A DNA stretch of 64,000 bases from a virus: positions 1 to 64,000 of the IMG/VR virus record IMGVR_UViG_3300050821_005171; one strand, written 5' to 3'. This document shows positions 1-64,000 of the stretch, piece by piece (positions within the stretch are counted from its first letter, which is position 1; each line of letters begins with the position of its first letter). The position numbers and the translations under genes were made by a program. The notes under the pieces are model-generated. The model saw only the letters and a list, made by a program, of their open reading frames with translations, was not told where the DNA came from and made no database searches.

Positions 1-124
1 CCCCTCCGGTGGGACACGCTACGCACAATCGCCTTATCCCGGACTGCACGGCTTGCGAGGCCCGAATAATTCCAGACGACTGATGATCCCAAAGCGGCGG
101 AAGTGGTGTCGCTTCTTCCAACAT
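1..124 (-). CDS. SF2 (DEAD/DEAH-like) helicase, N-terminal fragment running off the window
   Basis: Manual translation MLEEATPLPPLWDHQ...LCVACPTGG shows a Q-motif and the start of Walker A; not in the ORF track. Confidence 0.75.
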   Translation of the reverse strand, partial: MLEEATPLPPLWDHQSSGIIRASQAVQSGIRRLCVACPTGG

Positions 125-126
125 TG

Positions 127-786
127 CTACGACACCTCAGCTTGCGTTCTCTTGCGCCCCCGACGCCGCTGGTCATATTCTCTTTGCCATTTACGAAGCC
201 GCTCCCTGTTGCGCTCTCTGTACGCCCTGGCCCTGTCCTTATTGCGCGCGTAGCTTCGCCTAGCTATTTCACGATGCCTTTCGGGATTATTATCGCGCGA
301 ACGCTGCATGCGGGCATTGACACATTCCCGGCACAGCCGAGATCCGTTCCCGCCTATTTTTAGATTGTCGCCAGCAAGTTCATGGCCGCGCTTGCAATGC
401 GTTTTTCTAGCGTTAGCTCCCGCTCCACTATTGGATGCCAGGATGTTTTCGCGTTGACTTTTCGCTTCCAGGTGCTGTGGATTTACGCAGGCCCTATTTT
501 CGCACAAATGGTCGACGACAAAACCATGTTGGATTGGACCAATCAGCGCTTCGTAGGATACGCGATGGGCGGCAATGTACCTGTAGGACGCCTTCCCGGA
601 ACACTCCTTGCGGCATCTAAATCTGCCGTATCCCGCTTCCTGCTTGTTGCCAGTCCAAATCCAGCACTGACCGACCACCGTTCCGTGTGTTTTGTCCGGA
701 GATGGCGGATCACGCTCCTCGATCTTCTTCCAGAATCTCTCAGGCAGCTTCGCCCAATCGTCCGGCTTAACGCTCGATCGGTCCAC
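127..786 (-). CDS. HNH homing endonuclease
   Basis: CWIWTG...YGRF...AHRVSY...DHLCENRACVNPQHL, KTHCKRGH; likely GTG start at 786. Confidence 0.9.
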   Translation of the reverse strand: MDRSSVKPDDWAKLPERFWKKIEERDPPSPDKTHGTVVGQCWIWTGNKQEAGYGRFRCRKECSGKASYRYIAAHRVSYEALIGPIQHGFVVDHLCENRACVNPQHLEAKSQRENILASNSGAGANARKTHCKRGHELAGDNLKIGGNGSRLCRECVNARMQRSRDNNPERHREIARRSYARNKDRARAYRERNRERLRKWQREYDQRRRGRKRTQAEVS

Positions 787-805
787 AGCTAACTCTCTCT
801 TTCGT

Positions 806-1540
806 CTACTTGCTCGCCTTGGCCGCCTCCGCCTTCTTCTCCCGCCACGTTTCGATCCTGTCCTTGAGTTTCTGGAGCGTGTCCAGGATGCCGTTGCAGA
901 GCGTGTCCGGACCGCCGGTCGCAGTCGCGATTTTATCGACCATCCGCACCATCTTTCCATTGAGCTTTGCCAGCTCCTGGAACTCTTCCTTCATGTTCTT
1001 GGTGCGTCGGCGGCCGTTCGTCTCGGGCTTATCCTGCGATCGCCGGGCCTCTGCGGCAGCCAGGGAGCGGGTAATGTTTCGCTCGACGATGTCAATCGCC
1101 GGCTCGACTCGGCCACCTTCACCCTTTTCAAGGGTGCCGGCTTCCTTGGATTGCTCGATCGATCGATTGAGGATTTGGACCTGCTTGTCCGGGTCCTTGA
1201 TCTTGGTCAGCGCCGCCACGGCCGGAGACTCGGCGGCGATCTTATGTGTCGCAGCCTCGCTCTCCTCCAGGTTCTTGAACGTGAGGTAGCGGCTGACCGA
1301 GTAATAGGCGTTGCGGCTGGTCATGCCCCAGCGGCTCTGGCAGTAGTCCTCGAACGTGTCGAAGCCTTCGCGATAGAGCTTGCTTTCGACGATCTCATGG
1401 AGGGCCTTGCCGGCCTTCACCATGCTGTGCTGGAGTTTTTCGATCTCCGACTCACACTTTTCGAGTCGGCTCTTTTCTGTCGTCGTGAGCGGCCCTTCGT
1501 GAACGGCTTCTGCCGGAGCAGTAATCAGATCGGTAGACAT
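806..1540 (-). CDS. Conserved phage protein (GKALHEI...LYREGFDTFEDYC..RWG type)
   Basis: Motif common in phage DNA-binding proteins; in operon with ERF. Confidence 0.6.
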   Translation of the reverse strand: MSTDLITAPAEAVHEGPLTTTEKSRLEKCESEIEKLQHSMVKAGKALHEIVESKLYREGFDTFEDYCQSRWGMTSRNAYYSVSRYLTFKNLEESEAATHKIAAESPAVAALTKIKDPDKQVQILNRSIEQSKEAGTLEKGEGGRVEPAIDIVERNITRSLAAAEARRSQDKPETNGRRRTKNMKEEFQELAKLNGKMVRMVDKIATATGGPDTLCNGILDTLQKLKDRIETWREKKAEAAKASK

Positions 1541-1542
1541 GG

Positions 1543-3123
1543 CTAAAACAAACCTTCTTTCTTACCGCCTGTGGCGGCAGTTTCTTTTGCTGGTGCAGGA
1601 TCGGGTTTTTGTTGCGGTGATTCTTTGGGTGCGGCTTCCTTCTTGAACTTCGCCTTCAGGGTGTCGTGCATCTTTCCGAGACGATCGATCTCGCTGTAAG
1701 GCAGCTCTTTATTCTTCATCGCGCTCATGATGAGCTGATGCGTCTCGGCCAAGTCCTCCAGCGTTTTGGCACCCTTCAGCTCGTTTTCGATCAGATCGAG
1801 GACGAACTTATAACTCTCGGGCGACGGCTTGGCGGCAGGCTGCGTTTCTGACGTTGGCGGGGCCGCGACTTTCTCGGGCACCACCACGGGCGTGTCGGAC
1901 TTCTTTTTTTCCTCGGCTTCGCGCACGGCTTTCTCATAGATCGGGCCGAGAGCCACCGTCGGAGAAACCATCGCCTTATTGGCAAGGCGCTCGCCAATCG
2001 CTGCTGCTGCATCGCCGGCACTTGAACCGTGAGGCTTAAGCGGCTCCGGCAGGTCAAGTTTCGCGGGGTCCCCGGTCGGCACAGGCGACTTTCCATCCTG
2101 CTTTTCAGGTGCCACAGGATCGGCAGTCTTCGCCTGTGCCGACCGTCCCGTATGCGGGTCGACCGGCTTGCGATCGTCAGGCATTTCACGAGTCGCCAAA
2201 GAGGGCGTTTTGGCGGGGTGTTTGATTTCTCCGTGCTGGGCGGCATCGTCGGCCCCAAGTATTAAAAGGGCCTTATCGAACGAATCTCCCTGAGCAAGCG
2301 CTTGATCGATCATTGCTTCGTCAATCGCCTGTCCGCTCTTGGCGTCCCTGTGAGTCTCCGCCCACAGCATCAACTTAGCCTTGTCGAGACCTGGATCACA
2401 ATACTGCCAAATCTCGGAAGCCCTCATCATGAGCGGGTGCTTGATGCCAATTACACCCAATTGTCGGCAATAGTCTTTGTAGAGGTCCTTGATCGTCTTC
2501 TCTACAGACAGCTCAGGCGCAGCTCGCTTGGGCTTGCTCCAGGGATTGAGATCGGCGTCAAATTGCAGTCCGCATCCGCCTTCCTTCTTCCAGCAGAAGT
2601 AGTGATTCTGCTCGTCGCTCCAGATCAAGGCGTGCTTGCAATTAGGGCATTCTTCTATTTGCTTTCGGTCGCCGTCGGCGTCCTCAACGTCTTTGGATTC
2701 GACCGGGATGACAAGGCCGAGCAACAGGGCATATTTATAGGCCGCGCTCATGGCCTTGTTGGTCGCCTTATCTCCGCCAAAGTCCATCGCCTCGCCGATG
2801 GTGGTCAGCGTGACTTTTGATCCGTCCGGAGCGACTAACTCTAGGCTGAGCTTGAGGCGAACGAACACGTCATGGCGGTCCTTTCCAGCCTGCGTGACCG
2901 TCTTGATTCTCTCGTGAGCAACTTCTTCATAGGTCGGAATCGCAACAATCCCCGATTCAGCCAGCTTCGGTCCGCAGTGGTTGAGCACCTGATCGATGCC
3001 CCTGAAGCTGTAACCTTGCTGGTCGTTCCTGCGGTCCTTGGCGATTTCCCCGATGCCCTTCTGCACCCAAGAAATACGCTGATAGATGTTCCAGTTCGGA
3101 TCAAGCGGTTCTGCGGACGCCAT
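1543..3123 (-). CDS. ERF-family ssDNA annealing recombinase with long C-terminal extension
   Basis: GYSFRGIDQV...GEAMDFGGDKATNKAMSAAYKYAL; GGAG RBS before ATG 3123. Confidence 0.85.
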   Translation of the reverse strand: MASAEPLDPNWNIYQRISWVQKGIGEIAKDRRNDQQGYSFRGIDQVLNHCGPKLAESGIVAIPTYEEVAHERIKTVTQAGKDRHDVFVRLKLSLELVAPDGSKVTLTTIGEAMDFGGDKATNKAMSAAYKYALLLGLVIPVESKDVEDADGDRKQIEECPNCKHALIWSDEQNHYFCWKKEGGCGLQFDADLNPWSKPKRAAPELSVEKTIKDLYKDYCRQLGVIGIKHPLMMRASEIWQYCDPGLDKAKLMLWAETHRDAKSGQAIDEAMIDQALAQGDSFDKALLILGADDAAQHGEIKHPAKTPSLATREMPDDRKPVDPHTGRSAQAKTADPVAPEKQDGKSPVPTGDPAKLDLPEPLKPHGSSAGDAAAAIGERLANKAMVSPTVALGPIYEKAVREAEEKKKSDTPVVVPEKVAAPPTSETQPAAKPSPESYKFVLDLIENELKGAKTLEDLAETHQLIMSAMKNKELPYSEIDRLGKMHDTLKAKFKKEAAPKESPQQKPDPAPAKETAATGGKKEGLF

Positions 3124-3195
3124 GTTCTCCATTCTCTATGACGACATGACTGTCAAGACTCAACTCGACTCGGCTCAACGGGACATGACTCGTAA

Positions 3196-3229
3196 GCACA
3201 TTGTTATCACGCGACATTGGCTCTGTCAA
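3196..3229 (-). promoter_or_regulatory. Promoter region with variant motif A (GTGATAACAATGTGC) and TTGACA
   Basis: Motif at 3196-3210; TTGACA at 3224-3229 on the minus strand, upstream of ERF. Confidence 0.5.
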
Positions 3230-3238
3230 GCGCTTGCG

Positions 3239-4297
3239 CTACGAATCTTTATTCGAGATCGCGTCGCGACAAGCCTGCACGAACCGCATCGCGTAATGGT
3301 CCGTCGTGAATCGCGCAAGTGCCGCGAGCCGCAGGTTTTCCTGCTGCCCGTGCAGCTCTTCCCATCCGCTTTTCGACTGCGGGATACGCGATATCAAGTT
3401 CTCGGCCAAGTCCTTCGCGTCCAGTTCTGGGTGGACGATCCAACAGTGCGGCGCGAGGTATTGCTGGAAGATTTCGTCGTCAGGCGTGTCGACGACGACG
3501 ATACAGCCGGCCATCGCGGATTCGATGATCTTGGCCAGGGAATACTTGTGCTTGGATGTGCAGCACAGGCTGATCTTGGCTTCTCGCAGAGCGTTAGCGT
3601 AGTCCTGATACTGGGCGTCGCAAGCCGACTCGGACGTCATCCGATAGCCCGGGTGCGGCCGAATCTCGGACTTGAGTCCGTAGTTTTGGATCGCCTCCAG
3701 ATACTTTGACCTGAGCGGGTAAACCTGCGGGCTAAACACGCCAGTCAACAGGCAGTCCGTCTTCCGTTCGGCAAGCGGAACGCCGCCATAGAAAACATCC
3801 GGATTAGCACAATGCGGAATGTGGACCGTCCTGAGACCGAACTTTGTGAATCTCGGCACGTCGTTCCCGTGGTGGCAGATCACGAGCCCCACGCCACGAT
3901 GCTTGCAGATCAGTGCTGCTAAATCTTTTTCCCACCAACTCTCGTTAAAGGAAACGGTTTTTAGGCAAAGCAGGTCTTCAAACCCGATCATGTCCTGCGG
4001 GTTATAAGCCCACGCTACGTCAAAATCGCCGTACTCCGCGAGGTTGTGGGCCACCGACTTCGTGTTGTCCCAGCCCGGGAACCCTGGGCCGGTGATCGTC
4101 ATCTGGACGTCTTCGTGGGCAGCTACGGCGCGGAAATACTCGAACCGGCACCGGGACATCTTGCTAACCCAATACTTTTTTGAACAAAGGGCAGCAATCC
4201 TGAGCTGTGGGTGGCGATCTTTCATTAGTCGCGGCGGATTCTTGGCGTGTAACAAATTTTGGGAAAATACAGCGGGTGGCACGCTCCAGGATTTCAT
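3239..4297 (-). CDS. Glycosyltransferase (GT-B, CgeB-like)
   Basis: YANALREAKISL...KIIESAMAGC; TAATG coupling with the upstream gene. Confidence 0.8.
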   Translation of the reverse strand: MKSWSVPPAVFSQNLLHAKNPPRLMKDRHPQLRIAALCSKKYWVSKMSRCRFEYFRAVAAHEDVQMTITGPGFPGWDNTKSVAHNLAEYGDFDVAWAYNPQDMIGFEDLLCLKTVSFNESWWEKDLAALICKHRGVGLVICHHGNDVPRFTKFGLRTVHIPHCANPDVFYGGVPLAERKTDCLLTGVFSPQVYPLRSKYLEAIQNYGLKSEIRPHPGYRMTSESACDAQYQDYANALREAKISLCCTSKHKYSLAKIIESAMAGCIVVVDTPDDEIFQQYLAPHCWIVHPELDAKDLAENLISRIPQSKSGWEELHGQQENLRLAALARFTTDHYAMRFVQACRDAISNKDS

Positions 4298-4509
4298 TAC
4301 GAGAGCGTGGAAACTGGCGTAGTTGATTCCACGACCTCGGACTTGCGCCGCTTGAAGTAAAATGTGAGGCCCAAATCCATGTCGTCCGCGTAGCCGCCAT
4401 TGAGCACTGTGACGAGTTCCCATCCTTCGTCCGACATGCAATCAAGGATTGACTGCCCCCCTTTGAGGCTACCCGAAACCCTCATCGCGCACTCCCATTT
4501 TCCGCTCAT
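4297..4509 (-). CDS. Small DUF4177-like protein
   Basis: MSDEGWELVTV...FYFKR signature. Confidence 0.6.
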   Translation of the reverse strand: MSGKWECAMRVSGSLKGGQSILDCMSDEGWELVTVLNGGYADDMDLGLTFYFKRRKSEVVESTTPVSTLS

Positions 4510-4672
4510 TGCTTTTCACTCCAGAATTTCATTGGGACAAGCAGGGCGTCTGGCCGAGAAGAGTATCACTGTTCATGCGTGTCTTCGACGAACAAGTTGC
4601 TCATCAGTCGCGGTGCTCAGTGGTCCTTGTGGCGTAAAGGGTTACGTGGCCATGCGAAATCCATTTCGGAGA

Positions 4673-4942
4673 TCAGTCTTCAGGCCGCTCGTAGACGACT
4701 CCGTAGCCCAAGATCGTCTCAAAAACATTGATGATCGCAGGCCGACCGATCTTGTTGATGAAGGCGCAAAGAGCAGCCTGTGCCGTAGGTTCTTTGCATT
4801 CGTGCTTTTCTGCTCCGTCTTCGCTCCATTTGCACGGCTCTTCCGGATATTCAACCAGATTTCCGTTCTCGGATACGGCAGCGTAATATCGCTTCTTGGT
4901 AAATGACCTAATGGCAAGTCTCGCAGACTGTGGGCATGGCAA
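4673..4942 (-). CDS. Hypothetical protein, paralog of 5181..5438 (start uncertain)
   Basis: Shares EPCxW..EKHECxEP..AALxAFINKIGR..YERP. Confidence 0.6.
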   Translation of the reverse strand: MPCPQSARLAIRSFTKKRYYAAVSENGNLVEYPEEPCKWSEDGAEKHECKEPTAQAALCAFINKIGRPAIINVFETILGYGVVYERPED

Positions 4943-5180
4943 GCGTTAACGACACACTCACCATGCCCACAGGTTCGCGAGACAAACGCTGCGGCTGTGC
5001 CCTGACGGCGACACCTTTTGGCACGCCCGCGTCCTAATGCTGGGTCGATTCGACTCGATTGCCGGCATTCGCGCACACGGGAAGTCGTCAGGATCAACCG
5101 CAGATTCGGCTCGCATGGCCGCCGTTTTTCTACCAACACAACTCGCACCCACTACCCCACCCCCCCCATTATCGCTCATA

Positions 5181-5438
5181 CTATTGCTCCGCAGGGCGCT
5201 CGTAAGTCACACCCATGCCGTCAAACGTCATGAAGACGCACACGATCGCCTGCCGGCCGATCTTGTTAATGAACGCTTCGAGCGCAGCTTCTGGATTTGG
5301 CTCTTGGCATTCGTGCTTTTCTCTCTGGCCGCCCTCGTTCCACCTGCATGGCTCTCTAATCCGCTGCGACAGTGGAACGTCCTCTGTATAAAACGTGAGC
5401 CGCAGGGTGAAGTACCGAGTAACGAGTTTGGTTTTCAT
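5181..5438 (-). CDS. Hypothetical protein, paralog of 4673..4942
   Basis: ATGA coupling to the methyltransferase; paralogous motif. Confidence 0.7.
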   Translation of the reverse strand: MKTKLVTRYFTLRLTFYTEDVPLSQRIREPCRWNEGGQREKHECQEPNPEAALEAFINKIGRQAIVCVFMTFDGMGVTYERPAEQ

Positions 5439-6154
5439 GCCGCTTCCTTTACCCATTTGTGAATGCGCCGATGATGGACCAAAAGGCGAAGCCCGCCAAC
5501 CTCGGCCGCAGCCCGACAAATCATGCCGTCATACCAGTCCAGGTTCGCAGACCCGTTGGCCGCCACCAGCAACACGCCCCCGAACGTCAGTAACTGCTTA
5601 CATCTCCACAGGAACGCCTCCAGGGCCTCCTGCGTGCGAGGATTCTCCTGCCAGCGTAGTTTCCGGCAGTCCTGGTGCAAGTGGTGCCTGGGGCCATCCA
5701 TGAGCCTGGAGAACATCTGTTCGATTGAGCCCCGGGAGTTAATTAGGACCGCCGATCCGTGCAGGTCCGGGCTCAGGGCTTCGTTGGACATAAAGTGTTC
5801 AGCGCCGCAGTATCGGACTGGCAGATTCTGCCGTTGCACGATCAGCCGGCAGGCGTCCAGGTAGTTGTCGCCCATCCCGCCGGCCCCGGTTTTAGCATCG
5901 ACACCCAAGATACGGAACCCAAGCATCCGGCCGATCTCAAGCAACTCTCCGGCCCCGGGTCCGAAGTCGATCACCAGCCCAGGCGGGTTCGTGACGAAGA
6001 CTTCCGGCGCGTACTCGAACAGGTAGTTCAGGTGCTCGCCAAGCCTGCGGGTTCGGCTGAGCTTTTTGCGCAACCAAGCGTCCTGCATGAGCACGGAATA
6101 CTGACTGAGCCAAGCGTCGCTTTCAGTCTCCGGGAGATCGTGCAACAGCGGCAT
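5435..6154 (-). CDS. Class I SAM-dependent methyltransferase
   Basis: VIDFGPGAGE...ILGVDA motifs I/II; start may be 6208. Confidence 0.8.
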   Translation of the reverse strand: MPLLHDLPETESDAWLSQYSVLMQDAWLRKKLSRTRRLGEHLNYLFEYAPEVFVTNPPGLVIDFGPGAGELLEIGRMLGFRILGVDAKTGAGGMGDNYLDACRLIVQRQNLPVRYCGAEHFMSNEALSPDLHGSAVLINSRGSIEQMFSRLMDGPRHHLHQDCRKLRWQENPRTQEALEAFLWRCKQLLTFGGVLLVAANGSANLDWYDGMICRAAAEVGGLRLLVHHRRIHKWVKEAA

Positions 6155-7157
6155 CTGATGGCAAAGCTGGGGCAGGCTGATTGCCCCTGATAACACTGAG
6201 CCAATCATCGGCTAGGCCCTTCCAATTGAAGTGACAATCCATCGTGCGACGCGCCGCGTCCGATGCGACGGTCGCCCAGGTTCGATCCTTCAGCATGGCT
6301 GCAATCTCTTGGTGGAGACATTTCACGACGGTCGCGGCTTCGGCTGCATTGCGGTACGACGGCACCAGCTTGATGCAGCTTGCCCCGATCTCAGATTGCG
6401 CGACGGCGTTAACTTCAGATAGGATTCCGACGTTTGTGCCGATCACCGGACGGCCACAGGCCATCGCTTCCAGAGCGCAGTTCGGGGTGCCCTCTGAGCA
6501 GGACGTGACCAGGAATACGTCAATAGAGTTGTAAAATTTGACCATCGAATCGGTGCTCAGCTTATCCGCCGATGTGTTTGTGACCGGCACAAACTGGACG
6601 CGAGGCTCCAGATCGAACGATCGAATCAGGGGCTGGAGCACTTCTTCGTAGCCCTTGGGAGAGAACGCGGTCTTTGTGCTAGGTTTTCCGCACCAGCCCA
6701 CGACCAACTCTCGGTCCTGAAACGGGGCAGACTTCTCGTGGAAGATGCCGCAATCCACCCCAGTTCGCAAGTAAGCGACGTTCGGGTTGATTTCTCGCAG
6801 GAACGGCACGAGCGAGAGGTTCGGAGTGACGACGCCCTTGTAGAGCGGCAAGATTCGCCGAGAGGTGCGGACGTTCTTGGTCCGGGTTGCCATGCGATGC
6901 TGATACACCGGACTGTTCGGTTCGACTTCGTATTTACAGCCCTCGTTCGCGACTAGCGCCCAGCTTCGCTCAGGATCGGGAGACGAGAACGTAAAAGCCG
7001 AGCAAATGAGATGCTCGGAGTACGACCTGAATGTCGCGTGGCCCAGCTCGCCTTCACACGTCACGCTGACGAGTGGGGAACCATACCGCTGAATGGCTGA
7101 GCACCTACGCCACCAAGCCCAGTTCGGCACATCTGGGACCAAAATTGTGCGAGGCAA
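6123..7157 (-). CDS. Glycosyltransferase family 4
   Basis: DVFLVTSCSEGTPNCALEAMACGRPVIGTNVG (EX7E). Confidence 0.9.
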   Translation of the reverse strand: MPRTILVPDVPNWAWWRRCSAIQRYGSPLVSVTCEGELGHATFRSYSEHLICSAFTFSSPDPERSWALVANEGCKYEVEPNSPVYQHRMATRTKNVRTSRRILPLYKGVVTPNLSLVPFLREINPNVAYLRTGVDCGIFHEKSAPFQDRELVVGWCGKPSTKTAFSPKGYEEVLQPLIRSFDLEPRVQFVPVTNTSADKLSTDSMVKFYNSIDVFLVTSCSEGTPNCALEAMACGRPVIGTNVGILSEVNAVAQSEIGASCIKLVPSYRNAAEAATVVKCLHQEIAAMLKDRTWATVASDAARRTMDCHFNWKGLADDWLSVIRGNQPAPALPSDAAVARSPGD

Positions 7158-7174
7158 ATGCGCGTTCCTTCGGC

Positions 7175-8164
7175 CTAAATCTCGCTGAAATGCTTTGTCC
7201 GATAGTCGAAACTATCGATCGAATCGAACGGTCGACTAGCAGCCTTGGCTTCGATTAGACGACGGAACAACTGGAAAAACCACCTGCTCCGGCCATTTGG
7301 TCCGCTGTATAGGTGATTTTGCATCTGCTGCAAAATGCCGGCGTGGACGCTTTTGGGCTGCCCAATAGCCCACTTGATCGAGAACAGCCACGTATCCAAT
7401 CCTGGGCAACCGTCGTAGATCACATGCGGCTGAGGTGCCCAGTCTTTCACGTTCCCGACGTTCGTGGAAATCGTCAGCAGGCCGCACGCAGCAGCCTCCT
7501 GGAGAAACGATGGGCCGCCACCTTCACTCTCAGAGGCGCAAATCGCCACGCAGCCCGACTGATACCACGCCCTCTGCTCTTCAGGGGTGAATACCTTGTC
7601 GTCGATCTCGTCGATTGGCCTGAAGTCGAAATCGATCCCTTCTCGCTCTAGGACATCGCCGAGCGGCTTAATCACTTCCTGATAGCGCTTCTTCTTTGCC
7701 GGGTTGCTCGATCCGCACCACAAAACACCCGGTGGCCACTTCAGATATGGCCCCCAAAAATCGCTCACCCCGTTTGCTATGTACGATGTTCTGGGACGAA
7801 CTCGCGGGTTCAGGTAGCGATCCGAGCTGTTGAAGATCACCCAGTCCGCGACAGCTTCTGCGTTGCGACATTGACGTTCGTGAGATCGCGTGTCTTTATT
7901 TATCCCGATCACGAGCGGGGCACTGATCCCACATTCACTCCACCAGTTTCTCACAGCAGGCGCTGAGGCATAGTCGAGCAAAAAAATCAAATCAAACGAT
8001 GACAGCCTGTCGCGTAGTCCAGCATCCAGAACTCCAGCTCGCTCAACGTGAAAATCAATCGGGGCACATTGCCACAGGACCAAACTACGATTTGCGTAAG
8101 CCCAACGGATCGGACCGCGCTCTGTTTTTAGTTCGATATCGTGCAAAATCATGACTCTGTACAT
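7175..8164 (-). CDS. Glycosyltransferase family 4
   Basis: ASESEGGGPSFLQEAAACGLLTISTNVG; GGAGG RBS. Confidence 0.85.
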   Translation of the reverse strand: MYRVMILHDIELKTERGPIRWAYANRSLVLWQCAPIDFHVERAGVLDAGLRDRLSSFDLIFLLDYASAPAVRNWWSECGISAPLVIGINKDTRSHERQCRNAEAVADWVIFNSSDRYLNPRVRPRTSYIANGVSDFWGPYLKWPPGVLWCGSSNPAKKKRYQEVIKPLGDVLEREGIDFDFRPIDEIDDKVFTPEEQRAWYQSGCVAICASESEGGGPSFLQEAAACGLLTISTNVGNVKDWAPQPHVIYDGCPGLDTWLFSIKWAIGQPKSVHAGILQQMQNHLYSGPNGRSRWFFQLFRRLIEAKAASRPFDSIDSFDYRTKHFSEI

Positions 8165-8874
8165 GCAGCCTCCGCATTCAGAATCTCTCTGCACCTATCC
8201 CGGGCCTGCTGGATGAATTCTTTGTGTCCTGGCTGGCGATACATCGCCGTCGCGCCGTAAGCCCCAGCAAGATGCTGCACGCGATGCTCGATCTCTTCGT
8301 GAGGCTGCTTCAAAAGCATGGCGAAGATGCGATCGGCTTCGCGCCTGAGCAGATCGTCGACACCGTACCGCTCGGAATACTTCAGGAGCACGCTGCCCCA
8401 CTTGCGTGGAAACACAGCGCCCCACCCGACAAGCGTTTCCCAAGCATCGACTTTGCATTCGTCTAGATTGTACTTGCTGCGATTGCTCGGGCGGAAGTGG
8501 CCAGGGCTCAGATAGTTCGCGAGACGGCCCGTCATACAGTACCGGTCAACGAGCGTCATGATGCTGCCCGGAAGACAGTCGTCGTCCTGAACGTAGACCA
8601 ACTGAGTGGGAGCCAGCATCACGGCCACATAGCGACCGAGACATTGCCAGTTTGCGCAGGCCGGATCACCGACGAGGGTGGCATCGGGAAAGTCCGCGAG
8701 TGCCGCCTTGCACTCAGCATGGCACTGGACCCCATTGTGCCATACCAGAAAGTTCGTGAGCCCGAGCCGCTTTGCTTCCGTGAGGATTGGCACGATGTTC
8801 TGTGGGCGGCGATACGTGAGAAGAATGCCGGTCAGGCAGGAGTTGAGGTAGCCTGCTTGGTTTTGGGTTTCCAT
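8149..8874 (-). CDS. GT-A fold glycosyltransferase
   Basis: ILLTYRRPQNI...VYVQDDDC (DxD). Confidence 0.8.
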   Translation of the reverse strand: METQNQAGYLNSCLTGILLTYRRPQNIVPILTEAKRLGLTNFLVWHNGVQCHAECKAALADFPDATLVGDPACANWQCLGRYVAVMLAPTQLVYVQDDDCLPGSIMTLVDRYCMTGRLANYLSPGHFRPSNRSKYNLDECKVDAWETLVGWGAVFPRKWGSVLLKYSERYGVDDLLRREADRIFAMLLKQPHEEIEHRVQHLAGAYGATAMYRQPGHKEFIQQARDRCREILNAEAACTES

Positions 8875-9563
8875 CCCTCAATCTCGCTCACGTCCGTCAC
8901 GAAGTGCTTAGCCGTGCGAAGATAGTTCAACTCTCCTGTCGGATGCGCGACAGAAGTTGTCCCACAATGTTGACACAACGACGGGCAATGTACCAAGAAA
9001 TTGCGGCCTGTCAACTTACAAAAGGTGCCAACATTGAGATCGCAGCGGATTTTTTGTGTCGGGTTGGGCGGGTCAGCAAGCAGCATTCGGGCTGATTCCG
9101 CAGAGAAAACGAGAGCCAAGGCGCCATAGGCCCGTCTCGGCAAGTCGTCGGGCGGAATCGTGATCCAGCCCGTTTCACCCCCGGCTATCGCTTCGTCAGA
9201 GTGGGCTGAGTTGCAGTAGAGGCTGGCGGCTCCGCATCCGTCGAGACGGCCAGAATCGATCTCGCTAATGAGCCAGTCTCTGGTTCCCGCAGCGAGTTTG
9301 ATGTCGTCCTGAAACTGGACGATCCATTCGGCGTCCAGCGGAGGCCCGAGGCCAATCTCAATCGCCTTACGCAACGCCCCCCAAGGTCCCATGTGAACAT
9401 GGCTGGTCATGGCGAAGTGTCCACCCGGGATGTACGGCAGCACTGTGCCCGGCTCACAGACGAGAGTTGGGCCACCAAAGCCTGCGTCACGCAGGGAGGC
9501 CAGCGTTTCAAGTAGCGTCGGCTGCGGGCGGTTGCACGTCACCACGAACGAGGCCAGTTTCAT
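8832..9563 (-). CDS. GT-A fold glycosyltransferase
   Basis: VVTCNRP...WIVQFQDDI...PSLCQHCG. Confidence 0.75.
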   Translation of the reverse strand: MKLASFVVTCNRPQPTLLETLASLRDAGFGGPTLVCEPGTVLPYIPGGHFAMTSHVHMGPWGALRKAIEIGLGPPLDAEWIVQFQDDIKLAAGTRDWLISEIDSGRLDGCGAASLYCNSAHSDEAIAGGETGWITIPPDDLPRRAYGALALVFSAESARMLLADPPNPTQKIRCDLNVGTFCKLTGRNFLVHCPSLCQHCGTTSVAHPTGELNYLRTAKHFVTDVSEIEGWKPKTKQATSTPA

Positions 9564-9804
9564 CGGGCTTCTTCTTGTACTCGGCACACGTACAGCATGC
9601 CTTGGTTTTTTTCTCGAATTTGTGCATCGAGCACTCACCGTGGACAGCGCACGTGAACACATGAAACGTCGTCTCTGGGCAACCTCGGCACCCTCGATTT
9701 GCTTTCGGCAAGCGGATTGCTTCCGCACCGCGATGCACGCACGGATGCTCGTACCTGAGCCGTGCAGGGTGATCTGCGAGGGAGTGCCTGAGCCTGCGGT
9801 TCAT
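9508..9804 (-). CDS. Small Cys-rich protein
   Basis: CVHRG, CRGC, CAVHGEC, CCTC; immediately after the giant tail protein. Confidence 0.65.
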   Translation of the reverse strand: MNRRLRHSLADHPARLRYEHPCVHRGAEAIRLPKANRGCRGCPETTFHVFTCAVHGECSMHKFEKKTKACCTCAEYKKKPDETGLVRGDVQPPAADAT

Positions 9805-9808
9805 GCTT

Positions 9809-12800
9809 CTATCCTGCGATCGCAACCCTACCGTCTGGAGTCAGTGCTGGCAAGAATTGCGGAGCCGCACCGACAGAATACAGGTTTGAGATTTCGAGTG
9901 CGACCTGCTGAAGAATTCCGGTCTGGGCATCAAACACGTCGGCAACGAGTGTCCCGTTTTGCGCGATAGGGCTTACAGACGTCCCGTTGTAAATTGCATA
10001 TACCTGACTGTCTCCTGGACGGATCAACACGCTTTCAGCGGCCGTAGCAAATCCTGCCCACTGCACATTGAAGTCGTCGTCGATCTTTAGGATACCGGTC
10101 GGAGCACCGAGCGGGAATCTCGTTGGGGCCACGGAGAGGAATCCCTGTCCCGTTACGCCCTGCTGCGAGATCGCTGCCACAAAACTTCCACCAGTCACCC
10201 CAGAGTGGTCGATCATCATTAGATTGAGCGGCCCCGGAAGATTTGCAAACGTAATCGTATGCGTGAAATTCGGGCTCGTGCCAGCCGTCGAAACTGTCAC
10301 CTCTTCCAAACCGGGAAGGACTGCCAATGCACTTTGCACCGTCGGCCCATCGGCGTTGTACGCGAGCTGGCCTGTCGTTTGAGTGTTTCCGTTCGGATCG
10401 ACAAGGCTGATCGTATATGTACCCGCAGTTGGCGTCCCGGTAACTGTCAGCGTCTGGATCGGATACCCCTGAAACTGTAAGAGGCTGATCCCCGTACCGA
10501 CGCCGATGAAGTTGACAGTGATCTCGCCGTTCGCCAGGGTCACATTGTTTCCCTGATTTACGAAGCTGAACGAGTTTGTGACAGTGATCGATCCCATGCC
10601 AGGAAAGGCCCGCAGTGCAGTCTGGATTTGGGCCGCTGTCGCGTTGTAGAGCAAGATCGAAGTCGTGTGAGAGACCCCGCTTTTGTCGACCCACTGGATC
10701 GTATATCCGAGCTTAGCCGAGCCCTGATGCAAGATTGCTGGCGTGAATGTCCCGCCTGTCGTGCCACTTGTGACCGAGATCACCGGCAGCGGACCGGGCA
10801 CGTTTACGAACGTGATTGTGTGTACAAAATTCGGGCTGGTTCCACTTGACGATACCTGAGTGCCAATAAACGCGACACCAAGTGCCTGGATCGCACTCTG
10901 CACTTGAGCCGCCACTGCGCTAAATCCGAGCGGCGTCGTCGTGAAACTGTTGCTGCTCGCGTCGGTGACGGTGATCGTATAGGTGCCAGCCGTAGGAGTC
11001 CCGCTCACAGTCAGGCTTTGCGTCGGGTACGGGCCTCCCATATTCTGGCAATCGCCGCTGATCGTGATTAGCTGAACTTCGACTGATCCTGGTTGCAGCG
11101 TCGACACCGTGAACGTCCCGCCGGTCGTAGAGTTATTCACCGTCATCAAATGCAGAATCGGTCCGCCAAGATTAGTGAACGTGATCGTGTGCGTAAAATT
11201 TGGCGATGTTCCGCTCGTAAGCACCACGAAGTTGGCCATCGCTGGAATAGCCTGGAGCGCGGCCTGCACATCGCCCTGGGTCGCGTTGTAGTTAAGCGTT
11301 GATGTTGTGTGCGGATTTCCTTGCTGATCGGTCCAGCTAATCGTGTACGTGCCACTCGTAGGGGTCCCAGTGATGGCTATTCTCTGGATGGCGTCAACGC
11401 CAGGGGTCGCCACACTGACGGCAAACGTAGCTCCAATCTCTGCCGTGCTGTTGACCACGGTCATTGCATTGATCGTCTGGCCTTCCAGGCCGTAGAACAC
11501 GATCCGATGGCTGAAATTAGGGCTCGTGCCGCGAGTAATCACCACCAAGTTCGGAAGCCCGGTCATAGCCCGCAGCGCAGTCTGGAGGTCAGATTGAGTG
11601 GCGTTGAAATGCAGCGGAGGCGTAGAGACCGGTTGATTTAGCGTGTTAACCCAATCTACGGTATAAGTCCCGAACGTAGGAAACAGCGCCATTGCGATGT
11701 CTTGCATCGGTGGCGCTGGCTTTGTGGCATCCGTGCCGACAACGTAAAGCATCCCATCGCTGCCCACGCAGAATGGCGAGTTCTGCCCGATCGTTAGCGG
11801 CTGGACAGTCACCGTGACAATCGACTGAGGAAAGCTGCCCGGATTGATTACATTCACAAAAAACCCTACGTTCATAGTGCTTTCGGCAATCTGAATCGCA
11901 GGGATTGGCCCTCCCATGTTCACAAACGAAAGCGTGTGGTTTAGCTCTACAGTCGATCCTCCGACCACTCCGGATGTGGTGACGACGGTTACCGCAGAGA
12001 AGCCGGACACCGCTTGGATCGCAGCTTGCACCGTAGCCTGATCGGCGTTGTAAATCAGAGGATCGGTCTCACCTGTGTTTCCAAGCCTATCAAACAGGGT
12101 AATCCGATAGCTCCCGCTAGGGGGGCCTGTGAGCCCAAAGAACGACACAATGAGCAATTGTGTCGCCGTATTGCCGCCGGTTACGGCTCCCACCGATACC
12201 GTAGCGCCCAGCATCGTGCTGGTCGCCGATCCAGCCGGAAACGCACCATGCTGATCGATGTAGGTGACGACGTGCTGCGTGGTTTGAATTAGCACATGGC
12301 CAACACCCGACACGGGAGAAATGCTCGGAGTTTGGAGCGTCGTGGATGCGACCGTGAACACAGAGAAGATGCCGCCCAGCGCCTGGATTGCGTCCTGCAC
12401 CTCCTGCTGTGTTGCGTTCCATTGAAGCGGGCTGGCAACGAATGGGGTGCTGGTTTGGTCGCGTAGCGTGAGTGTCCAGGTCCCAGTAGCTGCCAGCGTC
12501 GGGTTAGTCAGAGCATCGCCGATTGCTAGAAACCCTCCACTCTTGGTCGCCAGTGGCATGCAGTCCGGCCACATCCATGCATTGGTCTCTTCTGTGAATT
12601 CACCTGCTGGCTGAATCGACCAATAATTTCCGGCCGTCGTGCTCGGAGCTGGGACTGGCAAGGTTGTCTGTCCACGCGACGAAAAAATGATTCCGGATGT
12701 CGTGGTCGAATCGACCGTAATGGGCCCAGTCCCTGGAAATCTCCATACCGCGTAGAACTTAGAGCCCGTCTTGTAAACGCTCCCGCTCGATGCCCCAGTA

Positions 12801-15463
12801 GGCTTTTGATCGTATTGTGTGACCTCAGTTCCCCTGGTATACGTGCCTCCAGATAGAAACCCGTCGCTGCCATCACTTTCCAAGACTAGCTCGTTTGGAT
12901 AGCTTGCCGGACTGACCGGGTCCATGATCGTCAGCGTGGCCCCAGTCACGCTATTGGCCGTTTGAATCAGCGGATTGACAGGCAGTCCCAGATTCGTAAA
13001 CGTGAAATTAAACGTAAGGGAATATCCGAAATTGTCTCCGGGCTGACCTGGTTGGCCATTCCCTGCCTGTGCTCCAGTCGGCATGTATCCATTCGTGGAC
13101 GCGAACGCCTCAGTAACCGCCACCGACACGTTTGTCAGTGGCACCCCAGACGCAGTCAGCGCGGTATTTGCAGCAGCGTTATCGGCCGTTGCGTCGATCG
13201 GTCCGATCGTGAACGTATGACTGCTTGCGTCCGTCCAGGAGAGCGTGAATGTTCCATCAACGGTGCAATCCGGGTCCGTGGTGGCGATCGTGACGATTTG
13301 GGTTTGCACGGTCGTGTAAATGAACGGAACATGAGGCCAGTAGAAGGCTCCATTTGCGTTGGTCGCGCAATAAGTGCTTGCGAACCCACCGTAATAGACG
13401 CTCCCGCTCCGTGGTCCCCAGGGCATCACGATCAGTGGATTTTGGTGTGGAATGAGCAGGGTGGGATTATAGAAGAAGTCGTAGTCCTGTTGCCCGAACG
13501 GATCGAACGTCTGCACAACCGAAGGTGCAGCCGCAGCCACGCCGGCCGTGATCCTTGAGACCACGAAATCTCCGGTGTTCGTGCTGTTGGTGATCGAGAT
13601 CAAATTGAGTGGGCCGTTGAATCCACGGAATGTGATTTGGTGCGTGTAATTTGGCACTGTGCCGGTCGACACAACAGTGACGGCGATGATCCCAAATAGC
13701 CCCTGCAAGGCTGACTCTACGTCGCCCTCTCCGGCATTCCAGTTCAACGGCACGGTCGTCAGATGCGCTCCGCTCGGATGGACCCAATTGATATGATATG
13801 TGCCGGATGACGGAGTTCCTGTGATTGCGATCTGCTGGACCTCGTCGACTGACGGCGGTACGTCAACCAGCTCGTATTTCTGCTGAAATGGCGACGTAGC
13901 TACAAGTCCACCTGTCATGTCGACCACATGCAGGCTCTTGATACTCCCCAGAAACCCGGTAAACGTGATCGTGTGCGTGATGGTGGTGTAGTTCGGATTT
14001 GTGCCCACCGTCGTCACGACGTCAGCGGGAGCCCACGGGACCTGTCCTGATGGAACCGTGACGGCCGCCAATGGCGTGGCAAATGACGTTTGCAGGCTCG
14101 CCGCAATTTGAGCCGTCGTGACCGTTTGTTGGTTTGGGTTGTTCCAAGTCGCACGAATCAGGATGTACCCACTGAAAACCAGCACAGGGTTGCCAGTGAA
14201 TGTAATTGTCCACTTCTCGACATTCGATCCTCCAGCCGGAGACATCAGCGTAAACACTGGAGGATTCGAGTTTGGGTATGGCGTTCCATTGACGATCTCG
14301 GTGAAGGCCAAGCCATACATTGGCCCTCCAAACCCCGGGAAAGTGAACGTCAGTGTCGCGGATGGATAGCTACCAGACTGCGTCACGGTCACCGTGGCGA
14401 GTGGCAAAATTGCCTGAATTGCCGCCTGCACAGTAGCGGCGCTGGCATCGTACCGCAGAACACTCGTGACATAAGTCTGGCCGTTCAGGTCCTTCCAATT
14501 GATCTTGTAGGTCCGAGGATCATCGACCTGCGTGATTGCGATTTGCTGGACTTCCGTCGTGCCGTGCGTGATCTCCGTGACAACAAACGTCTCGCCTGGA
14601 AAGGCCGCGTTGAGATCGGCAGCCGTCGTCGCATTCGTGATCGTCATTAGGTTGAGCGGCCCAGTGAGCCCCGTGAACGTCACGGTATGCGTGAAATTGG
14701 GGGACGTTCCTGTTGTCGCGACCGTAGCCGAACCGAAGCCTGGGCAAGCCTGGATCGCGGCCTGCACTGCCGCCTGATTAGCATTCCACTGAAGATCAGC
14801 AGTGCGAAAGGCGTTCCCTGAACCATCCGTGAGAACGATCTTATAGGTGCCCACCGTCCTAGCTGGAGACGTCGGTGAAAATTGCTGGGTCGGCTCACTG
14901 CCAACAGTGACCTGCGCAATCGCCACCTGCATGGCGAAGATTTGATTGCCGACCGTAAATCCGCCGGCCGACGATCCAATGGTTCCCTGGGTTCTCTGGA
15001 AGAACGAGTGAACCTGCCCGATCAGATAGCCACCATTGGGCTTAGCGGCGACTGCAAGAATACCCACCGTCTCGTTGCTGTACGGCGTGCTGTCAGACGC
15101 TTCGCCAATAGGATTCTCGCTGAACAGCGGGTCGTATCGCAGCTTTGGCGCGACCCCGACAACAGTTCCGATGTCTGGGACCTGCCCAACAAGTGGATAT
15201 ACGAACAGCGAGTGATAGGCCGGGAACGGAACATCAATCGCGAGTCCGGCGATCGTCTCGTCGTTCTGGCTGATGTCGAACTGCTCTCCGACCTGAATGT
15301 TCGTGGGTGGACCAGGAGCCAGAGAGGTGGATTTCTTGAGAATCTGCTCGGCTGTCCCGTCTGCGAAGTATCTTGGAGCAAACGTGTTGGCGGTCAGGCC
15401 GCCGTCATTGAACCAGATTTCGATGCCGGTCCGACAGCATAGGCAACTCCAGAACCAAGTCAA
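9809..15463 (-). CDS. Giant repeat-containing tail fibre/receptor-binding protein (1884 aa)
   Basis: About 12 copies of a ~95-aa GTP.GTY...YNAT..VQ.ALQA...SPNFTHTITF repeat; downstream of tape measure and tail-tip genes. Confidence 0.75.
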   Translation of the reverse strand: MTWFWSCLCCRTGIEIWFNDGGLTANTFAPRYFADGTAEQILKKSTSLAPGPPTNIQVGEQFDISQNDETIAGLAIDVPFPAYHSLFVYPLVGQVPDIGTVVGVAPKLRYDPLFSENPIGEASDSTPYSNETVGILAVAAKPNGGYLIGQVHSFFQRTQGTIGSSAGGFTVGNQIFAMQVAIAQVTVGSEPTQQFSPTSPARTVGTYKIVLTDGSGNAFRTADLQWNANQAAVQAAIQACPGFGSATVATTGTSPNFTHTVTFTGLTGPLNLMTITNATTAADLNAAFPGETFVVTEITHGTTEVQQIAITQVDDPRTYKINWKDLNGQTYVTSVLRYDASAATVQAAIQAILPLATVTVTQSGSYPSATLTFTFPGFGGPMYGLAFTEIVNGTPYPNSNPPVFTLMSPAGGSNVEKWTITFTGNPVLVFSGYILIRATWNNPNQQTVTTAQIAASLQTSFATPLAAVTVPSGQVPWAPADVVTTVGTNPNYTTITHTITFTGFLGSIKSLHVVDMTGGLVATSPFQQKYELVDVPPSVDEVQQIAITGTPSSGTYHINWVHPSGAHLTTVPLNWNAGEGDVESALQGLFGIIAVTVVSTGTVPNYTHQITFRGFNGPLNLISITNSTNTGDFVVSRITAGVAAAAPSVVQTFDPFGQQDYDFFYNPTLLIPHQNPLIVMPWGPRSGSVYYGGFASTYCATNANGAFYWPHVPFIYTTVQTQIVTIATTDPDCTVDGTFTLSWTDASSHTFTIGPIDATADNAAANTALTASGVPLTNVSVAVTEAFASTNGYMPTGAQAGNGQPGQPGDNFGYSLTFNFTFTNLGLPVNPLIQTANSVTGATLTIMDPVSPASYPNELVLESDGSDGFLSGGTYTRGTEVTQYDQKPTGASSGSVYKTGSKFYAVWRFPGTGPITVDSTTTSGIIFSSRGQTTLPVPAPSTTAGNYWSIQPAGEFTEETNAWMWPDCMPLATKSGGFLAIGDALTNPTLAATGTWTLTLRDQTSTPFVASPLQWNATQQEVQDAIQALGGIFSVFTVASTTLQTPSISPVSGVGHVLIQTTQHVVTYIDQHGAFPAGSATSTMLGATVSVGAVTGGNTATQLLIVSFFGLTGPPSGSYRITLFDRLGNTGETDPLIYNADQATVQAAIQAVSGFSAVTVVTTSGVVGGSTVELNHTLSFVNMGGPIPAIQIAESTMNVGFFVNVINPGSFPQSIVTVTVQPLTIGQNSPFCVGSDGMLYVVGTDATKPAPPMQDIAMALFPTFGTYTVDWVNTLNQPVSTPPLHFNATQSDLQTALRAMTGLPNLVVITRGTSPNFSHRIVFYGLEGQTINAMTVVNSTAEIGATFAVSVATPGVDAIQRIAITGTPTSGTYTISWTDQQGNPHTTSTLNYNATQGDVQAALQAIPAMANFVVLTSGTSPNFTHTITFTNLGGPILHLMTVNNSTTGGTFTVSTLQPGSVEVQLITISGDCQNMGGPYPTQSLTVSGTPTAGTYTITVTDASSNSFTTTPLGFSAVAAQVQSAIQALGVAFIGTQVSSSGTSPNFVHTITFVNVPGPLPVISVTSGTTGGTFTPAILHQGSAKLGYTIQWVDKSGVSHTTSILLYNATAAQIQTALRAFPGMGSITVTNSFSFVNQGNNVTLANGEITVNFIGVGTGISLLQFQGYPIQTLTVTGTPTAGTYTISLVDPNGNTQTTGQLAYNADGPTVQSALAVLPGLEEVTVSTAGTSPNFTHTITFANLPGPLNLMMIDHSGVTGGSFVAAISQQGVTGQGFLSVAPTRFPLGAPTGILKIDDDFNVQWAGFATAAESVLIRPGDSQVYAIYNGTSVSPIAQNGTLVADVFDAQTGILQQVALEISNLYSVGAAPQFLPALTPDGRVAIAG

Positions 15464-15894
15464 TTCGGCCCCCCTGTATCACCGGCCGCGCAGGGGTCGC
15501 CACCGATGATCTCGTAGATCGTGCCGCCGCCATTTAGGTCTGTGATGTAAATCCACACATCTCCTGCCAAGTTGGCAATTCGATTGTAAGCCTGAACCTG
15601 TTCCGGTTCGCTGGCCGTAAGCGTCTCCGTGGCGGTGCCATCCGAGTTGACCGTGTAGAGATTGACGGCCTGCGCCTTCAGGGCGTCGTGACGACCAACG
15701 GTTTTTGCCAGAAGGATCGGTTGCGATGACGAGGCAAAGATCGAGAGGATCGTGCCCCCAGCAGTGCGATGCACTTCGCCCTGGCCGACCACTTTTGTAA
15801 TCAGCGAGGATTGGATCGCATCGACGAGCACATTCCAATCGTTGGCCGAGACCGGCTTCCCCATGAACGCTCTCGGCAGCGGCACCATTGTCAT
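15460..15894 (-). CDS. Minor tail protein
   Basis: Position; GKPVSANDWNVLVDAI N-terminus typical of tail-tip proteins. Confidence 0.55.
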   Translation of the reverse strand: MTMVPLPRAFMGKPVSANDWNVLVDAIQSSLITKVVGQGEVHRTAGGTILSIFASSSQPILLAKTVGRHDALKAQAVNLYTVNSDGTATETLTASEPEQVQAYNRIANLAGDVWIYITDLNGGGTIYEIIGGDPCAAGDTGGPN

Positions 15895-17072
15895 TGGACG
15901 TATGGCAATCCGATCTGGAGTGTGGCCCCTGGCGGAGCGTTGATCGAGAGCCCAAAGTCGAAACTAGAAGACGGATTCCCACCAGTAGGATCGGTATAGA
16001 GGTTGCCCACCGTGAACAGCTTGTAAAAGTCTACCTCTGGAAAAATATCGTCTTTGGTTTGAGTGCTGACCACCCGCTGGTAGTTCGGATCGGTCCCCTT
16101 GGGATGCGTCCTGAAGAAATAGTCCCATCCGGCAAAATCGCTGGCCTCGATCAAGATTTGCCGAATCTGAAACTTAAAGTGCAGGGACCACATCGTGACG
16201 CCGAGTGCATCATTATTTGGATTGACTCCCGTGTTGAATGGATTGGAATCCGAAGGGTTTCCTACTTGCATCGTGGCGTCAGCGCCACAGCCCACAAACA
16301 TGACCGTCCGCTCAGGCAGCCCAAAGAACGGCTTACTATTTAGCGCTCCGACTGACTGCTCGATCCTGCTCCACGGAGGAAGCGGGACGAACTTCCAGGC
16401 AATGTCGACAGTCTGGGTCGGCTCGAACTTGGTGACGTTGACGTTTTGTTCTACGGGGTCATATACGCCATTTATTTGCCACGAAAGACCTGGAGTCGGC
16501 AGCAAAATCGCGTTTGCGCCAAAGTCTGTTTTGAATTCGAGCGCGACGCCTACTGGAATCTGAGGGTCATCGTCGTTTGTGTAATACCGCTTGGTGACAT
16601 ACGAGACGGTGGCCTTGTACCCATTCGTAGGCTTCGGCAGGTTGAGCTGATTTCCGTCCGGGCCTACGCTGGAGTCAGTCCAGCAGATATCGTCAATTGC
16701 ACCCATCGGGACGACGTGGATGTGATCTACAGCCAGCCAAGGCTTTCCAGGAAATGTAGCCGGGAGCCACGTTTGGAAGATGTTTGAACCCGTTCCAGAC
16801 GGGATCGTACCCCACTGATAGCTACCACCAAAATCGATCATGAAGGCATCGATTTGGTCCCACGGCACGATGAACTGCCTCTGGGCGGTCTGCCTCCCCT
16901 CTCGCGGAGTATAGGTGTAGGTAAGACCAGCCGTTTCCAGCAGGCAGTATTGATTTCCACTCACACGCCCGACAACAGTCAGGGCAGATGCGGCCGGAGC
17001 CAGATCACCACACGACGTGTCGATCATCGTGAGCGGATCGGTGTTGTCCGGATAGTGGTGATGTCTTGTCAT
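15891..17072 (-). CDS. Minor tail (tail-tip/hub) protein
   Basis: Immediately downstream of tape measure; beta-rich. Confidence 0.6.
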   Translation of the reverse strand: MTRHHHYPDNTDPLTMIDTSCGDLAPAASALTVVGRVSGNQYCLLETAGLTYTYTPREGRQTAQRQFIVPWDQIDAFMIDFGGSYQWGTIPSGTGSNIFQTWLPATFPGKPWLAVDHIHVVPMGAIDDICWTDSSVGPDGNQLNLPKPTNGYKATVSYVTKRYYTNDDDPQIPVGVALEFKTDFGANAILLPTPGLSWQINGVYDPVEQNVNVTKFEPTQTVDIAWKFVPLPPWSRIEQSVGALNSKPFFGLPERTVMFVGCGADATMQVGNPSDSNPFNTGVNPNNDALGVTMWSLHFKFQIRQILIEASDFAGWDYFFRTHPKGTDPNYQRVVSTQTKDDIFPEVDFYKLFTVGNLYTDPTGGNPSSSFDFGLSINAPPGATLQIGLPYVQ

Positions 17073-17080
17073 TTAGGTGG

Positions 17081-18541
17081 CTATCTCGAAAAACCGAACA
17101 TGGCATTGGCCGCTCGACCGGCCACTTCACGCTTTCCGGCCTCTGTTTGATTGAACCATTCTTGCGCAACCTTCTCGACGGTCCCTAAGATACCTTCGGT
17201 GGCCAGGGCCGTCCGTCGCGCGTCGTCATCGCGAAGCATCGTGTTTTGGATTGCGGCATGGACCTGGGACACGTCCATAACCCCTGACGCTTCCCCTTCG
17301 ATAGCGTTCATTCGCTTTTGGCGAATTTCGTCGAGCAGCTTGAATTTTGGATCGCCAGCCTTTGCGATATCAGAAAGCTGCGATTTCTGCATGAGGTAGT
17401 CCTTTTGGACCAGCAGTCTCTGGTAATCCCTGGGACGCGCCCCCTGCATGAGTTGCTCATTGAAAGCCCTGGATTGCTGCCCCTCAATTGCCGCGAGGCG
17501 AGCCTTCGCCATTGCCGCCTCCTGATTGGCGTCCTGCTCTTCATCGGCAGCCTTCTTGACGTTGGGCGGCTCTGTTTTCATTTGCGTACGCGCATTTGAA
17601 GACAGAAACTTCTCGGCCTGTTCCGGGGTAAGGCCCTGACTTTTGTCGTATGCGCGCCTTCCTAGTATTTCTGCAATGACATCCGGATCACGAGATGCGG
17701 TAACTAGTTTTTCTTGATCGATAGAAAGCTCTTTAGGAAGCCCCTTAATCGAGTCGTATCCACCGGCAGCGCGCTGCTTAATATCAACTCCAAACTGCTT
17801 TGCAATGTCGTATCCGAGGCCCCTGAATGCTGCTTTGTAGTCCACGTTTCCAGTCTGCTTGCTGTAATTTGAGCTGAACATCGTCGACAATTTTTGCCAT
17901 GCCTCACCTGCCGCACCGGAGAACCCACGCCCCGGAATCTGCGTGTTAATGGCCTTGGCCTGCTCCTCGGTGAGTTTTTGGGAGGCGAACTTCGCCCTTT
18001 TCTCCAAATCCGGCATCTCGGCCCTTAGCTGCATCTTTTCAGACTGGAGGGCTGCCGCATCCATCTTCACCGCCTGCATGGAAGCATCCCTACTGACCTT
18101 TTGGAGCTGTAGCCGTTTGTCGAAAATGTCGTTCAGGTTTTCCAGTTCTTGCGACATCTTCTTGAAGGCGTTCGTCTGCTGGTCGGTGAATCCGAGCAGG
18201 CTCGCAAAGGCTGGAATCAACGCCGACGTCAGGCTGACCGCGAGGCCGCCAACAGCCCCCTGCAATGGACCCATGATCGAAAAGACCTGGGCGAAATTGT
18301 TGGAGCTGGCGATCAGCGCACCACGAAGCCCGGTCTGACCCCAGACGGTGATGGCGTCCTGGATTCCATAGGAAAGCTGCTGCATGGCGAGCCCGAATTT
18401 CTTGCCAGCCACAGAGCCATGCTGCATCTCTTCCGACGTTTGCTTGGCCTGCGACTTAACGCGGGCGAGCGCCCCGGTGAGATTCTGCTCGCCCGTCGCG
18501 CCAAACTGGACGCCAATTCCGCCGATAATCTGAGTCGGCAT
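17081..18541 (-). CDS. Tape measure protein (short, 486 aa)
   Basis: Helical, Ala/Gln-rich; QQLSYGIQDA...ALIASSNNFAQ; follows tail chaperones. Confidence 0.75.
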   Translation of the reverse strand: MPTQIIGGIGVQFGATGEQNLTGALARVKSQAKQTSEEMQHGSVAGKKFGLAMQQLSYGIQDAITVWGQTGLRGALIASSNNFAQVFSIMGPLQGAVGGLAVSLTSALIPAFASLLGFTDQQTNAFKKMSQELENLNDIFDKRLQLQKVSRDASMQAVKMDAAALQSEKMQLRAEMPDLEKRAKFASQKLTEEQAKAINTQIPGRGFSGAAGEAWQKLSTMFSSNYSKQTGNVDYKAAFRGLGYDIAKQFGVDIKQRAAGGYDSIKGLPKELSIDQEKLVTASRDPDVIAEILGRRAYDKSQGLTPEQAEKFLSSNARTQMKTEPPNVKKAADEEQDANQEAAMAKARLAAIEGQQSRAFNEQLMQGARPRDYQRLLVQKDYLMQKSQLSDIAKAGDPKFKLLDEIRQKRMNAIEGEASGVMDVSQVHAAIQNTMLRDDDARRTALATEGILGTVEKVAQEWFNQTEAGKREVAGRAANAMFGFSR

Positions 18542-18545
18542 TCAA

Positions 18546-18995
18546 TTACCCGCCTTGTGCGTTCGGCTCAATCGGTTTGGGATCGTCTTGCTTTGCCGGT
18601 TTTCCGGAGATCGACTCGGTCCAGAATGTGTCTAACTGGTTCCACTGCTCGACGGTCACTTTGGCATAGATCGCATCAGCATCAGCATCCGTGATCGCGT
18701 TATCAAATATCCTGAGTGCGAGCCGGAAATGAAACATCCTCCCTGTGGCCGAATCCATGAAGGCGGCGACTTCTCCCTGTGTGATGATCGTAGAGTTGGC
18801 AAAAATCCTGTACGCCTCGGCGAGCACACGACCGGCGATGTCAGGACCGGCGTTCTTGACTATCTGGGCTGCCAACTCGAACTGTTGCAGATACATCCTC
18901 CGCAACTCTCGCTCGACGTAGACCTGAACCATCAGGCCCGCTGAGCCGAACTTTCGCATCACGCCGTCAACTTCTAGCGGTAGGTTTTGCTGCAT
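18546..18995 (-). CDS. Tail assembly chaperone (G-like paralog)
   Basis: Between tube and tape measure; weak similarity to the N-part of 18967..19668. Confidence 0.55.
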   Translation of the reverse strand: MQQNLPLEVDGVMRKFGSAGLMVQVYVERELRRMYLQQFELAAQIVKNAGPDIAGRVLAEAYRIFANSTIITQGEVAAFMDSATGRMFHFRLALRIFDNAITDADADAIYAKVTVEQWNQLDTFWTESISGKPAKQDDPKPIEPNAQGG

Positions 18996-19668
18996 TGGCC
19001 TCTCGTTTTTGGCGGGTCAAATTGCCCAGTATCTGCTCTGCCCTTTGCCTCAATCTTCGATGCTGCTTGCGTGGAATGGTCGCCGGCTTGTTGACCTCTG
19101 ACTCGCTGGCGATCAGCGATCGATACTGAAAGAGCGTCAGCTTTCCAATGTCGGCCAAGCTGCACTGCCCCATGTCGCAGGCAATTTTGAATCCCCGCTT
19201 CCAGTTTGGCATCTCGTTCTGATTGACGGAATTTCTACTGACCTTTGACGCCCACTCAACATCGCTCATCGAATCAAACGCGCTGATCTGGTTGCGGACC
19301 GCCACGAACTCGAAAGCATCATCGTTAGACCACCCGCCAATCAGGTTGGCACACTCAAGCCAACTCTTTGATCCCCGCAATGAGAGCCACAGGCTCATTA
19401 GGATGCCGGGCTCCGTCGACAGCCAGCCCAGAATGTCCGTAAGGTCGATAGACGTCGCCTCGGCGATGGCTGCGATGCGATACTTGCGGTCCTTTTCGTC
19501 TCCCGTTTTAACGGCGGCCATCGCATCAATAAAAGCAGCGCTACGGCCCTGCAATAGATAGTTCTCGATCGCCCCCAGGTCTCCAATCGTAATTGGATGC
19601 AAGAGCACCATGTCCTGCCCCAGCAGAAATGGCACTCCGGCACCGACGGCGCGAGCGAGAGAAAACAC
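18967..19668 (-). CDS. Tail assembly chaperone with in-frame T-like C-terminus
   Basis: PITIGDLGAIE...WLSTEPGI..LWLSLR then W...IGKLTLFQ; TAGTG coupling to tube gene. Confidence 0.6.
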   Translation of the reverse strand: MFSLARAVGAGVPFLLGQDMVLLHPITIGDLGAIENYLLQGRSAAFIDAMAAVKTGDEKDRKYRIAAIAEATSIDLTDILGWLSTEPGILMSLWLSLRGSKSWLECANLIGGWSNDDAFEFVAVRNQISAFDSMSDVEWASKVSRNSVNQNEMPNWKRGFKIACDMGQCSLADIGKLTLFQYRSLIASESEVNKPATIPRKQHRRLRQRAEQILGNLTRQKREANAAKPTARS

Positions 19669-20117
19669 TATGGCTGCTCCGTGCCTCCAGACACGCAACC
19701 CTCGGCCAGCGTTCCGTCAGGGTAGGTCCACTGACCGTGCGTCACCGCCGTCACGCGCACGCTGATCTCGGTAGCCTGATTGATTTCGACCGTCTCGCCG
19801 ATGGTCTTGATGCGGGCCGGTACGATCCAGTGTCGGACGTTGTTCTCGTACAGCAACAGCGTCACCAGCTCGCCAACTTCGATGATGTCGTAGATCGAAT
19901 CGAAGATGTTGAGGATGACGTCGAACGAAACGTCTCCACGGCACTTGCCCAGCGCGGTGAGATTGAAGCCGTTGCTCCCTGAGTGGCAAAACTCGGGAAC
20001 CGTGGCCTCCATGTTGAACTCCCAGCGCCCGACATCAGCCACGTCGCTGGGGTCGATATGGATGAATCCGCACTGGCCGCTGATGTTGCCGTGTTCTACC
20101 GGGGGAGGATTGGACAT
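19668..20117 (-). CDS. Major tail (tube) protein
   Basis: 149 aa, ISGQCG...VGRWEF...; position before chaperones. Confidence 0.7.
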   Translation of the reverse strand: MSNPPPVEHGNISGQCGFIHIDPSDVADVGRWEFNMEATVPEFCHSGSNGFNLTALGKCRGDVSFDVILNIFDSIYDIIEVGELVTLLLYENNVRHWIVPARIKTIGETVEINQATEISVRVTAVTHGQWTYPDGTLAEGCVSGGTEQP

Positions 20118-20147
20118 CGGAACCCTTTCGTGTCAGGCACCCAAAAA

Positions 20148-20699
20148 CTACATGACTCCGGCCAGGAACAACGTCCAGGCAATGTCTTCGGTACCGCTGT
20201 GCTGAAGCCGCAGAATGTTCGATGAGTTGTTGGCGACTGGCCATCCAGCCAGCCTGTTCGTCATGAAGATGTGGTCGCCGGCTCCGCAGGTTAGTTGGCA
20301 GTCGACATTCCCATTAAACGGGGCATCCCAAGCGTGCCCGGCGCTTCCGGCTCCGCCCACGAGCAGGACTGCATCCGGGTTTAGAACGAAGCCGCCCGAG
20401 CCGTTAGGGGTTCCGTTATTTTGAATGAACAGCATCTTGATCGTGGCGAAGTCAATGACGTCCTCAAAGACGTCCTGAAGCACCCCCCAGAGATTGAGGT
20501 CCGTGATCGGCGATCCGGCCGTCACGACACCTTCTCCCTGATAAGTCATGTTGGCCTGGGCCAGAACGCCACTGTTTCCCTGCGACAGCGTGCATGAGGC
20601 GCTGAGCCTCCCAGCGTTCTGCAACGTCCCGATCAGGGGAATCTTGTTGAAGTTCCACCCGATCGACAGGCCGTGCGTCACCCTGAGAGATGTCGTCAT
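20148..20699 (-). CDS. Virion structural protein
   Basis: DLNLWGVLQDVFEDVIDFATIKMLFIQN, beta-rich; first gene after the hairpin. Confidence 0.55.
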   Translation of the reverse strand: MTTSLRVTHGLSIGWNFNKIPLIGTLQNAGRLSASCTLSQGNSGVLAQANMTYQGEGVVTAGSPITDLNLWGVLQDVFEDVIDFATIKMLFIQNNGTPNGSGGFVLNPDAVLLVGGAGSAGHAWDAPFNGNVDCQLTCGAGDHIFMTNRLAGWPVANNSSNILRLQHSGTEDIAWTLFLAGVM

Positions 20700-20741
20700 G
20701 TCGCGCTAGTCCGGAAGCCTTATGCCGCAACGGTTTAGGTT

Positions 20742-20759
20742 CTGTTACGAAATCATTTC
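20742..20759 (-). promoter_or_regulatory. Motif B copy (GAAATGATTTCGTAACAG)
   Basis: Repeated oriented motif, ~50 bp upstream of start 20699. Confidence 0.7.
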
Positions 20760-20761
20760 TC

Positions 20762-20805
20762 AAAACGAAAAAAGCCGGGGCAGGAATTGATATTCCCGAC
20801 CCGGC
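20762..20805 (-). terminator. Intrinsic terminator/attenuator hairpin upstream of tail genes
   Basis: GCCGGGTCGGGAAT-ATCA-ATTCCTGCCCCGGC followed by TTTTTTCGTTTT. Confidence 0.8.
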
Positions 20806-20852
20806 CGCACTATCCGCGATGGACGTGAACCGATATCGACACTGCACAGGCG

Positions 20853-21155
20853 TCAGTCAGACGAAACCGGTTCCCCTTCAGTCCCGGTATCAACTGGGCG
20901 ATGGTTACCGCCAGCAACCATTTCCTCAAGGGCGTTCGTGAAACCCCTGAGTCGCTGGTCGCTTACCTTCCTGATCTCCTGAATTGTTCCCTTACTGACG
21001 AGCAGCGTCAATCCCACTGTTCCGTTGAAGTCCCTGATGCAGACTTCGGACAGGATTTGCTGCAATGCTGCGCGGGCCAATGCCCCGAAGTTCCGATTTG
21101 TATCGGTTCCGAGGAGGCTATCGCCAACTATGGTGCCTGGACGTGGCGGCGTCAT
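20853..21155 (-). CDS. Small DUF2292/YezD-like protein
   Basis: ILSEVCIRDFNGTVGLTLLVSKGTIQEIRKV helix plus beta-hairpin pattern. Confidence 0.55.
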   Translation of the reverse strand: MTPPRPGTIVGDSLLGTDTNRNFGALARAALQQILSEVCIRDFNGTVGLTLLVSKGTIQEIRKVSDQRLRGFTNALEEMVAGGNHRPVDTGTEGEPVSSD

Positions 21156-21423
21156 TGTGACGTTGTACCACACCGGAAGCACGCCTGTCGCTCCAGCCAT
21201 TCCAATCCTGACCGCCGAACACGTTGGTGTCGCTCCAGGCCGACAGACGATTATGGCTGTCGTACAAGTCTTCTCCGTGGAAGGCATTTGGCAGCGTGCG
21301 GCCGGCATAGTGGCCATGCATGTACAGGTTCGATCCACCGAACGAATTTGGGACGGTGCGGTCCTGGGCCAGCATGACTCCAGAGGAAGCGACGAACACG
21401 AGCGTTGCGAGAACGGCTCTCAT
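21118..21423 (-). CDS. Small secreted protein (moron-like)
   Basis: Signal peptide MRAVLATLVFVA; three NxF(G/H)G repeats. Confidence 0.6.
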   Translation of the reverse strand: MRAVLATLVFVASSGVMLAQDRTVPNSFGGSNLYMHGHYAGRTLPNAFHGEDLYDSHNRLSAWSDTNVFGGQDWNGWSDRRASGVVQRHNDAATSRHHSWR

Positions 21424-21476
21424 TTCTGGGCTCCGAATAGGTTGATGTGTAATCACAATGTGCATACACACTGTAC

Positions 21477-21950
21477 CTAATTGTTGCCCTGCTTAACAAC
21501 ATCGTTGCGGCGATTGACCTTGTAGGTCAGCATGCCCTGGTAAATCCCGTCACCTGCGTACCCTGGCGCTCGGCAGATGTGCTCACCGGTGCGGCGACAG
21601 AGCAGCGAGTACCCAGTGTTCGTATCGAACTCAAGTTGGGCATCGTCGTAGATCGACTTGAGCTGATCGATGATCAGGCCGCACTGATCCTTGGGGTCGT
21701 TGACGCCGTCCTCTTTGACGTACACGCAAATCTGGAATACGACGTCCTGGAACTCGCCAAAGTACCCGGAATACGAGCCGCTGGACCACCTACGCGAAGC
21801 TGTACTGACGGGGCTGAACACAGCGTAGGGGAATGGCGTGTTAGCCGGAGCCTCTCCGTCCCAGATGCTTCCGGCCACAATCGAGTCGAGCAGATTGTCC
21901 GTCCACAGGCCAACAATCGCCTTGTCGACCTGCGTCGATGACGACGTCAT
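21477..21950 (-). CDS. Tail completion/terminator protein (DUF3168-like)
   Basis: IWDGEAPANTPFPYAVF...FQICVY. Confidence 0.75.
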   Translation of the reverse strand: MTSSSTQVDKAIVGLWTDNLLDSIVAGSIWDGEAPANTPFPYAVFSPVSTASRRWSSGSYSGYFGEFQDVVFQICVYVKEDGVNDPKDQCGLIIDQLKSIYDDAQLEFDTNTGYSLLCRRTGEHICRAPGYAGDGIYQGMLTYKVNRRNDVVKQGNN

Positions 21951-22051
21951 TAAGACTTGGCCTTAGCCTCTTTGCCCTTGGCGACAGATGCCCTGCGGTC
22001 CTTGGGCTTGTTCTTGGGGCGCGCCGGCTTTGGTGTTGATTGCTCTGCCAT
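21950..22051 (-). CDS. 33-aa Lys/Arg-rich peptide
   Basis: MAEQSTPKPARPKNKPKDRRASVAKGKEAKAKS fills the gap exactly; TAATG coupling. Confidence 0.5.
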   Translation of the reverse strand: MAEQSTPKPARPKNKPKDRRASVAKGKEAKAKS

Positions 22052-22054
22052 TGG

Positions 22055-22741
22055 TTAAATCTCGTAATCTGGGCCACTGGGAAGATTGGCCGGGAACTGA
22101 GCGCTGACACTCACGGCACCCGGTGCGACACCCTTGCCGAGCGGGGTCGCCATGATCCGCATGATAGCATCCTGCTCTTCGCTCAGGGTACGCCGAAGGA
22201 ACGATCGCTGGAGGATCGGCTTGCGTCTGGCAAATGTTCGGAGCAGATAGAGCCTGCCGGCGATCGTCACGATTCCGGCCCGTCTCATCAAGGCCCTGTT
22301 GCTGTTGCCCTTCTTGATTCGCCTTCCGCCCTTACCGGGACGCCGAACGCTTTCCATGATCCGAGCCGCGTCCGCAGCGCTAATCGGGATCGTCATGGCC
22401 TTCTTCTTAGTGGGCCGCATGTCGGCCCCAGTGGTGCCGACCTCCTGCCACAGCCCATGCGGAGAGTTAGTGCCAACGATGCCCGAGAAGTTCGTTTTGT
22501 CTAACTGGACGAACATTCGCCTAATAATGTCGCCACTGACCGCCCTGGGATAATTTCCCGGGGCCGACGGCGCTTCGACTGGAGACTGCCCCTGGCTGAC
22601 GTTCTCAATCACCTTCGTGCGGAGATGCTCACAGACTCTCTGTACCCGGTTATTGACCTCGGTTTTGAGAGCCCGTGTGAATTTTTCAGCACTCCAGGTG
22701 AACTTTACGTTGCTGATAATTTGCACAGAGACATCCGCCAT
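22055..22741 (-). CDS. HK97 gp10-like neck/tail component
   Basis: PSAPGNYP...VGTNSPHGLWQEVGT...RSFLRRTL. Confidence 0.8.
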   Translation of the reverse strand: MADVSVQIISNVKFTWSAEKFTRALKTEVNNRVQRVCEHLRTKVIENVSQGQSPVEAPSAPGNYPRAVSGDIIRRMFVQLDKTNFSGIVGTNSPHGLWQEVGTTGADMRPTKKKAMTIPISAADAARIMESVRRPGKGGRRIKKGNSNRALMRRAGIVTIAGRLYLLRTFARRKPILQRSFLRRTLSEEQDAIMRIMATPLGKGVAPGAVSVSAQFPANLPSGPDYEI

Positions 22742-23478
22742 TCCTGATGCACGATCATGTACGGCCTTCCGAATGGATCAACGTAATCGCCCATCGCGTC
22801 CTTGATGGCCTGGACCCCATATCGGACACCCTCTCCGGTCAGACACAGGTCGGATATCGCTGGGTGGTGGACGTTTTTTCCGAATCCGCACTTCCAGGCC
22901 AGGAAGTTGGCCACGGCTTGATCGGTGTATGTTCGCGAGCAGTTGGCCGTATACGTGAGCAGCGTTTCGTAAAACGCGATAAGGTTCCACTTTGAGCCGA
23001 TGTGCGTCCCGCCGTTGACAACATCTCTGGGCAACAAGTCTCGCCAATCGTGCGGCCTGAACTTCTCCTGATCCTCCCTGTTAAATTGCGAATCGGCGTG
23101 CGTCATTCCTTCCGAGACGAGGTGCAGGCCCTTCATGACCGGGATGTCGACCTGAAACGTAACGTCGCACGAGTCCGTGTGAATGACGGTCTCGTACTCG
23201 CACTTACGCATGAAATCGAGCCGGGCCATATAGCAATCCAGCGCAAATCGGTTCGATTCGCGATCTGGAATGACCTTCTTTTCCCGCTTGAGAATGTGGA
23301 CCCCGGCCCCGTTCAGCATCGTCTCGAACCATCCTGGCAGCTCATTGGTGGCGACGACGTGGTCGCAATCCGTCAGGTTTTGGAGCGACTCGACGTAGCG
23401 CTCCAGACCCTCCCGATGACTGTCGCACCAGTGCGAGCCATGTGCTCCGGCCAAGGTGCATTTCCTATTCATCGCCAT
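22705..23478 (-). CDS. GT-A fold glycosyltransferase within the neck module
   Basis: HTDSCDVTFQVD...VNGGTHIG...DQAVANF...IVHQ. Confidence 0.65.
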   Translation of the reverse strand: MAMNRKCTLAGAHGSHWCDSHREGLERYVESLQNLTDCDHVVATNELPGWFETMLNGAGVHILKREKKVIPDRESNRFALDCYMARLDFMRKCEYETVIHTDSCDVTFQVDIPVMKGLHLVSEGMTHADSQFNREDQEKFRPHDWRDLLPRDVVNGGTHIGSKWNLIAFYETLLTYTANCSRTYTDQAVANFLAWKCGFGKNVHHPAISDLCLTGEGVRYGVQAIKDAMGDYVDPFGRPYMIVHQEWRMSLCKLSAT

Positions 23479-23512
23479 GCGCCGGGAGCCTTTTGTAGAA
23501 ACGATTTAAGTG

Positions 23513-23530
23513 CTATTGCGAAATGATTTC
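23513..23530 (-). promoter_or_regulatory. Motif B copy (GAAATCATTTCGCAATAG)
   Basis: Intergenic; degenerate second copy at 23498-23508. Confidence 0.7.
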
Positions 23531-23773
23531 TCAGGCGTCTCCGAGGTGCGAAACGGAAGTCGGATACCCTTCCCAGGCATGCGGAACTTTCTCGACGATT
23601 CTTCGGTCCAAGTGGGCCTGGGATTTCTTGGGGCTCCCTGGTTCGCAGATTGCGGGCACCTTCACCACCAGTCGGCCCCCTGCGGCCTTGACCTCGATCC
23701 CTTGGGCTCCGTGGTTTTGGAGCATGTGGGCTCGCAGCCTCTGGGCTGCCTGAATCAATCGTTCGTCTATCAT
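23531..23773 (-). CDS. Hypothetical protein
   Basis: ORF coupled to the head-closure gene. Confidence 0.5.
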   Translation of the reverse strand: MIDERLIQAAQRLRAHMLQNHGAQGIEVKAAGGRLVVKVPAICEPGSPKKSQAHLDRRIVEKVPHAWEGYPTSVSHLGDA

Positions 23774-24111
23774 TGCTTGGCCAGAATCTCCTGCAATTCG
23801 GCCCTGTACAATCGCTTCAGTTCGTCGAAGCTGCGGCGGCCAACGACCCAGAAAATGCGAGGCTTCGGCCCGAACAGAATCTGGTCCTTGGGCTGCAAGC
23901 TGTAGATGTCCGCAAGGAAGTACATTACGTTGTCGTACTCGACGCTGGCCCTATCGTAAGGGTCGTCGGATGCCGTGTTGATCGGCTGGATTCTGCACTG
24001 CATCGTTCCGAGCGGTTGCCAGCCGCGAATCGCCGCGCCGGTCGCGCCCTTCGTGATGGCTTGCCTGCGAACCGTGACAGTGTGGATCGACGCGAGCGAC
24101 TGAAGGCTCAT
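23770..24111 (-). CDS. Head-closure (stopper) protein
   Basis: HTVTVRRQ...MQCRIQP...LQPKDQI; ATG at 24111. Confidence 0.75.
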   Translation of the reverse strand: MSLQSLASIHTVTVRRQAITKGATGAAIRGWQPLGTMQCRIQPINTASDDPYDRASVEYDNVMYFLADIYSLQPKDQILFGPKPRIFWVVGRRSFDELKRLYRAELQEILAKQ

Positions 24112-24236
24112 ATGCGGACAATTATTGCACAGTGCGTTGCCAACCAACAACTTCGGATCGGTTTGCCTTGTCGATTCTGGTAATATCAACTCGTAGATTT
24201 TCTGAATCTGTTGGGTAGTTTTGAGAGGACCTTACC

Positions 24237-24590
24237 ATGAAATTTCTGATCGTTTCGATTGCCGCTCTTGCCTGCCTGCTGCTGGGCACGTCCCAGGTCC
24301 AGGCCCACCATCACCGACATTGTTGCTGCCAGCGCGTGACTGTCTGCGTCGCGGTTCCGGCCTGCCCGTGTGGTGCTGTTTGCAACTGCGGCGCAACGTG
24401 CCCGTGTCCCGGATGTCCAGTGCATCACCCCGAGAACGTCGCTCCGGCGTGCTCAGCACCATCGTGCAATACAGGCCCAGTCGTCGCGACGCCTGCGATC
24501 GTGAAGCCGAAAGTTGTCGCGCCAGTTCCTGAGACGGCAACGCACCACGTCCACCAGAAGCAAAACCCGACCAACCGCACGAGGCACTAA
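24237..24590 (+). CDS. Secreted Cys/His-rich protein
   Basis: Signal peptide, then HHHRHCCC...CPCGAVCNCGATCPCPGC. Confidence 0.65.
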   Translation: MKFLIVSIAALACLLLGTSQVQAHHHRHCCCQRVTVCVAVPACPCGAVCNCGATCPCPGCPVHHPENVAPACSAPSCNTGPVVATPAIVKPKVVAPVPETATHHVHQKQNPTNRTRH

Positions 24591-24705
24591 ACACAAACAG
24601 CGTCACAACTTATCCACTGTAACGCCGAGCTGAACCCGTAACGAATCCACCATCTCTTCGGTGCGGGCCGGCAAGGACAAACAAAAGGACTGGAACCACG
24701 ATGCG

Positions 24706-25044
24706 ATGGACGCAGCAACCAAAGCGCGCCTCTGGATTCTCGCTTCGAGCTTCGCTATCGCAGCGTTCGCCGGGATGGCGGCGTACCTGCGAGTCGCCAA
24801 GTGGGACCGCAGAAAGCTGCCAGAACTGGCAATGGGAGCCGCCTCCGCCCTAGCCAATGGCGGCTGCATCGGCATCATCGCATGTGCTTTCTGCTATTGG
24901 AAATACAACGGCGAACCGGATATGTTCGTCGTGTTCGGGTCAAGTTCCGCCCTCGGGCTTGGCGGATTAGAGATGGTCAACTTCGTACTCAGGATCGTCC
25001 AGCATCACATGACGCTGACGCCGGGCGATCGGGAGAAGAAATGA
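24706..25044 (+). CDS. Putative holin (LydA-like, about 3 TM)
   Basis: Hydrophobic helices, LGLGG motif, charged C-terminus. Confidence 0.6.
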   Translation: MDAATKARLWILASSFAIAAFAGMAAYLRVAKWDRRKLPELAMGAASALANGGCIGIIACAFCYWKYNGEPDMFVVFGSSSALGLGGLEMVNFVLRIVQHHMTLTPGDREKK

Positions 25045-25580
25045 TGAGCCCGACGCTTCCCAGAAAGCTGTCTCTGGCCTCGATGGTGCTGTCGGTTACC
25101 ACGGCCATCGGCCTGGGCATCCTGTTCAACGCTCGCGAGAACGACCGCCGCGAGAATCAGGCTGCTGCCAGACTGGCGACCGACGTCAAGAAACAGGCGT
25201 CCGCCCAGGGAAACCTGATTAACACCATCCTATTCGCAACGGACCTCGCGATTGTCACGGTGAGCGATAAGGGCGACATCGTTGGCTGGAATGAGGGGGC
25301 TGTCCGCAAGTTCGGCTATACCCAAGCAGACATGATTGGAAAGTCCCTCGGCACCCTGATGCCGGATGCCCAAAGCGCTGATCGTCACAAGCGGGCGTTT
25401 AACGACCACACAGTAACCGATTGGGTGCGTCGAGGGATTGCAATGGATTGCACAATGCCCACTAAAAGCGGCGGAAAAAGGCACGTCCTGGTATTCGCCT
25501 ACGAAATCGACCAGCCGCCAGCCAAGTTTGCGGCTATCATCCATACCCCGGCGTTCGTGGTGATCAAGGACAAGGGATAG
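25041..25580 (+). CDS. Membrane-anchored PAS-domain protein
   Basis: N-terminal TM; AIVTVSDKGDIVGWNEGAVRKFGYTQADMIGKSLGTLMP. Confidence 0.85.
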   Translation: MMSPTLPRKLSLASMVLSVTTAIGLGILFNARENDRRENQAAARLATDVKKQASAQGNLINTILFATDLAIVTVSDKGDIVGWNEGAVRKFGYTQADMIGKSLGTLMPDAQSADRHKRAFNDHTVTDWVRRGIAMDCTMPTKSGGKRHVLVFAYEIDQPPAKFAAIIHTPAFVVIKDKG

Positions 25581-25601
25581 TGGAAGCGGCGGGCCACATG
25601 A

Positions 25602-26099
25602 ATGAAGAACGAAGACGGCGGTTGGACCATCCGGACGCTGCGTAAGTTTTCCATCCAGCAGATCAGAAACCTTGAGAAATATGTTGCGAGGCGGTTCAAG
25701 GACCTTGAGAAGCGGCTCGACCAACGGTGGTCTTCTGACCAGACAGCGATCAGTAAGGTCAATGAAATCCGGCAAGTAGTGAGTGACCTCGGGAACCGAA
25801 TCGAGAGAATGGTCAGTCGCGACGAGATGAATACTCGCATCACCTCGGTGGAAAGCCTGCTCAAAGAAGCGGCGAACACCGCGAAGGCGGCCACGGACGG
25901 CCATTTCTCAATTAACCGGGAGAAGATTGAAAAGAATGAGGCCGCTCTCGGGGCACTGTCGAAGGATGTCACTGAGCTTAAAACCAAGAGCGGCACCGTT
26001 GAGACGGGTTCGCAAAAGATATGGGAGCGAGCCGGTGTAATTATCAGCTTGGCAGTCGCCATAGCCGCGCTGGTGTCGGCATTCTGGAATAGGAAGTGA
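25602..26099 (+). CDS. Coiled-coil protein with C-terminal TM
   Basis: Heptad region then VIISLAVAIAALVSAFW. Confidence 0.65.
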   Translation: MKNEDGGWTIRTLRKFSIQQIRNLEKYVARRFKDLEKRLDQRWSSDQTAISKVNEIRQVVSDLGNRIERMVSRDEMNTRITSVESLLKEAANTAKAATDGHFSINREKIEKNEAALGALSKDVTELKTKSGTVETGSQKIWERAGVIISLAVAIAALVSAFWNRK

Positions 26100-26103
26100 A
26101 CCC

Positions 26104-26313
26104 ATGAAGGCCGCCACTAAAAATACCCCAGAAATTCAGGAAGCCAGGGCGGTCATCGTGATGCTACTTAACGACCCGCACGGCAACTTCGGCAGCTTGC
26201 AAGTCGTCAGGGAATGCGCGAAGGGCGGCTGCCATCCTCGCGATTGCGAGAATGCTCGTCGGGTGCTCCGCGTCCTCGGGGAGAGCTGGGAAGAAGAATT
26301 GGAGGAGCGATAG
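26104..26313 (+). CDS. Hypothetical protein
   Basis: Tightly packed ORF. Confidence 0.5.
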   Translation: MKAATKNTPEIQEARAVIVMLLNDPHGNFGSLQVVRECAKGGCHPRDCENARRVLRVLGESWEEELEER

Positions 26314-26315
26314 CA

Positions 26316-26651
26316 GTGCCGGAATGGATCAGCGGACCTTGGGGAAAGTTTCTCGCATTCATCGCCACGTCGATCGTTTCCGGCGCTGTGGCAGCCGGAA
26401 CCACGGCGGTTCATTTCTACTACGAGACGAAACAGCAAATCGCGGTTCTCAAAGAGCAGATGACTGAAGTGCAGAACCGATTAGAGCTGAGAGTCGCCGC
26501 CAACGAGCGCAAGAGCCTGAAACACGAAGTTCAGATCGCATCGGTTGTCAGGAAGCAGGACCAGATATTCGGCAAAGAAGCCCCGGTGGGCGACGCGATG
26601 CCTCAATTTTCTCCGGTCTCGCCGCCAGCTCCCAGTAAAGGACCGCAATGA
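26316..26651 (+). CDS. Membrane protein with coiled coil
   Basis: N-terminal TM; GTG start. Confidence 0.55.
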   Translation: MPEWISGPWGKFLAFIATSIVSGAVAAGTTAVHFYYETKQQIAVLKEQMTEVQNRLELRVAANERKSLKHEVQIASVVRKQDQIFGKEAPVGDAMPQFSPVSPPAPSKGPQ

Positions 26652-27073
26652 ACACTGACGACACGACCAAGGCCGCCAACAAAATCGTGGCCTGGATTGG
26701 CGCGAACAAGACCCACGTCTTCGCCGTCGCCGGGGCAGCCCTAGCCGGGGCAGGCTACTTCCTCAAGATTCTGTCCTGGGAGCAGGCGGTCGCCGTCGCC
26801 ACCGCGTGCGGAGGGTTCTCGTGGTTGCAGAACATCACAAACACCCAAACTAAACAGATCAAAGAGGCAACCGGAGACCAAACCGAGCACCTAAACCTTG
26901 CGGCCGACCTGCGCGCCGATCACATCAACGAAGTGTCAGAAACTGCGGCAGCCGCAGCGGTTACCGCCATCCGACCGGACGTCCACGAGGAAGCGGCCCA
27001 CACAAAGATCAAGCAGGCGGTTGCTAAAAAGGTCACCAAACCGCATGCTCGCAAATATCACGAACATCCGTAA
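26648..27073 (+). CDS. Holin-like 2-TM protein
   Basis: GANKTHVFAVAGAAL...; two hydrophobic segments. Confidence 0.5.
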   Translation: MNTDDTTKAANKIVAWIGANKTHVFAVAGAALAGAGYFLKILSWEQAVAVATACGGFSWLQNITNTQTKQIKEATGDQTEHLNLAADLRADHINEVSETAAAAAVTAIRPDVHEEAAHTKIKQAVAKKVTKPHARKYHEHP

Positions 27074-27101
27074 CCGAACCACTAATTTTTAGGAAAGAAA
27101 A

Positions 27102-27566
27102 ATGTCCGGACCTGTTGGAGCGACCGTTATTGTCAATCCCACCACCTACAAGGAAATGCTGGCTCGCAACGAGTCAGTGTTCCTGAAACAGCACCATTTT
27201 TTCACCAGCGGAATTTTTGCCAGCCATTGGTTCCCGCTCGACAGCGAGGCCCAGTTTGACAGCCTGCATAAGTACGCTGCCAATGCCCTCGCCGCTCAGG
27301 GTTCCGTGGACTGGACGACTGTGGGACGCCCTGGCAATCTTCAGGTGGCCAATCCGCTCAGGGCCAAAGTCCTAGCGGCCGTCATCGCCGGAGAGTACCC
27401 GGGACAGGAAACTGTTTCGGTGCTTTTGTCCGACGCCTTTGAGCTGGTAATCGCGCTTTATCTCGGCGCAGTTCAGACCCAGCTTGCCACGGGCAACTAT
27501 GGGACCACGCCAGATCAGCAGTATGCCCAGGTCCAACTGTGGCAGAACCAAGCGAACGCGGCGTAG
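27102..27566 (+). CDS. Hypothetical protein
   Basis: AGGA RBS; 154 aa. Confidence 0.6.
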   Translation: MSGPVGATVIVNPTTYKEMLARNESVFLKQHHFFTSGIFASHWFPLDSEAQFDSLHKYAANALAAQGSVDWTTVGRPGNLQVANPLRAKVLAAVIAGEYPGQETVSVLLSDAFELVIALYLGAVQTQLATGNYGTTPDQQYAQVQLWQNQANAA

Positions 27567-27611
27567 TTTCGGGAGCCCTCATTTTCAGGAATCACGATCG
27601 GCCGCAATTTA

Positions 27612-28097
27612 ATGCCCCGGACAATCCAATGTCTGCCCATGTTCCTGTTGGTGCTAATGCCAATGACTTCTCCGGCACTAGCAGGACAGGGCCGGCAGGA
27701 GATCGTGATTGAAGTCAATCACAACAGGACCGCAGTCTGCAATTGGATCGAGCTTAAGCACCGGCTTGTCGAGGAGAGCACCGGGGCCAAGGTGGTAGCG
27801 ATCGACTACAGCACAGTGATCTTCTCGAAGGAAACTAAATACGGACTAGAGGTGTTCAATCTCCGCAGGTATGGAAGCCTCGGAGATTACCGGGGAAGGT
27901 TCACTTCTAGCCTTCGTGGCAACCTGAGAGACTTCGGATATCGAATTGTCGTCAGCCCGATCTCTGACACTAAAAGCGAAATCCGAATCTTGATGATCGC
28001 CACCTGTGAAGAAACCAGCTCGGTGGCAGTGAATATCGAGCTGCGTAAGTCATTGCGTTTGATGCGAGAGTTTTTGACGCAACATCTTGTGAATTGA
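27612..28097 (+). CDS. Secreted hypothetical protein
   Basis: Signal peptide ending in ALA. Confidence 0.55.
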   Translation: MPRTIQCLPMFLLVLMPMTSPALAGQGRQEIVIEVNHNRTAVCNWIELKHRLVEESTGAKVVAIDYSTVIFSKETKYGLEVFNLRRYGSLGDYRGRFTSSLRGNLRDFGYRIVVSPISDTKSEIRILMIATCEETSSVAVNIELRKSLRLMREFLTQHLVN

Positions 28098-28105
28098 GGT
28101 GTGAG

Positions 28106-28285
28106 ATGCCAAAGGGAATTCTGTTCTGGGTGCTCATGTTGCTGACCCTGATCTTTGGCGTTTTTTGGAACTATCGCGTTCCGGCCGGGCAGCAGCCGAA
28201 CTATGGCGTGCTCGGAATGAACCTGCTCAACTGGGTGCTTCTGGCGCTTCTCGGTTGGGCGGTGTTCGGCTTTGCAATTCAATAG
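28106..28285 (+). CDS. Small 2-TM membrane protein
   Basis: ILFWVLMLL...LGWAVFG; GAGG RBS. Confidence 0.65.
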   Translation: MPKGILFWVLMLLTLIFGVFWNYRVPAGQQPNYGVLGMNLLNWVLLALLGWAVFGFAIQ

Positions 28286-28305
28286 CCACGAGCCCGGACC
28301 TGACG

Positions 28306-28830
28306 ATGAAGTCGTATATCGCTATGCTCCAGCAGACCAAGCCCGAATACCTGAAGCACAATGCGCATTGGTGGAACCTCGGGACCCCCAACTATGGCCA
28401 GCTTGGGGATGAGCACACGTTCAACCGTTGGCACTCTGCCGCAACTCAGGCAATCGCTAAGTATGTGGCGCAGGGACATTCGCTCAACTGGACGCCGGGC
28501 CTGACGTCCTATTGCGCGGCCCTCGTGGGAGTCAAGGGTGACACCAACGCTCTGGGCGACCATACCGCATACGGATTGACGCCGAATGAGTGGAAGATCA
28601 TTGAGTTGGCCTTTGAAGCGATTGTCACGATCGCCATTGTCTTGCTTTTTCCGCCGCTAGGAATCATCGCCGGATTCGTTGCCGAGGCGGCCTGGATCAT
28701 TTGTAAATTCCTGGTGGCGTTAATCATCGCAAATCTGGCCATCGATGTTCTAAGCGGCGCCTATGGGGTCGGCGGTCAAGATTACTCGTCCCAGCTCACA
28801 TCGTGGGCGCAAGAGGCCCCTGCTGTATGA
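28306..28830 (+). CDS. Membrane protein
   Basis: Long hydrophobic C-terminal hairpin. Confidence 0.6.
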   Translation: MKSYIAMLQQTKPEYLKHNAHWWNLGTPNYGQLGDEHTFNRWHSAATQAIAKYVAQGHSLNWTPGLTSYCAALVGVKGDTNALGDHTAYGLTPNEWKIIELAFEAIVTIAIVLLFPPLGIIAGFVAEAAWIICKFLVALIIANLAIDVLSGAYGVGGQDYSSQLTSWAQEAPAV

Positions 28831-29222
28831 GCAAGCTCGCAACAGTCGTGTTCGTCGCCGCCGTCTGCATCACCATCGTCCACCTTCGTTCAGGGAACCT
28901 CTCCGATCCAGTCCCGGGCCCAGCCCCGATAGTCACAAACAGCCAGGGCGGATTGGCACTCAAGAAGTTCGGCCAGGACGCTGCCAAGGCTTATTTTGAG
29001 CTGGAACGACGCACCAAGTTGCCCAAGGGCGACCCGCAAAAGTTCAAGAGCTTCGGTGAGCAGAAGTCTTTCCTGAAAGCCCAGGGAGCCGTTGCAGACG
29101 AGGACGCTTTCGGCCCTCTCGCCGACCGACTCTCTAAGGCGATGGGCGAAAAATACGACGAGGACAAGCTGGCTGCTGAAGAGCACAAAATCGGCCAGGA
29201 GCTGCTTGATGCCAGCAAGTAG
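28827..29222 (+). CDS. Exported protein with Pro-rich linker
   Basis: N-terminal TM, PVPGPAP. Confidence 0.6.
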   Translation: MSKLATVVFVAAVCITIVHLRSGNLSDPVPGPAPIVTNSQGGLALKKFGQDAAKAYFELERRTKLPKGDPQKFKSFGEQKSFLKAQGAVADEDAFGPLADRLSKAMGEKYDEDKLAAEEHKIGQELLDASK

Positions 29223-29430
29223 CGGCACGCCATTCGGCAAAGTACGACTGCTTATCAAGAAGGCCAAAGAGACTCCGGATGGCGCTCACGAGAAATACGT
29301 GGCACTGGCACAACTGAGAACGATAGCGGCGGCACTGATCGAGGCCGCTCCGCACGATGCCCTGATCGAGTTTTGTGAGTTCCTCTGCAAATACAGAGAG
29401 CGAATGGATGCTGCAAATACTGCTCGCTGA
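29209..29430 (+). CDS. Hypothetical protein
   Basis: Overlapping operon ORF. Confidence 0.5.
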   Translation: MPASSGTPFGKVRLLIKKAKETPDGAHEKYVALAQLRTIAAALIEAAPHDALIEFCEFLCKYRERMDAANTAR

Positions 29431-29863
29431 CGTCACGATCCCGATCCACTGGCCCGCTGGCGGCATTCTTAACCAGCACACGATCACGATCATGCTCTTG
29501 GGCGGAGCGGCGGCGTGGGGCGTCCTGGCGATCCACAATGCGTTTGGGCACGGCAAGAGCTTATTGGAGTCCATCACGCTCGGGATCGTGTCGGCCGAGT
29601 CGCTGCTCGAAGCTGCGTCGAAGGTTTGGCCGGCGGCCAAGGGCGGCGCCACAGAAGCCGAGAGGGATGCGGCTATTGCGTTGCGAGTGTTGCAGATTCT
29701 TGAGCAGCAACGGCAGCAGCCCGACGCTCCCCCTGGACCAGATCAGAAAATACTCCCTAAGCCTTCCCCAGCACCGGACCCCGGCCCGCTCAACCCTCCG
29801 GCAGTGACCCCACAACACGCCGCGTATCTGGCCAATCAAGCTGCACATCAAACCGTCCTGTGA
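29408..29863 (+). CDS. Membrane protein with Pro-rich tail
   Basis: TM segment ITIMLLGGAAAWGVLAI. Confidence 0.55.
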   Translation: MLQILLADVTIPIHWPAGGILNQHTITIMLLGGAAAWGVLAIHNAFGHGKSLLESITLGIVSAESLLEAASKVWPAAKGGATEAERDAAIALRVLQILEQQRQQPDAPPGPDQKILPKPSPAPDPGPLNPPAVTPQHAAYLANQAAHQTVL

Positions 29864-29872
29864 GGTGATGTC

Positions 29873-30721
29873 TTGGCGCGAACTGACTTCTACCTGGGCT
29901 GGAACAAGGACCAGGAGCGGCGTGATCTGCTGTGGAAGAACCACACGCCGTTCGACTGGACGCGACTGAGGGCCGCATCGCCGCTGCCCGAGTTCGATCC
30001 GAGGCCGGTGCTCGCTCCACCAAAAGATCAGATGCAGACTTCGGAATGCGTGGCCTTCAGCGGGGCACTCCTTGGGGAATTGCTGAATTGGATCAAGACG
30101 CAGGGAGCGCTTATCCGATTCTCTGAGCCTCACCGCTACATTACTTCGCAAGAAAGGTCACAGCCACCAACAACAGGAAGCGATGACGGAGCCCTGATCC
30201 AAGGCTCGATTGATTCGATGCGCATGGATGGATTCGCGCTTTCAGAGACGATGCCATTCACTGGGTCTTACGTGCCCCAAGTGACACAAGCAGCGAGGGA
30301 TCAGGGACTACTTCACAAGATCAACAACTACGCCCATATTGATGGATATAATTCCGCCTTTACGTGGCTGTCTCTCGGCATTGGATGCATCCAAATTGGA
30401 ATTCCTGTCTGCGATTCTTTTATGCAGCTCACAGGCAAGGATTGCATCCTCGACGAAAGCGGATTCAAGGGATCGGTAAAGGGCGGACACGCCCTGGCAA
30501 TCATTGGATATGTTGCACGCAAGGACGCACAAGGGCGAAACTACCTGATCCTCCAAAATTCATGGGCAAGTGTCTGGGGTGACCAAGGATGCTGCCTAGT
30601 CGATCCAGCTACATTTGACCGCATTTGCAAGTCCCAAAAGTGCGAGGTCTGGGGGATCACCGATCTCACATCGTATGAAGATGCTTCAGGAAGGCTCGAT
30701 TTCTCGGGGTTTCACATCTAG
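29873..30721 (+). CDS. Papain-like cysteine peptidase (C1 family)
   Basis: DQMQTSECVAFS (Cys), GGHALAIIGY (His), LQNSW (Asn). Confidence 0.9.
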   Translation: MARTDFYLGWNKDQERRDLLWKNHTPFDWTRLRAASPLPEFDPRPVLAPPKDQMQTSECVAFSGALLGELLNWIKTQGALIRFSEPHRYITSQERSQPPTTGSDDGALIQGSIDSMRMDGFALSETMPFTGSYVPQVTQAARDQGLLHKINNYAHIDGYNSAFTWLSLGIGCIQIGIPVCDSFMQLTGKDCILDESGFKGSVKGGHALAIIGYVARKDAQGRNYLILQNSWASVWGDQGCCLVDPATFDRICKSQKCEVWGITDLTSYEDASGRLDFSGFHI

Positions 30722-30789
30722 GCCAAAAACGAAGAGCAGGAGCGTTTCTACCGCCCTGCTCTTCCTGGACACCGAAAGGATTGTTTTCG

Positions 30790-31269
30790 ATGCCATTACA
30801 GAGGAATCGTATCCCACTTGCAGTCAGGTTCAAAAGGCACATCAGCGAACGGCTTCCGAACGGATGCATTTTATGGATAGGAACAGTTAACAGCCGAGGA
30901 TACGGATCGATCAATAACGGCTACGGAAAGATGCTCTATGCGCACCGCGTCGCCTGGGAACTGGCGAATGGCCCAATTCCGGCTGGACTTTTCGCCTGCC
31001 ATCGCTGCGATGTCCGACGCTGCGTGAATCCCGAGCATCTATTCCTTGGAACAGTCTCCGACAACCAAGCAGATATGGTTGCCAAGGGACGCAGCAACAG
31101 GGGCGAGAGGCACGGAAATGTCAGAGTCACCGAGCCGATCGTCCGAGAAATTCGGGCCAAATACGCGGCAGGCGGAATCACGATGGTCGAGCTTGCTATA
31201 GAGTATGGCGTTTGCAGAACGAACATCCTTCATATCGTGAACAGAAAATCCTGGAAACACGTAACCTGA
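30790..31269 (+). CDS. HNH homing endonuclease
   Basis: CILWIG...AHRVAW...CHRCDVRRCVNPEHLFLGT plus C-terminal HTH. Confidence 0.9.
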   Translation: MPLQRNRIPLAVRFKRHISERLPNGCILWIGTVNSRGYGSINNGYGKMLYAHRVAWELANGPIPAGLFACHRCDVRRCVNPEHLFLGTVSDNQADMVAKGRSNRGERHGNVRVTEPIVREIRAKYAAGGITMVELAIEYGVCRTNILHIVNRKSWKHVT

Positions 31270-32138
31270 TGTCCGCTCCGATCGACTGCATAGACTGTCG
31301 CCTGCTCCACGCCTGCTGCGTGATCGAGCGGATCGACTACGGCGCATCCAGCATCAATTGGACGGTGCCACCAGTCGACTTCTACGACAAGTCTGGCGAT
31401 GACGGCTGCCTGATCGGCTGCATCCCAGAAGGCGTCGTCGTGGCGTTTCGGGGGACCGAAGCGCCCAACGATTCGTCGGTTCCAGTTAAGCAGAGGCTGC
31501 TCGATTGGTGCTCAGATTTCGAGGCCAACCTTCGGCCGATGGGTACGCTGCCAGGGCTCGTTCACAACGGCTATGCCTCATCGCTTGAGGAACTGTGGCC
31601 GCAGATTGAAGCGAAGCTGATGGAGCTGCTGTCGCCAGGCGCGACAGTCTTCCTCACTGGACATTCAAAAGGCGGCGGAATGGCCGTTCTGGCAGCAGCA
31701 CGCCTCCACATGGAGTGCAGCCACTGGGCAACCGGCATGATCGATGTTGCGACATTCGCGTCCCCAAGGGCCGGAAACGACACGTTTGCCGCAGAGTTCA
31801 ACAAGGCTTTCCCTGCGTGCCGACGCTACGAATTTGGAAACGACCTAGTCGTGCATTTACCACCACACAGCAACGTCATGGCCCTCCTGAATATGTACGT
31901 TGGGGACTTTTCTCGCTGGATTGACGTCGATTACCAGTCGGTCGGCGAGCTAATCTACATAGCTAAAGATGGTGTGCCGGTCTTCAACACCCAGAGCGTC
32001 CGTGGAGAATGGCTGGCAGCCGAACGATTGGCCGGGATTACCGAAATGCTGGCCACCCTTAACTTTGAACAGATCGTGACAAATCACAGAATCGACGCGG
32101 GTTCCGGCTACATGAGAGGGGTTTGCCGAAATGAATAA
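31269..32138 (+). CDS. Class 3 lipase
   Basis: VVAFRGT, VHNGY, TGHSKGG, TFASPRAGN, NDLVVHLP. Confidence 0.9.
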   Translation: MSAPIDCIDCRLLHACCVIERIDYGASSINWTVPPVDFYDKSGDDGCLIGCIPEGVVVAFRGTEAPNDSSVPVKQRLLDWCSDFEANLRPMGTLPGLVHNGYASSLEELWPQIEAKLMELLSPGATVFLTGHSKGGGMAVLAAARLHMECSHWATGMIDVATFASPRAGNDTFAAEFNKAFPACRRYEFGNDLVVHLPPHSNVMALLNMYVGDFSRWIDVDYQSVGELIYIAKDGVPVFNTQSVRGEWLAAERLAGITEMLATLNFEQIVTNHRIDAGSGYMRGVCRNE

Positions 32139-33429
32139 GACAGGAGTTCTTCTCGTCTGCGGAGTGCTCGCACTCGGCTATTGTCTGTTTTCCAAACCAA
32201 CCGAACAACCAGCCTCGGCCAGCCAAAGTGCGACCCCTGAGCAACAGGCTCAACCACAACCCAGCACATTCGACAAATTCATCGCCGATTGGCGCCCTGA
32301 ACATCGCGAGGAAACAAAAGCGCTCGGCCCGGTGAAAGACGCACCCAAAGAGCCGGAGGTCACGCTGCCTAAAGTGCAGGAACTGATCGAAAAGGCCGTC
32401 AAAGAGAAGGCCCAAGAAGACAAGCCTGTGATGCAGGTGATCCCGCAGGCAGAGCCGAAACCACACCATTCAGCGGCCACGAGAAAGATGAGCCGATCCG
32501 AGAGGCTCCTGCACGTTCCGGATGATCCGGCGCCTTCGGCATTTAAACTCACGGTGCTTGAAAAACGCGACATTCCCGTTGGATTCACCGGACCGGTGAT
32601 CTACTCGGCAAGTTGGTGTGAATGGTGCCCAGTTGAAAAACGGGACGTCAGGGCGGCCGGATATGCTTCCAAGTTCCGGATGGTCGAGTTGCGCAGTGAG
32701 TCCGAAGCCAAGTCCCGTCACATGGAAGAGTTGCCGGTCACAGTGTTCTTCCGGAATGGCATAGAGGTCGAGCGAACGACCGGCTACGACGGAACGCAGA
32801 AGCGACTCAACACGATTCTTCGCCACACGGACGCTCTATTCCGGGAAGCGTCATACACTCCACCGCCGGCACCTGGCGTCAAAGGTGACGCCCTCGATGA
32901 CGATCCTGTCGCTCCCGTCCAGCAACCATCATGCTCGACTCCCAAAGCTGCGCCACTGTCAGCCCCGCTTTGTTCGAGCCCGGCAAGCAGCATAGCTGCT
33001 TCGTGCTCGGCCCCTGCAACGACGTACACCGAAGTCCGTTCGTGCGCGACCCCTGACCACCCGGTTCTAGGCTATGTGGCCAACTCGGCTTCGTGTTCAA
33101 GCCCGTCCAGCAGCTACGCCTATGCCGCACCGTCGTGCTCCAGCCCGTCGAGCGTCGCCTATGCTTCGGCACCGGTCACGTATTCGTACGCGCTTCCGAC
33201 CTACAGTTATGCGGCTCCGAGTTGCAGCAGCCCGAGCTATTCGTATGGAGGCGGGAACTGTGGATCGCCCGGAGGTGGCGGTGGTGACGTGCTTGGATAC
33301 GGAGGAGGCTGGGGAAGAAATTACGGCTACTCGCCGAGCTACGGATATGGCGGTGGTTACGGAGGCGGATGGGGTGGCGGAGCATATGCCGGGAATTGTC
33401 CCGGAGGCGTCTGTTATCCTCGCTGGTAA
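32131..33429 (+). CDS. Exported thioredoxin-fold protein with Cys/Ser/Tyr/Gly-rich tail
   Basis: YSASWCEWC, LPVTVFFRNG; SCSSP repeats. Confidence 0.75.
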   Translation: MNKTGVLLVCGVLALGYCLFSKPTEQPASASQSATPEQQAQPQPSTFDKFIADWRPEHREETKALGPVKDAPKEPEVTLPKVQELIEKAVKEKAQEDKPVMQVIPQAEPKPHHSAATRKMSRSERLLHVPDDPAPSAFKLTVLEKRDIPVGFTGPVIYSASWCEWCPVEKRDVRAAGYASKFRMVELRSESEAKSRHMEELPVTVFFRNGIEVERTTGYDGTQKRLNTILRHTDALFREASYTPPPAPGVKGDALDDDPVAPVQQPSCSTPKAAPLSAPLCSSPASSIAASCSAPATTYTEVRSCATPDHPVLGYVANSASCSSPSSSYAYAAPSCSSPSSVAYASAPVTYSYALPTYSYAAPSCSSPSYSYGGGNCGSPGGGGGDVLGYGGGWGRNYGYSPSYGYGGGYGGGWGGGAYAGNCPGGVCYPRW

Positions 33430-33448
33430 AAACCAAGGGAACCAAACT

Positions 33449-33670
33449 GTGACGAAAAGCAAAGACTCCGACGCAGTGACGGCTGCCAAGATCACGGCGG
33501 CCAGCAACATCATCGTGGCATACGTCAACGCGGGAAACCAAGTTCGTTTGAGTGGCCACAGCGAGATCGATGTCCTGGAACATCGTGGGTTCACCGGCGA
33601 CCTGCACGACGTTGTTGAAGGCTCGATCGCGACTCTCAAAGAACACCTTTGCGGCGGCACGGAAGCATAA
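33449..33670 (+). CDS. Hypothetical protein
   Basis: GTG start after AAGGGA. Confidence 0.5.
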   Translation: MTKSKDSDAVTAAKITAASNIIVAYVNAGNQVRLSGHSEIDVLEHRGFTGDLHDVVEGSIATLKEHLCGGTEA

Positions 33671-33690
33671 CACCAAAAGCGACCGCAATC

Positions 33691-33888
33691 GTGTTGTGGA
33701 AACCAACCCTAACCACCAAGCAACTCTGGAGCCTCTGTGCGTCCCTCGTAATCCTGTGCGTCATGCTGATGATCGGATGCTGCATGACATGGGCCGAAAA
33801 CGTCGGCTTGCGCTACCAGCAGGAACAGACCGCCAAAAAGCTGGATCGCGTGCTGGAGATTGCCGAAAAATTCAACAAGCCCGAGTAA
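33691..33888 (+). CDS. Small membrane protein
   Basis: Single TM. Confidence 0.45.
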   Translation: MLWKPTLTTKQLWSLCASLVILCVMLMIGCCMTWAENVGLRYQQEQTAKKLDRVLEIAEKFNKPE

Positions 33889-33902
33889 CGAAAGGACCCA
33901 AC

Positions 33903-34262
33903 ATGAAGCTGTTTCTCGTTCAACTGCTGGCCGAGGTGGCAATTCTGATCGGGATGGCCGATACCTCCCAGGGCCAGGACTACGTCTACCGGGTTGTTCG
34001 TCCGGCGCGTCCCGCCAAAGTGAAGGTCTACGCAACTTACCCATCCTACGGTTACGTCGCACCGGTCGTTTCGGCCCCGGTGGCTGCGTCCTACAGCTAT
34101 GCCTATCCAGCGGCCTACGGCTACTCCTACGCGGCTCCGGTTGCTTACCCGGGCACTTATGGGTACTACGGGTACGGAACGCCAGCCTGGGGCTCGTATG
34201 GAGCTTGGGCCGCTCCTCCAGCATCCAGAGGAGTGGGTTTCAACATCGGGTTTAGCTGGTAA
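33903..34262 (+). CDS. Secreted Tyr/Pro/Ala/Gly-rich protein
   Basis: Signal peptide, YAYPAAYGY repeats, ends GFNIGFSW. Confidence 0.7.
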   Translation: MKLFLVQLLAEVAILIGMADTSQGQDYVYRVVRPARPAKVKVYATYPSYGYVAPVVSAPVAASYSYAYPAAYGYSYAAPVAYPGTYGYYGYGTPAWGSYGAWAAPPASRGVGFNIGFSW

Positions 34263-34279
34263 CCCACCTTGCAAAAGTG

Positions 34280-34301
34280 TTGCGAAATCGTTTCGCAATA
34301 G
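34280..34301 (+). promoter_or_regulatory. Motif B copy within palindrome TTGCGAAATCGTTTCGCAA
   Basis: 17/18 identical to the 23513 copy in transcription orientation. Confidence 0.7.
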
Positions 34302-34357
34302 AACGCAAGTATTTACACAGCAATCGGTAACAAACAACGCGAAGGGACGAAATTAGC

Positions 34358-34717
34358 ATGCCAACCGTCACAATCGACAAAACAGCCCTCGACGCGATCG
34401 TCACGGCGATCACCGGGATGGCCACGGCCGTCGCCACACTTGAGAATGACCTTCAGTCACAAGCTGACAGTGGGGCAGCACTTGCGGCTGCAACCGACGA
34501 CAAGGCGGCCAAGGATGCGGCGGTCACTGCCGATGATGCGGCGCTCCAGACGGCTTACAAGGCCGTCACGGACGCCTTTACTGCGGCCAACATCCCAGTT
34601 CCCCCAATCCCGACGCCAACTCCGCCAGTGGTTCCGAGCCCGACTCCGACCCCGGCGGCACTCCGGATGCGAGCTAAGGGCCTGATCCCCCACGGAGCAG
34701 TCAAGAAGGCACCTTAA
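34358..34717 (+). CDS. Ala-rich coiled-coil protein with Pro-Thr tail
   Basis: ORF followed by terminator. Confidence 0.65.
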   Translation: MPTVTIDKTALDAIVTAITGMATAVATLENDLQSQADSGAALAAATDDKAAKDAAVTADDAALQTAYKAVTDAFTAANIPVPPIPTPTPPVVPSPTPTPAALRMRAKGLIPHGAVKKAP

Positions 34718-34764
34718 GCCAGGAACGTCATTCAGCGGAGGCCCTCTGCTGAATCCTGCGGTCG

Positions 34765-34807
34765 CAGCCCCGGCGCGTGCATGGATAGCCGCACCGGGGC
34801 TGTTTTT
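34765..34807 (+). terminator. Intrinsic terminator
   Basis: CAGCCCCGG...CCGGGGCTG then TTTTT. Confidence 0.75.
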
Positions 34808-35638
34808 GTTGAATCAGGTTGACTATCTGGCAGCCTTCCGGCAGAATCTCCTGCTTATGCACTGGGCTCAATTGATGATCCAAAACTCAGAATCTTCGCG
34901 TTGTTGCCGGCTGGCTACTCGCGATCTCCAAGCCCCAGCAATGATACCTGCCCGGTGCATTTGCTGGGGTTTGCTTTTGATAGGACCGTAAAAACCAAAA
35001 GCCCGGGGCTTCAGCTCCCCGGGCTTCGGTTGAATCCATTCCCAAGCACGCTTTTAATCCGCCAAGATCGTAAGGGCTCGGTGTATGTACGATAGACCCA
35101 CTGGAGCCAGCAGTCAAGCCCCATCGACCAGTCTGAACCCAATTTTTACATGCGCCCATGCTCACTGAGAGCGTGGGCGTTTTTGTTTGCGCTCATCATA
35201 GCCCACCTGTTCGGGCAACACGGCATTCAGCAAGTCCTATGGCGACGCCGTTCCTGAGCCCGTAACTGGGGTCACCTTTGGGTGATGGAGAAGGTCGCTA
35301 ACGTGGCAGAGTCCTAGATTTTTGGGGGATAAAGGGGGCGCGCCATGGTTGGCTCCCGGTTGCCTCCTACCAGCGCTCACTGGCATGGGCCAATCGATCC
35401 CACATGGCGCGCTAACCAGCGTCCCATTCCAATTACGGAAGAGTGTTACGCTAGACTTCCATGCAAGTTGAGCGTTCAAACCAGACAAACCGTACACGAT
35501 GGAAATTCAGCTCTGGACGATCAACCTCCCAGCTTGGATGCGAATTCCCGTCTTCTCCCACGCAGATCAGACAATCAAGCCACCAGAACGCTCCCAGGCG
35601 CGCGCATGACCCCCGGAAATTTTTAGGAGTTGTTAACA

Positions 35639-35857
35639 ATGTCGAGACGAGACTGGACCAGAGACAACTACGGACGGAACATCGATCCGACTGCTAAACC
35701 AGACTGCACTGTGTGTCACGGCCGTGGAGTGCTTATCACCTACCCACCTCCGAGCGGATGGCGGCCGGTTGAGGCAGAATGCTACGGCTGCATCGAGAAC
35801 CGTGACGACGAAAGCAAGCTGGCGACAGAGTACATCGAGCGCCCAAACCGATTATGA
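35639..35857 (+). CDS. Small Zn-finger protein (CxxCxGxG)
   Basis: CTVCHGRG...CYGC; AGGAG RBS. Confidence 0.65.
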   Translation: MSRRDWTRDNYGRNIDPTAKPDCTVCHGRGVLITYPPPSGWRPVEAECYGCIENRDDESKLATEYIERPNRL

Positions 35858-35865
35858 TTTCACGC

Positions 35866-35893
35866 TTGCACTGTGCTTACAACGTGCTACAAT
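35866..35893 (+). promoter_or_regulatory. sigma70-like promoter TTGCAC-N16-TACAAT with motif A in spacer
   Basis: GTGCTTACAACGTGC at 35873-35887. Confidence 0.8.
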
Positions 35894-35903
35894 ACGGGCC
35901 GTC

Positions 35904-36515
35904 ATGGATCAAGCCAAACGCGATAAGAAGAATGCGCGAGCCCGCGCCGCGTATCGCAAAAAAGTCGGATACAATCCGCATCAACAGCAACACTGCGTCG
36001 TGTGCGGGAAAGGATTTATTAAACGTAATGGCAACCAAATCATTTGTTCTGGCCGATGTCGTCGCAGGCGCGAAAAAGAATACTTCATAAACCGCCCAGG
36101 CCGCGTCGCCGCCCGCGCCGCCCGCGCCGCAGGCTACCAACGGACCTGCAAGTTTTGCGGCTCGGATTTCATCGCACATCATGGCAATAAAGTCTCGTGC
36201 GAGACGTGCCAGTTATCTGGAAAACGAGAGCGCTGCAACAAGAGGGGGCAGCGCAATCCACTGGCGATTCGTTTCAGAAGCTGGATGCGCCAGCGTGGCG
36301 TATCCAATTCATCATTGTCTGCTGCCGAACGAAATCAATTACGATCCCTCTTCGAGCAGCAAGTAAAGGAAGAGTTATGCCTACGGAAGTCAAGAAGGGC
36401 ACTCAAAAAACTGCGAATCCTGTTCAACAAGGGACAGGTAAGCCCCAGTGCCTTGAAATCGCTAAAGCAGGAATTAGCACCGGAAGCCAGTTCGCAACCT
36501 TCATGTCCCGACTGA
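35904..36515 (+). CDS. Basic Zn-finger protein
   Basis: CVVCGKGF...CSGRC, CKFCGSDF...CETC. Confidence 0.6.
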   Translation: MDQAKRDKKNARARAAYRKKVGYNPHQQQHCVVCGKGFIKRNGNQIICSGRCRRRREKEYFINRPGRVAARAARAAGYQRTCKFCGSDFIAHHGNKVSCETCQLSGKRERCNKRGQRNPLAIRFRSWMRQRGVSNSSLSAAERNQLRSLFEQQVKEELCLRKSRRALKKLRILFNKGQVSPSALKSLKQELAPEASSQPSCPD

Positions 36516-36670
36516 TGTCCGACCTGATCGAGGGCAGCATCACGCCACAGGTCGGCAACGCGGCCGTGAACGCCGGTGGCAAGCTGCTGAAGGTCGTCGA
36601 GATGCAGTACCGGTACGGCAAGTCCACGCCGGGCGGTGCTCCACGACCAGAGCTGAATTTGCTGAACTAA
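36377..36670 (+). CDS. Hypothetical protein
   Basis: AAGGA RBS; LMSDLIEGSITPQVGNA. Confidence 0.6.
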   Translation: MPTEVKKGTQKTANPVQQGTGKPQCLEIAKAGISTGSQFATFMSRLMSDLIEGSITPQVGNAAVNAGGKLLKVVEMQYRYGKSTPGGAPRPELNLLN

Positions 36671-36689
36671 CAGCATCTGGCCGTGAGCG

Positions 36690-36720
36690 AAACGGGCGGG
36701 AAACCGTCCGTTTTTCTTTT
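36690..36720 (+). terminator. Intrinsic terminator
   Basis: ACGGGCGG-GAAA-CCGTCCGT TTTTCTTTT. Confidence 0.8.
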
Positions 36721-36723
36721 CAC

Positions 36724-36752
36724 TTGCGTTGTGCTGACAACGTGCCTACAAT
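36724..36752 (+). promoter_or_regulatory. sigma70-like promoter TTGCGT-N17-TACAAT with motif A; probably leaderless
   Basis: GTGCTGACAACGTGC at 36731-36745; ATG 7 nt after the -10. Confidence 0.8.
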
Positions 36753-36759
36753 GCCGTGT

Positions 36760-36957
36760 ATGAACTTCCTGGTGCTCGCCAAGTGGACCGACATCGACTT
36801 CCTGCGTCACAGCGCATGGTTCCTAGTCGAGACGATGGAAGCTGCCGAGAGCAGCAAGCATAAACTGTGGATCGACGGGAACGATATCGATCAGTTCTGG
36901 GTTGTTCCTGTCAGTGGGGCCGTGGACCTGTGCAGGAAGAATGTCGAGGGCACATGA
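36760..36957 (+). CDS. Hypothetical protein
   Basis: First gene after promoter. Confidence 0.55.
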   Translation: MNFLVLAKWTDIDFLRHSAWFLVETMEAAESSKHKLWIDGNDIDQFWVVPVSGAVDLCRKNVEGT

Positions 36958-37151
36958 CCAAATCCAGGTACGCAATTTGTGTGCTAGTGGCCATCGCGAT
37001 CTTGGAGTTGGTCATGATCCTTGACCGAGACCATGAGATTGAGCGGTTGAAAACAGAGCGGGACCAAATCATTGAGACGGCATTTAACGCGAACGGCGCT
37101 ACGGCCGAATACTACTGCAAGAAGCTCAGGCAGCATGGGATCGAGCCATAA
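36954..37151 (+). CDS. Small membrane protein
   Basis: ATGA coupling; TM. Confidence 0.55.
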   Translation: MTKSRYAICVLVAIAILELVMILDRDHEIERLKTERDQIIETAFNANGATAEYYCKKLRQHGIEP

Positions 37152-37342
37152 TGGCCAGCGACACCAAGTTCATGACGATGATTGAGTGGGAAGGCCGAGA
37201 CGGATATCGCACGCACGATTTCAATTTCTGGGACTCGATCGAGGATGCGCGACGGTGCCGCGAAGATGCCTGGAACCGATCGCAGACGTCGAGTCGTAAG
37301 GCGGTCAGCGTCGCAATCCTCAAGGTTAAGGTGGTGGACTGA
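37151..37342 (+). CDS. Hypothetical protein
   Basis: TAATG coupling. Confidence 0.55.
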   Translation: MASDTKFMTMIEWEGRDGYRTHDFNFWDSIEDARRCREDAWNRSQTSSRKAVSVAILKVKVVD

Positions 37343-37343
37343 C

Positions 37344-37775
37344 ATGACGACAACCGACCAAGAAAACATGGACGACGCGCACCAGACCGCATGGCAGCGG
37401 CTCCGAAAGCAGAAAGAACCGCTCAAAACGCTCGCATTTCACGTTGTGTTGTGGATCGTCGTCCTACAGGGATTTCTGATCAATTGGATTGACAGGCGAG
37501 TCTGCACGCTTGAGCAGCAACCAATAACGGCAGTCCGATCCGATGAGCCTCCCGCTCAGCACCCTAAGGCTCCCGACGGATGGGTGATCATCTACCGCAA
37601 CGGGACAACACAAAAACTCAGCAACTATCCGATCATTGATCATGGAGATTGGATCGTTCGCGGAGAGAACGGCGAGATCACTCGCATCCCAGGCATCCAC
37701 GCTTTGGTGCGGCAGAGTGACTTTGATTCGATGCCGCATCTGGTCGGGAAGAAAACGGCGGAGCCCAAGCCATGA
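37344..37775 (+). CDS. Membrane-anchored hypothetical protein
   Basis: One TM. Confidence 0.55.
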   Translation: MTTTDQENMDDAHQTAWQRLRKQKEPLKTLAFHVVLWIVVLQGFLINWIDRRVCTLEQQPITAVRSDEPPAQHPKAPDGWVIIYRNGTTQKLSNYPIIDHGDWIVRGENGEITRIPGIHALVRQSDFDSMPHLVGKKTAEPKP

Positions 37776-37972
37776 CACACGGAGTCGCCCTGCTAATTGC
37801 TGCTGGAGCCCTTGGGTGTTGGGCAGAACTAATGCAGATTTCGTCTAGGGTTAGGCGATCCAAGCACGATTTCGCTTACTACTTCGTTCTTTGGTCGGTT
37901 TGCGCTACCGCTGGGTTCTGCTTGGCGTCCGGGGCCATGTGGTGCATGTTCGGGGAGCCGCAAAAGCTATAG
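37772..37972 (+). CDS. Small 2-TM protein
   Basis: ATGA coupling. Confidence 0.5.
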   Translation: MTHGVALLIAAGALGCWAELMQISSRVRRSKHDFAYYFVLWSVCATAGFCLASGAMWCMFGEPQKL

Positions 37973-38008
37973 ACGCCAGTTTCCGAAACCACTTTTGAAA
38001 GGACCCCA

Positions 38009-38491
38009 GTGAGAATTTTTGTGAAAGTGTTTTTGCTAACCGCGATCGCAGTTTTCTACTTGGCCGCAACCTCCCAGGCCGGCGTCCCGCTCATCACGTC
38101 ATCCAATGTTCCAAACGGGACACTCAGCGGCACCGACGCAGCGCTGAACGGCGGGATCACCATCCAAAATATCGGTGGCACCCAAAGCCCGAAGTGGCCG
38201 ACACAAACCTGGATTCTGTGCGTCGACTTCACCTACTTCGACGCGTACATGAACCCGCTTCCGGGGTACACAAACGGCGCTGATGAACTCACGTTTGGCA
38301 TCTTGCCGAATCCGATCCAAGCCTACAGTTCAGGCTGCACAGATCAGATCGTCGATCCTGATTCACCTTACGGTTGGGTGTACTGCCGGATGGACTTCAT
38401 GGTCTGCAATTACGCGCCGGGCTACCTCAATGTGCTTTACACCTACCCGGACTACAGACTCATCGACAACACTGGCGCTACGCTCCACTAG
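38009..38491 (+). CDS. Secreted hypothetical protein
   Basis: Signal peptide ending SQA; AAGGA RBS. Confidence 0.6.
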   Translation: MRIFVKVFLLTAIAVFYLAATSQAGVPLITSSNVPNGTLSGTDAALNGGITIQNIGGTQSPKWPTQTWILCVDFTYFDAYMNPLPGYTNGADELTFGILPNPIQAYSSGCTDQIVDPDSPYGWVYCRMDFMVCNYAPGYLNVLYTYPDYRLIDNTGATLH

Positions 38492-38501
38492 GGGGGCTTA
38501 A

Positions 38502-38681
38502 GTGAAGGTCAAGGAACAACCATTACCCAAGGGCTTTAACTGCCACATCTGTGGCAAGTGGAACGACTTTGGTCCGGTAGTGCTTGCGTCATGGAACGAC
38601 ACGATCATCGTCAAGTGCCATGCGTGCCCGGCGAAATCTAAAATCAGACGCGGCAAGGTCGAGCCGATCAGGGAGAAGTGA
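38502..38681 (+). CDS. 59-aa Zn-ribbon protein
   Basis: Manual translation with CHICGK...CHAC; not in the ORF track. Confidence 0.55.
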   Translation: MKVKEQPLPKGFNCHICGKWNDFGPVVLASWNDTIIVKCHACPAKSKIRRGKVEPIREK

Positions 38682-38962
38682 TGAGCGACGAAATTTTAGA
38701 CGAAGCGCTTAAAGCTGGTGGCCCATCGCTTGTTGAGATCATAAAACTCCGCCGAAGAGTCAGCGTCCTTGAGTCCCGTGAAATCGACGGTATTTCTCCC
38801 AGGCTCTACCTGATCGGCCAAATCTTGCCAGCTCTACTCACAAACCCTCCGTGGAGACACCAACAGTACGGCGCTGTTGTGAAGCAGGCTGTGCAGATCG
38901 CAGACCTGGCGCTCGCTGAGTACGATAAACCACAACCCGAAAGGAATCCCGATGCTGGTTGA
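38678..38962 (+). CDS. Hypothetical protein
   Basis: AVQIADLALAEY motif common in phage small proteins. Confidence 0.55.
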   Translation: MMSDEILDEALKAGGPSLVEIIKLRRRVSVLESREIDGISPRLYLIGQILPALLTNPPWRHQQYGAVVKQAVQIADLALAEYDKPQPERNPDAG

Positions 38963-39269
38963 ATTCAAGCGGGTCCATGACCCGAAGACGAAAGAGGATC
39001 ACGGTGATGCCGTGATGGTTAACCCTGAATTCGTCGAGTCTGTCAGCGAGAGACCGACTTCGTCAGGGCTCATCACCGGGCAATACTCGACGCTTAGGAT
39101 GGCGTCCGGGAACACCGTCGTGGTGGAGGGCCATTGGGAAGACGTCGACATGGCCCTGCGCGGCAACAAAAGCGCCGAGACACCCAAGCCGGCCCACAAG
39201 CAGGTTACCCTTAGCGATGGAACAACCACCGTAACGTTTCCAGCCAAGCCGCAGGATGACTTCCGATGA
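38952..39269 (+). CDS. FlbD-like protein
   Basis: VMVNPEFVESVSE...TLRMASGNTVVVEG. Confidence 0.6.
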   Translation: MLVEFKRVHDPKTKEDHGDAVMVNPEFVESVSERPTSSGLITGQYSTLRMASGNTVVVEGHWEDVDMALRGNKSAETPKPAHKQVTLSDGTTTVTFPAKPQDDFR

Positions 39270-39745
39270 GCAGGATCGCCGATCCGGATATGGAAGACAC
39301 AGATGCTGACCGTCCACTAGAACAACTCGCTTGTCCGCTCTGTGGTGAGTATCTGGAGCCATCCTCATCGAAACAGTGGGCCACTTGCCCAAAACTGCAC
39401 GGCAAGCTAATGCAGCAGATGAGCCCACAGGAGATCGAGCTGGTTGAGATTGCCCGCCTACCGAAAACCGGGCAGCGCGTCATGCTCGGAAAGTTCGATG
39501 TGGTACGGATCGAGAGGGAAAGGCCGGAAGGCTTCCCGATCAATCTCAATGCGACCCAGAACTTGATGTACGACCTGTTCACGGCCCGCAAGAAAGCGAC
39601 GCCGGGCCACATCCTGCTCAAGTGCCGCTTAAAGAAGCTGCCTAGGCAATTCTGCCGGATCGGGGATCAGGCGTTTGAGTTGCTGAAGCCGATCAAGCTG
39701 AAGAAGAATGCCCGTGGCAAATGGGTGCGGGACTCAAGAAAGTAG
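39266..39745 (+). CDS. Hypothetical protein with N-terminal Zn ribbon
   Basis: CPLCG...CPKLH. Confidence 0.55.
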   Translation: MSRIADPDMEDTDADRPLEQLACPLCGEYLEPSSSKQWATCPKLHGKLMQQMSPQEIELVEIARLPKTGQRVMLGKFDVVRIERERPEGFPINLNATQNLMYDLFTARKKATPGHILLKCRLKKLPRQFCRIGDQAFELLKPIKLKKNARGKWVRDSRK

Positions 39746-39750
39746 ACCCA

Positions 39751-40032
39751 ATGGCGCGCCGACGTAAGCAAAAGTTCAATGTCTATCGCAACGGCAAGAT
39801 TCACGTCTGTAAGGTGCAGTGCGAGACTTGCATCTACCGCCCTGGTAACAAATTTCACCTGGAACCCGGCAGGCTCAAGCAGATGACGCAGGACTCGCTC
39901 AAGAAAGACACGGCCGTCATTTGCCACGACACGCTCGGTGGCGACAATGCCGTGTGTCGAGGGTTTTTCGATCGGTTCAAAACCACCCCACTGCAACTCG
40001 CTGAGCGACTGGGTGTGATCGAGGAGGTTTGA
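39751..40032 (+). CDS. Cys-rich conserved phage protein
   Basis: CETCIYRP...ICH...CRGF. Confidence 0.6.
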   Translation: MARRRKQKFNVYRNGKIHVCKVQCETCIYRPGNKFHLEPGRLKQMTQDSLKKDTAVICHDTLGGDNAVCRGFFDRFKTTPLQLAERLGVIEEV

Positions 40033-40242
40033 GTGCCCAAGCCGGAAATCAAAGCCGTCCCCAAGAAAGACGGCGTCACGATCAACGTAGGTTTCAACGA
40101 AGAGGCCGGTCAGGTCGTCCTGCAATTCGGTCGGCCGATCGCGTGGCTCGGCCTCGACCCACAGGAATGCACGACGGTGGTCAATAACATGATCAAGGCG
40201 TGCCGGCAGATGCAGGCTCGGGCGAAGCTTAAAAAGGGGTAG
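40033..40242 (+). CDS. Hypothetical protein
   Basis: GAGGAGG RBS; VVLQFGRPIAWLGL. Confidence 0.6.
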   Translation: MPKPEIKAVPKKDGVTINVGFNEEAGQVVLQFGRPIAWLGLDPQECTTVVNNMIKACRQMQARAKLKKG

Positions 40243-40245
40243 GCG

Positions 40246-40449
40246 ATGAGTAATCGGCAGTCGGCAAGCACCAAGGCTGTTTTTGGAAAATGCCCACATT
40301 GCGGCGACAGGTACAATGCCCAGGACTTACGGGACGGTAAAATCCCGACTCATGACTATCCGCGTCCGTGCCGATCCGTGTGCCCGGGCTCTGGGCAGCC
40401 GCCGAGATCGCTGTACGACAGCCGTCCGCTCGGAAAGGACATGCAGTAA
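40246..40449 (+). CDS. Small Zn-binding protein
   Basis: CPHCG...H...CPGSG. Confidence 0.55.
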   Translation: MSNRQSASTKAVFGKCPHCGDRYNAQDLRDGKIPTHDYPRPCRSVCPGSGQPPRSLYDSRPLGKDMQ

Positions 40450-40452
40450 GCC

Positions 40453-41286
40453 ATGTGCCGCTGGTTGCAATATCAGGGACCCCAAATCCCACTCGCTACA
40501 CTAATCACCGAGCCAGAGAACTCGCTGCTCGACGAGGCGCTTGGAGACCCCAAGGGCGGCGAGCCAACAGAGACAACCAATGCGGACGGATTCGGCGTCG
40601 GCTTCTACACGAGCCTGCCGGAGCCCGGAATCTTTCGCACGGTTCATCCGGCTTGGAGCGATCCAAACCTGCACAACCTGTGCGCGCACATCAACTCCAG
40701 AAACTTCATGGCCCACGTTCGAGACGCTTCTCCTGGGATGGCCGTCCAGGAGTCCAACACGCAGCCCTTCTCGCACGGCAAATGGCTATTCTGCCACAAC
40801 GGTGAGATCAATGGGTTCGAGAACGGCACATTCCGTAGGGACATTTTCAATCTGATTGACGACGGATTGTTTAACGCGATCAAGGGCACGACTGACTCTG
40901 AGTTGATGTTTTATCTCGCACTGAGCCTTGGGTTGGACAAGGACCCAATTGCGGCGCTCGTCGCGATGGTCACAAACATCGAGCAGTTGGGCGGTATGCA
41001 CGGCGTCAACTACCCGGTCAATGCCACGATCGGCCTGAGCGACGGCAAGGATATCTATGCCGTCAGGTACGCTTCCAATGGCCACCCACCGTCGCTATTT
41101 CACACGAACGACGCCAAGAGTCTGGGTCGGATCAGTCCGCGACTGGCCGAGAATTACTCCCAGGACATGCGCATCGTTTCGAGCGAACCTGTCACCGGGT
41201 ACGCTTCTGGGTGGACCGAGGTCCCGCGCGGAACCGTCGTGAAGATCAGCGGGTTCGACGTCGAGACGAGAAGGTTCCGGCCGTAG
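40453..41286 (+). CDS. Class II glutamine amidotransferase (EgtC/YafJ-like Ntn hydrolase)
   Basis: MCRW (N-terminal Cys), NADGFG, AHVRDAS, FCHNG, GTTDSE, SSEP. Confidence 0.9.
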   Translation: MCRWLQYQGPQIPLATLITEPENSLLDEALGDPKGGEPTETTNADGFGVGFYTSLPEPGIFRTVHPAWSDPNLHNLCAHINSRNFMAHVRDASPGMAVQESNTQPFSHGKWLFCHNGEINGFENGTFRRDIFNLIDDGLFNAIKGTTDSELMFYLALSLGLDKDPIAALVAMVTNIEQLGGMHGVNYPVNATIGLSDGKDIYAVRYASNGHPPSLFHTNDAKSLGRISPRLAENYSQDMRIVSSEPVTGYASGWTEVPRGTVVKISGFDVETRRFRP

Positions 41287-41289
41287 TCT

Positions 41290-41307
41290 GAAATGATTTC
41301 TGAATCG
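41290..41307 (+). promoter_or_regulatory. Motif B copy (GAAATGATTTCTGAATCG)
   Basis: Intergenic, ~48 bp upstream of ATG 41348. Confidence 0.6.
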
Positions 41308-41347
41308 ACACTAAGTCTTTGCTTCATAACAACATAAGGTGACCGCG

Positions 41348-42004
41348 ATGGATCGTCATGGGCTCAGTGAGCGGCCGGCAAAGATGCGTGGCCTGAAGGT
41401 TGACGAGCGGGGATACCCAGTCCCCTGGTTCGTTGCCGAGATCGACGGCAAGCCGGACTTTCGGGTGATGAACCCAGTCCGGTTCGTGAAGGCGATCAGT
41501 CAGAACCTGTGTTGGATTTGCGGCAATCTCATGGGCACCCAGAAGACGTTCGTCGCCGGACCGATGTGCGGCATCAACCGCACCAGCGCTGAGCCGCCGT
41601 GCCACTTGGAGTGTGCTCGCTACGCCGCGATCAACTGTCCGTTCCTCAACAACCCAAATGCGCTGCGTCGCGAAGATGACTTCACCAGGAACACGCTCGA
41701 AACACTGGGCGGCATCTCGATCCCACGCAATCCCGGAGTCGTCATGCTCTGGCAGACTAGGACTTGCTTCCCATTCGATGATGGCAACGGCAAGCCGCTG
41801 ATCTGCATGGGCGAGCCGTTCAATGTCGAGTGGTATCGAGAGAGTCGGCTTGCGACGCGAGAGGAGGTGATCGAGTCGGTAGAAAGCGGCTTTCCGGCGC
41901 TGGCGGCCATCGCCAGAACAGAGCCGGGTGCCATGCAGGACCTGCTGGACGCGCGTAAGCAGTTCGAGAAGTATCTTCCGGCTGCTACATCACCCAGCCA
42001 TTGA
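41348..42004 (+). CDS. Conserved phage protein with Zn motifs
   Basis: RGYPVPWFV...CWICG...EPPCHLECA...CP. Confidence 0.7.
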   Translation: MDRHGLSERPAKMRGLKVDERGYPVPWFVAEIDGKPDFRVMNPVRFVKAISQNLCWICGNLMGTQKTFVAGPMCGINRTSAEPPCHLECARYAAINCPFLNNPNALRREDDFTRNTLETLGGISIPRNPGVVMLWQTRTCFPFDDGNGKPLICMGEPFNVEWYRESRLATREEVIESVESGFPALAAIARTEPGAMQDLLDARKQFEKYLPAATSPSH

Positions 42005-42794
42005 TCCGCTTGAAGCGGCTTAGGTATCCGGAGGCTCTTGGCGGGATGAACGGGTTGTCAATCACACCCTTGGCATCCGTGGCTTGTGGATAGCCGTACC
42101 CGATCGAGTAGTCGCCTAAACGCTCAGAGTTAATCCGGCCGCCCTGAGACATCGCAATCGGGTCCAGGCCACTGTTTCCGGAGATCGCGTTCACCACGGC
42201 CCAATTTGCTTGGATCGTCAACAAGGTTCCAAGCCTGATGTCGCTTGCATCAAGCCGGTAGTCCTCGACGTCGCCCCGAAGCTCACGATCGGTGTAGCCT
42301 GCGACGTAAACCACCTTGATCGATCCGACTTCGGCATTCCAGGCCCAGTTGATCCGCACCAACTGGCCGGTGGAACTGAACCCATCGAACTCGACGTCCA
42401 GGTAATAGTCGGTGCCCAGCACCAAGTCATCAGTGACCGGGAACCCAAGCGGGTTCTGTCCTGAACGCCCCGAGCGGTCCGTACAGACGCTTACGATCGA
42501 ACGGACGGGCAACTCTGAGAGTTGCAGGATCGTGCCACTGTCGGCGATGTGGTAGGGCGACAAATAGCTCCGAATCTGGTCCCGCATGTCGGCCGGGTTG
42601 GCCATCTTGGGCAGATATTCGGTGTACTGCGATTGGATAATGCCCGATAGCAGCTCGGCGCGGATCGCACGCTCGCAGGAGCCCTTAACGGCTTGCAGGA
42701 TGCCCATCTGGTGATCGGTCGCAGTGGTGGCCATCCCGCAGAACGAGACGCACTCAGCGAACGTCACGAGTTCCTTGATGGACTGGGCGGACAT
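41985..42794 (-). CDS. Head-tail adaptor protein
   Basis: LVTFAEC...LPVRSIVSV...VYVAGY...SERLGDYSIGY. Confidence 0.8.
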   Translation of the reverse strand: MSAQSIKELVTFAECVSFCGMATTATDHQMGILQAVKGSCERAIRAELLSGIIQSQYTEYLPKMANPADMRDQIRSYLSPYHIADSGTILQLSELPVRSIVSVCTDRSGRSGQNPLGFPVTDDLVLGTDYYLDVEFDGFSSTGQLVRINWAWNAEVGSIKVVYVAGYTDRELRGDVEDYRLDASDIRLGTLLTIQANWAVVNAISGNSGLDPIAMSQGGRINSERLGDYSIGYGYPQATDAKGVIDNPFIPPRASGYLSRFKRINGWVM

Positions 42795-42795
42795 G

Positions 42796-42933
42796 CTACC
42801 TTCTCAGCCTTCTGATGACCCAGACGACACAGGCAAACGCGGCGGCAATAACGAGCGAAACAATCAGAACGGGAATCACAAGCATGGCCACAATCTCGGC
42901 CACTGTGTTCCAAAGCGCTTGCTGTGGTGTCAT
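42796..42933 (-). CDS. 45-aa membrane peptide
   Basis: Manual translation with long hydrophobic helix; ATGA coupling. Confidence 0.5.
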   Translation of the reverse strand: MTPQQALWNTVAEIVAMLVIPVLIVSLVIAAAFACVVWVIRRLRR

Positions 42934-43244
42934 GGTAAACACTCGCCGTTCGTGATGTTTCCATGCCAGTGCCCGGATTCACTGGCGTCAATTGACGGGG
43001 TTACGGTCAATCCATCAGGGAACGGTCCCTCAATTTTCCAAGCAACGCTTGGTTTCGGAGGAACAACTACAGGATTGTGATGAAGGCTGTCTCCGTCTCC
43101 GAATTCTTTCACGAGAATGTCGAAAATTTTCCCCCTGTCCATTGCCACGTTTTTGCATGTCAACCATGCAGCTTTGCAGTGCGGACAAAGGAACACGAAA
43201 ATGTTCGGGTGGACCCATCTCGGCTGAAGGTCGCTCAGCTTCAT
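42930..43244 (-). CDS. DUF6527-like metal-binding protein
   Basis: FLCPHC...LTVTPSI...HWHGNITNG. Confidence 0.6.
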   Translation of the reverse strand: MKLSDLQPRWVHPNIFVFLCPHCKAAWLTCKNVAMDRGKIFDILVKEFGDGDSLHHNPVVVPPKPSVAWKIEGPFPDGLTVTPSIDASESGHWHGNITNGECLP

Positions 43245-43657
43245 ATCGAAATCAACCCACCGGGCGTCCTAAGCACATGCACTATACCAAGCTGAACGCT
43301 CTTAATTGCGTCAAACGGGGCCGTCTCTGTCGCATCCACGACACTGATCTCTGCATCGAATGCTCCGGGCCAGACCACAGACTGAAGGTCGGCCTGGGCC
43401 ATCCTGATCGTCACCTTGGCCGGTGCTCCCTCTGGACTGCCGCCCAAGTCGTTGACGGTCACGACCGAATCGTTTGCATTGGGGCCATCTGTAGACAGGT
43501 CCAGCAACGGGGCTCCGGTCCCCCAACTCAACTTAAACCGGACCACGTCGGCGTCTTCCAGAACCACCCCTGTGACGCCGTCAGCCTCGTACAGCGACGC
43601 CGAGAAGTCGATAGTCCTGTTTTGGTATACGTTGATCTCGAAGCTGCGTGGGGCCAT
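43241..43657 (-). CDS. Virion Ig-like/BppU-N-like protein
   Basis: Beta-sandwich pattern; located in the head module. Confidence 0.5.
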   Translation of the reverse strand: MAPRSFEINVYQNRTIDFSASLYEADGVTGVVLEDADVVRFKLSWGTGAPLLDLSTDGPNANDSVVTVNDLGGSPEGAPAKVTIRMAQADLQSVVWPGAFDAEISVVDATETAPFDAIKSVQLGIVHVLRTPGGLISI

Positions 43658-43668
43658 CCCAGAGAGCC

Positions 43669-43923
43669 TTAAACGGTAGTCGGTGCCGCAGTTGCTGAAG
43701 GTGTGGTTTTGGAGATAACCTCACGGCCACACGAGCACTGCCAGATGAACGAGACGATCTGCCCGTCCCTGATTGGTAATCCCTGTACCCAAGTATGGGC
43801 ATGTGTCGCAGCGCTGCCGGTTGCTGTCTGCCCGGTGAGCCCCTGGACCGGGTTCAGCGGTGTTTGTGCTCCAAGTGCCATAACTATCCCCATTAAGCAA
43901 AGCACCCGGCTGAGGTTTTGCAA
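43669..43923 (-). CDS. Small exported protein
   Basis: Hydrophobic N-terminus; HAHTW...CSCG. Confidence 0.45.
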   Translation of the reverse strand: MQNLSRVLCLMGIVMALGAQTPLNPVQGLTGQTATGSAATHAHTWVQGLPIRDGQIVSFIWQCSCGREVISKTTPSATAAPTTV

Positions 43924-44016
43924 CCGGCCGGGTGATTCGCAGTTGGCAGGAGAGTTTTCACCAGTGAGATTTCGCCCACAGGCAACACCTTTCGGTGTAA
44001 CCCACCTGTGTTTCCG

Positions 44017-44412
44017 TTAGTTGGACGTGATGTTTGCGCCGAAACTCTTCTTGTCGCACAGGAGCGTCACGCCGAACGTGAACGACGGGCTCGTACCGGC
44101 GATGGTGGCCACGGGTTGCACGTAACGCTTTGTGCGTCGCAGCGACCGGGTCACCTGCACGCCGGCCGCAGTGACGGCCGCCGGGGCGAAGTCCCCGATC
44201 GCAGTGAACGTGCCGTTGCTCGTGTCGCACTCCGTCAACGTGAGGGTGAGCGTCGGGGTCGTGCCCGTCGCCGTTCCCACGTTGATGATCGCCGTCACTT
44301 CCGGGTCGCAGCCCTGGAAGTCGATCGCACTGCCCGTCCCCGTGGACGTGAGGGCCTGTGATCCGAAACCGTTCCCGACGACCATGTTGTTCGGGATGTC
44401 GTTCTGTCGCAT
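44017..44412 (-). CDS. Capsid decoration (cement) protein
   Basis: GSAIDF...TPTLTLTL..CD...KRYV; follows the capsid gene. Confidence 0.75.
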   Translation of the reverse strand: MRQNDIPNNMVVGNGFGSQALTSTGTGSAIDFQGCDPEVTAIINVGTATGTTPTLTLTLTECDTSNGTFTAIGDFAPAAVTAAGVQVTRSLRRTKRYVQPVATIAGTSPSFTFGVTLLCDKKSFGANITSN

Positions 44413-44475
44413 GGCTTATTCCTTGGTATCCAGAAACTCAGGTCTAACGGGTGATTCGGGTTATGGCCCGGCGGT

Positions 44476-44991
44476 CTACTTTTCGCCCCTGGCCTTCATC
44501 ATTTGGTCCATGACAGTCTTGGCAACTGACGCCGCAATCACAGAGATATTCTCGGCCGTCATGCGGTTGTCGACAGGCAGGTCAACGGGTGGTTCGTCAG
44601 TCTTTCGGACGTCCAGGATCGTGAACATATAGTTCAAGAGCCCCTTGGGCCACTCGTGCTCTTTGTTCTTCACCAACCAGTCGTTGTGCATCTGGATCAG
44701 CCCATTGACCGTGGTCCCCATGATGGGGTCGGTCTCTTGAACTGCCGGAACGAAGTCGCCGGTCGGCTGGGAGTTGTTGCGCCCAACCAAGGCCGTGTCC
44801 TTGATGTTCTTCCAGCCATGCTGCCCCGGAGTGGCCCTGTGGGACCTCCACGCGACATTCGGGCCGATCTGGAGCACGACTCGGTACGTCTTGTCGTGCG
44901 CGACAAACTCAATGGGCCGGAGGTCCTTCGACAACTTTGCCGGAGGAAGCTCGCGGACACCCGTGAGTGTCGCCGTCGCTGAACCGCTCAT
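44476..44991 (-). CDS. Hypothetical head-associated protein
   Basis: Directly after the major capsid gene. Confidence 0.55.
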   Translation of the reverse strand: MSGSATATLTGVRELPPAKLSKDLRPIEFVAHDKTYRVVLQIGPNVAWRSHRATPGQHGWKNIKDTALVGRNNSQPTGDFVPAVQETDPIMGTTVNGLIQMHNDWLVKNKEHEWPKGLLNYMFTILDVRKTDEPPVDLPVDNRMTAENISVIAASVAKTVMDQMMKARGEK

Positions 44992-45092
44992 TTGTCTATC
45001 CCATCATGGACAAGAATCGCTTCAAATTAAGGCGAAATTGAGTCTATTTGCGATCACTGTCCTGTTTTCGTCTATTCCACAATTGACACAGA

Positions 45093-46598
45093 TTACGAAT
45101 TGACCAGCGTGTCGATGTACCCGAAGGACATCTCGTGCCGAGGACCGGCGTCGATGTACTGGGTGCCGCGCATCGTCGAGATGCGCTGAGCGAACTTACT
45201 CGCGTCGCTGTTGGTCACGACGAGATCGATGATCCCGGCCCGGCCGATGATCCACTCCGGGCCAACGCCGCCCAGGACGATCGTCAGTGTCGTTCCGCTG
45301 CTCTTGACGCGGTTGATCGGAATGTTGGTCGAACCGAAGACCGGCCAACCGTTCAGGCCCATGTCCACCTTGCCGCCACCAACAGTGTTGGCGGAGATGT
45401 TGAACATGAACCGTCCGTTGGTGTCGGTCCGGGTAATCAAACCGCCCCACAGGGTGTTGGTCATCGCATAGAAGAAGCCGCGATCGACCGGGGCATTCTG
45501 GTCGGCGATTGCCGCGAACAATCGTGCGGGGTCCTGGGGAGAGAACGTGTCTCCAGTGGCGCCAGTCACTCCGGCCACGACAAGGTTCGTGTTGGCGTAG
45601 TTGATCACGCCCGTGATGGCGTCGCCGCCCGAACCGTTGATCTGGTCACGGTCGGTCTTTTTGGCCATGTCGAGCGTGAATTCCATCCGTAACCAGGCTT
45701 CGACAGCAACCGACGTCGCAAACTTAATCAACTCTTCCGGGATGTCGACCAACCCTGAGTACGCCTTGGCCTGCAAGAGCAGGAAGGCAGTCTGCGGCGT
45801 GCTGGCCGTGACGGTCTGCCCCTCGGAGTAGGCTGCGATTGTGGTGGCCTGCGTCACGCGCGGGAACCGGATCGAGCCCTGGGGCGGCAGGTCGATTTCC
45901 TGGGCTCCGGCCCGAGCGAATACTTCACGCGGACGGAGCAGCTCGATCAGCTCGCCCTGACCCGGAAAGGCGACCAACGCACCACCCGAAGTCGAGATGC
46001 TGGCCGAGAGCGTCTTTTCGAGACGTTCGCTGCCGGATCGGCGTGCAATCCATGCCAACTCGGCCGGGTCGTACCCATCGGTCGAGCCATGCGACATGTC
46101 GCGGCACTCTTTGACAAGCTGCACCGGAATTCCGGGGAGCTTTGTCGACTTGTGGGTGCCAGGGTCAATGACCTCGAACTCCTGCGTCGGCATGTGATCG
46201 CAGGACAGCGGCATCGCGAACCCGTTGCTGTCCGGGATGGCCATACCTGACTCGCGGTACGCCTTGTGGAGCCGAGTGGAGAGGTCCAGTTCCGGCTTGG
46301 CGTATTCCTGCCAATCGGAGAAGTTGTTGACGCGCTTGCAGAGAGCGGTCGTCATGCGGGCCATCGAGAACGGCCGGCTGGTCATGATCGACTCGCCTGT
46401 GCGAATGCCAGGGGCACCGGTCATCCAGGGCGTCTGGACCTGTTCGGCCTTTTCGAGCCGCTGATTGATGGACTCGACTTTGGCGTCCAGCCCCTCCATG
46501 CTGTCGAGGGCCTTATTCAGCCGGGCCAATTGTGCGGTCCGGTCGGTCGCCGGGGCGGCAGGAGCGTCAACAACGGCGGTCGGATTCTGGTCGGACAT
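45093..46598 (-). CDS. Major capsid protein (HK97 fold) with N-terminal delta-like domain
   Basis: SGGALV...LIELLRP...FPRVT...YSEG...TDTNGRFMF...LNGWPV. Confidence 0.9.
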   Translation of the reverse strand: MSDQNPTAVVDAPAAPATDRTAQLARLNKALDSMEGLDAKVESINQRLEKAEQVQTPWMTGAPGIRTGESIMTSRPFSMARMTTALCKRVNNFSDWQEYAKPELDLSTRLHKAYRESGMAIPDSNGFAMPLSCDHMPTQEFEVIDPGTHKSTKLPGIPVQLVKECRDMSHGSTDGYDPAELAWIARRSGSERLEKTLSASISTSGGALVAFPGQGELIELLRPREVFARAGAQEIDLPPQGSIRFPRVTQATTIAAYSEGQTVTASTPQTAFLLLQAKAYSGLVDIPEELIKFATSVAVEAWLRMEFTLDMAKKTDRDQINGSGGDAITGVINYANTNLVVAGVTGATGDTFSPQDPARLFAAIADQNAPVDRGFFYAMTNTLWGGLITRTDTNGRFMFNISANTVGGGKVDMGLNGWPVFGSTNIPINRVKSSGTTLTIVLGGVGPEWIIGRAGIIDLVVTNSDASKFAQRISTMRGTQYIDAGPRHEMSFGYIDTLVNS

Positions 46599-46623
46599 CG
46601 CATAACCCCTTCTGGTGCTGAAC

Positions 46624-48111
46624 CTACGGGCACTCGCCGCAGGCAACTTTGAGCCGTGTGTCTACATTTTCGACACGCTCGACGACACGGTTAAAAACCT
46701 TGGCTGCTCGTTCTAATGCGGCGTCGAGCAACTCGTCGTTCTGCTCGCTGTCCCGCTTCTCCAACTCGTTATCCAGGGTTTCGAGAACGCCGCGTTCGTC
46801 GTCGTCCTTGTCGCCTGGATAATCCGGCTCTGTGTTTCGCTTCTTCTTGCCGACAGCCGGGCCTTTACCACCCTCTTCCTCTGGCTCCAGGTCGCCTTCC
46901 AGCGACTCTCCGTCTAGAGGTTTGGGGCTGCCAGCAAACCCTTTGGCCATTGCTTTGTGCATCATGGCCATGTGTTTGTGGTACTGGGCCTGCATGTTGG
47001 CCATCGCTGTTTTGTGGGCCTTCTCCAAATCACCGAACAAATGCTCGGGATTGTCGAAGCCGCCACCAGCCACATCGTGTCGAACCTGCCCGGCCGGAGC
47101 GTTGGGAACTTCTCCCGGACGCCGCGTGTCGTGCGGGTTCTGCCTCGGCACATCCCGGGACGGGTCCACGTCCTTGTTGGTGTGCGTGGCATACAGCGAA
47201 CGGTATCCAGAAGCCCCAGGAGGGATGTCGCGGTCGGGGTCAACGTCCTTGTTGATTCCGCCGGGAGCAGGCTTCTTGGGCTTCTTAAGGCCAGGATTGT
47301 CGGAGGTCTCTGGCTTGGCAGCAGGAGAAGCCCCAGGCGACAGATAATGCGGCATCTTGCCGTCCGGCCCCGGCTTCGTGTTTGCAGTTCCTGTCGGGGC
47401 ATCCTCAGGGTGCTCGTCGGTGCCAACCGGGAGCTTATCGGCCCCAGGCTTGGCCCCCACGGGCATGTCTTCACCTTCCGCGCCGAGTTGCGGTGCGTTT
47501 CCTCCGGCACTGTGCGCATCGATCACATGGTCGGCAATTCCAGCCAGTGCCTCTTGGACTTCGGGCGGGAGATTCTGGAACCAGTTCGCATTGGACACCG
47601 GAGACGGGCCTGTGGCCGGGGCACCATCCCCATCGGTGCCAGGATCACTTGTCAGCCCTGAGCCTTGCTCGGCGACCGAAGGAATGTCACCGACTTCGAG
47701 TCCAGCCGCATCCGCAAGCGCAGTAACGTGTTGCAGTGCGTCTTCCGGTAGGTCGTCGATCATGTCCATCAGCGACATGACGTGAGCTTCGGGGGTCATC
47801 TCTGGGGACTGGGCGAGCGTTCCGGCCACGGGAGAATGACCCTGGGGCGGCTTGCCGCGAGGGATGTTCGCCTGGGGGACCGCCTTGTTGCGGTAGACCA
47901 TCCGCTTGGACAGTGCGTCGAGGCTCTTACGAAGCTCTTGGCGGGCTGCCGAGCCCTCTTCGGTGTCTCGCTTCACGAGCACGAAGCGGGCCTCTGGGAC
48001 GGCCGGCTTGTCGACGATCGAGATGTCATCGACAGTCACTCCGGACAGGCGGCGACGAAGTTTAACCGGCATTCCTGCCGTGACTCCGGGTGCCATGTTC
48101 GGGTTGGCCAT
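46624..48111 (-). CDS. Scaffold-like protein with N-terminal protease-type strand
   Basis: LSGVTVDDISIVDKPAVPEARFVLVKR then disordered acidic/Pro-rich body. Confidence 0.7.
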   Translation of the reverse strand: MANPNMAPGVTAGMPVKLRRRLSGVTVDDISIVDKPAVPEARFVLVKRDTEEGSAARQELRKSLDALSKRMVYRNKAVPQANIPRGKPPQGHSPVAGTLAQSPEMTPEAHVMSLMDMIDDLPEDALQHVTALADAAGLEVGDIPSVAEQGSGLTSDPGTDGDGAPATGPSPVSNANWFQNLPPEVQEALAGIADHVIDAHSAGGNAPQLGAEGEDMPVGAKPGADKLPVGTDEHPEDAPTGTANTKPGPDGKMPHYLSPGASPAAKPETSDNPGLKKPKKPAPGGINKDVDPDRDIPPGASGYRSLYATHTNKDVDPSRDVPRQNPHDTRRPGEVPNAPAGQVRHDVAGGGFDNPEHLFGDLEKAHKTAMANMQAQYHKHMAMMHKAMAKGFAGSPKPLDGESLEGDLEPEEEGGKGPAVGKKKRNTEPDYPGDKDDDERGVLETLDNELEKRDSEQNDELLDAALERAAKVFNRVVERVENVDTRLKVACGECP

Positions 48112-48122
48112 GCTTGGTCCCT

Positions 48123-48169
48123 AAAACGAAAAAAGCCGCACTGGATAATTGGTAATCCAGAGCGGCTTT
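48123..48169 (-). terminator. Intrinsic terminator/attenuator hairpin upstream of scaffold-capsid genes
   Basis: AAAGCCGCTCTGGAT-TACCAATT-ATCCAGTGCGGCTTTTTTCGTTTT. Confidence 0.8.
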
Positions 48170-48200
48170 AACGCTACCGCAGCGAAGAAGAATTCAGATT

Positions 48201-48416
48201 TTAGCCGAGTTGATCCTTATCGATCGTTACTCGGACGTTGCCGGCCTTTCCGCCGTTGATCGGAACCCGCACAGCAACAGCTCCGCGATGTCCCATTTTC
48301 ACAAATTCAACGATGGCTTCCGTGATTGCCTTGCGAGCCCTGGCTATCACCGCCTCGTTGTGCGAATCCACTTCATCATCGCGCAGGCAAGAAACCTGTT
48401 GGCTCACAAAATTCAC
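48201..48416 (-). CDS. Small DUF2292/YezD-like protein
   Basis: AIVEFVKMGHRGAVAVRVPINGGKAGNVRV; same layout as 20853..21155. Confidence 0.5.
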   Translation of the reverse strand: MNFVSQQVSCLRDDEVDSHNEAVIARARKAITEAIVEFVKMGHRGAVAVRVPINGGKAGNVRVTIDKDQLG

Positions 48417-48462
48417 CGCACGTCAAGAGTGTTGATTAAAAACTCAGGGAAGTCAATGGATT

Positions 48463-48816
48463 TCAGTCTCGAAGTTCAACCGGAGATTGTTCATACAACG
48501 ATTCGAGCCTGTCGTTTGCCCGCTCGATAATGGCTGCGGCCTGTGGTGTCAGGTCCTCTGGATAGCAGTCGACATGCCACACCCCATAGTCCCAAAACTT
48601 GCCGCCGAAGCCCAGATTTCCCTCAAATCGGTACTCAGTGCAGTCCTCGGCGACATTCAGGCAGAATGACTCGCGATCGTGCTCCTGAGCATCGCACTCC
48701 TCGACCAGGACGTTGTAAATTTCGTTGGCCCAGGCTCTGGGAATGTTCATTTTTATTTGGTCGCGGTCGTCTGGAAGCGTTGGAATGTAAAGACTTGAGA
48801 GCGACTCCGAAATCAT
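48463..48816 (-). CDS. Hypothetical phage protein (true start may be 48750)
   Basis: EYRFEGNLGFGGKFW...VDCYPED. Confidence 0.6.
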   Translation of the reverse strand: MISESLSSLYIPTLPDDRDQIKMNIPRAWANEIYNVLVEECDAQEHDRESFCLNVAEDCTEYRFEGNLGFGGKFWDYGVWHVDCYPEDLTPQAAAIIERANDRLESLYEQSPVELRD

Positions 48817-48822
48817 TTCGGA
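48806..48822. promoter_or_regulatory. Motif B copy in palindrome TCCGAAATCATTTCGGA
   Basis: 17-bp inverted repeat just after the protease stop. Confidence 0.65.
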
Positions 48823-49698
48823 CTACACAGCAGGACTGGCGAACCCATCTGCTCCGATCGAAAAACCACGGAATTTACCAGCCAGGATGGCTTGCCTGAC
48901 CTCTGGATCATAGACCCTAAACGCAGCGAGCCACGTTCCTTCAGAGATAGGCACGCCGTTCACGACGTAATTTGGCGACCTGACGATATAACTCTCGACG
49001 AGCGGGCAGGATCGCTTGGAGAGCACAACTTTGTGCATGACGCCTGCGCGCTGACAGTCCTCGACGTAGGCGTGTGCGGCCAGTTCGATCTCACCCGCAT
49101 CGATCATGTCACCCTGCTTATCAACACGGTCCGGAACGAGAATCGGGCCGAGAATGTACGTGTAGTCTGGCGTGCTGTCCACCTTAGTGAACTCTGACGT
49201 CATCTCGGCGTGTGCCGCAACCTGTCCCGAGCCAGATGCCGCAAGGGCCGGTGCTGCTTCAGGTGTTTCTGTTGCCACTTCGGTGTCCTCCGATTCTGAA
49301 TCCGGTAGTTCGGCTGGCACCTGTGCCAAGCCAGGGTCGATAGTGATCTGCCCATCAGGCCCCACGCACACCCAGGTAGACCCGGTCCCCCAGTCGTTCG
49401 GCGCCGCCGTGCCGACGCTGATCCTGTCCGGGTGGATGCCGAGCGCCTGGGCGACGCCCTGTTTCCAAGGATAGTCAAACTGAGCAGCATCACGATCCGG
49501 CTTGAGTACCACGCGGGCAATTTGCTGGGCACGATCGTAAAATAACTGTCCCTGGTTGCTCGGTCCGCAGATGACATTGATGCTCGCCAAAAGAGTGCGG
49601 GCTACGTCTTCGGAGTGAGACTTTCGCAGGATCGCTTTGTGGAGCTTGCGACGCACCTTGCGTTTCTGTCGATTGGCTTTGCGAATCTGATCCTGCAT
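48823..49698 (-). CDS. XkdF-like prohead serine protease
   Basis: PILVPDRVDKQGD...GVMH...VESYI...GTWL...FRGFSIG. Confidence 0.85.
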   Translation of the reverse strand: MQDQIRKANRQKRKVRRKLHKAILRKSHSEDVARTLLASINVICGPSNQGQLFYDRAQQIARVVLKPDRDAAQFDYPWKQGVAQALGIHPDRISVGTAAPNDWGTGSTWVCVGPDGQITIDPGLAQVPAELPDSESEDTEVATETPEAAPALAASGSGQVAAHAEMTSEFTKVDSTPDYTYILGPILVPDRVDKQGDMIDAGEIELAAHAYVEDCQRAGVMHKVVLSKRSCPLVESYIVRSPNYVVNGVPISEGTWLAAFRVYDPEVRQAILAGKFRGFSIGADGFASPAV

Positions 49699-49701
49699 TG
49701 T

Positions 49702-52329
49702 TTACTCCAGCACCGAGGTCACTGTACACCGACAGTTCACCCGATTCTCAGGTGACAAGCCGGGGTCACCCGGAAATCTAGCTCGCTCACCATTACTGAG
49801 AATGAACAGGCGACCTTCTCCGACTTGGGTGCCGTCCTCGTCGAGCACCACCCAATGGCCACCACGCTGCACGATCATTTGGCCAGCGACTTCTAGGTGC
49901 ATCTCGCGAGTGTTTCTATCTCGGATTGCCACCCACTGACGGCCTTGAACTATGTTGCGAGCGATGAGGTCCTCCTGAACGCTCCACTGCCCTCCCGCAA
50001 GCGCTGCTGTGATTTCCGTTCTCGCAATTCTCTCGGCTCGCACCTCGTTGAATAGGTTCTCCGAGTCCTCTGAGATATAGGTGGCAGTGTCCTCTGGCGT
50101 CCAGCCTTCCTCGATCGCACGCAACAGGATGTCACGCAGTCTCTGTCGCGTCGTGCCTGTTACGTTTGACCGCCAATACTGAGCGTTAAAGTCCTGGGCG
50201 AGCGTGTGCCTAATGCGCTTCACCATAGACGGGGGTATCTCCATAAACCCCTTGATCCGTCGCGATGATTTCGGCTCAGCAACCTCAGCTTTCTCAAATC
50301 TGCTGACGTGTCTCAGTTCAAGCTGAGCGCCAATGATTGCCGCATCGAACATCGGTTCCACAGCGGCGTCGAGCAGCAGCGCCTCTGATCGGCCCGGAGG
50401 TAACAGCACCCAAGCACTGTCAGGATTCACGGCCTTGGTGAGTCTCACGGTGCCGTTATCACCAGCAGGGACTAGCGATTTTGTGATACCGGAGAACGTC
50501 TCATACCGACTAATCACTTCGGACTTCTGCGTCTCCAGCGCTCCCAGTAGTGCCTCAGTGAATGGAGCCACCTGGGACTCGTGGGCGGCCTCCCACTCTC
50601 GCACCAACCGGTCCACCTGCTCTGACTTGAACAGCCGGCTCCGCTTCTTGGGCTCGAACATGGGATGTCTAGGCTTGTTTGGATCGCGAGCGTATCGAGG
50701 TGGAGACTCGACTGGAACTTCTTCTTGATCTCCGCCGTAGCCAAGATCACCCCCCTTCGTCGAGCTAACGTCCCGCTCGCCAAATGCGATCAGGTCGTCT
50801 AGCGACTGGCGCTCAGGACCGAGGCGAACCTTCTCCTGCCGTCCAAACAGTGGCGGCTTGCCGTTGCTGGGCGCGTGGCCGTTTCCATTGGCCGAGCCGT
50901 TCTGGCCATCCTGCCCTGGGGCCTTGCCGCCGAACGTAGTTGGCTTGGATGGCGGGGTATGGTTCTGTGACGCACCATCCGGGCTCGGCTGTCCCTCTCC
51001 CGGTTTGGCAGCAGCCACGATCCCGGGTTGCGGTTCGCCTTCGTCGTTGCCCCACTCGGCCATCTCGGAGCTTTTGGGGACGATCGGGCGCTTGCCACCA
51101 CGGCGGAACGGTTTCTTCTGGAACAGTAACTCGCGAACCTCGTTCTGATCGAGGGCTGCCCCTTTGATGCCCAGGTCGACCGCTTTGTGGATCAGTTCGA
51201 TGTCGCTTGGGACCACTGGAGAGAAGTATGCGAAGCAGTCGCCCGCAGGTTCAAATTCGCGCACAAGGCTGCGGGTAATGTGGGCTGCGTTGTGCTTCAG
51301 GCGGGGGTTGATTGTGTTTTCTGCCCATGCCTGAATAGCTGATTCCATATTGCTCCGGTTCGCATCGGCCACAAGGCCCACGACAGCTTTTGGCACTCCA
51401 AAAGTTGCTAATGTCATGGTTAACGTCGTATCGAGTGAGGCGCGAAAATCCATTTCTTTCACGCTTGACTGTTGCATCATCGGCTTCAAACCAGAGTGTG
51501 TAATCATCGGCCGCCCGCTATGTTCGACGAGCGTGTGCTGATTGATGATCTGGTTGTAAACCTGCTTCACCTGTGGCTCTGTCAGTGTCTTATCAGTGCT
51601 GAAAATCTGCCCAGGTGGTGCATAGTTCTGGAACTGATTCCGCAGCCGATCGTAGATCGTCATCTCGATGTCGGTCGTGTTGCCGCAGTGCCACAACGTC
51701 GGCGAGCCGTAGAACCTGCCGTTGCCGTACCAATCCAGGTTCGGCTCCATGAACTCGACGATCTCACTGGCAGGCAGGATTACCGGACGCTCAGTGTGCC
51801 ACAGATTCCTGATCTCGTATGCCTCGACATACTGCGTTCGGCTGGGAATCACCCGCACGAACTGCGAGGGCATTGGCCACACTTCTTTGGTGGTGCCGAA
51901 CAAATTACGGCCCTTCCACCAATAGGCGTTGCCCGTGAGCATCTTCCAGCCCTCGGTGTAGAACCACAGGTCCCACTCCGTGAACCTGGGATTCACGTTG
52001 AAGAAGAGCTGGCACAGTGGGTGATTGGAGGGCAATGGCTCGACGACCGTACCCGACTTCTTCGGGATGCGGCGGAGCATCTTGATCTCTTGCATCGCCA
52101 TCTTGCGGGCAATGGCCCCGGAGGCGATGAACACCGAGTTGCGGTTGGCTCGCAGGAATGCGTTGCGGTCGATCAGCCACTCGGCGCGGGTGTGCCGGTG
52201 GACAGGGCCGACCATGATCTCGGCGAAGTCGGCTGTGGATTTTTCCACGCGGACAGGGCGAGCGTTCCGGCCGCTGAGGGTTTCGGCGCGGCTGAATGCA
52301 TGATCTAGTGTGGCGCTAAGCGTCGTCAT
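49702..52329 (-). CDS. Portal protein fused to a Mu gpF-like head morphogenesis domain
   Basis: GNAYW...FGVPKAVVG...ANRSN; C-terminal RIARTE...FPGDP...NCRC. Confidence 0.9.
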   Translation of the reverse strand: MTTLSATLDHAFSRAETLSGRNARPVRVEKSTADFAEIMVGPVHRHTRAEWLIDRNAFLRANRNSVFIASGAIARKMAMQEIKMLRRIPKKSGTVVEPLPSNHPLCQLFFNVNPRFTEWDLWFYTEGWKMLTGNAYWWKGRNLFGTTKEVWPMPSQFVRVIPSRTQYVEAYEIRNLWHTERPVILPASEIVEFMEPNLDWYGNGRFYGSPTLWHCGNTTDIEMTIYDRLRNQFQNYAPPGQIFSTDKTLTEPQVKQVYNQIINQHTLVEHSGRPMITHSGLKPMMQQSSVKEMDFRASLDTTLTMTLATFGVPKAVVGLVADANRSNMESAIQAWAENTINPRLKHNAAHITRSLVREFEPAGDCFAYFSPVVPSDIELIHKAVDLGIKGAALDQNEVRELLFQKKPFRRGGKRPIVPKSSEMAEWGNDEGEPQPGIVAAAKPGEGQPSPDGASQNHTPPSKPTTFGGKAPGQDGQNGSANGNGHAPSNGKPPLFGRQEKVRLGPERQSLDDLIAFGERDVSSTKGGDLGYGGDQEEVPVESPPRYARDPNKPRHPMFEPKKRSRLFKSEQVDRLVREWEAAHESQVAPFTEALLGALETQKSEVISRYETFSGITKSLVPAGDNGTVRLTKAVNPDSAWVLLPPGRSEALLLDAAVEPMFDAAIIGAQLELRHVSRFEKAEVAEPKSSRRIKGFMEIPPSMVKRIRHTLAQDFNAQYWRSNVTGTTRQRLRDILLRAIEEGWTPEDTATYISEDSENLFNEVRAERIARTEITAALAGGQWSVQEDLIARNIVQGRQWVAIRDRNTREMHLEVAGQMIVQRGGHWVVLDEDGTQVGEGRLFILSNGERARFPGDPGLSPENRVNCRCTVTSVLE

Positions 52330-52664
52330 TAAGCGACATTCAGGTTAGGGCCACCCTGGGACGGCATCTGGATCGACGTAGGGCCGCTCTTGGGGGCACT
52401 GAGCAAGGCGATCTCAGCTTCCAGACGTTCCCGGTCACGGGCTAGGGCTAGTGAAAGCTGATCGACGGTGAGGCCCTGTACCTTGAGCTTCATGTTGGCC
52501 ACTTCCAGGTCAACAGACAGCTCTTTGATCCGAGCGGCATCACCCTCGGCCTTCTCGTCGAGAATGCTGATCCTGTCCTCGTAGCGCTGCTTGATCCGCT
52601 CGAATTCTTGGCGTTCGCGGCGTCGGCGCACGAAGCGGGCCAGACGATATAAGACCTTGAGCAT
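52329..52664 (-). CDS. Coiled-coil hypothetical protein
   Basis: TAATG coupling to portal. Confidence 0.6.
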   Translation of the reverse strand: MLKVLYRLARFVRRRRERQEFERIKQRYEDRISILDEKAEGDAARIKELSVDLEVANMKLKVQGLTVDQLSLALARDRERLEAEIALLSAPKSGPTSIQMPSQGGPNLNVA

Positions 52665-52695
52665 CAGGACATTGTGATTGACGGGGCCTGATGCG

Positions 52696-52914
52696 TCAAC
52701 GCGAAGGGGCCGGATACTGGTGATCGTCGGATTGAACCAGCTTCACTTCAAGCTGCTCGACCTGTTCGGTGAGCTTCTTTTCGTCGTGGGCCAGCATGTT
52801 GATGTCGGCTTCATGGCCCTCGATCTCGGTGCGGCATTTGCGCAGCTTGCGGCGAGCCTCGATCAGTTTGGTGCGAATCTCATCTGACGAGTGTTTGGTG
52901 CCAATCTCGCTCAC
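52696..52914 (-). CDS. Coiled-coil hypothetical protein
   Basis: GTGA overlap with methyltransferase stop. Confidence 0.5.
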   Translation of the reverse strand: MSEIGTKHSSDEIRTKLIEARRKLRKCRTEIEGHEADINMLAHDEKKLTEQVEQLEVKLVQSDDHQYPAPSR

Positions 52915-53729
52915 TTTACAGCGCTCCGCTTCCTGCGTTTGCGGACCACTGGCACTATCGGGTCCTGGTTTCTTGCTGGGAACATGGCCCCCTTTGCGAT
53001 CCGCTCTTCGATCGACTTGCACGTCTCTTTCGAGATGTCGATCGTCGTACAGTTTCGGCCCAGCGCGTTGGCCACAACGATCGTTGTGCCAGAGCCACCA
53101 AACGGATCAAGAACGCGATCGCCTGGATTCGTATAGGCCAATATCAACCGGCGAAGATAGTTCTCTGGGAGCTGGTTCGGGTGCCCCTTGCGCCGCTCTT
53201 GGTTGTTGCCTTGGACACGTCCCCAGAATTCACCATCACTAGGTACTCCCCAGACTGTCCCAGGAAGCCGCATGCCGCCATTATCGTAGTCATCGATACG
53301 GCGGTCTCCGTAGATGGATGCCCGGTCGCTCGGGACGAGGACTGCTTCTGGATTCCAAGTGAAATCCTTGCTCTTTGCGAAGACAAGGCAGTGGGCATGG
53401 CCGTTGATCCAATTGCTGCGTCCGCATTGTCCGAAGCGGTAGTGCCAGAGAATCCAGGCGATTCGCTTCATGCTAAAGGTCACAGCATTCTGGACGTACT
53501 TGACGGCCAGCTCGTCGTTGCCGTGCAGGCACAGCACTCCGTCGTCAGATAGCGCGTCCCAGCAGGCGTAAATCCATTGCGCAGTAAAAGTATCGAAATC
53601 CGGGCGAGAATCCTTGTAGCCGATGTACGGGTGCCCGATGTTGAATGGCGGATCGGCGAAGATGAAATCGAACTTCCCAAGCGACGGGATTAGGTCGATG
53701 CAACTTCCGCAGAGGACTGTCGCTTGCAT
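52911..53729 (-). CDS. Site-specific DNA methyltransferase (N6A/N4C, beta class)
   Basis: FADPPF (motif IV) before HPNQLP and VLDPFGGSGTT (motif I). Confidence 0.9.
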   Translation of the reverse strand: MQATVLCGSCIDLIPSLGKFDFIFADPPFNIGHPYIGYKDSRPDFDTFTAQWIYACWDALSDDGVLCLHGNDELAVKYVQNAVTFSMKRIAWILWHYRFGQCGRSNWINGHAHCLVFAKSKDFTWNPEAVLVPSDRASIYGDRRIDDYDNGGMRLPGTVWGVPSDGEFWGRVQGNNQERRKGHPNQLPENYLRRLILAYTNPGDRVLDPFGGSGTTIVVANALGRNCTTIDISKETCKSIEERIAKGAMFPARNQDPIVPVVRKRRKRSAVK

Positions 53730-53735
53730 TGGCTC

Positions 53736-53936
53736 CTACTTCTTCGCGGATCGTTTGCGAGGCCCAGCCATCCGGTCCATCGCCTTGTCAAAATCCCGCA
53801 CAGCCATCTCGATGATGGCCGTCCTCGTCAGGCCCTTGTCTATCGCCCGGCGGTTCAGGATTTCCAGGCAGCCGGCCGAGAGTCTGTAGGTCGCGTGTTT
53901 TTTGCCCGACTCGCCGTTAGCGACAGCAGATTTCAT
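53736..53936 (-). CDS. Ribbon-helix-helix (CopG/Arc-like) regulator
   Basis: ATYRLS...LNRRA..KGLTRTAIIEMAV. Confidence 0.75.
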   Translation of the reverse strand: MKSAVANGESGKKHATYRLSAGCLEILNRRAIDKGLTRTAIIEMAVRDFDKAMDRMAGPRKRSAKK

Positions 53937-53990
53937 CGATCACCCTTGATGGTTCTATTTGCGTGCATCTACAGTGAGTCCTGTTGATAA

Positions 53991-54127
53991 GAGGCAAAGG
54001 GAGCTGAAGTTACGCTTCATTTGTGGTGCTACCTCGGCCCATTGCAGGCAGACGGACAAGTCACGTCCACCGCAAGCCGGGGCTGAGTGCTGGCAAGTGT
54101 CGTCGTAAACCAGCTCCCCGTTGCCTC
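53991..54127 (-). ncRNA. Putative structured RNA/5' leader
   Basis: Ends pair (GAGGCAAAGGGAGCTG with CAGCTCCCCGTTGCCTC); internal stems; starts just after a motif A promoter. Confidence 0.45.
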
Positions 54128-54139
54128 TGTTAGATAGTC

Positions 54140-54168
54140 ATTGTGGCACATTGTGAGCACAAATGCAA
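54140..54168 (-). promoter_or_regulatory. Promoter TTGCAT-N17-CACAAT with motif A, overlapping the terminase ATG
   Basis: GTGCTCACAATGTGC at 54146-54160 (minus). Confidence 0.7.
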
Positions 54169-55923
54169 GACCCACTTGAGGAACTTAGGCACCTTAGCGA
54201 AGAAGAGCAGGCTCAACTAGCCGAATATGCTTGTGCAATTCAGGAGGCCCAGGGCGGGGACCCACGCAATTACGTGATGCTGCAATGGCCCGATCTGATT
54301 CTGGACACGTTCCAGTGGGACATGCTGCTGAGTCTGTTTGATCCAGCAATTCGCTCAACGTGGGTTAAGGGGAACACGGGATGTGGCAAGGGGGCCGCAT
54401 CGGCCATCGGCATCTGCGCGTACTACGACGTGTTCGAGGACGCAAAGATCGTCATTACGAGCAGTTCGGTTGAGCATGCGCTTCGCGTCATGTTCGCCGA
54501 AGTGGCAAAGTTCTACAAAATGGCCAAGTACCGACCCCCGGGAATAGTGCTCGCTGAATCTGTGCGGGATCACGAACAGCACAGAATTGATGTGGTGAAT
54601 CCTGAGAAGGACGAAGGTTTTTCCGGAGCACACGGAGAGCATCTCCTGATCGTGATCGACGAAGCAACGAGCTTCATCGACTCACGGTTTGCCCTGGCAA
54701 TGACGCAAGCCAAAAAGTTGCTGGCAATTGGGAATCCGCGAACGCTGGCTGGCGTCTATCGCATGGCCTTCGGTCGCATCGATCCCAACCGCACACATAC
54801 AGCAATGGGGCAACATGGACCACAGCGACTCATCAGCATTCCTGGATCAATTTGCATGAATGTTCGGGAGAAGCGATTGGCCTCTCCTGTTGGGCCTCCC
54901 GGCGGTATGGAGATCAGGGGCCGTAAGTTCGAGTACGGCGAGAGAATCCCAAGCGATTTCTATCAGGACGTGAAACCGATCATTCCAGGGCAAACGGCCT
55001 ACGACGAATATCTCGCACTGCTAAATGATCCTGACCCGTTCGTCGTGAAGGTGTTTTGTAAAGCGGAGTTTCCGGACGAAGATCCATATACCCAGTTAAT
55101 CTTGGCGTCGTGGCTCGATCGGCACTGCAAGTATTGGGGCGAATCGGTTAAAGCGTATCGTGACGGAACTGGAGATATCGATGACCTTCTTCCGGTCACG
55201 GTTTTTGGATTGGACCCTGCCAGTACGCTGACCGGAGATGCCACGGTTTTGGCAGCCGGAGGGCCGAAAGGAATTCGCTGCATATACACGCGAAAATTCG
55301 CAAAAACGTCACAGGTGGCCGCCTGGGCAATCGAGCAAATAGAAAGGGACTTTGGAATCAGCCTTGAGTCCGGCTGCTTTCCAATTTCGATCGACTGTGA
55401 TGGTCTCGGTCGTGGGGTGGTCGATTACATGACGGACAAGGGAGTCGCCGTTATCCCCATCATGGGCAACAGCACACCGCTCTACGACATCAAAAAGTAC
55501 GGGAATAGGCGTACTGAGATTTACTCAGAGCTTGCTAAGCGACTTAGCCCTGATGACCTTTTCGCCGATCGGCCATACGCCATCCCTGAAGACGGACTGC
55601 TCAAGGAAGAGCTGTGCGTGGCTGAGAAAGAATTCATCGGCAACGATGGGCTGCGTTATAGGCTGACACCGAAGGATAATCGCGGAAACAAGAACATCAG
55701 AGGCATCAAACAGCGCATCGGACGATCGCCAGACCGCTCAGACGCAGTCGCCCTGTGCCACGCAGCACTGATGGAATGGGAAGAGTCGCAAGGGATTTGC
55801 CATCAATTAGACCCCTCCGCATTTGAGCCTGATATGTCCTGGTCGGACGAAGAGTCCAAGAGGCCCCAGATCGTCGAAGATTGGTGGAAACCTACCACTG
55901 ACAAGAACAAGCCAATCAAGTAA
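54163..55923 (+). CDS. terL: Terminase large subunit
   Basis: Walker A GNTGCGKG, Walker B IVIDEA, nuclease FGLDPA and GRSPDRSDA. Confidence 0.92.
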   Translation: MQDPLEELRHLSEEEQAQLAEYACAIQEAQGGDPRNYVMLQWPDLILDTFQWDMLLSLFDPAIRSTWVKGNTGCGKGAASAIGICAYYDVFEDAKIVITSSSVEHALRVMFAEVAKFYKMAKYRPPGIVLAESVRDHEQHRIDVVNPEKDEGFSGAHGEHLLIVIDEATSFIDSRFALAMTQAKKLLAIGNPRTLAGVYRMAFGRIDPNRTHTAMGQHGPQRLISIPGSICMNVREKRLASPVGPPGGMEIRGRKFEYGERIPSDFYQDVKPIIPGQTAYDEYLALLNDPDPFVVKVFCKAEFPDEDPYTQLILASWLDRHCKYWGESVKAYRDGTGDIDDLLPVTVFGLDPASTLTGDATVLAAGGPKGIRCIYTRKFAKTSQVAAWAIEQIERDFGISLESGCFPISIDCDGLGRGVVDYMTDKGVAVIPIMGNSTPLYDIKKYGNRRTEIYSELAKRLSPDDLFADRPYAIPEDGLLKEELCVAEKEFIGNDGLRYRLTPKDNRGNKNIRGIKQRIGRSPDRSDAVALCHAALMEWEESQGICHQLDPSAFEPDMSWSDEESKRPQIVEDWWKPTTDKNKPIK

Positions 55924-55993
55924 AATGCGGGCAGAAAGGCGGCCGCTATTCCGCCTCCTGCCCTGTCCACAACATGCTTTAAGGGAGCACGTC

Positions 55994-56743
55994 ATGTCTG
56001 GAAATCAGTCTACAGGTCGCGCCCGAAGAGAACCACTCGTAAAAGTTGGCGACCGATATGAACGGCTCGTTGTGACGTCCGTATCGCACATGAAAACGAG
56101 TAGCGGGTGGAGATGGTTTGCATCAAGCATTTGTGATTGCGGGAATGCAAATACATCACGCGACGATTCTTTAGTTAGTGGTAAGGTCCGTAGTTGCGGA
56201 TGCCTACAGCGAGAATCTGCCGGAGCGATAAATCGCAGCCACATGCTCTCGAACAGCCCGACATATTCAACTTGGGCCAACATGCTAACGCGATGCACAA
56301 ACCCCAAGTTTGAAGACTGGGACCGATACGGCGGACGGGGAATTAGGGTGTGTCAGGCTTGGTTTTCATTCGAGGCATTCTTGGCAGACATGGGCGAGCG
56401 CCCGTCTCCGTCCCACAGCCTCGATCGCTATCCCGATCAGAACGGCAACTACGAACCGGGAAACTGCCGCTGGGCTACTGGAAAAGAACAATGCCGAAAT
56501 CGGCGTGACAACAATCTCATCACCTTTAACGGAGAAACGAAAACTGCCGCAGAATGGTCCGAAATCACCGGAATCACGCCATCTACACTAAGGGCACGAA
56601 CCAGGGCCGGATGGCCTGCCGATAAGTGCCTCACGACTCCAGTCCAGAGTGCGGGATCACGGAGCAGCGGAAAAGGGACCCCGCTATCTGTCTCCGAAAT
56701 GATTTCGCAACAGCACCCAACTCAAGCACCGGCAACAAATTAA
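55994..56743 (+). CDS. HNH-type homing endonuclease
   Basis: CDCGN...SCGC...YGGRGIRVC..W..F..F..DMGERP...SLDR...YEPGNCRWAT. Confidence 0.9.
   Translation: MSGNQSTGRARREPLVKVGDRYERLVVTSVSHMKTSSGWRWFASSICDCGNANTSRDDSLVSGKVRSCGCLQRESAGAINRSHMLSNSPTYSTWANMLTRCTNPKFEDWDRYGGRGIRVCQAWFSFEAFLADMGERPSPSHSLDRYPDQNGNYEPGNCRWATGKEQCRNRRDNNLITFNGETKTAAEWSEITGITPSTLRARTRAGWPADKCLTTPVQSAGSRSSGKGTPLSVSEMISQQHPTQAPATN
56696..56713 (+). promoter_or_regulatory. Motif B copy (GAAATGATTTCGCAACAG)
   Basis: ~52 bp upstream of ATG 56758. Confidence 0.65.
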
Positions 56744-56757
56744 AGGCACCGCGACCA

Positions 56758-57084
56758 ATGGCCACCGATCAATCCGACCCACTCGGAGAAGTTGCCTACA
56801 CGGCAGAGATGCTCGTCCCAGACTCTGATCAGCCGTGCGACTGTGACGTCCCAGGGCAGGCCCCGTGTATGCCACCGCCTCCGGAAGAGTCGCACGTCTA
56901 CCGCCGTCCGACTGGAATGCGACTGAGGGAGCTTGTGGCCCTGTTGCATTCCCACTTCGACAATGAGCAAGGCGAGATCGATAGCGACCGGATCGTTCAA
57001 GTCTTTGCCGTAGAGCGCGGCATGAATCCGCTCCGGAGACTGGAGATTATGGACGGCGTTCTGATTCTGTCGCCGGATTGCTGA
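56758..57084 (+). CDS. Hypothetical protein
   Basis: ORF after motif B. Confidence 0.55.
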   Translation: MATDQSDPLGEVAYTAEMLVPDSDQPCDCDVPGQAPCMPPPPEESHVYRRPTGMRLRELVALLHSHFDNEQGEIDSDRIVQVFAVERGMNPLRRLEIMDGVLILSPDC

Positions 57085-57107
57085 GCGCGCAGGCCGACTG
57101 CACACTC

Positions 57108-57329
57108 CTACCTGGGAATCACTTTATTGATGTCGTCCGAAGTCGGAGCTTTGCTCATGATGGCGGACATCAACTCCCAGGCCACGCTCCGCTCTATGCA
57201 GGCATGCTTCAGATCGCCGCTCTTGTCATGCTTAGTGGCGTTGGACACGGCCTGGGCGAACTTTTTCACCAGCTTCACGAGCGCTTCATCATCCATGACG
57301 ATTGGATCGGCCTTGCGTGCTCTCGTCAC
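57108..57329 (-). CDS. Hypothetical protein
   Basis: Coupled operon. Confidence 0.5.
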   Translation of the reverse strand: MTRARKADPIVMDDEALVKLVKKFAQAVSNATKHDKSGDLKHACIERSVAWELMSAIMSKAPTSDDINKVIPR

Positions 57330-57541
57330 AGCTCTTTCTCCCGACGTTTATCGGCAAGCAGCATCTCGATCCTGCGCCTGCGGCCGATGATGAGCCCCAG
57401 GGCCAGCAGTCCGTATTCCTTGTCGGTGGCCCCGTCTGGGGTCCAGCCTTCCGTGTTGAAAATCTCTGTGTCACGCACGAAATCCTCAAGCTCTGCCCTG
57501 AGCCGCGCGTTCTCGGTGGCGAGTTCATGTTCAATGGTCAT
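57326..57541 (-). CDS. Hypothetical protein
   Basis: ATGA coupling. Confidence 0.55.
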   Translation of the reverse strand: MTIEHELATENARLRAELEDFVRDTEIFNTEGWTPDGATDKEYGLLALGLIIGRRRRIEMLLADKRREKEL

Positions 57542-57864
57542 GGCTGAACCGCCTTCGGCAGTTGATGATCTGCGAGAATTTTTCCGTGGCTGATGATGCG
57601 GTCGATCATCCAGTCGTAGCCGTGGAAGCCCTCTGACTTTTCCATGAGCGCTCGCGCCTCATCGGCATCAACAGATTTAACGCTGACGCGTGCGTACCAA
57701 CCGTCACCGAAGTCGTAGTCATAGCTCGGTTTCTCCAGGATGCGGTCAGCGTCTCCCGGGGCCAAGGTTCGCACTTCCGCCCACAAGCGACCACCTCCGG
57801 ACCACTTGCCGTCCCAGGCGTTATTTCCAGGCATCGTCAGGATGAATGCGATTTTCGTGCTCAT
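57538..57864 (-). CDS. Conserved phage protein
   Basis: MPGNNAWDGKWSG...YDFGDGW...FHGYDWMIDRI. Confidence 0.65.
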   Translation of the reverse strand: MSTKIAFILTMPGNNAWDGKWSGGGRLWAEVRTLAPGDADRILEKPSYDYDFGDGWYARVSVKSVDADEARALMEKSEGFHGYDWMIDRIISHGKILADHQLPKAVQP

Positions 57865-57867
57865 TTG

Positions 57868-58239
57868 CTATTCCAGCTCCCTCAGCGCAAAGGCCCGTGG
57901 CGGCTTGGCCAGGGCCAGCTTCTCAACACTCTTGTCGGTCAAATGGTACTTATTTTTGTTTCGCTCTTTGCCCTTGATCGACATCCGTTTCAGGCCCCCA
58001 TCCCGCACCAAGTTCTGAAGCCGACAGTACCAGTGGGAGCAGTTTTCGTTGCCCCGCGTGGTCGGCTCCATGCTCGGGGCGATCTTCAGGATGGTGTCCC
58101 TGATCTTGTGCCACGTCATCCACTTGTCGGAGTTTTCGGGCTGCATCATGGCTGTTAGGATCAGCCAGCGCATTGAGCCCCCTAACTTCTCTGGCCAGTT
58201 GGTTGAGTGGCGGATTCGTTTTGAGCGGGACACTTCCAT
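57868..58239 (-). CDS. Basic, possibly winged-helix DNA-binding protein
   Basis: LQNLVRDGGL...KYHLTDK pattern; follows a motif A promoter. Confidence 0.5.
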   Translation of the reverse strand: MEVSRSKRIRHSTNWPEKLGGSMRWLILTAMMQPENSDKWMTWHKIRDTILKIAPSMEPTTRGNENCSHWYCRLQNLVRDGGLKRMSIKGKERNKNKYHLTDKSVEKLALAKPPRAFALRELE

Positions 58240-58262
58240 TGCGTTTCTCCCTGACGTGACGT

Positions 58263-58291
58263 AAAGTAGCACATTGTAAGCACGCTGGCAA
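58263..58291 (-). promoter_or_regulatory. Promoter TTGCCA-N17-TACTTT with motif A
   Basis: GTGCTTACAATGTGC at 58269-58283. Confidence 0.75.
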
Positions 58292-58304
58292 GTGACGTGG
58301 AGCA

Positions 58305-58604
58305 GTGATGCGACAGCCGATGCTTCCATTCGCGGAGATTAAACGTGACGCCGAGATCGAGGCTCAGCAGTCTAGGCGACATACCATCCACGCCCTGCTA
58401 TTGGTTTGCTCGTTCGTTGCGTTTTTGTTCGTGATGTTTCATGTCGAAGTTCCGATTTATTGCAACTATTGCCATCAGAAAGTGGGTGGCCGTTGCGTAG
58501 CCGCGTGGCTGGTTACTCGGGCTGAATGCCGCTCCGACAACACCTGCCACTGGAAATGCTTCTGGGACCGAAACCCGCCCCCACCCGATCCGAGACCACA
58601 TTGA
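58305..58604 (+). CDS. Membrane-anchored Zn-finger protein
   Basis: TM then CNYC...HWKC. Confidence 0.5.
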   Translation: MMRQPMLPFAEIKRDAEIEAQQSRRHTIHALLLVCSFVAFLFVMFHVEVPIYCNYCHQKVGGRCVAAWLVTRAECRSDNTCHWKCFWDRNPPPPDPRPH

Positions 58605-59281
58605 CAGCACTTCCGTCACCACCGATCACGATCAAGCGCCGCATCAACCGGCACCGGCTGAGCACGTCGCCCTACCTCGCATCCACTCTGGCCAATACCC
58701 CAGAGCACGCCTTCCTGCTCCCAAAGGTGGCCCTCAAGAACAAGGTGATGGCCGGTGACTCGATCTGGGTCGCCGAAGACTGCTGCGTGAAAACCACCCC
58801 AGCCGGCATCCCTGGCACTTTCGATGCAGCCTTAACGTACCTGGATTGCCAGCAGCAAATGGTCCGTGGCGTCTCACAGAGCGACGTGCGGGGCTTCCCT
58901 TTGGGTTACGAGTTCGCTATCCCATCCCACAGGATGCGCGAGTGGATGCACCGCACCGAGTTGCTCGTGATGAAGTTCCAGGTTTACAGGATACAGCAAA
59001 TCCCCGATGAGCACCCAGCCGTGATGGGGGCGATTCCGTACATCAAGGACGAGCTAAACATCACGGCGATCGACGGCCACGACAGGCGCAAACACAACAT
59101 CAAAGACTGTGGCAAGATCACGATGCGGCAATGGATGCTCAGGGCGTTTTGGGACTCCGAGTATCCGCAACTTGAGTTGAAGTGGGGCAAGAATCCTTTG
59201 GTGGTGGCACTGCTCGTGAGCACGACGCTTAACAAGTGCCAACAACAGCAACGCAGGCTTAGATCGGCGATAGTTGGATGA
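58601..59281 (+). CDS. Conserved phage protein
   Basis: GDSIWVAED...IPSHRMREWMHR..L...W..NPLV. Confidence 0.6.
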   Translation: MTALPSPPITIKRRINRHRLSTSPYLASTLANTPEHAFLLPKVALKNKVMAGDSIWVAEDCCVKTTPAGIPGTFDAALTYLDCQQQMVRGVSQSDVRGFPLGYEFAIPSHRMREWMHRTELLVMKFQVYRIQQIPDEHPAVMGAIPYIKDELNITAIDGHDRRKHNIKDCGKITMRQWMLRAFWDSEYPQLELKWGKNPLVVALLVSTTLNKCQQQQRRLRSAIVG

Positions 59282-59484
59282 GTATCGAGAATAAGATCGA
59301 CGACTTGAATTACGAACGGTCGTGCGAAGAGGCTTACGAGAAGCTGGAATCCATCGCGCGCCGCGCAGTGAAGTTGTTGCGTGACTTCGGCGACGGTGAC
59401 GCCGACAACCTTGGAGAAAATCTTCACAACATGAAATCCTGGGCCAGAGAGGTAGACCGCTTCTTGGAAGGTGATGATATTTAA
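59278..59484 (+). CDS. Hypothetical protein
   Basis: ATGA coupling. Confidence 0.55.
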   Translation: MSIENKIDDLNYERSCEEAYEKLESIARRAVKLLRDFGDGDADNLGENLHNMKSWAREVDRFLEGDDI

Positions 59485-59675
59485 TGAGCGACCCACAAAA
59501 GCAGATTGAGTTTGAAATCCCTCCACCGGGCTCGATCAGCAGCGCCGATCTGCACAGCCTGATCGAACAGAAGCTGGAGAGCACGGCTCCGGCAGGCAAG
59601 AAGGACCTAGTGTCGATGCACATCGAAACCCAAGCCAAGTTCGTTTGCAAGGTGATCTATGCCGAACGAAAATGA
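59484..59675 (+). CDS. Hypothetical protein
   Basis: TAATG coupling. Confidence 0.55.
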   Translation: MSDPQKQIEFEIPPPGSISSADLHSLIEQKLESTAPAGKKDLVSMHIETQAKFVCKVIYAERK

Positions 59676-59925
59676 CGACGATCCTCGCTGGGAAGAGTCC
59701 GATTTAGACCTCAGCAGCTTGACCGAACAGCAACCGATCACGCTGAGCGACGAGCCGATCGGCGACGCTCACTGTCCGCACTGCTTGTCACGACAGGAGA
59801 AACTGCCGGGGCTGTGGCTCGAAGATCAGTCGACGGCGTTCGGGTACGTGTGCGAGAATTGTGGGAAGATCATGCGCGTCGAAGTTTTTTTCACGCCTAC
59901 ATTTCGCATATCAAAGAACGAGTAA
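59659..59925 (+). CDS. Zn-ribbon protein
   Basis: CPHC...CENCGK. Confidence 0.55.
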   Translation: MPNENDDDPRWEESDLDLSSLTEQQPITLSDEPIGDAHCPHCLSRQEKLPGLWLEDQSTAFGYVCENCGKIMRVEVFFTPTFRISKNE

Positions 59926-60465
59926 ATGGGCCGCCGCCCAGTTGACACAGAATCGCATCGCAAGATCACATGCCCAAGCTGCTGCCGAGAGCATTGGGTC
60001 GTAAAAGACATCAAGCAAACTCGCGCGAACATGCTCTGCGAGCGATGCTCTCCGCCCAAGTGCTGCCCCAAGTGCGGCCAACGCTTCAAGAAGGCCCATC
60101 AATGCAAACGGGCCGATCGCGATGTGCTCTATGCCGAGACGCACCTCCGGCCACTTAGCCCGCTCAAAAGCATCGGGCCAAAGGACGTTCACCGATTCTG
60201 CTCGATCGAATGCAATTTCGACTCGAATCACCTGCACGTGGGCGACATCACGAACAAAAGGGCTATAGTCGCACACTGCAATAGACGGATGATGGCAACC
60301 AGAGTCGTGAAGTATGTCCCGCTGTCAGTCTGGGGTGTCCTGGAAGCTGGCGACAAGCTGGGGCGAACCTACCACGGACGTTGGTGTCGAAGGTGCTATG
60401 CACTCGTGCTGAGACTGCTTGGCGACCAGACTGATTTCCGGGTTTCGATCCACGAAAAGCCTTGA
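59926..60465 (+). CDS. Cys-rich hypothetical protein
   Basis: Multiple CxxC. Confidence 0.5.
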   Translation: MGRRPVDTESHRKITCPSCCREHWVVKDIKQTRANMLCERCSPPKCCPKCGQRFKKAHQCKRADRDVLYAETHLRPLSPLKSIGPKDVHRFCSIECNFDSNHLHVGDITNKRAIVAHCNRRMMATRVVKYVPLSVWGVLEAGDKLGRTYHGRWCRRCYALVLRLLGDQTDFRVSIHEKP

Positions 60466-60538
60466 CGGGTTGAGTGGCACAACATACATATCGGCCACGG
60501 GACGTTTAATTCTCACGAACGAATCACGGAGGTGTCAA

Positions 60539-60784
60539 TTGTTGGTTTTATCGCGCAAAAAGGACGAAAAAATCATCATCGGTGACAACATCACTGTGAT
60601 GGTGGTCGCGATTGTCGGTGAAAAAGTGAGGCTCGGGGTCCAAGCCCCCAAGGAAATTACGGTTCACAGGCAAGAGGTCTACGACGCCATCAAGCGGGAA
60701 CAGTCAGGATTGTGCCTGCCAGAGATCAAGCCTTGGCGCGCAACCGACGCTTTGCCTGAATCGCAGCAATCTGCTGCTCCCTGA
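60539..60784 (+). CDS. csrA: Carbon storage regulator CsrA
   Basis: LVLSRKKDEKIIIGDNITVMV...VRLGVQAPKEITVHRQEVY; GGAGGT RBS, TTG start. Confidence 0.95.
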   Translation: MLVLSRKKDEKIIIGDNITVMVVAIVGEKVRLGVQAPKEITVHRQEVYDAIKREQSGLCLPEIKPWRATDALPESQQSAAP

Positions 60785-61178
60785 TCTCTCTGGGCTCCGA
60801 AAACGTCAAGCAGTGGGCCGTGAGTAGCTCGTTTATGGGCGGCTCGCGGCCCACGTCGAATACCAGCCCGGCGATCTCGGCAGCTTGGTCAAGAGCGACT
60901 TCCGGTGCCCCGATCCAGATGTTGGCCAGAGGAAACTGCATCTCCTCGGACCCCAGGGAGGCCCAGTAGGCCCCGTCGTGCTCCAGGACGTTAATGCAGT
61001 ACCAGAGCAGCCCCTGGGCGTCACCTGTGGCCAGCAGGAGCGTCAGGCGGCCATTCTTGGAGGCTTGGGCCAGGATCGCGTCGATCTCTGGAAAGCTGGC
61101 CTGCCGGACCAGCTCATCGAACTCTGTGACGCGCTTCAGGCCGATCTGGAGGTATCTCCAGGGCTTACCGCTGCGCAT
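60726..61178 (-). CDS. Hypothetical protein
   Basis: Downstream of rusA. Confidence 0.55.
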   Translation of the reverse strand: MRSGKPWRYLQIGLKRVTEFDELVRQASFPEIDAILAQASKNGRLTLLLATGDAQGLLWYCINVLEHDGAYWASLGSEEMQFPLANIWIGAPEVALDQAAEIAGLVFDVGREPPINELLTAHCLTFSEPREIREQQIAAIQAKRRLRAKA

Positions 61179-61638
61179 TAGCAGTGAGTTCCGTCTGTGT
61201 CGTGTACGGAATCGCCTCAATCCTAACTTCGACTCTGGCCGGCTCTCCCCACGATTTTCCTAGGGTCTCAGCAAAGATTTGGGAATCGTCTCGCCAGATA
61301 ACCCCAGTCAATGCGTCTTCAACCCCCCGCGCCAATTTGAGAACATCGGGACGTTGAACATGGAAAAGAGGAGCCGATCCGCGATAGTCGCCATTGCTCT
61401 TTAGGTGCGATTTTGGACGCGGTAAGTAGAATTCCAGATACAGTCGTACTGGCCCATCAATCAGACTCTCACACGTAAACGCCTCACGCGCAGCCGACGC
61501 GACAGCATTCTTCCAGTCCCGTGAGTTGGGATTCGCATCCGACACGGCGACGCCGATCTTCCCATCACGTTTCTTGAATGGGAACGCTCGCTTGCTACCT
61601 GCTGGCTGCGGCTTGCCATACACGACGAATTGGATCAC
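61165..61638 (-). CDS. rusA: RusA Holliday junction resolvase
   Basis: GKPQPAGSK...RPDVLKLARGVEDALTGVIWRDDSQI. Confidence 0.9.
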   Translation of the reverse strand: MIQFVVYGKPQPAGSKRAFPFKKRDGKIGVAVSDANPNSRDWKNAVASAAREAFTCESLIDGPVRLYLEFYLPRPKSHLKSNGDYRGSAPLFHVQRPDVLKLARGVEDALTGVIWRDDSQIFAETLGKSWGEPARVEVRIEAIPYTTQTELTANAQR

Positions 61639-61652
61639 GTTTCAGGTGCTCC

Positions 61653-61693
61653 AAAAGAAAAGGGGCCGGTGCCAACCACGCAGCACCGGCCCC
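61653..61693 (-). terminator. Intrinsic terminator
   Basis: GGGGCCGGTGC...GCACCGGCCCC then TTTTCTTTT. Confidence 0.75.
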
Positions 61694-61696
61694 GAA

Positions 61697-61764
61697 TCCC
61701 AAAACCACTTGCATCAAGGCCCTAGTCTACTCCCAAAACCACTTGCATCAAGGCCCTAGTCTAC
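61697..61764. repeat. Perfect 34-bp tandem duplication
   Basis: TCCCAAAACCACTTGCATCAAGGCCCTAGTCTAC twice. Confidence 0.95.
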
Positions 61765-62280
61765 CTGGGCATACAATTCGCAATCAAGCTCGATCCCCTC
61801 GAATGCGCGTCGCACGGTCTGTTGCGTGCCGGGCGGCAAGATTGGCAGGAGCCGTCTGAGACAGTCTGCCAGCACGATCGCCATTCCGGCCGCAATCTTG
61901 ACCGGATCGTTGTTCTCATTGTGCATCGACGCGATGCCGCCCCGCTCAAACAGCATCGAGGACCGCAGCATCTGATGCTGAATCTCTTCGTTGATCGAGC
62001 AGCCTTCGGGGTGGCCCTCGACATCGTACAGCAGCAGTGCCGTGGCGGCTGTGGATTCACGGGTCGCTTCGATCACGGCCCGACTGATTCTGTTGAATTC
62101 AACCGGCTTATCTTTTGGTCCTGGAAGCATGGTGGCGTCAGCTCCACTTTGGTTGCAATGTGGGCACTGCCAATAGGTGCTGACATGAACACGACCATCC
62201 GGCATCTCTTGCCGCGAAGCGCGCACTGCGATCAGGCAGCCGCAGCCTTCGCACAGCTTTGTTCGCTCCGGATGGTCCAT
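61756..62280 (-). CDS. Zn-ribbon hypothetical protein (probably leaderless)
   Basis: CEGC...CPHC; ATG 6 nt after the -10. Confidence 0.6.
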   Translation of the reverse strand: MDHPERTKLCEGCGCLIAVRASRQEMPDGRVHVSTYWQCPHCNQSGADATMLPGPKDKPVEFNRISRAVIEATRESTAATALLLYDVEGHPEGCSINEEIQHQMLRSSMLFERGGIASMHNENNDPVKIAAGMAIVLADCLRRLLPILPPGTQQTVRRAFEGIELDCELYAQVD

Positions 62281-62286
62281 GCTTCA

Positions 62287-62314
62287 ATGGTAGCACGTTG
62301 TCAGCACTGGTCAA
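62287..62314 (-). promoter_or_regulatory. Promoter TTGACC-N16-TACCAT with motif A
   Basis: GTGCTGACAACGTGC at 62293-62307, identical to the 36731 copy. Confidence 0.8.
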
Positions 62315-62973
62315 GAGTTTGGCAGGGTATGGTAACCGGACTGCTCAGCAAGTTCGCCTTGGCTCATAGCCGGCATTCCAACGAATAGCTCGCGAATCTT
62401 GTATGCTTCGGAGTCGGGCACTGGAGTCAACTCGAACCTCCGAACGATCGTGTTTCCTTCTCGCCTGTCCGGTGCCTGACAAGTGGCCCTGAGCGAAATT
62501 CTGACTGGCCGACGCTCTGCTATGTCGAGCGGGTCGATCACATCCTGGATGCCGTGGTCAATCTGCGGCACAGAGAGTCCGGTTAGCTCGCGGTGTTCTT
62601 TGTTGTGCGAGATCGCCAGAACTCCGGCCGTGGCCCAAGAGCCCTTGTGGGCCAGCAGTGGGCGACACATCGGGCCAACGTCTCGCCAGTGGGCCTCCAT
62701 CGATCGCCGAAAACCGGGCAGCGTGCGATCGAGCGTGTCGGTCATGTCCGTAACGAAAACCATCGGGACCGCTTCGGATTTTCCGATGTTGTCGATTCTG
62801 ACGTAACAAATCTCGAACTGGTCGTCGTACAGCAGCGGACTTAGCGCGATCGCTGGGCTCGGACTACGAGTCAGCAACAGGCGCAACCCTCGCGTCATGG
62901 CGATCAGGATGGCGAAGAATGCCAAGAGGATCACGAGCATGCCAGAGAAGTGAATCAGGTCCATAAAGCACAT
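62311..62973 (-). CDS. Membrane-anchored hypothetical protein
   Basis: N-terminal TM then beta-rich domain. Confidence 0.55.
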   Translation of the reverse strand: MCFMDLIHFSGMLVILLAFFAILIAMTRGLRLLLTRSPSPAIALSPLLYDDQFEICYVRIDNIGKSEAVPMVFVTDMTDTLDRTLPGFRRSMEAHWRDVGPMCRPLLAHKGSWATAGVLAISHNKEHRELTGLSVPQIDHGIQDVIDPLDIAERRPVRISLRATCQAPDRREGNTIVRRFELTPVPDSEAYKIRELFVGMPAMSQGELAEQSGYHTLPNS

Positions 62974-63017
62974 TTCCTTTGTGCTGACATCGTAACCACG
63001 CCATCAGCCGGCGTCAA

Positions 63018-63299
63018 CTACGGAGTATCGAAAAACGCACGCTTCACTGGACGCTGGGCCTTGGCCTTCTTGGCTTTCTTCTTCTTCGGTTTAGACGCCT
63101 TGGGTTGACCTGGAAAACCGACCAGTGGGCCTGTACTTGAAAGCATTTCTGGGACTCCGTTTGGATATTGTGGCTGGCCAAAATCTGAAGCTGTTCCGAA
63201 TAGCTGGCTGTAGGTCACTCGCGCGCCCAAGCTCGTGACCGCAAGTGCGTATCCAGGCAGTAACGGATTGCTCACGTAGCGTGGCTTACGGCTCATCAA
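63018..63299 (-). CDS. Hypothetical protein ending KRAFFDTP
   Basis: Lys-rich C-terminus. Confidence 0.55.
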   Translation of the reverse strand: MMSRKPRYVSNPLLPGYALAVTSLGARVTYSQLFGTASDFGQPQYPNGVPEMLSSTGPLVGFPGQPKASKPKKKKAKKAKAQRPVKRAFFDTP

Positions 63300-63681
63300 A
63301 GAATGCCCTGTGTTTCTTGGGCTTGGGCTTCTTGTCGGCCAGTTCTCTCGGCATGGACGACACGGTTGAGGCTGGCTTCCAATTCGATCCTGGGCTAGTG
63401 CGCTGCACGGTCAGGTAGACGCTAAGAAGATCGCCTGATCGAATCGACATTTCGACGTTCATTCGAGACAGCATGAAGTCGCCGACCTTGTCGCCTCCCT
63501 GCTGGATGCTAACCGTGCGTCCAAACGCAGAATTAAGTTCGTGGGCACCGGCGGCCGTGCATTTTCCTTCAAGATCAATGGTTTGATCTGGATTCGTCGC
63601 TCCGCCCCTAAAAGTGACGCTGTCAATCTCCACCCAGATGCCGTCGATCGTTATCAATTGGCTCGGATGCGGCTGGCTCAC
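63286..63681 (-). CDS. Hypothetical protein ending HRAFFDEP
   Basis: Lys-rich C-terminus. Confidence 0.55.
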   Translation of the reverse strand: MSQPHPSQLITIDGIWVEIDSVTFRGGATNPDQTIDLEGKCTAAGAHELNSAFGRTVSIQQGGDKVGDFMLSRMNVEMSIRSGDLLSVYLTVQRTSPGSNWKPASTVSSMPRELADKKPKPKKHRAFFDEP

Positions 63682-63989
63682 GACTCAACTCTCAGCGTCA
63701 GGTCAGGGAAGCCCTGGATGCTCAGGGTGACCATGTCGGCGGTCACAGACACCTTCTCCACTTCGCGCGTGATTAAATGCAAGATCGTGAGCATGGGGCG
63801 GCTGCCGTTGAATGCCAGCACGATCTGATCTCCGTTCATCTGAACGCTCATATCGAGCTGGCCCTGGCACTGGAGCGAGGCATACTTCATGTCCACGCCA
63901 CCCGGACTGAACAGGGCCTCCAGGAACTTGGTGGCCTTCCGGATCGTGTCCTGTATCTGGCTAAGCGGCGGGAGCCCCGGCAGTTGCAT
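63678..63989 (-). CDS. Hypothetical protein
   Basis: GTGA coupling to the next gene. Confidence 0.5.
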   Translation of the reverse strand: MQLPGLPPLSQIQDTIRKATKFLEALFSPGGVDMKYASLQCQGQLDMSVQMNGDQIVLAFNGSRPMLTILHLITREVEKVSVTADMVTLSIQGFPDLTLRVES

Positions 63990-64000
63990 ATTTTGGCTTG

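Follow-up and report, generated by a model that had tools for sequence, protein, structure and literature searches.

The late genes of phage lambda lie behind the gate pR'-6S RNA-tR', whose terminator is read through by Q, and further phage systems of this kind are N with its nut sites and the put RNAs of HK022. The layout of bglG/t2 is similar to that of hutP-terminator-hutH. In this latter case, the hut operon of Bacillus subtilis, HutP opens a terminator that separates hutP from hutH (PMC2425495).

Here we analyzed a module of a small ORF and a terminator that occurs twice in the window, which covers the initial 64 kb of an IMG/VR virus record of 78.7 kb with a completeness of about 76%. 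The original prediction had described one architecture in two copies (20762-21155 and 48123-48416), and this was borne out, since a small ORF, a terminator and a gene of the virion module were found at both positions. Both copies and all of their features are located on the minus strand (Table 1). In copy 1, the order is P0001, a spacer of 47 nt, the hairpin T1, its U-tract and, after a further 62 nt, the ATG of P0004 at 20699. In copy 2, P0002 is followed by a spacer of 34 nt, the hairpin T2, its U-tract and, 11 nt later, the ATG of the scaffold gene at 48111. Both spacers fall within the predicted distance of about 50 nt between small ORF and hairpin. A position directly before a structural gene, which had also been claimed, applies to copy 2, but not to copy 1, where a promoter-like motif intervenes. 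Likewise, the view that the modules guard tail and capsid genes is appropriate for the scaffold and capsid genes, but P0004 is a virion-module protein for which a role in the tail is not proven. The complete gene order is tail-completion gene (gp17-like), P0003, P0001, T1 and P0004 on the tail side, and portal-MuF fusion, XkdF protease, P0006, P0002, T2, scaffold-like protein and capsid protein on the head side. The gene caller placed the start of P0001 18 nt further upstream, resulting in a protein of 106 aa.

Table 1. Coordinates of the features of both module copies and their neighborhood in the 64-kb window
Feature	Position	Strand	Properties
P0004, conserved virion-module protein	20148..20699	-	phrog_22694 match
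Promoter-like motif B (GAAATSATTTC + ~20 nt)	20728..20759	-	2 nt past T1 U-tract, ~30 nt before P0004 ATG
T1 U-tract TTTTTTCGTTTT	20762..20773	-	
T1 hairpin	20774..20805	-	6 bp, U.C mismatch, 7 bp, loop AUCA; RNA fold
P0001, tail-side small ORF	20853..21155	-	100 aa translation
P0003, possible signal-peptide ORF	21118..21423	-	inserted between tail-completion gene and P0001
Tail completion protein (gp17-like)	21477..21950	-	PF11367, E 5.9e-6
HK97-fold major capsid protein	45093..46646	-	PF05065, E 3.4e-18; phrog_617
Scaffold-like protein	46624..48111	-	495 aa, low complexity; by position + weak PHROG match
T2 U-tract TTTTTTCGTTTT, same as that of T1	48123..48134	-	ends 11 nt before scaffold ATG
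T2 hairpin	48135..48166	-	5 bp, U.U mismatch, 6 bp, loop UACCAAUU
P0002, head-side small ORF	48201..48416	-	71 aa, GTG start
P0006, extra ORF between protease and P0002	48463..48750	-	95 aa; motif B upstream at 48819-48788
XkdF-type prohead protease	48823..49698	-	PF14550, E 8e-22
Portal-MuF fusion, head side	49702-52329	-	gene context

The conservation of the head-side module was analyzed with the capsid protein, for which 77 homologues were obtained; the loci around 30 of them were gathered from viral, genome and metagenome collections. The closest capsid homologues, P0010 and P0011 (77% and 66% identical), are outside the compared loci and not in IMG/VR. One of the capsid loci lies in a metagenome-assembled genome (MAG) of the Pirellulaceae (Planctomycetota), which suggests Planctomycetota as host clade, and our uncultivated phage and about 12 relatives are probably phages of Planctomycetota. 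The head-side module was present in 10 non-redundant phages, i.e., our own and L119, L120, L121, L122, L123, L126, L135, L138 and L139, with major capsid proteins that are 50-55% identical. The order was always XkdF protease, P0002 homologue, spacer, hairpin with 6-8 T, and scaffold ATG. The P0002 homologues, found at the same position in the nine further non-redundant loci, comprise 58-78 aa (184 aa in L138). P0006 was missing in the relatives inspected, and their small ORF starts at the stop codon of the protease gene or overlaps it.

The distances within the modules bear on how the downstream genes can be expressed. Across modules, the spacer between the small ORF and the hairpin is 25-70 nt long (23-67 nt in the head-side phages), and the next start codon followed the hairpin at 12-27 nt in 13 loci. 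The scaffold protein begins with a basic stretch ending in RRLKN that is conserved in the relatives right from the ATG. The start codons are therefore correct, and no promoter fits in between. Since there is no room for a promoter between hairpin and scaffold ATG, read-through would be needed: the scaffold and capsid genes and, in relatives, the P0004-type gene would be reached only by polymerases passing the terminator. A coupling in which the terminating ribosome masks the hairpin was considered and rejected, because the stop codons are too far away (23-67 nt and once about 190 nt).

The small ORF and the terminator tended to be present or absent together. Neither of them was found in L129 (53% capsid identity), L124, L145 and L148, where the scaffold gene directly follows the protease gene, and in L130 and L143 a terminator is present and the family ORF absent. 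A small ORF without a terminator did not occur among the loci compared. In a plain 2x2 table the co-occurrence has a p-value of about 0.008, which is descriptive only, because the loci are phylogenetically related. The linkage of the ORF family with the terminator in other phages, which the original prediction had proposed as a check, was supported. Five relatives have a further terminator right after the capsid gene, a common arrangement in phages.

On the tail side, the module was found in only three lineages. In L133/L136 and in L149, which is a second contig of the Pirellulaceae MAG, the gp17-like tail-completion gene is followed by a small ORF of 75-77 aa and a strong terminator, and a P0004 homologue starts 18 nt behind the latter with ATG. 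P0003 is missing at that position in the relatives, where the small ORF lies directly 3' of the tail-completion gene. Homologues of P0004 are encoded in L136, L149, L143, L176 and as gene 9 of Streptomyces phage Hiyaa; the more distant ones (L143, L176, L167-171, Streptomyces prophages and phage Hiyaa) are accompanied by neither of the two other module parts, small ORF and terminator. In Hiyaa, gene 9 is the second gene behind the capsid gene and carries the annotation 'hypothetical protein'. An assignment of P0004 as tail tube protein was not supported, as this homologue adjoins the capsid gene and carries no functional annotation. In summary, the repeated module is real and conserved at two junctions, in 10 phages on the head side and in three lineages on the tail side.

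The small ORFs of the modules are, judged by their substitution pattern, real coding genes: between L121 and L122, the substitutions are distributed over the three codon positions as 15/10/32, and 19 of the 31 identical residues are encoded by different codons. Direct homologue searches with P0001 and P0002 returned only the two proteins themselves (word-indexed search of 5.8 billion proteins; phmmer against 1.84 billion representatives), and all homologues surfaced via synteny only, in the relatives gathered with the capsid protein. The small ORFs that occupy the corresponding position in L133/L136 and L149 align with P0001. When a profile of the head-side family was run against 5,858 six-frame ORFs, the best matches outside the seed were the tail-module ORFs of L133, L136 and P0001 (E 0.02-0.06). 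In reciprocal profile searches, the head-side family (A2) and the tail-side family (A3) were each other's best hit, and hhalign aligned their helix, first strand and turn with a probability of 83.9% (E 7.7e-6). Compared directly, P0001 and P0002 gave no BLASTP alignment, and a Smith-Waterman shuffle test was barely above noise (p ~0.03). On the basis of the profile comparisons, the two families are distant paralogues within one superfamily.

An isoelectric point of 9-11 was calculated for 11 of the 14 family members. The AlphaFold model of P0002 (AF2, single sequence; pLDDT 67) shows a helix at residues 18-40 and a beta-hairpin formed by residues 45-53 and 57-65; that of P0001 (single sequence) was poor, with a pLDDT of 47. 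Small ORFs of 70-100 aa with helix and beta-hairpin, as initially proposed, are therefore predicted for P0002 with its 71 aa, and helix and strand of the P0001 family align with it in hhalign. Foldseek found no significant neighbor of the P0002 model in the PDB. Its top fold matches were MADS-box helix-plus-hairpin DNA binders, which at E 0.35-0.6 were not counted as evidence. No match to a known RNA-binding or antiterminator family was obtained for the small proteins with Pfam, PHROG and PDB sequences, and the Foldseek matches were not significant. We found no published description of this protein family or of the ORF-terminator module, in agreement with the earlier statement that it is not recognized as a described system. 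The small proteins define a new small-protein family of phage structural modules.

The small proteins had been termed DUF2292-like, which is a fair description of their sequence pattern, but not of family membership. They resemble DUF2292 (YezD-like) proteins in size and in having a helix that ends with aromatic-Gly and precedes a beta-hairpin whose central turn contains Gly. The Pfam family DUF2292 (PF10055) did not match P0001, P0002 or P0008 at E ≤ 10, none of the 14 family members at E ≤ 1, and nothing in the entire record at E 10. Alignment by hhalign to 16 genuine DUF2292 proteins from Planctomycetota genomes gave a probability of 62% for the tail-side family (E 7.6e-5, 23 columns) and of 3.7% for the head-side family. 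A search with a protein language model lists a cluster composed to 24% of DUF2292, with a score of 0.77. In contrast to the phage genes, the cellular DUF2292 genes of Planctomycetota lack terminators abutting the next gene. For DUF2292 itself, no functional literature was found.

T1 and T2 have the anatomy of intrinsic terminators, with a stable GC-rich hairpin and a U run right after it, and are located downstream of the P0001 and P0002 stop codons on the same strand. The hairpin energies are -21.3 kcal/mol for T1 and -19.0 kcal/mol for T2, each hairpin being followed by U6-CG-U4, and T1 folded with its flanks reaches -31 kcal/mol (z -3.2). In our own scan for hairpins with T-tracts, about eight strong terminators were found genome-wide, with T1 (third) and T2 within the top five. 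A simple consensus scanner missed both of them because of the internal 1x1 mismatch in each. From these features we infer that T1 and T2 are working terminators at which transcription ends.

Over hairpin and tail, T1 and T2 are 80% identical (35/44). Among 190 terminator pairs drawn from our phage and its relatives, no pair was more alike (mean 56%, SD 7%, 99th percentile 75%). When aligned in structural register, the first four pairs of the lower stem are identical and the fifth is a swap from G-C to C-G. In the upper stems, four of the six pairs are identical and the other two represent compensatory double changes, so that, in contrast to what had been stated, the upper stems are not really different. 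A shared 3' end of 16 nt, CGGCTTTTTTCGTTTT, is indeed present in both copies and occurs exactly twice in the window and likewise in the whole 78.7-kb record, with an expectation of about 0.05 copies even if two mismatches are allowed. This 16-mer is also present in at least 114 unrelated IMG/VR viral contigs, with one copy each, and 86 of 113 copies are preceded by a hairpin, unrelated in sequence; it is therefore a recurrent, generic terminator tail. With respect to the apical TAYCAATT, which both hairpins were said to keep, seven of the eight bases of the loop region are common to T1 and T2. However, the 8-mer constitutes the entire loop in T2, whereas in T1 it extends from one closing pair across the 4-nt loop into the 3' arm, so that half of it is base-paired. 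On its own, TAYCAATT is not significant, with four matches in the window versus 1.45 expected.

None of the RNA elements sought in addition was shared by the relatives. The hairpin stems of homologous modules differ completely, the loops of about 12-13 such modules are all different, and a T1/T2 nhmmer profile had no match in 413 kb of related loci (best E 5.9). The original prediction had staked itself on a loop conserved in homologues, and with about 12 differing modules and an empty nhmmer search this claim is given up. Rfam yielded no family match in the window, and the combined loop-plus-tail pattern had no match in other IMG/VR contigs, a scan in which the record of the window itself was perhaps not included. 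In the spacers, no k-mer was enriched (p ~0.1), and an apparent GCGG..UAG was not significant. An alternative antiterminator fold received no support, as the pairing of the 5' arm was no better than in shuffled upstream controls (z -1.7 to +0.8). Between L121 and L122, hairpin stems and loops are wholly unlike, although the small proteins are about 60% identical, and in the Pirellulaceae MAG, the one other genome in which both modules were seen (on two contigs), the likeness between the terminators is only 54%. Because a likeness of the T1/T2 type was not found in the relatives, it is special to this phage. Tail and TAYCAATT together are, as far as these comparisons indicate, a within-genome peculiarity due to duplication or gene conversion and not a recognition element of the family.

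Motif B, 30 nt in length, has seven oriented copies in the genome, each located 40-65 nt upstream of a start codon, and is absent in the relatives. As a sigma-70-family protein is encoded in the record just outside the window, motif B may be its promoter. A variant of motif A is located near 21449, upstream of the tail-side unit. Due to the promoter-like motif between T1 and P0004, T1 need not be read through. Further strong terminators just before the next gene, without an ORF of the small-protein family, are located at 61661 and 67726, and the terminator at 36711 is followed by a sigma-70-like promoter.

The reading we favor, to which we assign a probability of roughly 0.4, is that the terminator acts as a gate. 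A trans-acting factor would adjust late in infection how leaky this gate is, and the prime candidate for the factor is the small protein encoded next to it. The module would consist of the gene for a small, mostly basic protein, a spacer and a Rho-independent terminator placed before the first gene of a virion block. The terminator would close the upstream unit, which is portal-protease-small ORF on the head side and connector/tail-completion-small ORF on the tail side. Polymerases passing it would transcribe the scaffold and capsid genes and, in relatives, the P0004-type gene, and the small protein encoded just before the terminator would set the read-through late in infection. In our own phage, P0004 would be under control of the motif B promoter and copy 1 would mainly be the end of the upstream unit, while T2 would be internal to a unit of motif B, P0006, P0002, T2, scaffold and capsid genes.

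The gate reading is consistent with the terminator anatomy of T1 and T2 (GC-rich stem, U6 tract, among the about eight strongest of the genome), with the joint presence or absence of ORF and terminator among relatives, and with small ORFs that are coding, paralogous and mostly of high pI. The lambda-Q-type families PF06530 and PF03589 were absent from the 78.7-kb, about 76% complete record at E ≤ 0.1, and the hutP-terminator-hutH layout is a precedent. Several observations speak against the gate. Stems and loops differ wholly between L121 and L122 despite their similar small proteins, and neither a shared spacer motif nor an alternative antiterminator pairing above shuffles was found. The paralogous proteins are too diverged for BLASTP, and yet the terminators behind them reach 80% identity; for specific pairs of protein and RNA, the reverse would be predicted. 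In the other genome with two modules the terminators are dissimilar. Moreover, P0001 and T1 have been retained even with a separate promoter-like motif in front of P0004, and in view of the strong terminators at 61661 and 67726 without a family ORF, leaky terminators between co-directional genes are maybe the style of this phage. Finally, searches with the small proteins led to no known RNA-binding or antiterminator family. A function of the small protein as regulator of the terminator is plausible, but speculative, and that these helix-plus-beta-hairpin proteins are new phage factors acting on their own downstream terminator via RNA or polymerase appears doubtful at present.

A somewhat unlikely explanation, but the one that survives best besides the gate, is that the terminators are ordinary, constitutively leaky operon boundaries which end or stabilize the messages from upstream and are passed by a fixed fraction of polymerases, that the small protein has an unrelated job, e.g., as assembly chaperone or minor virion component for the next protein made, and is simply carried along with the junction, and that one of T1 and T2 was copied from the other. 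The generic nature of the 16-mer tail fits with it, as do the missing conservation of loop, spacer motif and alternative fold, the other terminators of this genome that abut the next gene, the terminators behind the capsid genes of five relatives, and the promoter-like motif following T1. A strong terminator before rather than behind the genes of the most abundant virion proteins would, however, leave them with less message compared to portal and protease, contrary to the stoichiometry required, and such leaky boundaries leave unexplained both the paralogous small ORFs upstream of the terminator in two modules and the joint presence or absence of ORF and terminator.

A role of the hairpin at the RNA level is unlikely. 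It could serve as a 5' stabilizing stem after processing, with an unstructured U-rich ribosome landing site in place of a Shine-Dalgarno sequence, or as a 3' protective stem of the upstream message. The tight distance between hairpin and ATG in 13 loci is in line with this, as is the situation in L119 and L126, where the ATG follows the U-run at 5-6 nt and no Shine-Dalgarno-like sequence is present. Tight spacing is, however, also predicted by a compact genome alone, and every feature of an intrinsic terminator is present, including 6-8 consecutive U directly after the GC stem. In addition, no processing site can be inferred, and the linked small ORF is left without explanation.

Very unlikely is an origin as moron-like cassettes, i.e., independent promoter-gene-terminator inserts unrelated to the expression of the structural genes. 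Both units of our phage do carry extra ORFs (P0006 and P0003) with promoter-like motifs upstream (motif B at 48819 and the motif A variant at about 21449), but the unit occurs at the same two junctions across phages with about 50% capsid identity and thus not sporadically, and the small ORF of the relatives directly adjoins the gene before it or overlaps with it, so that a separate promoter would have no space. Most improbable is the nut/boxB-like site of the original prediction, with the shared apical TAYCAATT as recognition element of a phage antiterminator: it can draw on the seven common bases in T1 and T2, but is unsupported because the loop is conserved in no relative (the profile search of 413 kb was empty) and the 16-nt tail is generic, and the place of the 8-mer within the fold is not the same in T1 and T2, the loop-plus-tail composite occurred in no other IMG/VR contig (our own record perhaps being outside that scan), and Rfam gave no match.

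If the small proteins did act on the terminator behind their own gene, the module would be a self-contained timer made of a protein plus its own terminator and duplicated within the structural region, with one paralogue timing the scaffold and capsid genes and the other one the virion genes on the tail side. It offers a concrete and testable candidate for a new terminator-control factor with small parts, namely about 70 aa of protein and about 45 nt of RNA. Even without such a role of the protein, a recurrent design would remain in which the capsid genes depend on terminator read-through, with a strong terminator that is separated by only some bases from the start codon for the most abundant virion proteins, is conserved in the clade and is coupled to one family of small proteins at two different junctions.

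Compared to ordinary Rho-independent terminators of phages, such as those flanking the major capsid gene, T1 and T2 share the GC-rich hairpin with U-tract, the location behind an ORF on its coding strand and a generic tail. They differ by their conserved position before the scaffold and capsid genes without room for a promoter and by their linkage to a paralogous small-protein family at two junctions. With the pR'-tR' region of lambda, the module has in common a strong terminator before late or structural phage genes that has to be overridden. Here, however, the 'leader' is a conserved protein-coding gene rather than a short RNA, and the terminator lies among the head and tail genes, whereas that of lambda precedes a single long late operon. 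A Q-family gene was not detected in the about 76% complete record, and, in contrast to the lambda N and HK022 systems, neither a conserved boxB-like loop nor a put-like structure is present.

The greatest similarity in layout is to hutP-terminator-hutH, where the regulator ORF is promoter-proximal, the terminator comes next and the target genes follow shortly after and are reached by read-through (PMC2425495). As a layout only, the arrangement of the HutP, BglG/LicT and ANTAR systems was found in the 10 head-side and three tail-side lineages. The small proteins show no match in sequence or fold to HutP or CAT/PRD proteins, are half the size of HutP and have no apparent ligand logic, and UAG repeats, a RAT-like motif or alternative pairing as in these systems were not detected here. 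Judged by its architecture, the module sits next to the HutP and BglG layouts and the pR'-tR' gate of lambda as a near relative in kind, but in contrast to the hut operon it belongs to a phage structural operon, where it is present twice with paralogous proteins.

A 30-nt oriented motif (GAAATSATTTC-GYAAYAGMAC-YYAAR..) was found in seven copies in the whole 78.7-kb record, six of them inside the window, and each of the seven copies has a start codon 40-65 nt downstream. This motif could be a promoter read by a sigma factor encoded by the phage itself; in such a candidate promoter, GAAAT might serve as -35 and yAAgTC as -10 region with a spacing of 16 nt. Just beyond the window, the phage carries a gene of the sigma-70 family within a 292-aa open frame. 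The motif was not found in any of the related phages fetched.

Features located in the window, in the whole record (G000) and in fetched loci (L-numbers)
Feature	Location	Strand	Remark
30-nt motif	window 20728-20759	-	
30-nt motif	window 23499-23530	-	
30-nt motif	window 34284-34315	+	
30-nt motif	window 41290-41321	+	
30-nt motif	window 48788-48819	-	
30-nt motif	window 56696-56727	+	
30-nt motif	G000 76534	+	
Sigma-70-family gene	L187:1501-1704 = G000 64432-64635	-	Sigma70_r2, E 5e-17
P0003	window 21118-21423	-	101-aa ORF, signal-peptide-like N-terminus
P0004 family (phrog_22694)	window 20148-20699	-	
P0004 family (phrog_22694)	L182:6001-6510		
Third strong terminator	window 61620-61700	-	12-bp GC stem, TTTTCTTTT
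Terminator, then directly sigma-70-like promoter	window 36690-36770	+	promoter with GTGCTGACAACGTGC spacer motif
Post-capsid terminator	L120:7425		
Post-capsid terminator	L126:7432		
Post-capsid terminator	L129:4728		
Post-capsid terminator	L131:4886		
Post-capsid terminator	L121:4821		

The ORF P0003 is an insertion that separates the tail-completion gene from the small ORF P0001, with whose start it overlaps by 38 nt, and no counterpart was present at this junction in relatives. The family of the virion-module protein P0004 is widespread: gene 9 of Streptomyces phage Hiyaa belongs to it, and further members occur in MAGs of Planctomycetota, in prophages of Streptomyces and in phages of Microcystis, Micromonospora and Bradyrhizobium, all of them annotated as hypothetical. 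Its neighbours vary: the gene adjoins the capsid gene in Hiyaa and follows the tail-completion gene in our phage. Among the 301 Planctomycetota genomes that were sampled, genuine DUF2292 genes were present in 15 (loci L150-L166), one of which is the Pirellulaceae MAG with the related phage contigs; behind these genes, no terminator abutting the next gene was found.

Five relatives also possess a terminator directly 3' of the capsid gene, indicating that scaffold and capsid genes form one unit between two terminators there; in our phage, none was found at this position. Two terminator-scan matches outside the window (G000 ~66100-66350) resemble T-arm and acceptor ends of tRNAs (GGTTCGAGTCC..., GGTTCAATTCC...), which makes it probable that the phage carries tRNA genes in this region.

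The third strong terminator is followed 23 nt downstream by a possible GTG start (61638), showing that terminators abutting the next co-directional gene also exist outside the two small-ORF modules. At the plus-strand terminator-promoter site, an ATG lies ~7 nt past the -10 box, which suggests a leaderless message. This site represents a textbook terminator-promoter junction, with which T2, the terminator preceding the scaffold gene, contrasts.
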